Positions 1 through 64,000 of a stretch of 64,000 nucleotides of DNA are shown one piece after another. Under the pieces are notes generated by a model that was not told the origin of the DNA, searched no databases, and saw only the letters and a list, made by a program, of their open reading frames with translations. The position numbers and the translations under genes are program-made. Within the stretch, counting starts at the first letter, position 1. Every line of letters starts with the position of its first letter. Source of the DNA: Hypanus sabinus (taxonomy: Eukaryota); the NCBI RefSeq assembly GCF_030144855.1, contig NC_082712.1:49414001-49478000 (forward strand), written 5' to 3'.

Positions 1-932
1 TTTAGCAGCCAGTGGAGCAGGAGGGGTTGATAAAAATTGAAAGCGTCTATTTTTCTATATCTAATTGGCAATGATGTTTTGGACATCTATAACAGCTTTC
101 AAGTTGATGAGACAGTTTTCAAATTGGACATTCTAATTACAAAATTTGAGAAGTATTTTGTCCCAAGTGAAAATATAACATTTGGGATATGTAAGTTATT
201 TTCCTGGGATCAGAAACAAGGTGTTAACTTTGACCAATGCTTAGCTGAGCTTCACACACCGAGTAAGTCCTATGAATTTGGAGATTTCAGAGACTCACTA
301 ATTAGAGACAAAATTGTTTGTGGAATTCCAGGTAATGGGCTCAAGGAAAATTGCTCCGTGAAAATGATTTGATGCTGGAACAGGTTGTGAATGTGTGCAG
401 GACAGCAGAGACCATATGAGCACAAGCTAAGAAAAACACAATGCCAAATTGGATAAAGGGAAAGGGAAAAAAAAACCAGAAGCAGTGTCATGAGAAAAGC
501 CTTCCAGTCCTGAAACCTGTGGATCAAGTACGAATCTGAGATCACAGTTCTAGCTCGTGGTCCATGCAAGAACAGCAGACCACCCCAGAGACTGATTGAA
601 ACTTGATGAGTGAATAAGGGACTGCATTTGGTCATTACCATTGAAATTAATGTAAATATCTTTGTTGGAAAGGATTACTGTTCCTTGCAGGTACATGAGA
701 ACACAGTATTATGTTTGTGTTTCTTAAAAGAGAAGATGTGTTATTATGTGTGTACATAATAAAGAACTTCAGTTCCCAGTGGACAATGGGAGTAGTTCAC
801 CTGGAAACGGAAATGACATTGGTGAGCACATGCTCAGTGTTGAGCTGAAACTGTTCTGTAAATAAAATGTTCTAGCGTTAAACCCATGCTAAGTTTGTCT
901 TTATTAGCCTAGTTCATCTTTACCTGCCAACA
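1..932 (+). mobile_element. Internally deleted Gypsy/Ty3 LTR retrotransposon (gag fragment, integrase/pol tail, PPT, 3' LTR); 5' part lies outside the window
   Basis: ORF 37-372 is Gypsy gag-like (KFEKYFVP..DQKQG..EFGDFRDSLIRDKIVCGI). After a frameshift it continues LLRENDLMLEQVVNVCRTAE, then jumps near 430 to the integrase tail (QKQCHEKSLPVLKPVDQVRI; RPPQRLIET*). Polypurine tract aaaagagaaga at 726-736, then a TG...CA segment 737-932 containing AATAAA. Confidence 0.8.
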
Positions 933-1079
933 ATGCCAGAATTCTCCCTAGGATTTGTTAAGGATAAAGAATGTCAAGGAATTTGTACTAAAATGGACTT
1001 ACTCTTTAAAATTCTAATTAAACACTTAACACAAGCAACAGATATTCATGATTGTAGGTTTAAAATTTAGTAACAGCCA

Positions 1080-1500
1080 ACTTGCTAGAGGTACTCAGTG
1101 GATCAAACAGCATTTGTGAAGGGAAATGGACAGTCAACGTTTTGGGTCAATACTTTTCATCTGGACTAAAAAAGTAAAAGTGAGATAACCAGTATAAAGA
1201 GGTGAGCGGAAAGGGTAAAGAAACACTTACCAAGAAATAAGTGGGTCCAGGTAATGTTTGGCTAGGTAGGGGTGATAGGTAGCCAGAGGAGAGGGGAGTG
1301 GAAATAGAGACAGGGATTAGGAAGCAATAGGTGAGGTAATAGAGGGATGAAGATGATGGAATTGGATAGGGAAGGAAGTTGGAGCCTGGAATTCAATATA
1401 GGCTGAAGGAACACTAGGTGAATCATACTGGCAAGAATTAGCAACAAGGATGGAAAAAAAATAGGACTTACATAAAGTAAGTGGGAATTAAAAAAAACTA
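1080..1500 (-). mobile_element. Penelope-like element terminal repeat (pLTR) with purine-rich tail, degenerate
   Basis: Matches the terminal repeat family seen at 33460-33600 and 51829-52045; degenerate hammerhead-like core at ~1130-1167. Confidence 0.6.
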
Positions 1501-1784
1501 CTGTGTGCTAAGCAAGAGGGTTTAACTTTGAGTCAATGATGCTGGTGATCACAATGAGTCCTTGAGGAGTGTTGGCAGCAGCTAACCTTCCAAAAAACGT
1601 GGACAGCAGTGACAACATCCACCAGATTTTGCATGAGGGAAGGAAAACTTCACTGTCTGGGAGGCTCCTGAGCGAGTGCACAGCCCTCAGAGAGAACAAC
1701 GGGGTGGTTTGGGTATTTCATTGCAGGGTGTGTTCTGATAGTTGCTTGACTTGGTCAATGATTTAAATACAGACCTACAAACCA

Positions 1785-1945
1785 AAGGGATGCATGAGAC
1801 TGCAGATTCTGGAAGCTGGAGTAGCAAACAACTTTCCTAATATACCTGGACTCATTTACTGCTGGCTGGAATAATCAATAATTTCTTTCCTCCCCACAGA
1901 TCCTGCTTGACCATCTGAATCCATCCAACAGACTGCTTAATGCTA
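1785..1945. mobile_element. Short degenerate inverted-repeat derivative of the Penelope pLTR family
   Basis: ctgcagattctgga... and cacagatcctgcttgaccatctgaatccatccaacag match the two orientations of the pLTR. Confidence 0.45.
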
Positions 1946-3092
1946 CAAACAACATTTTGTGGTCTCTGTTATTACCAAATTCTCAATGCATCACACAATG
2001 ATGAATTATTACATTTCTGCACAAATATTTATGAACAAGTTTTAATGAATCGAGTTTCAGATAATATGAGAAGACATCACATTAAATAACTTTAACCTTG
2101 ATTTAAGTGTAGTTTTGTTTTTGAACTATTTAGGAGATCTTTAACTGAGGATTAGAAGCAACATTCTTGTTATTTGCCAAACAACAAACCTTCATAATAG
2201 GTTCCGAAGCTGGATTAAAACTAGGAGCTGACTATCCATATTGCATTTTTAAAGTGAGACTGGAGTTACCTTTCTATGTGAAAACAGGACAGATTGTTTG
2301 ATTCAGAAATTAGTCCAATGAAGTGGCATTGTTCCATGAGAAATTAACCATGTAAATTGTTTAGGACCTTGGACCCAGATAATCTATGACAAATGACTCA
2401 TTAGTTTGCCATACTATCTTCGTTTTGTGTAATGTCTTTATAACTGTTAATTGGTCATATTGCCTTTGGTGAAATTGTACTACAGTTCTGAGTTGCTTCC
2501 ATAATGTTTAGTTCCAACTGCAGATCTGGACCCTGGCATTTCAATCTCTCACATTCACAGCTGGGGAATTGCTTTGTCCCTGGGTGTTAACTTGCAAAGA
2601 CAGTTATGACTGATCGTTGTCCTTTACGTTTTCAAATGATTTTACAGAGTCTGTATCAAAGTATCAACATCCATAATAGAATCTTAGGTAGATACATGTC
2701 TTGAATGCCACGGGATGAGGAGGGAGAGATCTGGGATCTACTGGTGGTACCTATGTTCTTGCTTTTTTGATCTTGCATCTGTCACCACCCACTCAGCTAT
2801 ACTGCTTCCCTAGTCCCTTCTCAAACCTCCTCAATGCAGAAAACAGTATGCAGCACAGTCAAGACACTAAAGATAAATGGAATCCCTATCTGAGATATTT
2901 GAAGAGAAAAGCATGCTTGGGAGCACGATTATTTCCAAGTGTTCTTCAGAGGTGAAGCGGAGGAGGGAGCTAAATGTACCAAGTGCTTTTGGGGGTTTAT
3001 GGTGACAACTTGAATTTTCAAATCCTACCACATTCAGCAAAGGGCAGTGCTGCCTATTAAGATTATCAAGGTTGTGAACTCCACATATCACC

Positions 3093-3985
3093 CATAGAAC
3101 AGTACAGTACTGAATAGAAACCGGCCTTACAGCCCACAATGTCTGCACTGAATGTGATGCCAGCTTAAACTAAACCTCTTCTGCCTTCACAGGAACCATA
3201 TCCATCTATACACTGCGGTTTCAGTAGTCCAGCTAACAGTCTCTTAAACACCACTATCATCCCTGCTTTAGCCACTCCACCCAGCAACCCATTCAAGGCA
3301 CCTATGACTGCCCATGTGTATAAAAAGAATCTTGCACTGCATTTCTCCTTTGAAGTTTCCCTTTCTCACCCCAGTGCATATTTTCTAGGACTTGACGTTT
3401 CTATTCTGGGAGAAAAGATTCTGACTGTCTATCTGATGCACCATCAATAACTCTCTCTGAGACGTAAAGGCGAGATATCGGCTTTTATTGACTGGAAGAA
3501 GGAACAAGCAGTGGTTGACCACCATACTACATCCTGGAGACTGAGAGGCTGGGCTCAGACCTCAATCGCCTTTATACAGGGGTCTGTGGGAGGAGCCACA
3601 GGAGCAGTCAGCAGGGGGCGTGTCCAGACAGGTATATGTAGTTCACCACTCTATCCCAACTATGTATCTCATAATCTTATAAATTCTGTCAGGTGTCCCC
3701 TCAGCCTCAGAAGCTCCAGAGTAAACAAACCAAGTTCTAACCTCCACTTATAGCTCATATTCCATAATCCGGGCAGTATCCTGGAAAACCACTTCTGCAC
3801 TCGTTTCAAAGCCTCCACATCCTTCCTGTAATAGGTCAGCCTGAAGTGCTTAAAATGCGCTTAGGATGGCCTAACAAAAGTTTTATATAACCACAATATG
3901 ACATCTCACCTCCTGTACACTGCTCTGACCAATGAAAGCAAGAATGTACCGTGCCTTCTTTACCAGATTATCTACATTGTGTTGC
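3093..3985 (-). mobile_element. CR1-clade LINE 3' portion, interrupted by a solo LTR
   Basis: Similar to the CR1 3' regions at 29985-30965 and 61490-61890; the solo LTR splits it at 3434-3650. Confidence 0.7.
3434..3650 (-). mobile_element. Solo LTR (~217 bp)
   Basis: Reverse complement of the 13087-13306 copy; 5-bp TSD ctatc at 3429-3433 and 3651-3655; TATAAA and AATAAA on the minus strand. Confidence 0.9.
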
Positions 3986-4099
3986 CTCAAGCATCATCTT
4001 CATTGCCTTCTTGTCACTTATCAAATGATACTGGCTTGTACTGCATTATGCAAGAGCTGCAATCTTTTCCAGCCATGGAAGAATTTGGAATTAAGAATC

Positions 4100-4506
4100 T
4101 TGTCCAGAAGAATGAGAGGATATAGAAACATGTGAATTTGTGAAAAGGGTAGATAAGAGAGTTGAAGTTGTTTCCACTGGTAGGTGAGACTAAGAACTAG
4201 GGGACATAGCTTCAAGATTTGGGGGACTAGATTTAGGATGGAGATGAGGAGGGACTGCTTTTCCCAGAGAGTAGTGAATCTGTAGAATTCTCTGCCCAAT
4301 GAAGCAGTGGAGGCTCCCTCAGTAAATATATTTAAGACAAGATTGAATAGATTTTTTCATAGTAGGGGAATCAAGGGTTATATGGAAAAGGCATGTAGGT
4401 GGAGTTGAATCCATGGCCAGATCAGCCATGATCTTATTGAATGGCTGAATAGGCTTGATGGGCCAGATGGCCTACTCGTGCCCCTATTTCTTATGTTCTT
4501 ATGTTC
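4100..4506 (+). mobile_element. CR1-clade LINE 3' end
   Basis: Typical CR1 C-terminal coding remnant (actaggggacatagcttcaag, TRGHS) and 3' UTR ending in (ttcttatg)n. Confidence 0.8.
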
Positions 4507-4664
4507 CACATGCATACATGCCAATGCTGTGTATGCATCCCACAAAATTCCACTACCCTTTCTGTGTAATCAATAAATAATTGAACTTTTTAAATGTTTT
4601 GTATGCTAGGCACATCCCAAAACACAGCACAGATAATGAAGTTCTCCCAAAGATTTTTGTACCT

Positions 4665-5205
4665 TATCCTGAGGCCTCCGTTGGTCAGGGTTGACCATGG
4701 ATGTTGCATCCTAGTTGTCTAGATTCGCAAGCCAGGGGAGTACAATACAGAGAGCGAGCTGTTGGCCATCTAGCAAGCTCTCCCTCTCCACGCAACTGGT
4801 AAACCCAAAGGAACGGCAGAGCCTGATACAGTTTGGCTTCAGGAGCATCACAGGACTTGCTAGTAGTGTTGAACTCAACACAGGACTACCTCAGGGGCTC
4901 TGGCTCCAGACATTTCCCTCGGGGTTTACTCCCAAGGCTTTCCCCAAGAATAGGTAGAGCTGCAAGGCAGTGGAGGTTTGAGATCAGGATTTTTCTTCTC
5001 TGAGATCAGTTGCCAACTACAGCTGATGAGCCCCATTGGCCCAAAGCGACTGGTTTTAAGCCAGCAGTAACCCGCCTTTTCCCCTTCTCCTGTCAGGCTT
5101 AGTAACTAAACCACACATAAAGGCCAGGAGCTGGACTTGGTTGTCAGAGGCTATTTGAGGTGGCTGGGAGTGTTTAATAGACAGCAGGAACTTATCCCCA
5201 TTACC
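4665..5205 (-). mobile_element. RTE-like non-autonomous retroposon (structured 5' region plus short tail)
   Basis: GC-richer block with sharp boundaries, resembling RTE-derived short elements; family call is by recognition only. Confidence 0.45.
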
Positions 5206-5929
5206 AACTCTGACTATAATAACTCTAACAAATGAATGCCTGAGAGTCAGCTGATGACTGTTTCTTGTCATTCCACAATGCCAGGTGTATGAGAGTTGCT
5301 GAGCTTTATACCACATGGCAGTGTTTCAAAGTTAAATCTCAGCTGACGGTTTCAGCTTAAAAACTCGCATGAGCACAGCAGCTTTTTGTTTAAAAAGAAA
5401 ACTAAGGCAGGTTAAGAACATGTTGTTTCTGTTACTGTGATGGATTTTGGATGGTTAACACACCTAGGTTTTGACAGACTAACCTCACTTTGGGAATAAG
5501 ACATTTCCCTCAGTGTCGCCAGCTTGCTTCTTTGTCATGCGAATAAATGTGCTTTTTTTAATAATTTTAATTTTGCCAGCTTGTACTTGAGCCAAGCTGC
5601 TTCTCATACAGCTAGTATTTTTCAAAGAAATAAAATGATGAGGTCACAACGGGGGTTCCATTATGATGCTAATGAACCATGCTGAAATGCCAGAGGCGTC
5701 CATTTTGTGTCTCATCTTCCGTTCTAAAGTAAAATAACAGCTTCTGCTTAAAATCCTAGCAGCATTGAAGGAATAAGTATTTAATGAAAGTGCATTTAAA
5801 AATATACCTCAAACATTGCTGGTTGGTGAATCTAAAACATTGTAACATTAGATAAAAGGTACAATGTTGATTTACCTCCTATTGCAAATTTCTCCCAGAT
5901 TAAAACTAGGTCGCATTTTGCAAAGCAAC

Positions 5930-6240
5930 TCAGTCATAGAGAGACATGAAAACAGGCCCTTCAGCCCATCAAGTCAGTGCCAACCATACACCATCTATTT
6001 TATATTAATCTTACTCAAGCCTTCTTTACTCGTACCCCTTTCTCATAAATGTGCTTCAGGTTTTAACCCTTACATACTCATAATGACCAGTTAATCTACA
6101 CCTTTGGCACGGAGGAGAAAACTGGATCTGGAGGGAACCTGTACAGTTGCAGGGAAAATGTGCAAACTTCACACCCAAGGACAGTACCCAAGGTCAGAAC
6201 TGATCCCAGTGGCTCTACTAAAGGCATCACTCTGACATCC
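5930..6240 (-). mobile_element. HE1/V-SINE-like tRNA-derived SINE with CR1-type tail, degenerate
   Basis: V-domain-like ggagaaaactgga..gggaaaatgtgcaaactt..cacacccaaggacagtacccaaggtcagaactgatccc and CR1-type tail aaacaggcccttcagccca. Confidence 0.6.
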
Positions 6241-8065
6241 CTACAATGTATTCAAAAGGCTGACAATTTCTCAATAATGTGAACAATGGGGGAATCAGCA
6301 CTCAAAGAAGACCCATGTGTGTTATTACCAGTAGTGCAAATTTAAGGTTCATTATTAAAGATTTTGGCAGAGATGCAAATTTCAGGATATTGAAAAACAT
6401 TAACTTGAGCTTACTTACAGAGCCAGAGCCTTCAGTCTGACAACTTCATCCTGACATAATTAGAACAACAAAGCAAAGGATTATTTCAGCATAATAAATT
6501 AAAACATCAGAATTGACTATGTTTCTATTTTAGTCATTTTTAGTCTTGGTCTTTATTCAACCAAGAATATGCTTATCAGATAAAAGGAAGTTTTACCAAA
6601 CTTAGAGAGTAAAACACAAACTTGACCAAAGCAGCAGAGACTCAGCAATGTGGAATTTCACAGCGTGGAATTAAGCTTTGAACTTTGATCTAGAATATCT
6701 GGGGTTTGAAGGAGACATCACAAAACCGTATCATGCTGAGTTAATGTGAGGTTTGAAGTTAAATTATTTGTATAAATTTTCCATGTTTCCTGGAACTTTC
6801 CAATGAAATTAAGGTGGGAACATAGAAGAAGTTAAAGAATTTACAATTTTATAGCTGCTTTCTTGAATGTTTCCTTGAAAGGCTTTGCTCACAGACGTTG
6901 AGCTGCAGTTAACTTTTGTGAAGTTTGAAGTTTCCTCTGCAGAACTTATAGGCTAGTTGTGGTAGTGCAGGCATGGCTTTTGCATTCTAACTTTTGAGAC
7001 TTAGATGCATTCCAAGGTGAAGATCTGCAGGTCCAACAATAGCAGGAATAGCCACAGTTTATTCCTCTAAGACCTGTAACCCTAAAGAATGGAAAAGGAA
7101 CAATAAAGTGAATCCAGACTCACTATAGAGGAGAGTAAACTTTATGTCTGATATGTTCGGTTTGAATTAGTGGGTATGCTGATTTGTGGCTCTGACAGAA
7201 TCATTTCAAATTCAGAATGTCAACAACTGCATAGTGTGGTTTTCCCCTGTGCTTATCAACCACAATATCTGCAATACTACCCTACTGCTAGGGGAATACA
7301 AACACAAAGCATCATTTTGCAAAGTTTCCATGAGTCCTTCAACAGGCCTCCCAGCTTTCTGCTGATACTGGAACATGACTAGTGATTTCCATCCAGGACT
7401 TAACCATTGATGCCTTAAAGACAATTATTTAGAATTTATTGAACCACCAATATGATACCTAGATACTAAGCTCACTGTCCATCCACCCTTACTCAATACA
7501 AGAGAGATGGGCTTACACCTGTACAGACTACAAAATAACAAAATGGGTCTTATCTTTCCTCACACATTATTGACATTGAGCATGTGAGAAAGTGAAGATA
7601 AATGATGTCCATCTTATCTAAAATTGAAAAAGAAACTTTAGAATATAAAGGTGCACAGAAGGTCCAGGCTCATATTCTTGAACAAATATAGCCCGTTCTT
7701 TGTCTGCCCATGTGGTACAATGCCCTGCAAGGGTGGAGGCAGTCTGCTCAGACCACTGCTTTTACTGTTGAGATGCTTTGCCTGGAGATCAGTAGGATAT
7801 TCTGCAGTCTATGAGTGCTCTGCCATTGATCTTTTTCCACAGAAACTGCCTGACCTATGATGTGTTTCTACCTCTTGCTTTTACTAAATAATAATATATA
7901 AATAAAATAATGTCAGTGCCAATGAAAGAATTTCAGGTTCTCTAGGGAACTACCAGTGCAACGTGCACCATATCCTGCTTTTACTATTTCAAAAAGTTAA
8001 GTTCTAACCCTAAGTCTCTAATCCTTCTTTATCAACCCAAAAAGGCACAAGCCTCTGACAATTCC

Positions 8066-8395
8066 TAAACACAAGAGATCCAGAGTAACACACAAAAAGT
8101 GATGGGGGAAAATAGAGGCTATGCAGTAGGGAAATTCTAGGCAGTCTCCGGAGTAGGTTACATGGTCGGCACAACATTGTGGGCTGAAGGGCCTGTAATG
8201 TGCTGTAATTTCTATGTTTCTATGTAACTCAGCAGGACAGGCAGCTTTTATAGAAAGGAATCAAGACATTGTTTCTGGCCGAGACCCTTCATCAGAACTC
8301 ACTTCAAGAGTCTTGAGCCAAAATGTCGGCTCTTTGTTCCTTTCCGTAGATGCTGTCTGAATTGCTGAGTTCCTCCAGCAGTTTTTCTGTGTTAC
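8066..8395. mobile_element. Palindromic Penelope-pLTR-derived element with a nested CR1 3' tail (~8110-8225)
   Basis: Left and right arms are inverted copies (aactcagcaggacaggcagc / gctgtctgaattgctgagtt). The insert ends in (tttctatg)n and matches 17805-17915. Confidence 0.75.
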
Positions 8396-9044
8396 CACTG
8401 ACAATTAACGTTGAAATATCCATGCTTTGAACCTAAAGTTCAAGACATGTACCGTCTAGCAAAGAGCCAAAGCTGCATGACCTGAAGTTGCATGTCTTTG
8501 TGATGTTGCAGCTTTATTATAGTAAAAATCTAGGATTTTGGTGAAGATCCAATTGGTTTATGGGCTAGAGAAATAGAGTGCTATATAATACACAGCCAAC
8601 ACTTGAAATTTAACTTTAGTTGGGATGATTCTGGGAAAGATTACTTGAAAATTATGGAGCACAGTAAAACCACAGCTAAATTGGAAATGAAAGGGCCCAA
8701 TTTAAAATGGGCAGCATAAAACCCCATAAGGTGACCACAAATAATAATCTTCTGTTGCAATGTGCCTCCTCGGCATACATCTGGGAAAAGAAACAGGATA
8801 CGACATACATGTGGGATATGGTGTAAGCAACTGTTTTCGCCTTACTTGATGTAGTAACTTTGGATAAACAAAGACTTCATCTTTTCACATTCCCTCTTAC
8901 ATTGTATAGAATCTTTAGTTTTCCTTGTAGCGTAACTTATTTTCAATGGTAGCAGCATTTGTCCAGTCATCATCCTGCCCTCCCTCATTTATTAAAATAT
9001 TCCCTGTACTTCACACTTTCATTGCTTTTATTGTAAAACAATTG

Positions 9045-9540
9045 TCTTAGAGAAATACATAATGGAAATAGGCCCTTTGGCCCATTGCTTCCATGCTGAC
9101 CATCAACCATGCAATTACACCAAACCTACATTAAATCCACAATCTGTTCTCTCCACATTACTATCAGTGTCATCTCCAATTTCTACCTAAGTGACAATTT
9201 AGCGTGGGCAACTTAGATCTCTTAATTTTCCTCATCATGGCCTTTCACCTTATTGTCTGCCTGCGCTATGCTTTCCTATAACTGTAACACTATACGCTAC
9301 ATTTGTTACTGCTTTACCCTTGACATACCTCAATACAACCATGTGGTGAAATGACCTGTACTGATGGCACGCAAAACAACCTCTTTCATTGTACACCTAT
9401 ATATCTGACCATAATGACCTGAAGTTGCATGTCTTTGTGATGTTGCAGAAAACTGGAGTACCTGCAGGAAGCCTACACAGTCACAGGGAGGATGAGCAAA
9501 CTCCAAATATACAGTGCCCAAGGTCAGAATTGAGCTTCAT
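9045..9540 (-). mobile_element. HE1/V-SINE-like SINE interrupted by a plus-strand Rex1/Babar-type 3' tail (~9220-9413)
   Basis: CR1-type tail at 9045-9215 and V-domain at 9420-9540; the middle segment matches the tails at 11640-11870 and 20140-20345. Confidence 0.55.
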
Positions 9541-9779
9541 CGCTGAAGTTTTCTATAAGGGTTGGAATTTGATGATCTGTTGTTTGCTGAACTGACACAG
9601 CCCTGAAGCAAATATAATGGGAACCAGCTCACCTCCCCCACCATTTGTAGAAGGCACAACATGTCGAAGGCGCTACGATCATCATCTAAGACCACAATTT
9701 GCTAATTCAATACGAGCAAGCGCAAGATGTGTTTTAACACAAAATATATTCAGCTACTGAATGGTAGATATAGCTACTA

Positions 9780-10235
9780 GATACTGTACATCAGTGCTTG
9801 GTTTGGCAATTTCTCTGCCCAAGTCTGAAAAATATTGCAGAGAGTCATGAACGTAGCCTAGTCCATCATGAAGACCAGCTGTCTTCTAACTCTGTCGACA
9901 CTTCTCGCATCCTTGGCAAAGCAGGGCCACTGTCATCCCGTTGCACAGAAAATGCAAAAGCTTGAGAACGCATACCTTCAGGCTCAAGGACAGCTTCTCT
10001 CCCAGCATTATGAGATTCTGCAATGGGCACCATGTACAATAACGGTGAACACGTAGTTGCCCTAGCACTTTATTATTCTACCCGCAGTGCATTTCCTCCA
10101 TATCTGTAAACATTTATTTTGCATTCCATTTCCCTTTTTACTGCCTTGATATGCATGGAATGAATGCATGGAGAGGATGAAAACAAAAATTTTCCACAGG
10201 TATTTCAGTAGATGTGGCGATAATAAACCATTACA
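9780..10235 (+). mobile_element. Rex1/Babar-type LINE 3' fragment
   Basis: Coding remnant (gcagagagtcatgaacgtagcctagtccatcatg; caggctcaaggacagcttct) and 3' UTR ending taataaacca. Confidence 0.6.
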
Positions 10236-11469
10236 ATAACACTAATAAATATCACGGGTCACTAGTAAACTTGATGCAGGATAACCTTATAAAAAGTGAC
10301 TTGACAATCCACTTCTTATGAGTGGATTTTCTCATTTGGTTTGTCATCGTCATGATGATCTGTCAAAAGCTGTATTATTTTATCAATTTCAGTTAGACCC
10401 TCTGAAGTCTTGTGACATTTGTACTAGTGGCAAATGTTATTTAGAAGTAAGGAAAGAGAAGTGTTTTGAGTTGGGAAGCTGTTTATGATTAAGATACTAA
10501 AATTCTCCAACAATGACATGGGGCTTTGTGGATTTTGATTCCATCCATGACGAAAATAGAGCAAGTATCAAACTAAATTAAGATACTAATTCAAAATGCC
10601 TTTGACAACCAACCTTGGAATTGGTGGCATGAAATGTTAATAGTGATGTGGAAAGAACAGTTTCATTAAGATGGGTTCGATGTCTGTACTGTTTATAACA
10701 TAAGGAAGAAATTAAATTGAATGAGAGTGCATTAGACACTTCCAAATCTTTAAAGCAGATAAACATTATGAAACCACCCAAGGATAAAATTTAATCTAAA
10801 TAAATAGAAAATGAAAGGATGCCTGTAATATATCCATAACTACAAACACATAGCACAAAATTGTTTAATCAAATGTCAGAGCCTGCTTTTGAAAACATAA
10901 ATTTCCAAAAAACCTTAAATTATTACTTGCAGAATTATAAATACAAAGGTCTAAGAGGTGCACAGAAGTGATCAAATCTGAGATTGAAATTGAGTTCCAT
11001 CATTGAATCCAAAGAATTGAGAAATCTGCTGCAAATAATCTAATGAAACTTTAACAGCAGTTATATATCAGAGACAAAAAAAGATTCAGCTCCTCGGGGA
11101 AAACCTTTGGGAAACAAACAAAACAAATTGTGAATGAAAGTAATATCAAACTGACCGCATGTCATTACTGATTCCCAGCTCTCTTGCTTATCCTTTCTTT
11201 TATGTCACTTAACAAACTTTGACCCCGTTTGTAAATTTAAAAGAATTCTGAACATTTACAACCAGCTTTCTCCTGGTGCTGCTTGTGTGGATTAGATGTT
11301 AAACCATTAGGAGTGAGTTCGACTTTGGAGTGAAGTTGCAGCTTCTGTGGAAGAAGTGAGAAGTAAATTTATGAAAGATCTCATAGTGAATGCCTCAATT
11401 TTTGATTCAAGTACCTTACTCTCCTGGAATGAAATTATAACCTCTTTCATCGTAATTGTGACCTAATTT

Positions 11470-11870
11470 AAAGAAGCCAGCAGAATCAAAGACCCATTCC
11501 ACTCAGAAATTCTCTTGTCTCCCTGTTTTTCAACTGGGCAGAGGATACAAAAGCTTGAGAATACGTACCACTTGGCTCAACATCAGCTTCTATCACTTTG
11601 TTAAAAAGAATTTTGAATGGACGGTGTACATTGAAGATGAATCATTCACCTCACCATCTACAAACATGTGTACTTTGCCAAGGCCCTTGTGTTTTGTTGT
11701 TTGCTAGCACTGCACCTACTCTGTATCAATAACACTATGTTCTGCATTTTGTTATTGCTTTCCCTTGTACTAACTCAAAGCACGTGTTTTGAAAAGAGCT
11801 GTAAGGAAGGCCTGCAAAATTAAGTTTTTCACTGTATGTCAGTACATGTGAAAATAATAAAACAAAACCC
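11470..11870 (+). mobile_element. Rex1/Babar-type LINE 3' fragment
   Basis: gaagccagcagaatcaaagacccattccac...gggcagaggatacaaaagcttg; the 3' UTR matches 20140-20345. Confidence 0.65.
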
Positions 11871-12079
11871 AGTTACTTAATATCTAAACAGATTCATGGC
11901 TATTCAAACAAAATTGTTATTTTCCAAGAATATTATGATGTAAAATAGTGAAGAATCAGTCTTTTACCCAAACGTCACGATTTATAAAAAGGAAAGTAGT
12001 GTACACTATTACTAAAACATTATTTCTGAGATTCTAATTCTCATACATTTCCCATTAAAGGCTTGAGGAACAGATACTC

Positions 12080-12350
12080 TTCACTCTCCTCTCTCTTGTC
12101 CTCTAAGTTTCCTTCCTCTCCAGCCCTTTACTTTTCCCACCTTCCTGGCTTCACCTTGCACCTTATAGCCTTACCTCCTTCACCCCCTCCCCCGATCTTT
12201 TTATTCTAAAATCTTTCTCTTTTCTTTCCAGTTCTGATGAAGGGACTTGGCTTAAAACAATAACAGTTCCATTGCCTGATCTGCTGAGTTCCTCCAGCAT
12301 TTTGTGTGTGTTGCTCTGGATTTCCAGCATTTGCAGAACCTCTTCGGTTT
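12080..12350 (+). mobile_element. Penelope-like element 3' end / pLTR
   Basis: Pyrimidine-rich tail followed by ttctgatgaagggacttggc...gctgagttcctccagcattttgtgtgtg. Confidence 0.7.
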
Positions 12351-12779
12351 AGACTCTAAGCAGATCTGGCAATCCGACATTGTAAAATACTGTGGGCACG
12401 AGCAGCAGTAGAACTGCTGTATATTAATTAATATACCTTAATTTTATCCGATGCACATTTCTCTGGGATATCCAACCATTCCACAGTGCTGTTGGAAAGA
12501 TAATTTCATGATTTTCAAGGTGATGGAGGGGTTAGTGAGTCAGAGATGGCAGAATGAAATTCAACAGAAATGGCGGGAAGATCATGGTGCAGTGAATGGT
12601 TAGGCTGGATGAGACAAACAGAGCAGTGACGAGTCTGATGACAGGCCACAACATCATCCAACCAATCACATCTGTTAGCAACACAAAATCAGAAGCCAGC
12701 AAAATTTAACAGTGTGTGTGTATTTTATAAGCCTTAGATTAAATGCTTTGTTGAGAGGAACATTGTATTTTTGTTTGGT

Positions 12780-13925
12780 TCACTACCTGGTAACATGGTC
12801 TCGTAGAGAATTTCAATGTAAAACTCCCTACAGACAACAGGTGAACAGCTGGTGCAGGAAGCTACTGGAAAGGGACATTTGTAAAAGAGGTTAGTGTGGA
12901 CATCTTTAGGCCAGAGGTGGAGACAGAGAGATTGAGAAAGAAAAAAGAGGTGTCAGAAATTAATCAGATGAATAAGGGCAGGGTGGAGATTGGAGGAAAA
13001 GTTGATGAGCTCAGGGAGGATGCAGATTTCGATGCAGTGGAGCAAGAGTTGAGGTCATTACTAGTGTAGGCCTGGAACATGGACTGTGTGGTGAACTACA
13101 TATACCTGTCTGGACTTACCCCCCCCCCCCCGCTGACTGCACCTGTGGCTCCTCCCACAGACCCCGGTATAAAGGCAATTGAGGCCTGAGCCCAGCCCTC
13201 AGTCTCCAGGATGTAGCATGGTGGTCAATTGCTGCTTGTTCTTTCTTCCAGCCAATTAAAGTCGATATCTCGCCTCACGTCTCCGAGAGTTATTGATGGT
13301 GCATCAGACTGTTCCATGCAGTTTATGAAACACAGGCATAGGTGAATGTCTATGGGTCATTTAGCCTGCAGAAAGTGGGAAGAACTAAAAGAGAAATTAT
13401 TGAGCATACGCACCAGATGGGGGAGGATGATGATGGAGGAGAACTGGTAAGGTCTGCCTCCTGAAAGAAGCAGAGAGCTTTAAATCCTTCCTGATAAGGG
13501 ATGGAAGTGTACAGGGACTGATCAGCCCTAGGGAAAATAGGCAATTGGGGCGAGGAAACTGAAAGTTATTAAAATGTGTGGCGTGTCATGGACATAGGTA
13601 GGAAGAGACAGAATGAAAGGGGATAAAATGGAGTTAAGGTATGCATACATGTGTTCAGTGGGGCAGGAATAAGCTGAAACAATGGACAGTTAAGCTTGAG
13701 GATTTTGGGTAGGAGGTAGAAGTGAGCAGTGCGGGTGATGGGAACTGGGAGGTTGGTGACAGTAGATGGAAGATCTGCAAAGCCAGTGTGGCTGGAGGCA
13801 ATGGCCTGATGCATCTTAATGGGGTCCTTAGTGAGATAATAAGAAGAGGTATCTGAGAGCAGCTGCCTGGCCTCAGTAAGGCAGAGGTCAATCCACCACA
13901 CTACAACAGAGATGGAGTACACTCC
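12780..13925 (-). mobile_element. Penelope-like element reverse transcriptase fragment, interrupted by a solo LTR
   Basis: ORFs 13569-13922 (VVVWWIDLCLTEARQLLSDTSSY..RTAHFYLLPKI) and 13350-13544 (QSLYTSIPYQEGFKALCFF) are Penelope RT N-terminal motifs. Confidence 0.85.
13087..13306 (+). mobile_element. Solo LTR (220 bp)
   Basis: TG...CA termini; 5-bp TSD gactg at 13082-13086 and 13307-13311; internal TATAAA and ATTAAA. Confidence 0.92.
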
Positions 13926-14354
13926 ACAGACTTGATCTGAGAAGGTTCTCTTCCCAGAGCCTTCTTTTTGTGATAGACAACATGCTTGTCTGCAACCAAT
14001 TGGTATGTTTTTCTAGTTCGTACATATTGTACTTGTGTTTAGAAATCCTTTGTAGATCCATAATCTCTGTGAGAATTATTTCTCAAAATAAATGTGTTCC
14101 ATTTGAAACAACTGTGTTTTGTCTGCTTTGTTATCTGGAATTATCTCCTTCATGTTTGGTAGGGGCTTCCTTGCTTGAGGTAGAGATTATTGACAGCTAA
14201 ACCCCTTCAAAAAAGAGACTAGTTAAGTAAATTGGTCTTTGAATTATAGATTAAATTAGTATGATCCCGCTAAAGTGATGGCATTTATTTGGACCTATAA
14301 TGATAAGATTTAGTATTGGCACAAGTTTAGAATGGATATGCTCTGTATCACAAG

Positions 14355-15750
14355 TGCGAGCTACCTTCATGACTATCGTCTAGTAGCACTCACATCTATG
14401 GTGATGAAATGCTTTGAGAGGTTGATCATGGCTAGAATCAACTTCTGCCTCACCAAGGACCTGGACCCACTACAATTTGTCTATCGTCACAATAAGTCTA
14501 AGGTGGATGCAATCTTAATGGCTCTCCGTGTGGCCTTGGATCACCTGTACCCATACATATACCTATGTCAGGATGTTGTTTCTTGACTATAGCTCAGCAT
14601 TTAGCAGCATCATATCTACTGTCCTGATCAAAGAGCTACAGAAACTGGGCCTCTGTTACTCCTTCTGCAACTGGATCCTTGATTCCTAACCAGAAGACCA
14701 CAATCTGTGCAGACCGGCAATAAAATCTCCACCTCACTGACAGTCAATACTAGGGCACCTCAGGGATGAGAGCTTATCCCACTGCTCTACTCTTTCTATA
14801 TCCATGAGTGATGGCGAGGCATAGCTTAAATATCATTCATAATTTTGCTGATGGTACAACCAGTGTTGGCAGGATCTCATATAGTGACAAGAGGACGTAT
14901 AGGGAGTGAAATATACTGACTAGATGAGTGGTGTCGCAGCAACAACTTTGCACACAACGTCAGTAAGAACAAAGAGCTGATTGTGGACTTCAGAAAGTGT
15001 AGGATGAGGAAACACATAACCAATCCTCATAGGGGGATCCAAAGTGGAGAGAGTGAACAATTTCATGTCCCTGGGTGTCAATATCTGACCTGGTCCCAAC
15101 ATATTCATGCAGCTATAAAGAAGGCAAGACAGTGGCTATATTTTGTTATGAGCTAGAGGATATTTGGTTTATCAGCTAAAACACTTAAAAACTTATACAG
15201 ATGTACAGCAGAGAGCATTCGGATTGGCAGATCACCATCTGGTTTGAGGGGCGGTGGGGCGCTGCTACTACACAGGATCTGAGTAAACTGCAGAGAGTGG
15301 TAAAATTAGTTGGTTCCATTATGGGCACTAGACTCCATAATATCCAAGACATCTTCAAGGAGCGGTGCCTCAGAAAGGCAGCATCCACTGTTCAGGAATC
15401 GCACCCCCCCCACCACCAACAGGACATGCCCTCTTCTCTTTGTTACCATCAGGAAGGAGGTGCAGAAGCCTGAATGTACACACTCAGCGATGAAAGAACA
15501 GTTTCTTCCCCTCTGCCATCCGATTTCTAAATGGATGTTGAACCCATGAGCACTATCTCACTACTTATTTAAAATGTCTGTTTTTTCTTTATTTATTTTA
15601 ATATAATTATTACATATATGTGCATACATGTATATATATTTACTGTAATTCAATTTTTTTCTATATTTATCATGTATTGCATTTACTGCTGCCCCAAGGT
15701 TAACAAACTTCATGACATGCTGGTGATATTGAACTTGATTCTGATTCTGA
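14355..15750 (+). mobile_element. Rex1/Babar-clade LINE, 5'-truncated, decayed RT
   Basis: DYRLVALTSMVMKCFERLIM..LDPLQFVYR motif, degenerate PQG and FADD regions, and (attctg)n tail. Confidence 0.85.
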
Positions 15751-15931
15751 AGTGCTCTTCATTTAGACTAGCTTTTAAGTATGTGCTGTACTCGAAATGC
15801 TTCTTCCAAGTGTTGTTAACGTTGTCAAGGTATTTTTTATTATTTTAGCCTTGAATTACTCAGCAAAACATGGACAATAAAGGCAAACAGTTTATCAGGA
15901 GGATAATCTCGACCTGATTTGTCTATGGCTA

Positions 15932-16099
15932 GCAACATACTGGAGAAACTCAATGCATCAGGCACCATTTATGGAGGGAAATGTATAGTTGTCTGTCCAC
16001 TTCCCTCTGTAGATGTTACCTGATCCACTGAGTTCTTCCGGAGCTTTGTATTTTGCTGCAGGTTCCAGCATTCCAGCATCTGCAGCCACTCTTGTCTCC
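15932..16099. mobile_element. Palindromic Penelope-pLTR-derived short element
   Basis: Inverted arms; flanked by the near-identical direct repeat atttgtc(t/a)atggcta. Confidence 0.65.
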
Positions 16100-16519
16100 A
16101 TTTGTCAATGGCTAACACTGTTTAACTTAACTCTGAACCTCTCAGGCTAAAGCAAGATCTGGCAGACATTCTGTCACCAAAGCATACTTGGGAATTGTGT
16201 AGAACTACATGACATGGGATGGAACATATTCCAAAGTTTGTATTGTAGGTCCTGGATGAAGAGTGTGTCCATTCGGAGAAATACTTTGCTTCACCAGAGA
16301 GCCTGGAGCCCTGTCAGACCCCTAACTGTGAAGGTGGTAACATAGGATTACTGTGACAGGCATTGCCATGAAATAAAGCCAATGCTTTGCAAATGGTGCT
16401 TCTGAAAGGTCAGTAACTTGAGACAGGCTGTCAAAATTAGTGAATGCATCTTCAAATGTTCCCACATCCACCACACTGTCATCTGTCTCAGAGATGAGAT
16501 GAGGGGAAGACTGAAACAT

Positions 16520-17012
16520 GGAGGCAACTGTGGAGGATAGTGAGTGGTTCTTGGAGAGGCTGCTGCTCCAAGTTGCTTTGCTTAGACAGGCTGCTGGTTC
16601 GAGTTGCTTCCTTCAGAGGGGCTGTTGTGTTGTGTCACTTCCATCAGACTGGCCCTGGATCCTGATGCTCTCAGAGATGTTACTGAAGCTCTGAGTTTTA
16701 TGGATTGGACAGTGGTTCGTATTGGGCTGTTTCATTTCTATGTCTTTTTCGTGTTCTTGCCTACTCTTTCGTGTTGTCAATTGGTGGGCTGGGGGTTTGG
16801 GTGACCTGTTGCTTTTATGTGAGGGAGAGGTTGGGGGTGCTTGGGGTTTGCGAGTTTTTGTTTCTTATTCATTTCATGTCGGGGTATTGATGTCTTTCTT
16901 TCAACTGCCTCTATGGTGTTTCATATTTTGTGGCTATCTGGAGAAGACAGATCTCAGAGTGGTATTTGCATGCATACTTTGACAATAGCATTAGCCTTTG
17001 AACCTTTGAACT
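16520..17012 (+). mobile_element. Unclassified non-autonomous retroposon with a Rex-type tail
   Basis: GT-rich body ending atctcagagtggtatttgcatgcatactttgac...(ctttgaac)n. Confidence 0.45.
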
Positions 17013-17599
17013 GCCCCATGTACCACACCTGCTCAAAGGACACAGATCAGCAGTTATGTTGTGCCCTCTTAGAATTCCAAAGTGAGCAAACTCAGCTTTA
17101 GCTGTTTCTTGTATAAGGGACTATCTGGGAACACCAGACAGTGTAGACCTCATCTCTGGGAAAGCTAAAGACCCATTGAGGATACACTAGTAACAACCAC
17201 CATTCATCTGGAAAAGTACCCATCTTCCAATGTACCAAACCTTCATGCAATTAGCACTGTTTGTAAGCCCCACTTGCTCACTTTATCACTGGTACACTGT
17301 GCTGGTTACTCCACCACAACAGCGAAACAACCCAAGCATATCGCTGAACACCAACTTACACAATTCATTTAACAAAATATTGTGGTGCAAAATTGCAGGC
17401 ACTGTAATTATCCTGCAGTATCAGGCTCAACTGTGTCCATTGATCTTCTTATCCCTTTTTCACTGAGGTGCCCATTCCTAAGGCTGTGAAAGAAATCACT
17501 GCGGTCAAAATCATTGTCCCTCAAATGTTATTGCATTTGATTTATAATCTAGACTGTTGTGAAAGTCAATAATTCAATGGTTCAATTTAACATCAATAA

Positions 17600-17915
17600 A
17601 TGGATAGTCAGAGGCTTTTTCCCCAGGGCTGAAATGGTTAGCACCAGAGGGCACATTTTTAAGGTGCTTGGAAGTAGGCACAGAGGAGATCTCAGGGGCA
17701 AGTTTTTCTTACGCAGAGAGTGGCGAGTACGTGGAATGGGCTGCTGGTGATGGTGGAGGAGGCGGATACAATAAAGTCTTTTAAGAGGTGCATGGAGCTT
17801 AGAAAAATAGAGGGCTATGGGTAACCCTAAGTAATTTCTAAAGTAAGTACATGTTAGGCACAGCATTGTGGGCCGAAAGGCCTGTATTGTGCTGTAGGTT
17901 TTCTATGTTTCTATG
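17600..17915 (+). mobile_element. CR1-clade LINE 3' end
   Basis: ORF 17559-17750 FFPRAEMVSTRGHIFKV; (tttctatg)n tail. Confidence 0.85.
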
Positions 17916-18715
17916 TATACAGTATACATTCTCTTTGTCGACACTCATGAAAAAACCTGAAGAATGAATGCCAAAAAAACTTTAGAACCCTATAGCCCCC
18001 CCTTCCCCTTCCCAGGCACAAGCAGCAGCACAGCATCAACTTCTGCCCTCCTCCTCCCCCACTTCTTCCAGCAAAAAGCACCAGCCCCCCACCACCACTC
18101 ACTGTGAAAGCAATAGTAGGCCTCCCAATGTCATGATCTATTGTCCAGCAAAAACTATCCCAACACTTCAATGTCTCATGAGGTCCTCTCACTCTCTCAC
18201 TAACGATGGAGAGAGAGATATCATTCCTTCCACAGTGAGAGGGGAAACCAACATCTCCCTGTTTCAATGGTACAGCCTGCAGCATCACTTATTCAAGTTC
18301 TCCGGACTTGAGAATCAGCAGACTCCCTCTCTCGCCATTGAGAAAGAGAGGGCGAGATTGTTTGAGAGCTGTGGCCCCCAATAGCCATGCCTGTTGTCTT
18401 AATGTTTCAATCTCCTGCAACGCTTTAGTCAGAAACATCAGGGAGAAATCGGATCGTCCTCAGGGCTATGCCCTGAAGATGCACAATTTTTCAAGCTGCT
18501 CTTAGAGATCCCGAAATGTAGGCCACTCAGCGATTCCTGAAGAGTGAGAACTCACCAGCTGTGAAGAATGCAGTTTGTGCACATCTATAGATCATGGTCC
18601 GATAGGACCCCAGCCACCTTGAAAAGAAAAACAAAAAGACACGAGAACAGAGAGTTTAAATAGTTTCACAGGTGAACTCAAAGAAGGTCCACAAAAACTT
18701 TCAGCACCATCTTTA
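17916..18715 (-). mobile_element. Unclassified non-autonomous retroposon
   Basis: Minus-strand start aagatggtgctgaa, shared with 21300; the 3' part matches the copy at 53670-54030. Confidence 0.5.
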
Positions 18716-18779
18716 GCTCCTTCCACTCTGCAGCATTTGCTCCTGGCGTTCCCTTCAACACAAATCAGCTCCATTTTGT

Positions 18780-20345
18780 TTCACATGGTGAAAAACTGCA
18801 ATTGTCTTCATCCACTATCCCAGAAAAGCAAGGTAACATGTCTTGATGACTTCTGCCCCTGGCTCTGACATCCACCATTATGAATTCCTTCGAAAGGCTG
18901 GTCAAGGCATGCATCAGTTCCAGCCTTGCAGACAACCTCAGCCCATTGCAGATTCCCTACTGTGGATACCAGTGCTTGGTCCTACACTCATCTCTGGAGC
19001 ATCTGGACAGTAAAGACAGTAAGTGTAATGCTTTACAATGACAGTGATCAGGGTTTAATTCCCGCCTCTGTCTGTAAGAAATTTGTATGCTCTCTCTGCG
19101 ACAACGTGGGTTTCCTCCCACATTACAAAGAGACAGTAAGCCGTCACTTTAGGCATGCTATGTTGGCGCGGGAAGTATAGCAACATTTGTGGGCTGCCCT
19201 GAGCACATCCTCAGTCTGTGCTGCTCGTTGACACAAGAAATACATTTCATTGTATGTTCTGATGTGCATGTGACAAATAATTTCATCGATTATATTGAAA
19301 CATTGTTTGACGACAGTCTGCTTTCAATTTTACAATTCCAACCAAGCTTCTAGACTTGTGACTCAACACCTCTCTCCGACTTCAGACAGTGAGGATAGGC
19401 AGCAACACCCCCAGAACAGGAATCCTCCATGCGGGTCCCCACAGGCTGTGTCCTCAGCCCCCCACTGCTCCCTATGCACTCATGAATGTGTGGCAAGTCT
19501 CTGCTCTACCGCCATCTACCAGTTTGCAGATAATACCACTATAGGGGGCTATATTTCAAATCGCGATGAGTCAGAGTACAGGAAGGAGATAAGGAGCCTA
19601 GTAACATCACATCATGACACCAACCTTTCCCTCAATGTCAGCAAAACAAAAGAGAGGCTCATTCACTTCAAGAAGTGGGGTGGTGCATATACCCCTGTTT
19701 ACATCAATGCTGCTGTGTTTAGTGGGTTGAAAACATGAAATTCCTAGGAGTAGGCATCACCAGTAGCCCATCCTGGTCTAATCACGACAATGCAACAGGC
19801 AAAGTTCACCTGTGCCTCTGTTTCCTCAGGAGGCTATAAAAAATCCTCTGACTCTCACCAATTTTTATTGTTGCACCATAGAAAGCATCCGATCCAGATG
19901 CACCATGGGTTGGTGTGGCAGCTGCTCTGCCCGTGACCAAAAGTGAATGGACACAGTCCAGAAACCAGCCTCCATCCATGGGCTCTGACTTGCTTCTTGG
20001 TAAAGCAGCTAACTTAATCAAAGATCCCACCCATCCAGGTCATTCTTCTCTCCTCTCCGTTGCACAGAAGAGAGTAAGCACCACCAGGCACAGGGACAGC
20101 TTCTGTTCCACTGATATAGGACGATTGAATGGTTCAGATAGACTCCTATCCTCAACAATATGCCTCATTATGGCCTTCTACCTTCTACTCTGAGCATACT
20201 CTGTAACTGTTAGTCTTCATTCTGCATTCTGTTACTGCTCTCCCTTGTACTAACTCAATACATTGATATGATGAGATGATTTACATGATTAGCATGTAAA
20301 ACTGTTTTTCACTGCACAATGGTACACATGACAATAATAAGCACA
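18780..20345 (+). mobile_element. Rex1/Babar-clade LINE fragment interrupted by a SINE
   Basis: THECVA..IYQFADNTTIGG..DESEYRKEI..LSLNVSKTKE (ORF 19295-19738) and KAANLIKDPTHPGH. Confidence 0.8.
19018..19285 (+). mobile_element. tRNA-derived V-SINE-like element with Rex-type tail
   Basis: B-box-like gggtttaattccc, V-domain ctgtaagaaatttgtatgctct..gtgggtttcctcccacat, and tail catgtgacaaataa. Confidence 0.65.
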
Positions 20346-21294
20346 TCTATCAATGTACCTGGCCAGCTGGTTACGATCACATGAAGATACCTCAAATAGT
20401 GACATTGGATGTGATCTTGAAATTAAGTTGGAGGTGTGATCCATATGTGCTGAGAAATCAGGCACCAGTGGGATGGATAAGATTCAGCCCAGCCACCAGC
20501 TCTCCTGGGCATCATTGTTGCAAAACTTGAAACTGGGCCAAAAACTTTCCTCTTCTGCTCCTTCATGAGTTTGACTTCCTGCATTGTGAAGCTGCTATTA
20601 AAGCGTCGTGGATCCACACAGAGTTAGATATGCAATCAACGGCACAATTACACCACAAATTAATAGAATCACAATTTAAATTGGTTCAGGAATTAGGAAC
20701 AGATATTGCATTCCAAAAAAAAACAACAATATTATTCCCTCTTGATTTTGAACAGGATGTTCATACCTTGGCGTTGATAGGCAATCTGGTTGAAACAGAA
20801 ATAAGGAAATACTTAATAAAATATTCATCAAGGCATCTGTGGAATTGATGTTCTTCGTCAGAACCAAGTTAATTGCTTCTCCGACACAGATGTCCTAATT
20901 ATAAGATTCACCTGCTCAAGTTACTCTCCCTAACCCCAATATCCATACACTTCCCCGTCATCTAAATGACTTCTCTCTGTTCGATGATCCTCCCATAGTT
21001 CTGGCTTCTTGCACTTGTTGAATTTTCTTTGCTTCATTTTGGTGACTACTTCTTCAGCTGACAAGCTCTGGGCTCCTCTGCCTCTCTGACTTCTTGAAGA
21101 TGTTCTTTTATCTTCATTATTTTTTAGTTAACTGCTTTGATAATGTCAAATTTAAAAGTAACATGATTATTCTTTGGGCTAACTGATTATTTTAAAGCAA
21201 TGATATAATGCACATTATTGATATTCCTACAGAACTTCTAACTATCTGAGGAGGTATAACGATTTTTCAGAAATCTGTTGAATGATGGCCAATC

Positions 21295-22130
21295 CAGTTA
21301 AGATGGTGCTGAACTGCAGTCTCTGTCAAGGTCATGGCTCAGTCTTAATTAATTGTTAGGATCATAGGGATGGCTTTGGAGTCAAAGCGTGGAGTTATGG
21401 AGCAGGTTAGGGTTCAGGGATAGGGATGAGAGGGAATTAGAGGTCCAACTGGAATCTAGACCCCCATTCCATGCTCCGCATTTTGCGTTCGAAGGCTAGT
21501 GACATGGACGTGTGAGGAAGGACATCCATGGTCAGATGTTGGGTTGGTACACTAGGGAAAATGAGCGCTAACATTCCCTCACCATAGGTCAGCAAGTTGT
21601 TTTCAGGTTTGCAGTTGATTGAAGTTCCATTGGGGCAGGAGACATGAACACTGGTGATCCCCCTAGGTACACCAGTTAGAGAGACCAGAGTTTGGGCTCC
21701 TACCATTGGCCAATCCGTTATTCAAGGTATGGCATTTGCAGTCCTCATCCAGGATCCTCATTCGTCCTCAACTGTGAGTCCTAGGGTTGACATTGAAGAT
21801 CAAAGCCCAAAAATCGATATATTTGAAATCTAGAATTTGGGACCCAACGGCTGAAGCTCTGGATATGCAAGTCCACTGGGGAAATCAAAACGCCCTATGT
21901 CTGCAAATCCACGAGTCTACTGGAGGCTAACGGTTGGAGGNNNNNNNNNNNNNNNNNNNNNNNNNNNNNNNNNNNNNNNNNNNNNNNNNNNNNNNNNNNN
22001 NNNNNNNNNNNNNNNNNNNNNNNNNNNNNNNNNNNNNNNNNNNNNNNNNNNNNNNNNNNNNNNNNNNNNNGAAGCTTGTTTTGCTGCTGTTGATTAGTTG
22101 CTATTGTTCTGTGAACCTGGTGCACACCAT
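21295..22130 (+). mobile_element. Unclassified retroposon spanning the assembly gap
   Basis: Starts aagatggtgctgaa like the 17916-18715 element; GT-rich body. Confidence 0.35.
21941..22070. other. Assembly gap (130 N)
   Basis: Run of n characters. Confidence 1.
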
Positions 22131-22134
22131 CAAA

Positions 22135-23830
22135 ATTGGCCTTTCCCTAACTTAGAATCACAACTCAAGGACTAGACCTACCCTTTTTATAGTTACCTTG
22201 AAATCACTGGTATTATGATCACTAGATGCAGTGTTCCACTACACAAACTTCTATCACCTGCCCGGTCTCATTTCCTAATAGGAGATCTAGTATCACCCTC
22301 TCTCTAGTTGGAACTTCTATGAATTGATTCAGGAAACTTTCCTGAATACATTTGACAAACTGTTTCCCATCCAGCCCTTTTACAGTATGGAAGTTCCAGT
22401 CAATATGTGGAAAGTTAAAAATCACCTACTATCGCAACCTTACGTTTCTTGTAACAGTCTGCGATGTCTCTTCACGTTTTTCCCCCTAAATCCCAGACTA
22501 TTGTGTGGTATATAATATCGTTCCATGAACATAGTCATACTTTTCTTATTCCTCATTTCTATCCATAAAGACTCACTAGACAAGCTCTCCAGTCTGTTCT
22601 GACTGAGCACTACTGTGACATTTTCCCTTTCTGGTAATGCCATCCTTCCCCTTTTAATCCCTCTTGACCTATCAGACCTAAAGCAACAGAACCCAGCAAC
22701 ACTGAGCTGCAGGTCCTGTCCCTCCTCCAGCTAAGTCTCACTAGTGGCAATAATGTCACAATTCCGTGTGTTGATCCATGCTCTCAGCACATCTGCCTTT
22801 CCTACAAAGCCCCTTGCATTGAACAGTACGTTTCTCAGATCATTCATCCCACCTTGTTAGACCTTTTGATTTCTGACTTTGTATGTAGGCTTAACAACAT
22901 CTTATTCCACAACCACACTGCTATCTGTTCTGGTTGCCATCTCCCTGCAACTTTAGTTTAAGCCTTCTGTGCAGTACCAGCAAACATTCCTGCTGAGATA
23001 TTAGCCCCCCTCCAGTTCAGGTGCTTCTGTATGGGTCCCACCTTCCTTGGAAGAGAGCCCAAAGATTCAAATATCTGAATCTCTCCTCCCTGCACCAACT
23101 CCTTAGCCACGTATTAAACTGTATGATCCTGTCCTCAGTAGCTCGTGGCAAGGGTAGCAATTCTGCAGTCCCAACCCTAGTAATCCAGTCGTTTAACTAA
23201 CTCCCTGGACACACTTTGCAGGACTTTGTCAACCCTCCTATCCATGCCATTGGTACCAAGGTGGACCACAGCCCTTGGCTGCTCACCCTCCGACTTAAGA
23301 ATGTTGTAGATGCTCCTGATCCCTGCACCTAGAAGGCAACAAATCTTGTTCTCGTCCTCAGACACTCTTTTCTGTTCTCCTAACCAATAAATCCCCTATC
23401 AGTACAGCTTGCCTCTTCTCCTTCCTTCCCTATTGAGCCACAGAGCCGGACTGCTGTGCTGTCCTCTGCTAGATCATCCTCCCCAACAGTATCCAAAGCG
23501 GTGAGGGGTACTCTGCACTGGCTGCCTATCCCCTTTCCCCCTCCAGACAGTCACTCAGTCCTTCATCTTGAGTGTAACTGCTTCTCTATATTTCCTGTCT
23601 ATCAATCCCACAGCCTCCCGAATGATCTGGAGTTCATCCATTTCCAGCTCCGACTCCTTAACATGGTCTGTTAGAAGCTGCAGCTGGATGCACTTCTTTA
23701 AGGTGTAGCGGTCACGAAGCCTGGAGGTCTCCCTTCCTTTCCATATCCCACAAGAGGAGGATTCCAGTATCCTTTATGGCATCTCCAGTGCTCTAAATGT
23801 GCAATGCGAAAGAAATAATGATAAATAACA
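22135..23830 (-). mobile_element. CR1-clade LINE 5' half (ORF1 esterase-like region and APE endonuclease), decayed
   Basis: VVHLGTNG (SGNH-esterase-like ORF1), ESLWIEMRNKK, FNFPHIDW..FVKCIQESFLNQFIEVPTRERVILDLLLGNE. Confidence 0.85.
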
Positions 23831-24194
23831 AAAAAAAAATCCACCAATGGCCTTTACATCTCCTAAGCTTTGATGAACAAAATCCTCAACTCCCCACTCT
23901 AACTCTGGTCCACTCACACAATGGCTGCTCTGTTTAAACCTAACTTCTTTTTATTTGTCATTGCCAAGTGCCTAATTATGCACTATCCAAGTTCTCCTCA
24001 GAAACTGTAGGCACTCAAAAAGTGCTGACTGTCTGCACTCACTTTTTTAAACTCTCCCTCAACACAACCCAATGTCTCCTTGGGACTGTGGGATGCAATA
24101 CGTGTCAATTGTGTTTTTTTTAAAAATGCAAACAACACATTTCACTGTATGTTTTAATGTACATGTGATAAATAAATGAATTTTATTCATTCAA

Positions 24195-24348
24195 CAATAA
24201 AGATTCTGCTGATGCTGGAAATCTTGAGCAACACTCACAATATGTTAGAGTAACTCAGCAAATCAGGCAGAATCTATGGAAGGGAATAATCAGCTGACAT
24301 TTTGGGCTGAGACCCTTCATCAGGACTGGAAAGGAAGGGGCAGAAGAT
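24195..24348 (-). mobile_element. Penelope pLTR fragment
   Basis: Matches the family; hammerhead-like core at 24291-24328 with GAAA changed to AAAA. Confidence 0.7.
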
Positions 24349-25449
24349 TTGTTTTTTTTCCCCCCGTGTTTACATTTCTTGTCCTGAATTTTAATTCAAC
24401 TTGTTCTATAGTTAGAGTATTTGGAAAATTCCCATGGAAATTCATATCAGTTTTTTTTATTGCCTTCTCCACAGACAGGCAGAACCAAATGTACTTTTAC
24501 TATGATAACCTAGTAAATTGCTGATTGTCCAGATAGAGTAATGGGTTGATAGGGAATGGAAGAGATATTAAGCACGGTGATATCAATTGTGTCTGGTATG
24601 TTATCTACCCTTTGCACGTTTCTAAAATGATCAGAAACACTTTGCTTTAAAATGAATGAGAGGTAACTCTTATTTCCAAAACCATCTTGGAGAAAAAGTC
24701 ACAAAATGGTGAAGCATGATAATATCTCTAATGTAAGTCGTACAATGTAACGCTCATTCTCATTTACTTTTTTGATAAACAATAAAAAATGTCAGCCAGA
24801 GGCATGGTATGGCTTAAAGATAGATAAAAACTGGTGACATCCTCATATTATTCATGTTCGATAGCTGATTTGATTTATGTTGCATTATATACTCACAAGG
24901 TTAATTAGGCTACTGACTGTACTTTGTGTGCAGGTATTAAATTCACATTAAGCTTTTACAATTGCATGTATTACCAGCAACAATCATAATTTGTTCCACT
25001 CTCTGAAAATTGTTACTGAAACATATTTCTTTGTGTGAATAACACATGCTGAAATTAATTTGCCTACTCAGAAACATATAATACAGGAAAAGGTAATTGT
25101 AAAAGAAGAGAATTGTGGTTTTCCAGTTCTCATTTGTCCACTATGATCAGTATTTTGAGTTATATTGTTATCTTATTGTCAATGTTTCCTCTATTTTTTT
25201 ATGGCTGCATGGACCAGCCATTGCTCTAAGCAGGGTATTTTTCACTGCTTGAAAACAGCGCAGCACTTTAATAAAACATTACATAAAAGAAAATTCCATC
25301 TGTGTGGCAACAAACAGCTATGTGAAGGTAGTGATCCAGTTTACCGCGCAGCCATGCACATGTGCAGCTTAACGCGAACAGTGAAGATCACATTCTTTGG
25401 GTTTCTACTTTCCATCCCTTAGGATTCAAAAGCCTTTGATTAAAAACAA

Positions 25450-25720
25450 TGAAGAATTTCTGTAATCCATTTCAAACCCCACAGATGTTTCAGAGTACTT
25501 CCTGATCAATCAATTACTTTTAAATAGCATTTGTTATGTTTGCAGGCAATTCTACGCAGTGAATATTCACACAGCAAGGTTCTAGTTAATCTACAAACAT
25601 ACTTTGATGATGGTTGTAATCTAGATGTACATTCAAATCCCTACGATGTTCTTAAACTGATGGCCTTTAGACTTAGTGGTAAGACTGCTTTCACAGACAT
25701 TAGCTATCTCTTAATATTCT
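25450..25720 (-). mobile_element. Ancient DeuSINE (SacSINE1-like) relic
   Basis: Weak resemblance to the Deu core (..caatcaattacttttaaatagc..gcaggcaattctacgcag..cacacagcaagg); recognition only. Confidence 0.3.
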
Positions 25721-26914
25721 TCCACTAAAAGAAAACTAACAAAGCTCATGGAGCAAGCAGATTACTTGTGCCATATATTTCAGTCAGCATTTTAGTCTTA
25801 TCATTTAATGAACTGAGTGGCTGAGAGCTGAATACATTGTAAGTGCCAGCTGTTGGTGTGAATGATGATCACCATTGTTTTTTCTCACTTAGCAGTACCA
25901 AATCTTTGCAGACCTATTTAAACAACTATACCCAATTCTAATAAAATATGTAGCTGGAAGTGCGTATTTTCCTACGTATTCAACAGCTTTCATGTTTGAC
26001 TCATGGAGTGGACTTTCCTGGACCTAATTAATGCACTTGGAATTTGGTTTGATCTACAGTGACCTGGCTGACTCCTTCAAAAGCTGCTTATAACTCAATG
26101 TCGAATGTTGCATAATCGAAAATTTTGGTCTCTGAGGTAACTTATTTTCCATCTGAAATGTGAATAAAATACCTGCCACAATCTATCATGGATAGATTTA
26201 ACAACACTGCACTTTTTAGTCATCAACTTCCTTCTTTTATGAAACGTCGGTTTGTTGGAAAGCTGTTTTTAACGAAGACATTGAATTCTTGGTGGCAAAA
26301 TAAACCAAAAGATTATGTTAATTCCACTTTCTCTTTTACTTCTAGTTTTACAAAGCGATGCTCTTACCTAACTGGCACAAATTATGAACATTTTGATGTG
26401 CTAAAGAATTAACTGCATTAATAGTGATATCACACTCATCTTTTCTACAGCTTTAGACACCTCCAATTAAAGTTAGTTGGCCCTGCTATGATTCAGAAGT
26501 GATCCAAATCAAAGTTACAATACACATAGGTAAGCTAATGTTTCTCATTTTTCTCGATATGCCTGCAAGCTTCAACACAGGTAGCCATTCCATTCCTCTG
26601 GATTCTCAGCCTAATGGAGTTGCTCTTGATCAGTTCAAATCTTCAGTGGAACGAGTCATTATTGAGCAATCTTGGCCAACACAATTTTTTCCCACTCCTG
26701 TTGTGGGTCATCCATAGACCACTCCTTATACCTTATCCCGATGCTGGTCACTGTGCCATCTTCTGAAGAAGTGACGTTTAGTTCCACAGCTATGGTGATA
26801 GTGTTCGGTTTTTCCTCCCAGCTTCTCGCTAGCAGCCACTCCCCTTCAACTACTGCCTCTGATTTTGAAGTTTCTTTTCAGTTTTGCTAAACAAAAGGTG
26901 ATGTCACGGGAAAT

Positions 26915-27962
26915 AACTGGAAGACCACAATCTGTGCGGATTGGTGATAATATCTCCTCCTTGCTGACGATCAACGCTGGTGCACCTCAGGGGTGGTTTG
27001 AGCTTAGCCTACATGACCATATGGCTAGATACAATTCAAATACCATCTAAAATTTGCTGATGATACAACCACTGTTGACAGAGTCTCAGATGGAGACGAG
27101 AGGGCATACAGGAGCAAGATATGCCAACCAGTGGAGTGGTGTTGTAGCAACAACCTGTACAACCTCAACATCAGTAAGACTAAAAAGCTGATTGTGGAGT
27201 TCAGGAAGGGTAAGACAAAGGAACACATATCAATCCTCATAGAGGGATCAGGGGTGGAGAGAGTTCCTGGGTGTCAAGATCCCTGAGGACCTAACCTGAG
27301 CCCAACATATTGATGCAGTTATAAAGAAGGCAAGTCAGTGACTATACTTCATTAGGAGTTTGAAGAGATTTGGTGTGTCAACAAATACACTCTAAAACTT
27401 TTATAGATGTACCATGCAGAGCATTCTGACAGGCTGCATCACTATCTGGTATGGTGGGGGAGGTGGGGGGGGGGGGCTTCTGTGCAGGACCGAAAGAAGC
27501 TGCAGAGGGTTGTAAATTTAGTCGGCTCCATCTTGGGTACTAGCCTATAAAGTATCCAGGACATCTTGAAGCAGCGGTGTCTCAGAAAGTCAGCATCCAT
27601 TATAAGGACCTCCAGCACCCAGGGGGCATGCCCTTTTCTCACTGTTACCATCAGGGAGGAGGTACAGAAGCCCAAAGGCACACACTCAGCGATTCAGGAA
27701 CAGCTTCTTCCCCTCTGCCATCCGATTCCTAAATGGATGTTGAACCCATGAACACTACCTCACTTTTAAAATATATATTATTTCAGTTTTTGCACAATTT
27801 TTCATCTATTCAATATATGTATACTGTAATTGATTTGCTATCTGTCTGTTTATTTATTTATTTATTTTAATTTTTCTCCTATATTATGTATTGCATTGAA
27901 CTGCTACTGCTAAGTTAACAAATTTCATGACATGAGATAACAAATCTGATTCTGATTCTGAC
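26915..27962 (+). mobile_element. Rex1/Babar-clade LINE, 5'-truncated
   Basis: TGRPQSVRIGDNISSLLTINAGAPQG, FADD region, and (attctg)n tail; closely related to 14355-15750. Confidence 0.88.
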
Positions 27963-27969
27963 TTTCAGA

Positions 27970-28240
27970 TTTCCTAGATAAAAGTCAAAATACGCAGTAA
28001 TAGTTATGGAACAAAGAGGTATGGGGTAGACAGGGTCATGAAGACATACTTGCCTTCATCAATCAGGATATTGAGTGTAGGAGTTGTGACATCATGATAC
28101 AGCTGTTCAAAACTTTGGTAAGACCACACATGGAGTATTGTGTACAGTTCTGTTCACCTTCCCAGAGGACGAATATCAGTAAACTGGAAAGGGTTTATAA
28201 AAAGATTTTCAAGGGTATTACCAGGACCAGCATACAGAAG
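27970..28240 (+). mobile_element. CR1 RT C-terminal fragment
   Basis: aaaactttggtaagaccacacatggagtattgtgtacagttctg (KTLVRPHMEYCVQF). Confidence 0.7.
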
Positions 28241-29289
28241 AGGGTAAGGTGAAGGAGGGACAAATTCACATAGAACAGGAAAGGTTTGAGAAAGAATAAA
28301 GAATAACAGGAAAAGGGGAAAGGGGAGAGAGGCATATCTGAATCATGGGAAAGATAGGCAGAGAGACAGGGACATGGCATAGGAGAAGTGGAGTGAGGGG
28401 TAGAAAGGATGCAGAAGGAGCTTGTGCATGTCAGTGAGGGAAGGTGTTGTGAGAAACAGTGTAACAGATCTTGAGTGCAAGTGACAGCAGGCACTGCAGA
28501 TGTACCGGACCAATCTTATGGGATCATGGTGTTTTAAAATCAGATCTGGTCACCATTACAGAAAATGTTCTGTAAGTAGATAATATTCTGTCAAAGCTGT
28601 CCCTAGGTAGCCTCAAAGAATATCCATGTCTCCTTTGAACAGAGGATGCTCCTCCCTCTGCTTTAGGCCCTTCACCCTAAAGCTGGCAGCACAGACTCTG
28701 CCTTTAGCAATTTGTGGTGAAGAATGGATGAAGAACAAAACATAATCTGCTGAAGTAACTCAACGCATTGAACAAAAATATGGGAGAAAAAGAATTATCA
28801 AAACCCTGCATCAGAATGATGAGGCTACAGAAAGGTGGTTGAGTGCTGGTAACTGAGACAAGTCTAATTGGAAACAGTAGGGTTTGACATCAAAAGGCCA
28901 GTAACAAGGTATTTCAAATAATGCCATGCTATACTCTTAGTTTTTTAAAGCAATATCAGAGAGACAACAATGCTCCTTTAACACTGAAAAATGGCGTTGA
29001 CCAATCTCATATCCAAGATTTTTATCTGACCCTAGTCCAATCTTGGTATTTCTGCTCAGCTTGCTAGATTAAAGTGAAGCTAAGACTTGACAGCACTCTG
29101 TACATCTTAATTGTACATCTGAAAGGGTGTCCTGACAACTTCAGGCACTCTTTAATTGTTTCTTCAGAAGAGGTACGTTCAAACAGAAGGTTGCATGGTG
29201 TGTTAATTAGAAAATGATCTGGCTAGTACATTTGTAAAATTCAATAGCAGTTTCTCCTTTTTTCCTTATTTTTCACAGAGACAGAGAGG

Positions 29290-29610
29290 CATTGAACAGT
29301 GTAGCACCGAAACAGGCCTTATGGCAGCCTGGTTTTCTGCCTAGTCTCATCTATGACAGCCGTCTACACCTCTCTCATCCATGTCATATCCAAGCTTCTC
29401 TTAAGAGTTACAATTGAACACACATCTACCATTTGCACTGGAAGCTCACTTTGCACTTGCATTGCCCTCAGAGTGAAGAAGTTCCCCTTCATGTTTCCGT
29501 TAAACATTTCTCCTTTCATCCTAAAACTATGACCTCAAATTCTGGTCTCAGCCAACCTCAGAGGAAAAACCCAGCAATCATTCATCCTATCTATACCCCT
29601 TTTAATTTTG
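29290..29610 (-). mobile_element. CR1 3' fragment
   Basis: CR1 tail and coding remnant; interrupted at taattttg by the next element. Confidence 0.65.
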
Positions 29611-29966
29611 ATTGATCATCATTGTTATTATGTGCTGTGTCTGCTGTATGACGTAGATGATTATGGTCTCATGACCGTGATTGTTCTTGGCAATTTTTTC
29701 TACAGAGGTGGTTTGTGGTTGTCTTCTTCTGGTCAGTGTCTTTATAAGACAGGTGCCCCAGCCATTATTGGAGATTAACTGCCTGGCATCAGTGGTCGCA
29801 TAACCAGGACTTATGATATGCACCACCTGCTCCCTTGGTTTCACATGACCCTGATCAGGGGAGCTACTTAGGTGCTACACCTTGCCTAAGAGTGGCCTGC
29901 AGGCTAGGGGAGGGAAGGAACACCTTACACCTCTTTTGATAGAGACGTATCTCCACCCTGCCACCC
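29611..29966 (-). mobile_element. RTE-related short retroposon with TSD
   Basis: Direct repeat taattttg at 29603-29610 and 29968-29975; (atc)n-like tail; GC-rich 5' end starting GGGTGGC. Confidence 0.6.
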
Positions 29967-30965
29967 ATAATTTTGTATACCATAAGACCATAAGTCAAGG
30001 AGCAGAAGTCAGCCATTCGGTCCATTGAGTCTGCTCCACCATTTTATCATGAGCTGATCCATTCTCCCATTTAGTCCCACTCCCCCACGTTCTCACCATA
30101 ACCTTTGATGCCCTGGCTACTCAGATACCTATTAATCTCTGCCTTAAATACATCCAATGATTTGACCTCCACTGCCACCCGTGGCAACAAATTCTACAGA
30201 TTCACCACCCTCCGGCTAAAAAAAAAAATTTCTTTGCATCTCTGTTCTGAATGGGCGCCCTTCAATCCTTAAGTCATACCCTCTCATACTAGACTCCCCC
30301 ACCATGGAAACAATTTTGCCACCTCCACTCTGCCCATGCCTTTCAACATTCGAAACGTTTCTATGAGGCCCCCCCTCAATTCTTCTAAACTCCAAGGAGT
30401 ACAGTCCAAGAGCGGCCAAACATTCCTCATATGTTAACTCTCAAATTCCCGGAATCATTCTAATAAATCTTCTCTGAACCCTCTCTAATGTCAGCATATT
30501 CTTTCTTAAATAAGGAGCCCAAAACTGCACACAGTACTCCAAGTGAGGTCTTACCAGTGCTTTATGGAGCCTCAACATCACATCCCTGCTCCTATACTCT
30601 ATTCCTCTAGAAATGAATGCCAACATTGCATTCGCCTTCTTCACCACCGACTCAACCTGGAGATTAACATTAAGGGTATCCTGCATGAGGACTACCGAAT
30701 CCTGTTGCATTTCAGAACTTTGAATTCTCTCCCCATTTAAATAATAGTCTGTCAATTTATTTCTTCTACCAAAGTGTATGACAATACACTTTCCAACATT
30801 GTATTTCATTTGCCACTTCTTTGCCCATTCCCCCAATCTATCCAAGTCTCCCTGCAGACTCTTCTGTTTCCTCAGCACTACCGGCCCATCCACCTATCTT
30901 TGTATCATCAGCAAACTTAGCCACAAAGCTATCTATTCCATAATCCAAATCGTTGATATACAACG

Positions 30966-31085
30966 TGATGCACCATCAATAACTCACGGAGACGGGAGGC
31001 AAACGATAGGCTTTTATTAGCTGCAAGAGACCACAATTAGTAGCAAGAGACCACCACACAACATCCTGGAGACTTGAGGGAGGAG
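30966..31085 (-). mobile_element. Truncated solo LTR (variant of the 3434/13087/47891 family)
   Basis: Starts tgatgcaccatcaataactc like the other copies and is cut after gagggaggag. Confidence 0.8.
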
Positions 31086-31234
31086 ATAGAGCTCTTAAAG
31101 ATAGCGAAGTCAAGGGATATGGGGAGAAGGCAGGAACGGGGTACTGATTGTGGATGATCAGCCATGATCACAGTGAATGGTGGTGCTGGCTTGAAGGGCT
31201 GAACGGCCTACTCCTGCACCTATTGTCTGTTGTC
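31086..31234 (+). mobile_element. CR1 3' tail in opposite orientation
   Basis: gtcaagggatatggggagaaggcagga..gatcagccatgatc..gcctactcctgcacctattgtc. Confidence 0.8.
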
Positions 31235-32139
31235 ATGTGCAGCACCTTGTCAAAGGCCTTCTGAAAATCCAAATATACAACATCCACTGCATCTCCCTAG
31301 TTGAGACTACTTGTAATTTCCTTAAAAAATTGCAATAGGTTTGTCGGGCAGGATTTTCCTTAAAGGAACCATGATGAGTTCTGCCTATCTTGTCATATGC
31401 CTCCAGGTACTCCGTAACCTCAACCTTGACATCAACTCCAACAACTTCCCAACCACCGATGTCAAGCTAACAGGTCTATAATGTCCTTTTTGCTTCCTTT
31501 CCCCCTTCTTAAATAGCGGAGCGACATTTGCAGTCTTCCAGTCCTCCGGAACCATGCCAGAATCTATTGACTTTTGAAAGATCATTGCTAATGCCTCCAC
31601 AATCTCCACAGCTACTTCCTTCAGAACACGAGGGTGCATTCCATCTGGTCTGAGAGATTTATCTACTCTCAGACAATTCAGCTTCCTGAGTACTTTCTCT
31701 GTTGTAATTATGACTGCACATATTTCTCTTCCCTGACACCCTTGAATGTCTGGTATATTGCTGATGTCTTCCTCAGTGAAGACTGATGCAAAATACTCGT
31801 TCAGTTCCTCCGCCATCACCCTATCTCCTGTTACAATTTCTCCAGCATCATTTTCTATCAGTCCTATATCTACTCTCACTGGTCTTTTACTCTTTATATA
31901 CTTGAAAAAGCTTTTACTATCCTCTTTGATATTATTTGCTAGCTTCCTTTCATAGTTCATCATTTCCCTCTTAATGACCTTCTTAGTTTCCTTTTGTAAG
32001 CTTTTAAAAACTTCCCAATCCTCTATCTTCCCACTAATTTTTGCTTCTTTATATGCCCTCTCCTTTGCTTTTATTTTGGCTTTGACTTCTCTTGCCAGCC
32101 ACTGTTGCATCCTTTTTCCATTTGAAAATATCTTCTTTA

Positions 32140-32825
32140 TATGCCTCTATAAATTTTCCCTCATTCTCCTATGCTCCAGGGAATAAAGTCCTAACCCAAT
32201 CAAACTGTTGCTGTAACCTAGGTCCTCATGTCCTGGCAACATCTAGGTACATTTTCTTTGTGACCTTTCAGTCTTTCCTGTATGTAGGTGACCAGAACTG
32301 CAATCAATACTCTAAATTTGGTTTCACCAATGCCTTATACAACTTCAACACAAGATCCTAATTTCTTGACTCAATATCTAATTTATGAAGGGTAATGTGC
32401 CAAAAGCTGTCCTTATGAACCTATCTACCTGTAATGCTACTTTCAAGGAATTATGGATCTGTAATCTTAGGCACCACACACCTCAGTCTCCTGCTAATAA
32501 CTGTTTAAGTCTTACCCTGGTTTGACCTCCCAAAGTGCAATATCTTGTACCTGACTACATTAAATTACATTTGCAATTGTTTGGCCCACTTTACTAGTTG
32601 GTTCAAATCCCATTGCAAGCTTCGATAGCCTTCCTTACTTTTCACTGCATCTTAATGTTGGAGTCATCTGCAAATCTTCTGATCCAGTTTACCACCTTAT
32701 CATTTAAATCAATAATATAAATGAAAAATATCAACAGACCCAGCACCAATTCCTGCAGCACACAACTAGTCACAGGCCTCCAGTCAGAGACACCACATCT
32801 ACTACCACTCTCTGGCTTCTTCTGC
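32140..32825 (-). mobile_element. CR1 RT fragment
   Basis: SDWRPVTSCVLQELVLGLLIFFIYIIDL..RFADD within ORF 32642-33148. Confidence 0.8.
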
Positions 32826-32884
32826 AAGGTTAGCACTGAATCCATTTTGTTAGACAATCTGCAGTATATTCCAATCCATTTCAT

Positions 32885-33360
32885 GGTAACACACAAAGTC
32901 TTTGAAGGAATGCAGTAGGTCAGGCAGTACCTTTGGAGTGAAATGGACAGTTGCTGTTTTGAATCGAGACCCGTACTTAGGACTGGAATGGTAGATGGTG
33001 GAGAGCTAGTATAAAAAGTTGGGAGGGAGGGGCGCTGCAAGAGCTGGTGGGTGATAGATGGATCCAAGTGAGGGGGTGTAGGCAGATGAGAGAGAGAGGA
33101 GAGTGGGAATGATGCAAGAATTTGGGAGGTAATGGGTGGAGGAGACAATGGGCTGAAAATAATGAAATCTGCTAAGAGTGGAGAGTGGGATCATGGAATA
33201 AAAGGAAGGAGGTTTGGAGAGGAACCACCGGGAAGAGTGTGTGGGTGATGGGTGGATGGAAAGGCTGGGGAAGGGGAAAGAGATAAGCTACTGGGAACAG
33301 TGGGATAACAGGAAGAAATCTAAGGGAGAGAGGATGTGGATACTAGAAATGAGAGAAAGA
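32885..33360 (-). mobile_element. Penelope pLTR and purine-rich tail
   Basis: Family match aacacacaaag..gtaggtcaggcag..gaaatggacagt..gagacc..ggactgga. Confidence 0.65.
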
Positions 33361-33459
33361 CATCTTTATATAATGAAGCTTTTACCAATTGTTCTCATTT
33401 TCAATTGTCTAGTTTTAAAATTTGATTATTTTTTAATCTTGCTTTTGAAAACTGGGGAC

Positions 33460-33602
33460 CTTGAAAGTCCTGATGAAGGGTCTTGGCCTGAAATGTTGAC
33501 AGTACTCTTTTCCATAGCTGCTGCCTGGCCTGCTGCGTTCCTCTAGCATTTCGTGTGTGTTGGTTGGATTTCCAGCATCTGCAGATTTTCTCGTGTTTGT
33601 GA
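33460..33602 (+). mobile_element. Penelope pLTR fragment
   Basis: agtcctgatgaagggtcttggcctgaaatgttgac..gctgcctggcctgctgcgttcctc..tttccagcatctgcag. Confidence 0.8.
33466..33500 (+). ncRNA. Minimal type I hammerhead ribozyme motif (Penelope-associated), best-preserved copy of family A
   Basis: GUC-CUGAUGA-AGG(gucuugg)CCU-GAAA-UGUU-GAC: both conserved core boxes, stem II and a short stem I are present. Activity untested. Confidence 0.65.
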
Positions 33603-33708
33603 CCTCAAAATTCTATTCCATCCAAACTTCCTTTTTATACTATGCAATGAAATCTTTAAAAAAGAAGATATAACAGCTCTTCAAAAATCCAACACACTTG
33701 ATACTTAA

Positions 33709-34270
33709 TAAACACAAGAAAGTCTGCAGATGTTGGAGATCCAAAGCAAAGCACGCAAAATGCTGGGGGAGCTCAACAGGTCAGACGGCATCTATGGAAA
33801 AAACAAACAACTGATGTTTCGGGCCAAGCTCCTTCTTCAGACTAAGAAGGAAAGGGAAGATGTCTAAATAAAAAGGTGGAGGCAGGGGAAGGAGGCCGGC
33901 TGGAAGGTGATATGTGAAGCTAGGTGGGAAGGAAAGGTGAAAGGCTGGAGAAGAAAGAATCTGACTGGAGAGCAGAGTGAACCATAGGAGAAAAGGAAGA
34001 AGGAGGGGATCCAGGGAAAGTAATAGGCAGGGGAGAAGAAGTAAAAGGTCAGAGTGGTGAATAGAGAAGGGGGGGGGGGTGGAATTTGTTTACCTGAAGG
34101 GAAATTGGCATTCCTGCCATCAGCTTGGAGGTTACCTAAATGGAATATAAAGGGTTGCTCCTCCACCTCGAAGGTGGCCTCAACTTGGCTCAAGAAGGGG
34201 GCACGGACTGTCATGTCGGAACGGGAATGAGAACTGGAATTAAAATGTTTGGCCACTGGAAATCCTGCTT
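33709..34270 (-). mobile_element. Penelope-like element 3' end (GIY-YIG endonuclease C-terminus and pLTR)
   Basis: ORF 33864-34256 MAKHFNSSSHSRSDMTV..EATFEVEEQPFIFHLGNLQADGRN; CUGAAGA..GAAA core at 33811-33843. Confidence 0.85.
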
Positions 34271-35069
34271 GTTATTTATTGGTGTTGCACTGGCAGGTTT
34301 CCTAGATTATTGGATGTTATTTTCATTAACATTGGCATAATTTTATTAGGACATTACAAAACTTTTTACTCACCTGCATTTTTTGTCCCAAGGAATTTCA
34401 TATTTAAGTCAACCATATACACAAAAATACCATCTGAATGTAGAAATTGAACAGCACAGCCTATATATGTTCAGATTCCTCAAACTATTGGAGAGTTCAA
34501 TTATAATGGATAGAGAAAGTAATGACTTCAGCTGGAAGTCAGCAACTTCAGAGCAGATTTAATGCACATTTAAATCTTGGAAATTGATCAGGTTCAGTAT
34601 CAAATAAACAAGGGCGCAAATGCAACTTGCGCCAACGACACTCAGACATAATCAATACGACCACAAAATGTTAACAGAAGCAAATTAAAATTTGGCAGGG
34701 GTACTTTCAGTGAATGTTTATTGCATTCATTTTCCATCACCTACTATTCTACCAGAGGCACTAACAATTAATATGTAAGGTTAACACTCTAATTAAATGG
34801 ATAGATAAAGGAAAGCATTAAGTGTTTATCTGTTAATATCAGCAACAGTAATTTCCAGGCTATTATTCTCAAGCTTTTAAAATGTATCACAAAGTGAACC
34901 TAATGAATGTATAATATATAAAATGAACATTGATAGAATATTATTAAATGGTAGGAATAGAATTAAAACCGAATCCTTTCCAAAGATCAATCCTTAGTTC
35001 ACAATTAATATTTATCAGCATTTTGTTCCTAGACAACATTATCCAAAAAGTAAAACTGGCTCCATGGTA

Positions 35070-35305
35070 ACTGGCCAAAATAAAGGGGTGTCCCGTTTAT
35101 ACTGAAATGAGGAATATTTTTGGATTTGTTGCTACAGAGGACTGTGGAGGCCAAGTCTTTGGCAGAGATTAATTGCTCCTTGATCGGTAAGGGGATTTAG
35201 GTTTATGGGGAAAAGGTGGGGGAACGGGAAAAAATATGTCATGATTGAATGGAAGAGCAGATTCAACGGACTGAATGGTTTAAATCTCCTCATATTTCTT
35301 GTAGT
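35070..35305 (+). mobile_element. CR1 3' end, degenerate
   Basis: gactgtggaggccaagtc..gtttatggggaaaaggtgg..catgattgaatgg. Confidence 0.6.
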
Positions 35306-35639
35306 TCAATGCCTAACACTACTAGGGTTTCATTGCCACAATCTCGATTGATTACCCTACTGCTTTTGCCATCTTGCCTTTGCCAGTATTGAATGAGCAG
35401 GGATCACTTCCAATGAAACATGAAAAAGATGTCTTTGTCGCCTGTCATGGAAGAGCCACCAACTACTTCAATTTCCATGGCCAGTAGCTGAATGATAATC
35501 AGATAGGTTGCAGGGTGAATCCTCCTAACCCTCGAGTGAAGTCCATGAGATACAAGTGGTCAGTTCTTCTGGCATTCAGTACCTGAGGTAGATCTAAAAA
35601 AAAGCAAACTAATTGTCGAAGTACAGATCTGTCACCACA

Positions 35640-36985
35640 TGCAATCTTGAGATTCATTTTCTTGCAGGCATTCACAGTAGAGCAAAGAAGTACAATAGAA
35701 CCAATGAAAAACTACACATAAGGATTGACAAACAGCCAATGTGCAAAAGACAAACTATTGCAATTACAAAAACAAATAATAATAATTAAATAATATACAG
35801 AACATGAATTGTAGAGTCCTTGAAAGTGAATCCAAAGGTTGTGGAATAGATTTAGTGTTGAGGTGACTGAAATTATCCACACTGGTTCAGGAGCCTAGTA
35901 GTTGAAGGGTAATCTTTTTTTTTCAATCTTTTTATTGAATTTCATATATAAAAGAAACATAATATAATAATAAATAGGTTATAAATGCATAAGACTTGAA
36001 ATTGAATTAGTAGTTGGATAACAATATCCTATTAAAATATCAACATATAAACATAGTACATTATCAATCAAGTCTATAATAATTATATGAAAAAAATAAA
36101 AATAATCATCAAAAGAAAAAGAAAAAATTATAAAAATACAGGCAAAAAATATAAAAAAATACTAAACTAAACTAACATGGGCAATAATAACAGTTTATTT
36201 GTATATGATAGTGCCAAAAACTCCGGAACTCCATACCTGAACAAGAATAAGTAAAGAGAAGGTCTGGAAGAGGCCAAATTAATTCATATGAAAATGTCGA
36301 ATGAACGGTCCCCAAGTTTCTTCAAATTTAATTGATGAGTCAAAAATAGTGCTTCTAATTTTTTCCAAGCTCAGAAAAGAAATAGTTTGAGAGAACCACT
36401 GGAACGTGGTAGGAGGATTTACTTCTTTCCAATTTTGTAATATAGACCTTCTGGCCATTAATATTACAAAAGCAATCATTCGTCTAATTGAAGGGGAAAA
36501 CTGATTATCATTCTCATTTGGTATACCAAAAATTGCAGTAATAAAATGAGGTTGTAAATCAATATTCCAAACTGAGGAAATGGTAGCAAGTATGTCCTTC
36601 CAATAGTTATGTAAAGCGGGACATGACCAAAACATATGGGTCAATGAAGCTAGTTGAAGGGTAATCATCGTTCCTGGTCCTGGTGGTGTGGGATCTAATG
36701 CTTATGACCCTCCTTCCCGATGGCAGCAGCAAGGAGAGAGCATGGTCTGGATGGTGGAGGTCCTGATGATGAATGCTATTTTCTTGTGGCAGCACTCCAA
36801 GAAGACACCACAAACCTCGAAGAAAGTAGAGGTGCTACCATATCTTGTTTGTAATAGAGCTTACACGTTGGTCCCAGTACAGATCTTCTGAAATGATAAT
36901 GACAAAGAAGTTAAAGTTATCAAGCCTTTCCACCTCTGGTCCCCTCACGGATCCTTGATTTCTTCCTATTGCAGTCAATAATCAC
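35640..36985 (-). mobile_element. Rex1/Babar-type LINE 3' part, interrupted by L1
   Basis: DLHHPDHALSLLLPSGRR..SIRSHTTR (ORF 36607-36813); 3' UTR matches 52180-52450. Confidence 0.75.
35915..36650 (-). mobile_element. 5'-truncated L1-clade LINE (ORF2 C-terminus, 3' UTR, poly-A)
   Basis: Stop-free ASLTHMFWSCP..ARRSILQNWK..LEKIR..WGPF; AATAAA and poly-A on the minus strand; perfect 16-bp TSD tagttgaagggtaatc at 35899-35914 and 36651-36666. Confidence 0.92.
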
Positions 36986-37417
36986 CTCAAACCAGGTATT
37001 GCTGGTGTGCATCAGGCAGGTGGTGTACACCAGAATTTGTGTAGTGCTGAGTTCAGAAAGAAACAGCATCATGCTGGGAGCTCAAGTGTCATTCGAATGC
37101 ACCAGAATTTATGTTTCAGTTTGCACACAAGAATGGAACTACGGACTTTCTAAAATGGAAACGCTTTCCAACATCACCTGTATTGGCATAGAGAAAAAGG
37201 AATTCACGCTGGGGGGATTAGTTCATGCTTGGAAAGAGAATGATCAGCTGAATACAATCTGGTATATTACACCTAATTTGAAAATTAGCATTCTCGTCAA
37301 ACCCAAACTATGCTTTGGACTGAAACCTTTAACTTTGACTGGATTAGACAGGAGTCCAGATGAAATGTCTCAACTGGAAGTACTGCCCTCCACAGATGTT
37401 GCTTGACCTGTAGTGTT

Positions 37418-38608
37418 CAAGTCAAGTCAAGTTAAGTTACTTTTTATTGTCATTTCAACCATAAACTGCTGGTACAGTACACAGTAAAAATGAAACAACG
37501 TTCCTCCAGACCCTGGTGCTACATGAAACAACACAAAAAACTACGCTAGACAATGTGAGACAACTCAAGGCTACACTAGGCTACGTAAAACAACACAAAA
37601 ATTACACTAGTCTACAGACCTACACAGGATTACATAATGTGCACAAAACAGTGCAGGGCAGTACAATAATTAATAAACAAGACAATAGGCACAGTCGAGG
37701 ACAGATTACAGTATAATAATAAATGATGTAGATGTTAGTCTAGACTTTGGGTATTGAGGAGTCTGATGCCTTGGGGGAAGAAACTGTTGCACAGTCTGGT
37801 CGTGAGAGCCCAAGTGCTTCTGTAACTTTTGCCAGATGGCAGGAGGGAGAAGAGTTTGTGTGAGGGGTGTGTGGGGTCCTTCACAATGCTTTTAGCTTTG
37901 TGGGTGCAGCATGTGGTGTAAATGTCTGTAATAGCGGGAAGAGAGACCCTGATGATCTTCTCAGCTGACCTCACTAACCGCTGCAGGGTCTTGCGATCCA
38001 AGATAGTGCATTTCCCGAACCAGGCAGTGATGCAGCTGCTCAGGATGCTCTCGATACATCCTCTGTAGAATGTGATGAGGATGGGGGGGTGGGAGATGGA
38101 CTTTTATCAGCCTTCGCAGAAAGTAGAGATGCTGTTGGGCTTTCTTGGCCATGGAGCTGGTGTTGAGGGACCAAGTGAGATTCTCTGTCAGGTGAACACC
38201 AAGAAATTTGGTGCTCTTAATGACCTCTACCAAGGAGCCGTCAATGTTCAGCGGAGAGTGGTCGCTCCGTGTCCTCCTGAAGTCAACCACCATCTCTTTT
38301 GTTTTGTTCACATTCAGAGACAGGTTGTTGGCTCTGCACCAGTCCGTTAGCCACTGCACTTCCTCTCTGTATGCTGACTCATCATTCTTGCTGATGAGAC
38401 CCACCACGGTCGTGTCATCTGCGAACTTGATGATGTGGTTCGAGCTGTATGTTGCAGCACAGTCGTGGGTCAGCAGAGTGAACAGCAGTGGACTGAGCAC
38501 ACAACCCTGGGGAGGCCCCGTGCTCAGTGAGATGGTGTTGGAGATGCTGCTCCCAATCCGGACTGACCGAGGTCTCCCAGTCAGGAAGTCTAGGATCCAG
38601 TTGCAGAG
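37418..38608 (-). mobile_element. Rex1/Babar-clade LINE, 5'-truncated, well-preserved RT
   Basis: ORF 37961-38620 [55 protein letters not shown]; (acttg)n tail. Confidence 0.95.
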
Positions 38609-38617
38609 TCCCATCAG

Positions 38618-38790
38618 CATAAGACCATTGACACAGGAGCAGAATTAAGCCACTTGGTCCATCAAGTCTATGCCGCTATTTCATCATGGGTGATCCATTT
38701 CCCCCTCAACCCCATTCTTCTGCCTTTTTCCTGTAACCTTTCATGCCTTGACTAATCAAGAACCTGTAAACCTCCGTCTGAAATGCATAT
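38618..38790 (-). mobile_element. CR1 3' tail
   Basis: cataagacc..aggagcagaattaagccac..ctgtaacctttcatgccttgactaatcaagaacct. Confidence 0.75.
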
Positions 38791-38996
38791 GATTGAAAAG
38801 TTGACTTGATTCATGCGGGAAGTGTGGCTTGGGGCAGTCCACAGTCTGTCTGTTTGGGAGCTGGGGTTTAATCAATCCTCGTCTGTCATCTCATCCACAG
38901 CCATTCCAACATAGGTGGCCATGAGTTGGCATCGCCTGATGGAGTTCTTGAAGCCCGCAGGTCTTCACACAGTGTCAGCGTGTTGATCCAGCTCGT

Positions 38997-41779
38997 GGAT
39001 TACTCTAATATATCTGAAAAATTAAATACACAGCTGTCCTCCCTGCTTAGCTATAAACTCCAATTCAATAAAGAGTGCATCTCAGCTATATACATAGTTT
39101 ATTATATAATCCAATTACTATATACCAATATCCGCAGCATAGTAAATTTTAAATTGTCCCATTCAGGTAAAAAATTTAATCTCTGTGGAGGATTTCTAAC
39201 TCATGTGGGATAACATCTTTCCTGTCAAGGGAGAGTCACTCTGCTTGGCAGGTGAGACTTGTGGCTGTGAAGCATTCACAGGTTCTGGAGCCTCCTCCGT
39301 GGTGATTGTAGGTGTTGATTCTGAAACTGCAGGAAGTGGTTCCGACAGCTCTGGTCACCTTTCCTCTCCTTTTCTCTCTCTGGATCTACTTCGATCCCTT
39401 TCTTTTTCTTTCTCACATTCCTTTTCTCTTTCACACCATTCTCTTTCACGTGCACATCCTTTCTCTCCATCTCTTCCTTCCTTTTTCTTCTTCTAGGCTT
39501 GGGAACGTGCACTTACTTCACTGGAGTATTCTCTTGTTAGTCCTTCTATTGCTCCCCTTGCGATCTGATCTCTCCTCTTAGTTTCCGTATCCACAACATC
39601 ATCTGATGAATCCCCTGTTTTGGTATCTCCATTGACTCCTTTCTTTTTGACCTTCTATTCATCCAGCTGGGCTTTGGTCTTTACATCTACTGTCACAAGC
39701 AACTTTTTGTCTCTCACTTGTGGTTCATGCAATAACCTTAATGCACACAGAGCAGATTCTGGTTCTTTATACTCACAAAAGGTGAATGCCTGCAACTTTC
39801 CTGATGCTCCTTGAACTGCCTTCCAGCTTTAAACCAAGCCACATGTCATAAGTAACTGCCTGAATAACATAACAAAAGCCTTTTCAGATATGTTGCCTAC
39901 AAAAATAGTTTCAGTCGGATTACTGCTTTTGTCACTTTTATGTTTCCTCTGAGCAGCATGTTCCTTCCTTGGTCCAATATGTTTTCCAACCCGAGGCACA
40001 GGTTGGCTCCAACATCTGTTTGTCCTCTGATGGGCAGCAGTTCATTATGTTTGGCATGGAGACAGTTGTGGTATCTTCCAAAACCTCCCTTAATTTGTTT
40101 CAATTGGTTTCATTGCAGGGGATGTGGCATGTAAATGGTGGATGGATCTGCAATCAAGTTGTAGTTGTCTCAGCTAGTCATATCCCCACAATGCTGGTCC
40201 TTTTGTTTATACCACATACAAGATCAATTTGCCTTGTTGATTGTTGTATTTCACTCTTACGAATGTCATTCCCAAAGGAGTTAACGTTTCTCCAATATAA
40301 GTTCTTATTTGGATATCTGCAGTCTTCAGTTTGGTACCTTTTAAATGCTGTTTTTACTCATTTTGTGGAGTGACTGAGACAGCTAAACCAGTGTCTAATT
40401 CATTTTAATTAATTTGCTGTTCACTTCTGGTGTAAGCTACATTGCTTGTCTATTATTAGTTTTCACACTGAAAATCTACACAGTCCCATGTCACTTTCAT
40501 CATTATCAGATTTTTCATCAACAGCATGCAGTTTAGTGCTCTTTTTGAATATGCAACTTGACTTTTTAGCTTTTTCTCTTCCCTTTGCAGTCTACTTATT
40601 TTTGTCTGCCTAATGTGCTCTTTGTATATGTCTTACTTCATTACATTTGTTGCAAGTTTCACCATTAAATCTGCATTTGATTGGTGTATGTGAGCCCCTG
40701 CCACAATGGTAACACAATTTGTTTGGCCAGGCTTGTTTCTATTTAAGTGATGCAATTTTATTCAGGCTAACTTTCATTCTTGACTCCAACTCAATTGCAT
40801 TTCTGCCTGCAGTTTCCATTGCAACAGTGATTTTCACTGTAAGTCGTGCTTCAGTTAGAAGCCTTCTTGAGTGCTTTCTTCTAAGATTTCACAAAGAAAA
40901 TGATCTATTAGTGTATCATTAAGCCCATCACCAAACTGACAATGCCGAAACAATTTCTTCAATTCAGAAATGGACTCTCTTTCTTTTTGATTCTGCTTAT
41001 GAAACCTAAAGCATTTTGCAATCAGCAATGGCTTTGTTACTGAATATTCCTTCATTACTTTGCAATACCACCAAAGCTCATTTCTGCTGGCTTGTTTGGA
41101 GCAGTCAAACTTCGAAGCAAACTGCATGTCTTTAAGCCTAATGCACTCAGCAAAATTGGTACTCAGTTCTCATTGGCTATTTTATTTGCTTCAAAATACT
41201 GTTCCAATAATTCAGAACACATGAGATAATTACCTGTTGTATAATCAGCAATCTTTCCAATGTAGCCAGCCATTTCTGATTTTTTTTGTGATTATGATCA
41301 CCTGGTACTCACACTTTATGAACCTAGAATCCTTCCATTTTCTTTAAAAAAAAACTTGATTGTGTCTTCTCTTCTGAAGAACACTTGTTTTTTACTTTAA
41401 ACTCACCCATCTCTACACGTGCTGGCTGTTTCTTTTTACTCATCATCACTCGCACTGCATTTTTATCTGAACCTCTTGCTGCACTCCTGCAGGTCAAATG
41501 TTGTCTTGGGTTCGTTGCAAAAACATCTTGTCACCGATGTTAAGTTTTGTAACTTCAAAACATTAAATTAATTCAAAGGAAGACAAGGAGTCTGAAATTC
41601 AAGTGTAACTTCATCTTTACTTAAAATAAGATGTGCATGTATCACTCGATAGTGTGATGCCACAAGCAATGGGCATATTTTTATATATAACCCATAATTA
41701 ATTATTTAAACCATCAAGAATGCTTAATCAACTAATACATACAAGATTACTTAAATATAACTGATATAGTAAACACACA
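38997..41779 (-). mobile_element. Gypsy/Ty3 LTR retrotransposon, non-autonomous, carrying a captured RBM25 fragment
   Basis: 5' LTR 41538-41779 (TG...CA); PBS-like tcggtgacaag at 41537-41527; gag from ATG 41273 (KPLLIAKCFRFHKQNQKE..HCQFGDGLND; two zinc-knuckle remnants ~40610-40720); protease LDTGLAVS ~40400-40375; pol tail PELSEPLPAV..RCYPT*VRNPPQRLN 39360-39175; PPT-like aagcagggagga ~39048-39037; ~36 bp of 3' LTR (39032-38997) similar to the 5' LTR start. Confidence 0.9.
39370..40015 (-). pseudogene. RBM25: Processed (intron-less) partial pseudogene of RNA-binding motif protein 25, embedded in the Gypsy element
   Basis: Manual minus-strand translation: VPRVGKHIGPRKEH..PTETIFVGNISEKAFVMLFRQLLMTCGLV*SWKAVQGASGKLQAFTFCEYKEPESALCALRLLHEPQVRDKKLLVTVDVKTKAQLDE*KVKKK..ETKRRDQIARGAIEGLTREYSSEVSARSQ..EKEKERDRSRSRE. 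This is collinear with the vertebrate RBM25 RRM and RE/RD region as I recall it. Stops at 39831-39829, 39657-39655 and 39495-39493. Confidence 0.92.
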
Positions 41780-44460
41780 ATACTTTCAGTTTCCCAAGCA
41801 CCTTCTCCCTTGTAATCGCAACTGCACTTAACTTCTGTCCCTTGATACTCTCAAACTTCAGTACACTGCTAATGAATACTGATGCAAGATATTTATTCAG
41901 TTTGTCCGCCATTTCTTTGACCCCACTACTACCTCTCCAGAGTCCTTTTCCAGCAGTCCAATATCTACCCTGGCCGCTCGTTTACCCTATATATCTAAAA
42001 AGAACTTTTGGTATCCTCTTTGATATTGTTGGCTAGCTTACCTTCATATTTCATCTTTCCCTCCCATGGCTTTTTTCATTGTCTTCTGTTGTTTTTTTAA
42101 ACAGTTCTCAATCCTCTAGCTCCCACAAATCATTGTTCTATTATATGCCCTCTCTTTTGTGCTTTGACTTCCCTTGTTAGCCACGATTGTGTCATTGTGT
42201 TTTTAAAATACAACTTCTTCTTTGGGATATATCTATTTTGCACCTTCTGAATTGTTCCCAGGCCCTCCAGCCATACTTGCTCTGTCATCATCTCCCTTCT
42301 AATCAAATTTGACTAGCTCTTCTCTCACGCCTCTGTAATTCCCTTTACTCTATTGTAATACTGATATATCTGACTTTTCCTTCTCCCTCTCAAGTTGCAG
42401 GATGAATTCTATCATGTTATGATCACTGTTTCCTGAGTGTTCCTTTATCTTAAGCTCCCTAATCAAATTTCGTTCATTACACAACACCCAATCCAGAGTA
42501 GCTTATTGCCTTATGGGCTCAGTCACAAGCTACTCTAAAAACCTATCCTGTAGGCATTCTAAAAGCTCTCTCTCCTGGATCCAGAACCAATTTGATTTTC
42601 CCATTCCACCTGTATATTAAAATCCCCCCGACTATCGTAACGTTGCCCTTTTGATGCTTTTCTATCTCCCAGTGTAATTTATAGCCCACATCTGGCTACT
42701 ATTCAGAGGCCTGTATATACAGTAACTACCATCAGGGTCTTTTTACTCTTGGAGTTTCTTAACTCTATCCACAAGGATTCTATAACTTCTAATTTTATGT
42801 CACTTCTTTTTAAAAATTTGATTTCACTTTTTACCAACAGAGCCATTCCATTCCCTCTGTTTACCTACCCGTCCTTTTGATACAATGTGAATCCTTGGAT
42901 GTCAAACTTCCAACTAGAATCTTGTTTCAGCCACAATGCAATGATGCCCACAGTGTCATACCTGCCAATCTTTAATGGTGTTACAAGATAATCTACTTTA
43001 TTCCATATACTGTGTGAATTTAAATATAACACCTTCAGTCCTGTATCAATTTTCAAGTTTGTCCCCTCTTACACTGTAACTCATACCACTGACTGCAATT
43101 TTGCATGTCCACGTGCCTGTCCTTCCTGACAGTCTCACTACACACTGCCTCTGCTTGTAAACCAGCAGCTCTATCCTCAGCCCTATCACTCCAAGTCCCA
43201 TCTCTCGACCAAGTTATTTTAAACCCTCCCCAACGGTTCCAGCAAACCTGATATTGGTTTCCCTCAGGTTCAGGTGTAATCTGCCCCTTTTGTACGGGTC
43301 CTACCTTCTCCAGAAGAGATCCCAATGACCCAGCAATTTGAAACTCTGAACCCTGCACCAGTTTCTCAGTCAGGCATTCATCTGTCAAATCATCCTATTC
43401 TCACCCTCACTGGTGCATGACACAGACAGCCATCCAGCAATTACTACCCTGGAGGTCCTGTTTTTCAGCTTTCTACCTAGCTTCTTAAATTCTCTCTTCA
43501 GGACCTGCTTACTTTTCTTACCTATGTCATTGGTACCAATATATGGATGCTCACCCTCCCCTTATTAATGTCAAGTACCCGATCTGAGATGTCCCTGACC
43601 CTGGCACCTGGGAAGCTTTGTATGACGTCTCTATCATGTCCACCGAGTTTTGTGTCTACTCCCCTAACTATGGAATTCCCTGTCACTCCTGCAGTTCTCT
43701 TCTCCCCCTTTCCCTTCTCAGCCTCGGAGCCAGACTGAACGCCAGAGCCTAGGTCACTGTGACTCCCCTCAGTAGATCGTCTCTCTGAGCAGTATCAAAA
43801 TGGTTTAATTATTAGTGAGGGGAAAAGCCACAAGGATACTGTGTATGGGCTGCCCATTTCCCTTTTCTCTCCTGACAGTCACTCATTTTCCTGCCTCCTG
43901 CAACCTAGGGGTAAGTACCCCCCGGAGCTCCTTTCTGGCATCTCCTCAGTTTCCCATATGAGCTGCAGGTCCAGTTCCTTAATGCATTCCCTGAGGAGCT
44001 GCAGCCTGGTGTGGATTTGGTTATCCGGGAGGCTGGCGGTAACCCAGAATTCTCACATCTTAAGTGGAGAACACTACACAGCCTCTGCTTTAACTTGTGC
44101 CAACAGACAGCGAATAAAGAATTAATAAGAAGAAACTTACCAGATGTGTACCTCACCCAAGCCTGATAAGCCTAAGCCTACCCACTCTAACACTTCTCCG
44201 GTCACATATGGCCTCTCCACTTGTCCCTGCCTTTTTCATTTGCCTTTGCTAATGCATGATGCCTTCTGCACTGTTTCAACTGCTTCCAAAATCTTGCAAA
44301 AGCTGCTTTATTTAACTATCTCACATCCCAACCTGCATGAGACCTCCTGCGTTGATTCGACTGTGACTGCTGAAATTCTGGGAAAGCTCCTTTATTTAAA
44401 TCTCTCACTCTCCGACCCACGTGAGGCTTCCTGTGTTGATTCGACTGTGACTGCACCAGC
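41780..44460 (-). mobile_element. CR1-clade LINE 5' half (5' UTR, ORF1, endonuclease, linker), cut by the Gypsy 5' LTR
   Basis: GLKVLYLNSHSIWNKVD..YDTVGIIALWL (ORF 42865-43056); ORF1 remnants at 43053-44156; similar to 22135-23830 and 31700-32130. Confidence 0.85.
44287..44454. repeat. Two imperfect tandem 84-bp units at the CR1 5' end
   Basis: aaagct(g/c)ctttatttaa..tctcac..tcctg(c/t)gttgattcgactgtgactgc occurs twice, 84 bp apart. Confidence 0.85.
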
Positions 44461-44814
44461 AGTTTGGCTTTTGCACATGATATGAAGAGCTTTTAGTTAC
44501 ATAAATTAATTTTCCTTGGTCATTGTTTATGAACAAAATTTTGTCCTGAGAAAAATGAATAGCTACGCTATCATTTCCCTCCAGAAATCTTAGTGCTTCG
44601 TAAGTGAAAATTTCAGTGGAATTTCTCTTTTCCTCCTCCTGAGCTGGGGAACTTCAGACTGTCAATTGTTAGCCTTCATTTTTAATACAGCTTAGAAATT
44701 TAGTAATGCATTCTCGTTTTAGCTTGATTTATGATGAATTGAAGGCATTTCATTATCTTTACAATTTTGATCCGCCCTTTAAAATAGAGGCATAGCTTAT
44801 GCTTTCTAATAGCT

Positions 44815-45075
44815 GATGAGATCAGTGTTCAATCCTGTCGTTGGGCTCTACGTACGTGGAGTTTACAAGTTCTCGCTGTGACTCATTTCCTCTGGGTGGT
44901 CGAATTTTCTCTAGCATGCAAAGCCCTGTAGGTTGGTAGGTCAGATGGACACATAAACTGTCCCTTCTGTGTAAATGAGTTTTAATATATGGGTGCAGTT
45001 GATAGGAGTGGGAGGAGACAAAACATGGGATTCATGTAAATGGTTCCTTGATGGTCAGTAGGGGCAGGGGGCAGT
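44815..45075 (+). mobile_element. HE1/V-SINE-like SINE
   Basis: B-box-like gtgttcaatcct; V-domain gtggagtttacaagttctc..tttcctctgggtg; CR1-type tail. Confidence 0.65.
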
Positions 45076-45169
45076 AGAAGGGATGGTGGAGGATTGAAGA
45101 GACAGTTTGTCATGTTGTAGAATTCTTCATCTCTATTCATGCAGAACAATATTTCATTGACAGTTAATT

Positions 45170-46460
45170 TTATTTGAAGCACGAGGAGGGACCATATTGG
45201 ATCTGGTGTTGAATAATGAGCCTGACCAGGTGATTGACTTTTCATTGGACGAACAGTTTGGTAACAGTGATAACAACTCCTTACATTTTAAGGTAGCTAT
45301 AGACAAACTTAAATATGAACTTTGCAGAAGAGATTTGGAGCAGGACAGATTACGAGACTATTAGGCAAGGGCTAGGGAGGGTTAATTAGGAACAGCTGTT
45401 CTTGAGCAAGTCTACATTTGACATGTGGAGGGTGTTTAAAGACCAACTGCACAGAGTTCAGGACAGGTATGTTTCAGTCAGAAGGGAGGACAAGCATGCC
45501 AAGGTAAGGAAACTTTGGGTGTCGAGAGCTGGCAAATTTAGTCAAGAAGGAAAGGAAACATATATAAGGATTAGGAAGCTAAAAACAACAGGACCCTTGT
45601 GAATTATAAATATGCCAGAAAAGAACTCAAGGGGGGTGGATCTAGGATAGCCAGGGGGGACCATGAAAAGTATTTGGCAAGTAGGATTAAAGGTATTCTC
45701 TTCATATAACAAGAACAAGAGGATGACTAGAGAGCAAGCAGGATTACTCAAGAATAAAGAAGGGAACATGTGCTGACTGGTTACCTTACAGTCTGGTATG
45801 GGAACACCAATGTCTTTGAGCAGAAAACTTGTGGCTAACCCAGCGCGGGATGAGGAACTGCAGAAAAGTGTCTCCAGTACATCACTCCGTCCACCATCAG
45901 TCATCAGGCCATGCCACACAGGGACTTGTGCTAATAATATTCTGTGACTGTATGTGTTATCATAACTATATGTCCTCTGTACTGTGTGTGACAGTATTTA
46001 CTGTGTTTTGCACCTTGGCTGTGCTGTTTTGTTTCACTGTGTACATTTGTCTGGTTGAATGACAATTAGACTTGAACTTGAAGAAGATTATGCAAGGCAG
46101 GGATAGAGTAGAGAGCCATTATATTTTCCCAGAGTTGAAATATCTAATACCATAGGGCATACATTTAAGCTGAGAGGAATTACGTTGAAAGAAGATGTGC
46201 GGAATATATTTTTCACACAGCGAGTGGCGGTCGCCTTGAGTGTACTGCCTGAGGTGGTGGTGGAGGCAAGTCAGACAGGGGTGTTCATAAGGCTTTTAGA
46301 TAAGCACATGAATGGGCAAGAAATGGAAGAATATGGATATGGATATCAGTGGAAGAGATTAGTTTAGTTGGGTATTTGATTACTACTTTAATTAGTTTGG
46401 CAGGACACCGAGGGCTGTTGGGCCTGTTCCTGGTGCTTTATTTACTGTTCGATTTTCTAC
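45170..46460 (+). mobile_element. CR1 fragments (endonuclease/linker 45170-45775; 3' end 46080-46460) with a nested Rex-type tail (~45775-46080)
   Basis: ILDLVLNNEPDQV-like remnant, DMWRVFKDQL, FFTQRVA..LPEVVVEA; the nested segment ends (gaactt)n. Confidence 0.7.
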
Positions 46461-46559
46461 GATACAATCTGATTCTGACTTAAAATAAACAAGATACTGA
46501 GGGGCCATGACTTGTTGAATTTGGAAAGAATGCCTCCTCTTGAGGGAGAATGAGTAGTC

Positions 46560-46885
46560 TGTCATGTTTAAAACTAAAGGGTCACTGGTGTAAAACATGG
46601 CCCTGTCAGAGAGGCATAAAGAAAAATGTCTCTCGGAGAGTTGCAAATCTTTGGAACTTTTTTCCTCAAAGGGTGTTGAAAGCAGAGTTTCAAATATTTT
46701 TAAGGGAATGTTAGATAGATTCTGCAGAATGGTATATGGACTCTGGAGCATGAAAAGTACTGGATGTGGACAGTGATGAAGACTTTGGTGGAAATCAGAA
46801 AAGTCACTATCTTATTAAACGACAGAGCATGTCTGAGGGGTCAAATGTCCTTTTCCTGCTCCAAATTTGAATGTTCTCATGATTC
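46560..46885 (+). mobile_element. CR1 3' end, degenerate
   Basis: aaaactaaagggtcac..gagagttgcaaatctttggaac..ctgaggggtcaaatg..ctgctcc. Confidence 0.55.
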
Positions 46886-47890
46886 TATTAAGTCTCATGT
46901 TATTTTTAGATTTAGTTCAGTGATGTTCATGCCAAGGAGAAGTAACTGATCAGTATCACAAATTTTCGCTGTGGTTAGAATACAATGGGTCTAGTTGAGA
47001 CAGCAGGCATGAGCAATTGCACATAATTTCTGACTGGGTTGAACTTACTTTTCACAGGAAACTCAGTGCTATGTTAAATATGTGTCCATTACTAATGCTT
47101 AAATTATCCAACTTTCAATGGCGATGAAGAGATAAGGATAAACTGCTGAACTAAGAACAGAAAATGTTCCTAATTAAATGTCACACTTAAAGAAAAATGC
47201 TGCTCATTGAACTGTTCACTCAGTTCTCTGTTACCTTTGCCAGGTGGCAATCAGGTCACCTTGACTAACATTTCATACTGAGACTAGACAACTAACAGAG
47301 TGCAACATGATTTTGCATGTCTCCAAGATGCATCCCAATGTTAATAAACAGATACTGGTAAAGGAGGCTCAAAATTGTAAATAGATGGCTTCATTCCCTT
47401 GGGCCTCAGGAAGATGAATTTTCATCCTATAACCAGTCCACCTAAATCACTGTTTGTTCTTTATCTGTCTCTGTAAAAAAACATTTGAATCAGTTAGCAA
47501 CAGCAATGGTTTAATGTAAAGCTTAGGGTAGCTCCGACACCATTCATTGTCAGAACTGGGAGCCAATTAGGAGAAAGCACTTTCATCAATATTAAACTGC
47601 TTGGTTCTGACTGACCTGAATCAATAAGTCCAATTCTCACTCTATAGATGTTGTACAATCTGCTGAGTGTTTCTGACTTATTTCATATCATCAGCATCTG
47701 ATATATTTTGTTTTGATCATCAAACAATGAAAAGAAAATTTACCATTTTTTGCCCTTGTGGAATAGAGTCTGATACTTGTGCAGCAGTAGGTCAGGAACA
47801 GAAGACGTTGACTGGAAAGAAGTGTAATCTACAAATCAGTGAACAGGAATGAGATGAGAGGTGGAAAAAAACAAAACACAAGTTGCATGT

Positions 47891-48081
47891 TGATGCACCA
47901 TCAATAACTCTCAGAGACTGGAAGTGAAAGATAGGCTTTTATTAACAGCAAAAGGGAGCACGACATCTCGAAGACTGAGGGAGGAGCAGTATAAATTGCC
48001 TTTATACAGGGGTCTGTGGGAGGAGCCACAGGAGCAGTCAGAAGAGGGGTGTGTCCAGACAGGTATACATAGTTTACCACA
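47891..48081 (-). mobile_element. Solo LTR (shorter variant, 191 bp)
   Basis: TG...CA termini; 5-bp TSD catgt at 47886-47890 and 48082-48086. Confidence 0.92.
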
Positions 48082-48149
48082 CATGTTGCAGGGATGGAGA
48101 CGGCCATTTTGTGAGACATTCCTTGCCGCCACCATTTTATGAACTGAAA

Positions 48150-48600
48150 AAGACTCGGAGTATGTGTGGCTTGGGTGGTGGATGGTTGGGTTGAGTTGTT
48201 CTCTGGCCTTGGCAATCCATTTGCAAATGTTTCATCACCATACAATGAGATATCATCAGTGTGCTGTTCACTTGTGTTGTGTCCTCTGAATGCTTGGCTT
48301 TTATATACATATCAATCAGTTGATTGGTCATTACAGAAATTCATTTCTGACGTATGTAGGTGATCTTGTTGCTGATTGGTCGTGTGGTGAACTCTTGGTG
48401 TTGTCTGGAATTTTGCCCACATTGGCTTGTAAGTGGTCTCGAGGGCTACACGTCTGTCTATGGAATTGTTTGCAGAAAACCATGCTTCTAGGAATTCTCT
48501 TGCATGTCTCGTGTTTGCTTGCATCGTGACTTTCACTGATGCCCAGTAGAATTTGTGCCCCTGTTGGAAGATCAATTCTTGCTCTGAGACAGCTTAGAGT
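48150..48600 (-). mobile_element. Second Penelope-like family: GIY-YIG C-terminus and pLTR
   Basis: ORF 48312-48575 GHKFYWASV..QANTRHAREFLEAWFS..SIDRRVALETTYKP. Confidence 0.85.
48222..48264 (-). ncRNA. Minimal hammerhead ribozyme motif (Penelope family B)
   Basis: GCA-ca-CUGAUGA-u-AUC(ucauuguauggu)GAU-GAAA-CAUU-UGC on the minus strand, downstream of the GIY-YIG remnant. Confidence 0.6.
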
Positions 48601-49377
48601 AGTTGAACAAGGAGTTTCTGCTAATGATCTGCTAAATTGGAGACCATTCTCAGATAAGAAACTGTTTATTATATAAAGTGTCAGACTTATAGAAGGAACA
48701 GTGTGTAATCAGAATCAGATTTATTATCACCTGCGTGTGTTGTGAAATGTGTTAACTGAATCTGGTTGTCTGGGCCCAGTGCTTGGCTAACCTGGTTTAA
48801 CTAGTTTGAATGAGTCTGAGTTGGACAGAACAAAAGACGTTACCCAGGGGCACAAGGCCGAAGGGAGAGCCATAATGCAATACCGCCTGTAGACTTCGGC
48901 CACATCCAATGAAGAAGATGTCACAGGTCTGTCTGATTACCTTGTGCCGATGAAATTGAAACATCATAGACTGATTTGATAAGGAAAAGAATAAGGATTG
49001 AGGATTTTGAGAGCATTGGCAGCAACATCTCTGGAGATCACCCACTGCAGAAGTGGGTGACCCCACGTCAGAAACATAGAGAATTCATTGTGTTTAAGAA
49101 GAATGCCTAGCCAATGTAGATTACTTTTCCTGGATATTATCTTTCCTCTTCTTTAGCTGTTTATGGAGGGTCAGAGAAACCGAGTAGGTATGCACACACA
49201 GGTATTCAGTTGTATGAATTCACGTGCTTGTGACTTGAGCCAATAAGTATGTTCATCAGTAAATACAGATTCTCTCTGCCCATCTGATCATTATTATTGA
49301 GGATTAATCATTGTAATAATGTCAAGGTAATGCTGTCCTGGATTTGCATATTTAATGTGTTTCCAATCCTACACAGT

Positions 49378-51780
49378 ATAAATTGAATTGACTTTATTAC
49401 TTATATCCTTCACATACATGAGTAAAAATCTTTACGTTATGTGTCCGTCAAATGTGCAAAGTAAAATTTATAGTAATTTGTATTAAATAGAATGTGCAAC
49501 AGGACAGTCAATATAACATAGAAATACAATTGTATCAGTGAAAATTAATCAGTCTCTGGCCTGGTGGAAGAAGCTGCCCTGGAGTCTGTTGGGCCAGGCT
49601 TTTATGCTGTGGTACCATTTTTTTGGATGGTAGCAAGTAGAACAGTTTGTGGTTGGGGTGACTCAGGTCCCCAATGATCATTCGGGCTTTCTTTAGACAC
49701 CTGCCTTTGTAAACATCCTGAATAGTGGGAAGTTCACAACCACAAATGTGCTGGGATGCCCGCACCACTCTCTGCAGAGTCCTGCGATTGAGGGAAGTAC
49801 AGTTCCCATACCAGGCAGTGATGCAGCCAGTCAGGATGCTCTCAATTGTGCCCCTGTAGAAAGTTCTTAGGATTTTGGGGCTCATACAAAACATCTTCAG
49901 CTGTCTGAGGTGAAAGAGACTCTGTTGTGCTTTTTTCACCACACAGCCAGTATATACAGACCATGTGAGATGTTCGGTGACATGTATGCCAAGGAATTTA
50001 AAGCTATTCACCCTCTCAACCCCAGATTCATTGTTGTCAATAGGGGTTAGCCTGTCTCCATTCCTCTTGTAGACCACAACCAGCTCCTTTGTTTTTGCGA
50101 CATTGAAGGAGAGGTTGTTTTCTTGACACCATTGTGTCAGGGTGATGACTGCTTTGTAAACTACCTTGTTAGTATTTGAGATCAGCCCAATCAGCAGATT
50201 TAATTAGCAGATTGGAGCTGTGGGTGGTGACACAGTCATGGGTATACAGAGAGTAAAGGAGGGGGTTAGGACACATCCTTGAGGGGCACCTGTGTTGAGG
50301 GTCAGAGGGGCAGAGGTGAGGGAGCCCGTTCTTACCACCTGCCGGCGATCTGACAGGAAGTCCAAGATCCCGCTGCACAAGGCAGGGTCAAGGCCGAGGT
50401 CTTTGAGCTTCTTGTTGAGCCTTGGTGGAACTATGGTGCTGAATGCTGAACTGTAGTCCAAGAACAGCATTCTCACATAAGCATCCTTCTTCTCCAGATG
50501 TGTAAGGATGGTGTGTAGAGCTGTGGCTATTGCATTATCTGTCAATTGAATGCATTGGTAGGTAAACTGTAGGGGGTCTAATGTGGATGATAGCATGTTG
50601 CAGATGCAGTCCTTGACCACCCTCTCAAAGTATTTGCTTATTATTGAGGTGAGTGTGACAGGACACCAGTCATTCAGACATGCTACCTTGGTCTTTTTAG
50701 ACACAGGGACAATGGCAGATGTTTTGAAGCAGGAGGGCACTCTACACTGGGAGATAGAGAGATTAAAAATGTCTGTAAGCGTACCTGCCAGTTGTGCCAT
50801 GCACTGTTGGAACTGATGATCTAGGGTTTCTGGTTTGGATAGACCCTGGCTGATTTTTGGGGGACAACATCCTTGATGCACTTCAAGATGAAGCTCGTGA
50901 CCCCTTCCATGAACTCAGAGACATCCTCATCATGAAAGACATTCCAGTTGACGTCATCAAAGCAGTCCTGAGACTGATTGGAGACTGATTGGTCAGACCA
51001 ACAGTGGACGGTTTTAACTATGGCTGCCTCTTGTTTAAGCTTCTGCTTGTACACCAGCAGAAGCAAGACGGTGGAGTGATCCGACTTTCTGACCAGCGGG
51101 CGGAGGGGCACTTTGTAAGTGTTGTGGAAGGGAGAGTAGCAGTGGTTGAATATGTTATCTCCCCTTGTGCTCACCTAGATATGTTGACAAAACTTCAGAG
51201 AGACTTTAGACAATGATGCTCTATTAAAGTCTCCAGCAATGATGCAGGCAGCCTCTACGTGTGCAGTCTCCAGGTCTTCTCCAGTTCCTTGAGGGCCAGG
51301 TCAGTATCAGCCTGGGGCGGAATGTACACCACTGTGATGGTAACAGACGTGAACTCCCTAAGCAGCCAGTAGGGTCTGCACAGCAGCACAAGGTACTCCA
51401 TATCCGGGGAACAAAACGATTTGAGGACATGCACATTCCGGGGGTCACACCAAGCATTATCGAACATGAAGCATACCCCACCTCCTTTACTCTTCCCAGA
51501 GAGGTTTTTTGACCTGTCTGCCAGAACAGGGAGAATCCAAAGGGCTCGATGGCATGATCCGGTACCTCCTCCATCAGCCAGGTCTCCACGAAGCACAAAA
51601 CATTATATTCCTTTGTTTCCCACTGATAGGAGATTCTGGTTCTCAATTCACACAGCTTGTTGTCCGGGGTCTGAACAGCAGCCAGGAGCATGCTAGGGAG
51701 TGGCAGCCGATTAGTACGGCATCTCAACCTCATCAGGCCGCTGGCCCTTCTCCCTTGCCTCCAACACCACTTCCAAGGTA
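49378..51780 (-). mobile_element. Near-full-length decayed Rex1/Babar-clade LINE (APE endonuclease and RT)
   Basis: [93 protein letters not shown] across frameshifted ORFs; (caatt)n tail. Confidence 0.93.
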
Positions 51781-51828
51781 GTGGCGGTGTAATTGATGGG
51801 CCTCCCAAATGGAATTGCATAATGAAAG

Positions 51829-52045
51829 AACAACACACACAAAATGCTGATGGAACACAGCAGGCTAGGCAGCATCTATAGGGAGAAGCGATGTTGATGT
51901 TTCGGGCCGAGACCCTTTGTCAGGACTAGTCTCGGCCCGAAATGTTGACAGCGCTTCTCCCTATAGATGCTGCCTAGCCTGCTGTGTTCCACCAGCATTA
52001 TGTATGTGTTGTTTGAATTTCCAGCATCTGCAGGTTTCCTCGTGT
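51829..52045. mobile_element. Palindromic non-autonomous Penelope-pLTR derivative with TSD
   Basis: 85-bp inverted arms at 51829-51913 and 51929-52013; direct repeat ttgcataatgaaag at 51815-51828 and 52046-52059. Confidence 0.88.
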
Positions 52046-52179
52046 TTGCATAATGAAAGCATTGCTTGCTTTTAAAGCTTTCTTCTCTGTACATACATTT
52101 GCTTGGCTTGGGTAATAAAACTGGTAAAAACCTAAGGTGAAAGAAATGGCTATTGTCACCAAAAATAAATATAATTATC

Positions 52180-53520
52180 CAAGTATATATGTGTTATCAT
52201 ATACTACCTTGAGATTTATTTCCTCACAGTCATTTACAGGAAAAATAAAGAAATACAATAGAATCTATGAGAAGCCATATATAAGCAAAGACTGACAAAC
52301 AATCAAAGTGCAAAAGACAAACTGTGCAAGTAAAAACAAACTATGATACTGAGAATGTGAGTCATAAAGAAAAATTGAAAATGAGTCTGTAGCTTATAGA
52401 ATCAGTTCAGAGTCATGGTGCGTGTATGCTGGTTCAGGAGCCTGATGGTTGTATGGTAATAACTGTCCCTGAACCTGGTGGTGTGGGACCTAAGCCTGAT
52501 GGTAGCAGTGAGAAGAGAGCATGACCTGGATGGTGGGGATCTTTGATGGTGCTTTCCTGTGGCCGCACTGCATGTAAATGTATTCAAAGGTGTGGGGGAG
52601 CTCTGCCTGTGACGGACAGCGCTGCATCCATCATTTTTGTAGTTTTTCCTGCTCATGTGGATTGCTGTTTCTAACTAGTCAGGGTATTATCCACCATACA
52701 TCTATAGAATGTTGTCAACATGTTTTGGTGACATGCCAAACTTACACAAACTTCTAAGAAAGTAGAGGCGGTGATAAGCCTTCTTTATGATTGCACTTTT
52801 ATTCCACAACAGATACTCTGATATGTTTGTGGCAAGGAATTTAAAGCTACCTTCACCCCTCATCTCCAATCCCCTGATGAGGACTGGCTCACAGACCTCC
52901 AGCTTCTTCCTCCTGCAGTTGATAATCAGCTCTTTGCTTTTGTTGATGCTGAGTGAGAGGCCATTGTTGTGGCACCACTCAGCCAGATTTTTAATCTCCC
53001 TCCTATATGCCAATTCATCAGCATCTTTGATCTGTCCAACAACAGTGGTGTCATCAACAAACTTAAATATGACATTGGTGCTGTCCTTAGCCACACATTC
53101 ATGGGTATAAATTAAGTAAAGCTGGGGATAACCACGCAGACTTGTGTTACAGCGATGCTGATGGTGAGTGTGGAGGAGATGCTGTTTCCAATCCATAGTA
53201 ACTGGGATCCGTCAGTAAGGAAATCAAGGATTTAGTTGCACAGGGAAGTATCAAGGCATGGGATTTCATGATTTTTCAAGGGGATGATAGTATTGAATGC
53301 TGTGCTGTTGTCAATGACAGCATCCCGATGTATGGATCTTCATTATCCCAGGTGTTCCCGAGCTGAGCGAGGAGCCAATGGAATGGCACCGGATGTTGAT
53401 CTGTCATGATGGTAGGCCAGTTGGAGTGGATCCAGGTCACGCCTCAGTCAGGAGTTGACATGTTTCATGAACAGCATCTCGAAGAACTTTATCACACTGG
53501 ATATACGTGTAAGCAAAGCA
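52180..53520 (-). mobile_element. Rex1/Babar-clade LINE, 5'-truncated
   Basis: ORF 52702-53196 YTHECVAK..FKFVDDTTVVG..AYRREIKNLAEWC..KKAYHRLYFLRSL. Confidence 0.88.
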
Positions 53521-53669
53521 AACAAAAAAAAACTGTAGCTAATTAAAACAGAAAATGTTGGAGATGTTCAGCAAATCATGAGACAGAATTAATGCTTCAG
53601 GACTATGAATTTTCATTGATTAGAAGTGCTAATTCTGTTTCTCTCAACATGAATGCTGGGTAACCTTGT

Positions 53670-54030
53670 GAGTATTTCAATAGTTCCATTTAATATCAGA
53701 GAAATGTATACGATGTACATCTTGAAATTGGTCTCTTCGCAGACATCCATGAAAACAGAAGTGTGTTCCAAAGAATGAGTGACGGTTAAAACATTAGAAC
53801 CCCAGAGTCCCCTCCCATGCACAAGCAGCAGCAAAACCGATTTCCCCCCCTCCCCGGCCCCACTCAATTCTGCAATAAAAACCTTACCCCCTCCACCCAC
53901 CATGCAGTAAAAGCAAAGCCCCTACTGAACACCATGAACTGCAGTACAACAAAACTAACTAGTCACCCAACAGTTCGACATACCATGGGCTTTCTCGCTA
54001 ATAAAGGGGAAAAGGGATATTCCCCGAATT
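53670..54030 (-). mobile_element. Unclassified retroposon 3' part (same family as 17916-18715), nested in a degenerate pLTR-type element
   Basis: gcacaagcagcagca..accccctccacccaccatgcag..aaagc is shared with ~18015-18110. Confidence 0.5.
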
Positions 54031-54099
54031 TTCTAGTTCCAATATGAATATGGATGTATCTTGCTCTGACTAAGAACAACAAGGGTTTGTAGCACAAAG

Positions 54100-54880
54100 A
54101 GTAGAGCCAAAACTTTTAGTCCCTTATTGTGGAACTTGAAGATATAGAACAATGGAGATATTAAAATATACAGCAAATGGCAGGATCCCAAGGAGAATTG
54201 ACATATAGAAGTATCTTGTGGTGAAAACCTTTGAAGGTGGCAAAATAAGTGGATAGGATGGTGAAGAAGGTGAACAACATGATTGCTGCTTGCCTCAGCC
54301 AGGGTGTTGAGTTTCGAAGTTGAGAAATCATGTTACAGTTATACAAAAATTTGCTTACAGTATTATATGGAGTTTCGTTGCTGTGTTAAAGGAAGGATGT
54401 GAAGGGTGCAGAAGCTCATGAGGATATTGCCTGGATTAGAGTGTCTGAACCATAAGGTGAGCTTGGACAAAGTTGGATTGTTTACTTTGGAGTATTAGAG
54501 GCTGAGCAGCAACCTGGGGGAGGTATATAAAATTATGGGAAGCATTGATGGGATGGCTAGTTGGTATCTTTTGCCCCAGTGGAAATATCAGAATTTTGAG
54601 AGGAGAGGGGAAAATTTAAAGAAGATACTAAAAGAAGATATTTTAAGAGTGTAAGTGCCTGAACACGTTGCCAGGGGAACTAGTGGAAGCAGATATGATG
54701 GCACCATTTAAGAAAAGTTCAGACTGGCTCATGAAAATGCAGAGAATAGAGGGATATAGATCATGTGCAGGTAGTTAGGATTAATTGAAAATGGTATCAG
54801 TCAGCTCAGGACTGGAGGGCCTGTAGTTATACTCTCAATGCTTACAAAAAACTTGCTATACTATTCTATGTTCCTAGTTT
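54100..54880 (+). mobile_element. CR1 3' portion, degenerate
   Basis: gcaaaataagtggataggatggtgaagaagg..gatattgcctggattagag..gtagtggaagcag-like segments and CR1 tail. Confidence 0.7.
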
Positions 54881-55549
54881 GTTTACTTGTTGTGCAACAG
54901 CTTCTCCGTATAAATCTATTTATGTGCATGAATACATTTATGTGATTCCAGTGCACAAAAACATACAGGTAATTGATTGATTTACATGGATGTACATTAA
55001 TGCAGGCATAACCGCTCTATGGTTAAAAGATAATCTTCGTCAAGTTTTGGTACTGTGCTGTCAGGATATAGAGCCAATCTTAATGTTTTAGTTCGTTTTT
55101 CAAATATTTTTCATGGAAGAACTTCTTTCATTTCATTCTCAGTCCTCAATTACAAAGCTGTAAAGGCTTTACAGAACTTTGTGCAAAGTAATTAAGACAT
55201 CTGAGAACTTCAATGCATTCATATCATGTTTCCTTGCCATTTTAAGGTTTCCAATTGTATACATGGCAATGATTTCCAATAAAAGTATGAGTTGAGCTGT
55301 GCTGGACACAGTCAACTGCTCAGTCTTGCAATACCTTCCCACTCACAGTTACTGTTTCTAGATGTGGAGTCCAGATTGACTTGACCTACCACCCCCTGCA
55401 CTTTTGAGGTACCACAGGAGTCACTGTGGGCTCTCTGCAGCCCTGCTCTATAATGTCTTTCAACAGTTCTTGCTATTAAATGATTTTAAATGCATTTGAC
55501 TAAAGAAGCTAAAAACTATTTAAAACATTAAACAATTATTAAAGCAGAG

Positions 55550-55890
55550 TTGTAGAGTCACAGATAGACTCAGCATAGAAACAAGACAATCATCCCAGTG
55601 AGTGTGTGCTTCAATCTGACATCAATTTACACTCATCCCACAATAATCCCATTTCACTTTCTAACCCAAATTCCCAACAACTCCCCCCTGAATCTACCAC
55701 TCATACATACTATGGGCCAATTAATCTACCAACTCATTCATTTCTGCATCGTGGGAGGAAACCAGAGAACCTTGAAGAAATCCACACAGAAGGACATGAA
55801 CGCTGCATGCAGACAGCACCGAAGGCCAGGATTGAACCAGAGTCTTTGGTACAGAGAGTGAGCAGGCTCTTTTGTTGCATCACTGTGCCA
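55550..55890 (-). mobile_element. HE1/V-SINE-like SINE
   Basis: gtgggaggaaaccagagaaccttgaagaaatccacacag..cagacagcaccgaaggccaggattgaacc. Confidence 0.7.
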
Positions 55891-57949
55891 CCAATGTTAA
55901 AACACTATAAGATAATGAAGTTGCTTGAAGAGTATGAACAACTAATTTGAAATATTGTACTGAAGAAAACTCAGTTGGCTATTTTACACCAGCCATTCAC
56001 ACAAACTGCCTTCAGCATTTCAGCATTCTCCTCACTGCCTTTCATGTTTACCCGCATGTCAGTGAGTCCATTCCCTACCCACTGCCAGTAGGCTAGCAAG
56101 CAAATTGCCCCTGGTTCCTCACTCCAGCAGCAGTGCAGGAAGTTAGGCATGTTGACAGCTAAACTCCATGTTTCTTTAGACCTCCACCTTTGTCCATACA
56201 TACCTGGAAGCCTAAAACAAGATGAGTTGTAAATAGTTATCACTAGCAGCTCTCTGGCCGTCTGCCAACTTAGTTCAACCGAACAGAGAGTGTGTTAAGT
56301 GTTTACGTGTAGATACCGTCAGCAATAAATTCTCCACATAGCTTGCTTTTGCAGTAAGCTGATAGTTCCACATAAACTCTCCATGAATACGCTATGCCAG
56401 ATTTGGTCTGTGCAAAGATCTGTTAGTTATTAAAAGAATATTATAGCTTGTCACGGAACATCCAGCATGCCTCTTGCCAATGAAAACTGTCAAAGGAGAA
56501 ACTAGCACAATAAGTCAGGAAACAGTGTACTGGAATCATTTAATGAAGTGTACCACAATATTGCCTTGTAACCATTTAAAAATGTATCAATGCAAAAGTG
56601 GACATAAAAGTACTTCATGGATAATCTGTGAATAAGACTTGCTTTGATACGTTTCTCTGTCATGCTGCTTTTCAGATGCAATTTCCAGCAACTATTAATC
56701 TCACTTACAAATCAGCATCAACTCTGACGTCTTAACTCAAGATCTGACATTGGATTACTCTGTGGATCTAAGGTACCCATGTGAAATTTGGAATTCTGAC
56801 AAGTCCAAGTACTGATTTATTTCTGATCCTTGCTTTTGATATAAATCTGATGAGAAAAGCAGCATCTGTTTGGCAGAATAATAGTTGAGCTTTTATTTGT
56901 GATCAGAAATTTTGTTTTAATCATGCCTTTGGGTAAATGACAAACTATACTAAATTCCTAGCACGGAAACAAGCCATTCAGTCTGACTGTTTTATACGGG
57001 GTTTCATTTTCCATACTTGCTTACTTCCTCTCTAATTTATTTCATGGTGTCGCATTCCCTTCAGTTTTTCATGAACTTAGAATTGCCCCTGCTGATTGAA
57101 AAACTATTGATCTCAAATATATGCTGCCTGCACCATTCACAATTTCTTTCTGAATAAGGAGATTTCCCAAATTCCAGAATGGAGTCATTCAGAAACAGAG
57201 TCCTCTATCTTTAGATACTCTAAATTCCTGATTCAGTTCTATCACATCCATTCCTATGATTTGTCTAATTCGAAGCATGAGTTGGTCATTTGCCTCTCCA
57301 GATTGCTCCTCTCTTCAATAAGGTCACAGTTGATCTGACTGAAATTTCATCCCAGATCCCTTTCCACTTACAATAACCTTTCCTGGTCAGCTATGTGGAC
57401 GCTATGGTCAAGAAAGCACACCCTCATCTTTACTTTGTCAGAAGTAAGGAAATTCAACGTGTCTCAATGACTCTCACCCATTTCTTTACAGATGCACCAA
57501 GCAGCCAATCATCACTGATTACACCACAGATATAGTCTGGATCAACAACAATGATGCAATGAAGTGTATGAAAGAGATTGAAAACCATATGTCACGATGT
57601 CAGAACAACAGCCTAGCCCAAATAGTCGACGAGATAAAAGAACAATTGTTAATCCAAGGAAGAAGCGGTGAACACAGCTGTCTTCATCAATTGAACTGTT
57701 ATAGAGATAGACACCAGTTTCAAATTACTGTGTGCAATTGCAAAGACTGATTGTAATGCTAATGATGACAACATTAATATGAAAGACCAAAGAGAAGATT
57801 TTAAGACAGAGAGTGGCACAACGCCAAAGTCACTCTTGCTGGTTGGGCAACTGAAGACATCTTGGATGAGGCAGATGTGTTTTGGACACCAAAAACAGAT
57901 GATGGACATCAAACACTTTGATGCTTATTCTGTGGCCGCAATGGAGTCC

Positions 57950-58320
57950 TAGAGAAATACATAATTGGAAGCAGCCCTTCAACCCAACTTGTCCATGTCA
58001 AACCAAGATGCTTATCTAAACTAGTACCAATTTCCCTAATTTGGCATGTATCACAAAACCTTTCCCCTTCACATTCATATCCAAGTGTCTTTTTAATGTT
58101 GTCATTGCACCTGCTTCAACCTTTTTGTCTGGCAGCTTGCACCATCCTCTGCGTGAAGAAGTTGTTTCACAAATCCCCTTTAAATCCTTCCCCTCTCACC
58201 ATGAACTTTTGTCATGTGGTCTTTGATTCCCCTTCCCTCAGTAAAAAAAAACTTTGTGCATTCACCCTATCTGTGCCCCCACCAAGATTTTATACACCTC
58301 TATAAAGACACCCTTCAATC
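57950..58320 (-). mobile_element. CR1 3' end
   Basis: gcccttcaacccaacttgtccatg..tccaagtgtcttttta..caccctatctgtgccc..attttatacacctctataa. Confidence 0.7.
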
Positions 58321-59429
58321 TTGGGAGAAATGGCACAGTTAAGGAAGCAACTATGATTATTTTATCTAATGGTATAATTTAGCAGGCAGATTACATTAGG
58401 ATGCATTGTACAGGGTTGTGCCTGCTCCATTATATCCTCTGTTCTGTCAGTGATCTTACAATGTTTATAAAAATTATGCATATCATATGCTACTTATTCA
58501 AACTGCAATTTAAAATACATTGCTATTTTCATAAGCTTCAAATGTCAAATCTGAACTGCAGCAAAGATGATCATTTACTGACAAGAAGATTTGGCAGCTG
58601 GTTACCCAAGTGTCTGCTGTGTATTTGCTATTCTACGACACACCAATACAATTCTCTGCATGCATGGCATGATTGTTGATGGGAACGCTGACAATTGAAG
58701 AATAGATTTTTATATTGCAGAAAGCCATCTTGCAAAGTTGGGGGAATTGGAGATGTGAAATTTGGCCTCTCTCAAGCTAAGTATTAAAACTTTCCTCTCT
58801 TCTGTATTTTCCTACTTTAATTCACTCCAAGTACATAATGAACAGCTGTGAGCCATTTAACCTCTTGAGCTTGTCCTTCCATTCAATTAAATCATGGATG
58901 GTTAGTACCTTGACTTTTACATACTTTTCTCCATATCTTTTGATTTGTCTTTCTATGAAACAGCCTTCCACCTTAGTTTGCAAATGTCAAAATCAAGGCT
59001 GGCATTTCAGTATTGATGACATGCTATGTTATCAAAAGTGCTGTCTGCCAAATGAGACTACATCGCCCATTCAGAAGTATTAAGATTTCTCATGAGATTA
59101 ATTTAAAAAGAGCAGTACTCACTCATGCACAATTTCATTTTTATCACCAAACCAGTATCACTGAAACATATTTGTGTTAAATTCAAATGCAATAGGAAGT
59201 TAGCACAAATAATCTGTGTCCTTGTATAACTCTAATGACCTCACAATACAGGTCCTTACAACTGACTGAACTGGAGCACAGCCTGTAAATACGAAGAAAT
59301 GTTTGCGAGACCAGTGGGATGTATTTATCAAATACTGAAGTGTAGGAACTTGGTTTGTGACCTCATTTCTGACTTGTGATTGCTTAAGTTATGAAAATTT
59401 CACAGCTACAGTTCCATGTCATAACTTCA

Positions 59430-59990
59430 GGCTCGGCCCGAAACATTGACTGTACTTCTTCCTATAGATGCTACCTGGCCTGCTGCATTCTACCAGTATT
59501 TTGTGTGACAACTCGTTCTCCACTCACATTGTGAAAAGACACTGGATGCAGGCAACAACTGATCATATCTCTGCACATGGTCTAAGCCTTTTACCTCCGG
59601 GCAATTCAAGTGCTCATATTGGTACCTATTAAACATAGTGATAGTATCTTACTGCAGCACCTAATCAGACAATATGTTTCAGATTATAACCACCCTCTGG
59701 GTGAAGAAACTTACTCTCAGATCCCCTCTAAACCTCTTAATCCTCACCACAAGCCTTTCCCTCTGATCTCAGTCTCTTTGTGATGAAGAGAAGTTTCTCC
59801 CTATCTACACCTGCTGTAGTTGTGTACTCGTTGACCAGGTTCCCCCTTAGCTTCTGCTCAGTGCAGATCCAGTCTCTCCACATCAACAATACATTCCGTC
59901 TCAAGCAAGCAACATCTCAGTAGATCAACTCTGCATCTCCTACAGTGCAGCCACATCAAAACTCCAACTGTGGCCAAATCGACATTCTCT
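59430..59990. mobile_element. Penelope pLTR fragment (+, 59430-59508) followed by a degenerate CR1 3' fragment (-)
   Basis: ctcggcccgaaacattgactg..atagatgctacctggcctgctg; accaccctctgggtgaaga..cagatcccctctaaac. Confidence 0.6.
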
Positions 59991-60119
59991 AGATTTGTAC
60001 TGAGACCTTTCTGAATGTACGTTTGTAGATTGTATGCTTCTTCTGTAACTGTAACCCTTTATTCTGCAATCTCTTTTCTTTTCTCGTATCGTATTTTCTC
60101 AGTGTAATTTGAATTGATT

Positions 60120-60850
60120 TAAATTTTGCATCCGTCCTACAAGATGAGGGAGTAAAGATCTTTGCATTATGACTCCTTTGAAATGTACAGACATGTGAAT
60201 TTATATGTGAGTCTAATGGCTTGTAGAAAGAAGCTGTTCCATAGTCAGTTGGTCCTGGCTTTAATGCTGTGGTACCGTTTACCAGACGAAAGTTGCTGAC
60301 AGTGAGCCTATTGATCTTCTTGGCCTTCTTTCTGAACCTAAATGTCCTCAATGAAGGGAAGTTCACATCCACGGATACACTGGGCTGTCCGTACCACCCT
60401 CTGCAGTGCCCTGTGATCAAGGTTGATGCAGTTCCTGTACCAGGCGGTGATACAGCCAGTTAGTATGCTCTCAATGGTGCCCTTGTAGAACGTCTTGAGA
60501 ATCTGGGGGCTCATGCCAAGCTTCTTCAGTCACTTGAGGTGGAAGGAATGTTGCTGTGCTTTTTTTGTCACACAGCCGGTGTGTACAGTCCAGGTGAGAT
60601 CTTTGGCGAAGTGTATACCGAGGAACTTGAAACTACTCACCTCTCAACTGCAGTCTCATTGATGTTGATCAGGGTGAGCCTGTCTCTGTTCCTCCTCTTT
60701 TGTTTTTTGGACACTGTTATCTTGACACCACGGTGTCAGGCTGTCTGTCACTGCTAGAAATAAGGCAGAGTAGATGATTTTAGATCATCTGAAATGGATG
60801 GGAGTAAAACAAAACTTCTCACTGTACCTTGCCCATGTGACAATAATAAA
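60120..60850 (-). mobile_element. Rex1/Babar LINE 3' fragment
   Basis: Homologous to 49380-50150 (caggcggtgatacagccagttagtatgctctcaatggtgccc). Confidence 0.75.
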
Positions 60851-61489
60851 CAAATGCGTTGTGCTACTGATGCAAAAAGCTTATGACCAGGGAGGGCATT
60901 TATGCCCTGTGTCTGTATATCTAACCCAACAATAAACCTGAACTTAAACTTAAACTCCACCGGACATTGGTCTGCCCAACTTCCCAGCTGATCAGTAACA
61001 TTCTGTGGCCTATGGATATTTCCCTCACTTTCAACAGCACCACCAACTTTTGAGTTATCTACAACCTCCTACAATCACATTCACTGCAAACGTTTTGAAG
61101 TATTATATATTATAAATAAACGCTGGTAACAATTCTGCTGTTTGCAGGACTCTAGTTGTGCCCTGTTGTTACAGCACAAACAGTGAAGTGGGATGACATC
61201 AGTATGTTGCACAAAGCATGTCAATGAGGCAGTTGGGTATGTTCACATGTTACATTAATTTCATTGTTGAATCATGGGAAGATGACAAATTTGCAAGACA
61301 AAGATTAGCACTAACTCTCATTGAACTGATTTTTAGTGTGCTTATTTGTCATGCAACAATAACAACACTCACTTGAGGCAGATGTCACAAGTTTAGTTAA
61401 GTCATACAAATTGGTTATTTTGGTGGTGGTACATAGAGATACCACTCCAGAAGGTGATATCACAAAGGAGGAACATCTTCCAAATTTAC

Positions 61490-61890
61490 GACTTTGAACC
61501 TGAGCGTACAGCAACAAAACAGGCCCTTTGGCCTGACTGGGCTATTCTAACTAAAATGCCCCAACCAGGCTCATCCTTTTTGCCAGTGTTCGGCCCATAA
61601 GTTTCCAAACCTTTGTAATCCATGTACATGTCCAACAAGCTTTTAAAAGTTGTTATTGTACTCACCTCATCCACTTTCTCTTGCAACTTATCCTTTGGGT
61701 AAAGGAAGGTATCAATGCACAGAATCAAAGCTGCTGGGGTTGTATACTTAGCCAGCTCCATCATGTTCCTATTCCATCTTGTGCCTCTTACCTTAAACCT
61801 ATGCCTCCTAGTTCTTGGTTCCCCAACTCTGGGAAAAGGGACTGGTGCATTCATTATGCTCCCCATGATCTTATACACCTTTATAATATT
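61490..61890 (-). mobile_element. CR1 3' end containing a small inverted insert
   Basis: IKVYKIM..FPRVGEPRTRRHRFKVRG..TFKSLLDMYM in ORF 61486-61995. Confidence 0.75.
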
Positions 61891-62089
61891 GACCCTAAGT
61901 GATATTGTAATATATAATAATATATTAGTGCCCATGATGGAGCTGGTTAAATATACAACCTCTGCAGCTTTGACCCTGTTCATTGGCACCTTCACACTTG
62001 ATGGTGATGTAACCCATCAGATTGCTCCCTGCAGTACAACTATATCTCCTCAAACTCCTAATGAAATATAGAAATGTAGATTGCATCTA

Positions 62090-62620
62090 CTGTATAAGTT
62101 GGGTGTATGCAGTGTCCAGGGAGGGTAGCACCTCTGGTGAAGGGGCTTGTTGTGTCCATTCTGGGGCAGCTCACTCACCTTTGGTCCCCACTGGACACTC
62201 AGCTCTCACCTGTGGCTCCGAGTAGCTGTTTGCATGTGATAGCAGCCATACCCTAGTACACAGCTTTGACAGGTGGGCTAAACCAGGTGAGGGTAGCTGG
62301 TGGCCTCATACCCTGATGAGACAGGGACATGCCTGTCCTAACATATGAAGTCAGCTCCGGCTGACTGGGTGGATGGGATCTACAGTGAGATTCACCAGAA
62401 GGTGGTCCTGTAATGCTTCGTGGAGATCGAAGGGCATTATAAAGCACAGAAGACGTCATGGTCATCCACAGCAATCAAGGAAGACCTCAGTTTGTCTGTA
62501 CCATTTGGACTTAGACTTCTGAGGTCAAGAGAGTGGAACTTCCCCATTGTAGTGGCTTTTCCACTTCTAAAACTCTCCTGTACAGGTTTCCTGTCATCAA
62601 CCACTACCACCATGTTCTGG
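62090..62620 (+). mobile_element. RTE-like non-autonomous retroposon
   Basis: GC-richer structured block with a 3' part resembling the 4665-5205 element (gtcatggtcatccac..aatcaagga); recognition only. Confidence 0.4.
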
Positions 62621-63621
62621 GCCCAGGATAGAAGTTCAGAGAAGAAATCTAGCTCTTTGAGGGATCTCTTCCTGGAGATTGTAATACAATGGCCTGACAT
62701 TTGTATACTTCAACAAAGTTATGGTAGCTGCTAAATCCAAAAAGGTCAACATTATAAAGAAAGTAGAATGCCTTTTTTTCTGAAGGATCTGGGAGTTTTT
62801 TATTTTGTTCTGGACAATGGAATTATGATCAACCCAAAATGAACTGCTCATTCTGAATCCAAATATCAACTAACTTATTGCCTGCAGATGTTTCCTTTTC
62901 TTTATGACTTCCATGCAATTTGTTGCAATGGTCAATAGGAATGATGATTTCAAGAAGATTCAAGATTCATTTATTATCAGAGAATGTATAAATTATACAA
63001 CCTTGAGATTTGCTTCCTCACAGATAGCTACAAAGCAAGAAACCCAAAAGAACCCAATTACAGAAGAAAAGAATAAAAATGAAAGATCAACACTCGATGT
63101 GCAAGAGAAAGAAAAAAAAAGTAAAAATCATACAAGTACTTGAAGTGGACAGCAACAGCATTTGGAACCAAAACTGAGTCCTCAGATCCATACCCTGGAG
63201 CAGTCTGGAGTAGGCCCCAGACCTCACTTATCAATTCACTGTACTATAGTCTAAACAGTAGGTTGTACCTTGCACTAGGACCTGGCTATTGCAAAAGGCA
63301 TTGGGGCTAGGCCACGCCGTCCAGTGACTTGCTTCCGGCCCAGATTCTGTTGCCTAGCTTGATGCTGCTTTCAAGCTTTACAGCTCAGTGCCCAGAGCAC
63401 TTAACCTTGTACCCAGGCCAGTTGAATGGGCATTGGACCTTCTCTGGCTGGGCCCTAACTTCTTTTGGCACTCCGAACAATCCAACCTTACACCCAGGCC
63501 AGCTGTACAGGCATTGAAACTCTATCTGTAATGATTCTGCAACACAAACTTACCTCGCTATTGCTTGCCTCTTCACTACCTGCGGCGATAACACAATTTA
63601 CAACAGAAAGGTATTTTTAGT

Positions 63622-63708
63622 AACACACACAAAATGCTGGTGGAAGACAGCAGGCCTGAGTTGCTTCAATTTCCAGCATCGGCAGATTTCCTCATGTTTG
63701 CCTTTTAT
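63622..63708. mobile_element. Minimal Penelope-pLTR derivative nested in an unclassified minus-strand retroposon (~62960-63770)
   Basis: Both pLTR ends are joined with the centre deleted; flanked by the direct repeat ggtatttttagt (63610-63621, 63709-63720). Confidence 0.6.
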
Positions 63709-64000
63709 GGTATTTTTAGTGACATTTTTAGTAGCATTTCTTATCTTCTTGACTACCAGAAGCTGTTGCACACGTTTGGTAGTTGAGTTGCGGTTAATAT
63801 GGTGTGATTTTGACCCCTTCTTTTCAATGAATAAGTACTTACTATTTTCAGTATTGTTAGATCAATACCAGTTAATTCATTGTTCTTTTGAAGAGGCCTT
63901 GTCACTGGGTTCAGATATCGCCCAAGTGTGGAGCGAAAGACACTGAAGCAGGTTGATAGTTCAGAGACTTTAATGCGAGCAGAGTTAGAGGGAAAAGAAA

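What the first reader, a model, noticed from the sequence alone, without database searches (positions are those of the whole stretch)
38997..41779. Gypsy LTR element whose RT/RNaseH/integrase core is replaced by a captured, spliced RBM25 mRNA fragment
Seen in sequence (minus strand): 5' LTR, PBS-like site, gag, protease and the start of the RT linker (HHLHATSP..LREVLEDTTTV, ending ~40060). Then ~650 bp translate to the RBM25 RRM and RE/RD region, followed by the Gypsy pol tail, PPT and a 3' LTR stub. The ORF track misses this because of three in-frame stops. There is no poly-A or TSD around the RBM25 part, and several kb of pol are missing exactly where it sits. Established: RBM25 is a multi-exon splicing regulator, and LTR elements and retroviruses can transduce co-packaged mRNAs by RT template switching. 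Inference: this is LTR-mediated retroposition of a host splicing-factor transcript, not an L1-made processed pseudogene. Because LTRs, PBS and PPT are the cis signals for mobilisation, the chimera may have spread as its own non-autonomous family.
Basis: partly seen in the sequence, partly recalled or inferred. Interest (0 to 1): 0.9.

Follow-up and report, generated by a model that had tools for sequence, protein, structure and literature searches.

The report
Dead retrotransposon carrying captured RBM25 fragment
An old, decayed Gypsy-type jumping gene has had its enzyme genes replaced by an intron-free piece of the host splicing-factor gene RBM25, which is a clear but ordinary example of a gene-copying route already described in animals.

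Summary
On the minus strand, 41779-38998 reads in this order:
- a terminal region starting TG
- gag with a CCHC knuckle
- an aspartic protease and the start of the protease-RT linker
- about 640-700 nt of RBM25 coding sequence (end of the N-terminal region, RRM, start of the Glu/Arg-rich region)
- a pol C-terminal tail
- a purine tract
- a 35-nt copy of the element's first bases (3' LTR stub)

The RBM25 part is the only RBM25-like sequence in the window. It aligns in one frame to RBM25 orthologues (E about 1e-69). It crosses at least four conserved exon junctions without introns and lacks one 84-nt exon. It has no poly-A and no 3' end of the mRNA. RT, RNase H and integrase are absent.

This is the architecture of LTR-mediated retroposition by template switching (Tan et al. 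2016, PMC5131818), already reported for zebrafish, chicken, mouse and human. I therefore file it as a new member of a known kind.

The copy is dead: there are many stops and frame changes in gag and protease, three to four stops in the RBM25 part, and the 3' LTR is truncated. I found no second copy, so spread as a non-autonomous family is untested. Microsimilarity at the junctions, the PBS and the target-site duplication could not be tested.

The parts
41538..41779 (-). Putative 5' LTR. It starts TGT at 41779 and may end ACA at 41538.
   Evidence: Homology of the upstream LINE fragment to a second copy in the window stops at about 41774-41785. The first 35 nt recur at 39032-38998. The 3' limit is read from the sequence only and is not corroborated.
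41520..41537 (-).
   Evidence: Position only, directly after the putative LTR end. It was not tested: there is no tRNA gene in the window and no comparator was allowed from memory.
40613..41291 (-). gag, including the CCHC zinc knuckle at its 3' end. Broken by 2 frame changes and 3 in-frame stops.
   Evidence: blastx to P0277 (summed E 4.6e-38), P0288 and others. P0288 carries Pfam Retrotrans_gag and zf-CCHC.
40099..40714 (-). CCHC-to-protease segment of pol (aspartic protease). Broken by 2 frame changes and 6 in-frame stops. It overlaps the gag part at the knuckle.
   Evidence: Homologous to the second ORF of L004 at about 47% identity. That ORF carries Pfam RVP at 25.9 bits (cut-off 20.7) and zf-CCHC. 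A 101-residue tblastx alignment covers 40401-40099.
40060..40098 (-). Start of the protease-RT linker, the last retroelement sequence before the captured part
   Evidence: Resembles the stretch that follows the protease in L001, L005 and L006. Judged by eye, no statistic.
39360..40057 (-). RBM25-derived, intron-free cDNA fragment, secure from 39999 to 39364. It covers the end of the N-terminal region, the RRM, the linker and the start of the Glu/Arg-rich region. It has 3 in-frame stops plus 1 at its 3' border, one exon-sized deletion and a few small ones.
   Evidence: The profile of 25 vertebrate RBM25 proteins matches at E 6e-18, 1.8e-31 and 3.5e-15 (profile positions 57-227) and weakly at 0.009 (positions 289-327).
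39174..39348 (-). pol C-terminal tail (after integrase), with 1 frame change
   Evidence: tblastn of L006:11715-12044 against the whole window puts its two best, colinear hits here, summed E 0.033. In a local alignment, 15 of 1000 shuffles reached the observed score. The spacing to the LTR start (about 140 nt) is similar to that in L006 (about 135 nt).
39033..39047 (-). Purine-rich tract (PPT-like) directly upstream of the LTR stub
   Evidence: Read from the sequence. L006 has the same arrangement.
38998..39032 (-). 3' LTR stub: the first 35 nt of the LTR. The rest is missing.
   Evidence: 28/35 identical to 41779-41745. Score 21 against shuffles of 9.0 +/- 1.3 (0 of 2000 reached it); 0 of 266 control windows reached it.

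Best explanation
This is a non-autonomous chimeric LTR element made by LTR-mediated retroposition.

While a Ty3/Gypsy-type element was being reverse transcribed in its particle, the RT had copied the 3' end of the element RNA: U3, the purine tract, the 3' untranslated stretch and the pol tail. It then switched to a co-packaged, spliced RBM25 mRNA inside the region coding for the Glu/Arg-rich part. It copied that mRNA towards its 5' end as far as the end of the N-terminal region, then switched back to the element RNA in the protease-RT linker. It finished through protease, gag and the primer site.

The resulting DNA had two LTRs and was integrated into a LINE copy. It has decayed since, and a later deletion or rearrangement removed most of the 3' LTR and the flank.

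Shown: the order and orientation of the parts, the spliced origin of the RBM25 piece, the missing RT/RNase H/integrase, and the LTR start at both ends. Inferred: the two template switches, their direction, and co-packaging.
For: - Both flanks of the RBM25 piece are parts of an LTR element, in the right order and on the same strand.
- The RBM25 piece is colinear with RBM25 proteins in one frame.
- It contains no insert at the Amia exon junctions 49|50, 68|69, 122|123 and 183|212, which all have canonical GT-AG introns in L003. Single-exon ORFs from many vertebrate genomes stop at the same bounds.
- There is no poly-A, no mRNA 3' end and no other RBM25 exon in the window.
- The U3 start is duplicated after a purine tract.
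- Decay is of the same order in both parts. In the RBM25 part, 13 of 76 columns invariant among orthologues are changed, implying about 8% nucleotide divergence. The LTR pair gives about 12% per lineage, from 35 nt only.
Against: - Only one decayed copy is available.
- The parent element and the host's own RBM25 mRNA were not available, so microsimilarity at the two junctions could not be examined.
- The pol-tail match is modest (E 0.033) and the LTR match is only 35 nt.
- The PBS and the target-site duplication are untested.
- The Gypsy-side end of junction 1 rests on a by-eye comparison. The first 60 nt or so of the RBM25 part are not statistically supported.
- A DNA-level origin after integration cannot be excluded from one copy.
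Confidence: 0.7

Rival explanations
1. DNA-level origin after integration. A complete Gypsy copy suffered a break or large deletion in pol, and the gap was repaired with a free RBM25 cDNA fragment as filler.
For: It would give the same final anatomy: an intron-free, doubly truncated RBM25 piece without poly-A between the protease linker and the pol tail. The locus shows other rearrangement. The 3' LTR and the rest of the interrupted LINE are missing.
Against: It needs a several-kb deletion, capture of a cDNA, and the same orientation by chance. Both junctions look in-frame locally (frames), which is easier to reconcile with one RT product but could also be chance (about 1 in 9). The template-switch route is documented many times with exactly this anatomy.
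Confidence: 0.12
2. Two independent events. A LINE-made processed RBM25 pseudogene inserted into the pol of an integrated Gypsy copy, and later deletions removed pol, the poly-A tail and the mRNA 3' end.
For: LINE fragments with reverse transcriptase are abundant around the locus, so LINE enzymes were active in this genome.
Against: There is no poly-A, no target-site duplication and no 3' end of the mRNA. LINE-made copies normally keep the 3' end and lose the 5' end. No trace of RT, RNase H or integrase remains on either side. This route needs at least three events with breakpoints that leave clean junctions.
Confidence: 0.07
3. Assembly artefact: unrelated repeats joined wrongly at one or both junctions.
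For: The region is repeat-rich, and the window contains an assembly gap at 21941-22070.
Against: The parts are in the biologically expected order, on the same strand, with similar decay. The gap is 17 kb away. An RBM25 cDNA has no reason to be in a genome assembly unless it is integrated.
Confidence: 0.03
4. DNA-level duplication of part of the RBM25 gene, or the host gene itself.
For: None beyond the sequence similarity.
Against: There are no introns at four conserved junctions. There is no other RBM25 exon and no PWI domain in the 64 kb. The piece has in-frame stops and retroelement sequence on both sides.
Confidence: 0.01

Closest known systems
LTR-mediated retrocopies of metazoans (Tan et al. 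2016, Genome Res 26:1663, PMC5131818)
   Same: An internal, partial, intron-free retrocopy flanked by discontinuous parts of one LTR retrotransposon. Part of the internal ORFs is replaced. There is no poly-A and no target-site duplication around the retrocopy. The paper notes that such chimeras can behave as non-autonomous elements.
   Different: Those cases are young and often polymorphic, with microsimilarity shown at the fusion points. This one is old and decayed, its 3' LTR is truncated, and microsimilarity could not be examined. The parental gene (RBM25) did not appear in the passages of that paper that I read; I did not check its full list of retrocopies.
Bs1 of maize and gene fragments inside rice LTR elements (as cited in PMC5131818)
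   Same: An LTR element whose interior carries exonic fragments of cellular genes. Bs1 copies share switch points, which shows secondary spread.
   Different: These are plant elements, and Bs1 combines three genes. Here there is one gene, one copy, and no evidence of spread.
FAM8A1 captured by HERV-K in human (as cited in PMC5131818)
   Same: A vertebrate LTR element carrying a captured cellular mRNA fragment.
   Different: The carrier is an endogenous retrovirus, not a Gypsy-type element.
Transduction of cellular genes by retroviruses
   Same: A cellular spliced sequence replaces part of gag-pol-env, giving a replication-defective genome that depends on helper functions. RT template switching forms at least one junction (established knowledge, also summarised).
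   Different: There is no evidence here of a read-through transcript, of selection for the captured gene, or of any biological effect. The carrier is a retrotransposon without env.
LINE-made processed pseudogenes
   Same: An intron-free copy of a spliced mRNA, decayed by stops.
   Different: There is no poly-A, no target-site duplication and no mRNA 3' end, and the piece is embedded in an LTR element.

Membership tests
Ty3/Gypsy-type LTR retrotransposon | Long terminal repeats in direct orientation, starting TG and ending CA | tested here: inconclusive
   The first 35 nt recur after the purine tract (28/35; 0 of 2000 shuffles and 0 of 266 control windows reached the score). The rest of the 3' LTR is missing, so the length and the end of the LTR are not established.
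Ty3/Gypsy-type LTR retrotransposon | gag with capsid-type domain and CCHC zinc knuckle | tested here: met
   Homology to P0277 and P0288. P0288 scores above the Pfam cut-offs for Retrotrans_gag and zf-CCHC. The window's own short pieces are below threshold on their own.
Ty3/Gypsy-type LTR retrotransposon | Retroviral-type aspartic protease after gag | tested here: met
   40714-40105 is homologous to the second ORF of L004, which scores 25.9 bits for Pfam RVP (cut-off 20.7).
Ty3/Gypsy-type LTR retrotransposon | pol order protease - RT - RNase H - integrase (integrase last, unlike Copia) | tested here: inconclusive
   RT, RNase H and integrase are absent from this copy. The relative L006 has gag, then RVT_1 (weak), then RT_RNaseH (weak), then rve. 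This excludes a Copia order for the family. It does not separate Gypsy from retrovirus-like or BEL/Pao by phylogeny.
Ty3/Gypsy-type LTR retrotransposon | Primer binding site complementary to a tRNA 3' end | not tested
   There is no tRNA gene in the window, and no comparator sequence was available from a tool.
Ty3/Gypsy-type LTR retrotransposon | Polypurine tract directly upstream of the 3' LTR | tested here: met
   A purine-rich tract at about 39047-39033 abuts the LTR stub. L006 has the same layout.
Ty3/Gypsy-type LTR retrotransposon | Target-site duplication flanking the element | not testable with these tools
   The 3' end of the element is truncated, and the interrupted LINE does not resume downstream.
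LTR-mediated retrocopy (template-switch chimera) | Retrocopy flanked on both sides by discontinuous parts of one LTR element, same orientation, with internal ORF sequence replaced | tested here: met
   The protease linker lies on one side; the pol tail, purine tract and LTR start lie on the other. No RT, RNase H or integrase is present.
LTR-mediated retrocopy (template-switch chimera) | Captured sequence derives from spliced mRNA (crosses exon junctions) | tested here: met
   Four junctions of the Amia gene (L003) are crossed without an insert, and one 84-nt exon is absent. The same exon bounds appear in single-exon ORFs of many vertebrates.
LTR-mediated retrocopy (template-switch chimera) | Partial mRNA, no poly-A, no target-site duplication around the retrocopy | tested here: met
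   The piece covers roughly residues 65/83 to 345 of an 836-residue orthologue. No A-run or direct repeat is seen at its borders.
LTR-mediated retrocopy (template-switch chimera) | Microsimilarity between mRNA and element at the fusion points | not testable with these tools
   This needs the host's RBM25 mRNA and a close, less decayed family member. Neither could be fetched.
LINE-made processed pseudogene | 3' end of the mRNA with poly-A tail, flanked by target-site duplication | tested here: not met
   The RBM25 piece ends in the Glu/Arg-rich region and abuts the pol tail within about 16 nt. No A-run is present.
RBM25 (source of the captured part) | RRM followed by a Glu/Arg-rich region and a C-terminal PWI domain, with best hits named RBM25 | tested here: met
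   The best library hits are RNA-binding protein 25 with RRM_1 and PWI. The fragment itself holds the RRM and the start of the Glu/Arg-rich region only. There is no PWI anywhere in the window.

The most novel reading that the evidence does not exclude
The chimera was born as one continuous reading frame: gag, protease, the RBM25 RRM with its Glu/Arg-rich piece, and the pol tail. Both junctions look in-frame locally. It then amplified as a non-autonomous family whose fusion protein carried a host splicing-factor RNA-binding domain, so a retroelement would have borrowed an RRM for its own RNA handling. The present copy would be one dead member.
Probability: 0.06. Interest if true: 0.6.

Novelty: new member of a known kind. 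Interest (0 to 1): 0.3.

Why it matters
It adds a well-resolved example of LTR-mediated gene capture in a vertebrate genome whose LINEs are not of the mammalian L1 type. All landmarks are still readable despite its age. It shows that such chimeras can be recognised from raw sequence. It also marks a place where annotation could mislabel a pseudogene fragment as an RBM25-like gene or miss it altogether. If sister copies with the same junctions exist, it would document secondary spread of a gene-carrying non-autonomous element in vertebrates, which is rarely shown. As a single dead copy it has no evident function.

Tried and rejected
- **LTR search.** Generic repeat finding and blastn-short between the two ends found no LTR pair. 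A local alignment seeded on the first 60 nt found the 35-nt stub. No further piece of the LTR exists elsewhere in the window.
- **Pfam on the window's own pieces.** Only sub-threshold RRM_1 and zf-CCHC hits. Classification had to go through relatives.
- **PDB sequence search.** No RBM25 RRM, no gag and no tail match. The PPR hits are spurious.
- **Tail piece 39199-39354 as part of RBM25.** Weak hits fell in the Ser/Pro-rich part of RBM25. They were not significant in the profile search (E 2.1) or in shuffle tests, so I rejected this in favour of the pol tail.
- **Extending RBM25 homology upstream of 39999.** Not significant. I kept it only as 'possible'.
- **Exact look-ups of three window ORFs.** None is on record, so the host genome's repeats seem not to be in the collection. 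The host species was not identified.
- **First gag search.** One hit only.
- **P0186 look-up.** Failed because it is an isoform; Amia P0271 worked.
- **L004.** This contig turns into bacterial genes after the protease, so it gave no pol.
- **Skipped-exon isoform.** None of 123 RBM25 orthologues or isoforms lacks the 84-nt exon. The exon-skipping reading is therefore only suggested by the gap starting exactly at the exon boundary.
- **Rfam and tRNA scans of the region.** Nothing found.
Full report
**What is there.** I read 38500-42300 on the minus strand and translated it in three frames. From 41779 downwards the sequence contains, in order:
- an A+T-rich terminal region that starts TG
- a gag-like reading frame with a CCHC knuckle
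- an aspartic-protease-like stretch
- a stretch that translates to an RRM and a Glu/Arg-rich run
- a Ser/Thr/Pro-rich stretch
- an A+T-rich stretch
- a purine tract
- a short terminal piece ending at 38998

All of it is on one strand, and all of it is broken by stops and frame changes.

**The retroelement half.** The window's own pieces are too short and too decayed for Pfam, so I went through relatives.
- A 104-residue gag piece found P0157. P0157 found 53 relatives, several with precomputed Retrotrans_gag and zf-CCHC.
- blastx of 41800-40000 against these gives colinear matches from 41291 to about 40613 (P0277, summed E 4.6e-38).
- I fetched the DNA of three relatives. tblastx shows colinearity from gag through the protease down to 40099 (L004 summed E 3.8e-86, L006 2.3e-40).
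- The second ORF of L004 scores above the Pfam cut-off for RVP and carries zf-CCHC. P0288 scores above the cut-off for Retrotrans_gag. L006 continues with RVT_1 (weak), RT_RNaseH (weak) and rve, and it has its own 175-nt LTR pair and a purine tract.
- The family therefore has the order gag - protease - RT - RNase H - integrase, that is Ty3/Gypsy-like or retrovirus-like, not Copia.
- After the protease, the window still resembles the first residues of the protease-RT linker of L001, L005 and L006 up to about 40060 (by eye).
- Break counts against L004 and P0277: gag has 2 frame changes and 3 in-frame stops. The CCHC-protease segment has 2 frame changes and 6 in-frame stops.

**The RBM25 half.**
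- A 57-residue piece searched against 1.84 billion representatives gave 270 hits. The best reached 81% identity, E 4.5e-20.
- Named members are RNA-binding protein 25 with RRM_1 and PWI.
- Three consecutive pieces map colinearly on these proteins, each separated by one residue position.
- A profile of 25 vertebrate RBM25 proteins matches them at E 6e-18, 1.8e-31 and 3.5e-15 (profile positions 57-227). It matches the next piece only weakly (0.009, Glu/Arg-rich).
- blastx gives a single one-frame alignment, 39999-39364, to gar P0186 residues 83-345 (E 1.7e-69) and Amia P0271 residues 2-256 (E 8.9e-70).
- Nothing else in the 64 kb resembles RBM25, so this is not the host gene.

**Spliced origin.**
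- I fetched the Amia calva RBM25 locus (L003) and mapped its exons exactly. The junctions after residues 49, 68, 122, 183 and 211 all have GT-AG introns of 160 to 4900 nt.
- The window has no insertion at any of them.
- Independently, dozens of single-exon ORFs from genomic contigs of many vertebrates begin and end at the same two bounds of the RRM exon.
- The only large gap in the window's copy starts exactly at the first residue of the 84-nt exon (residues 184-211). It ends four residues beyond that exon, in low-complexity sequence.
- This suggests a transcript that skipped that exon. However, none of 123 orthologues or isoforms lacks it, so a later deletion is equally possible.
- A fifth junction may be crossed near the 5' end, but the first 60 nt or so (40057-40000) are not statistically supported.
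- The fragment has three in-frame stops plus one at its 3' border, and no frame change in the secure part.
- There is no A-run at either border, and the mRNA's 3' two-thirds (including PWI) are absent.

**The 3' end.**
- I first suspected that the Ser/Thr/Pro-rich stretch was a further piece of RBM25. The profile and shuffle tests do not support that.
- Instead, the pol C-terminal ORF of L006, which ends about 135 nt before that element's purine tract and 3' LTR, finds its two best hits of the whole window at 39348-39226 and 39224-39174. They are colinear, with summed E 0.033. In a local alignment, 15 of 1000 shuffles reached the observed score.
- About 140 nt further on lies a purine-rich tract. 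Directly after it comes a 35-nt stretch (39032-38998) that is 28/35 identical to the very first 35 nt of the element (41779-41745). No shuffle of 2000 and no control window of 266 reached its score.
- My earlier repeat searches had missed it.
- The rest of the 3' LTR is not in the window.

**Surroundings.**
- Upstream, 41785-42184 is a LINE fragment homologous to a second copy at 31677-32102. That homology stops at the element's first bases.
- The LINE does not resume downstream, so the target-site duplication cannot be read.
- Downstream lie about 200 nt of unknown origin, a short repeat also present at 29981-30162, and a LINE RT fragment (RVT_1, 52.6 bits).
- The whole window is rich in LINE fragments.

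**How it most likely arose.**
- The anatomy is a partial, spliced mRNA in the same orientation between two non-adjacent parts of one LTR element. RT, RNase H and integrase are missing, there is no poly-A, and the U3 start is present at both ends.
- This is the signature of LTR-mediated retroposition by two template switches inside the particle, as described by Tan et al. 2016 (PMC5131818).
- The duplicated U3 start matters. An element RNA begins in R, so a LINE copying a chimeric RNA could not produce it.
- Decay is of the same order in both halves, which fits one old event.
- Both junctions look in-frame locally. The linker and the first RBM25 residues share a frame, and the Glu/Arg-rich part and the tail share a frame. 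Chance would give that about once in nine, and later indels blur it.
- I put 0.7 on this explanation.
- The main rival is capture of an RBM25 cDNA fragment during repair of a break in an already integrated copy (0.12). Next come an independent LINE-made insertion followed by deletions (0.07) and misassembly (0.03). DNA-level duplication of the gene is refuted.

**Novelty.**
- The mechanism and this architecture are published for several animals, including fish, birds and mammals. This is a new member of a known kind, well preserved in layout but dead.
- I found no sign of sister copies: none in the window, none on record for three tried window ORFs, two of them from the chimera, and none among the protein hits.
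- The collections at hand evidently do not hold this genome's repeats, so the family question stays open.

- To obtain references for searching the pieces apart, my scripts printed three-frame translations and the coordinates of stop-free segments. Note 1 lists the bounds of five such pieces. Piece bounds were also used as references in tool calls.
This report gives only counts and outer bounds.

Noticed in passing
window 39174-40098 (minus strand): Both fusion points look in-frame locally. The protease linker and the first RBM25-like residues share a frame, and the Glu/Arg-rich end of the RBM25 piece and the first part of the pol tail share a frame. The newborn chimera may have been one continuous ORF. 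Chance alone would give this about 1 time in 9.
   Followed up: partly
window 39360-39500 against L003 4638-4721: The RBM25 copy lacks the 84-nt exon (Amia residues 184-211), and the gap starts exactly at the exon boundary. None of 123 orthologues or isoforms lacks this exon. This is either a rare skipped-exon transcript or a coincidental deletion.
   Followed up: partly
window 41785-42184 and 31400-32156: Two copies (about 70% identical) of the 5' part of one LINE family's ORF2. The copy at 41785-42184 is cut off by the element, and its 3' part is not found downstream.
   Followed up: partly
window 38618-38794 and 29981-30162: A repeat of about 180 nt (72% identical) occurs in both places, in the same orientation relative to the LINE copies. 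It may be a SINE-like unit or a LINE tail.
   Followed up: no
window 37961-38620, 49535-50077, 52702-53196 (minus strand): LINE reverse-transcriptase ORFs whose C-terminal part hits Pfam ALKBH8_N (PF09004) at 24-45 bits, next to RVT_1. That Pfam family apparently also matches a LINE-derived segment.
   Followed up: no
window 38795-38997: About 200 nt between the truncated 3' LTR stub and the next repeat. It has no match in the window and none to anything I tried. Its origin is unknown, and it marks the breakpoint that removed the rest of the LTR.
   Followed up: no
L004 (GCA_027494445.1, JAKSHD010003315.1) 9001-14167: In this public contig, a retroelement gag-protease is followed directly by bacterial-type genes (DUF3801, DUF4240, T4SS-DNA_transf). 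It looks like a chimeric or contaminated assembly contig.
   Followed up: no
window 44253-44454: Two adjacent, partly overlapping units of about 120 nt, 75% identical. This is a short tandem duplication inside the upstream LINE region.
   Followed up: no
window 21941-22070: A run of 130 N (assembly gap or masked stretch).
   Followed up: no
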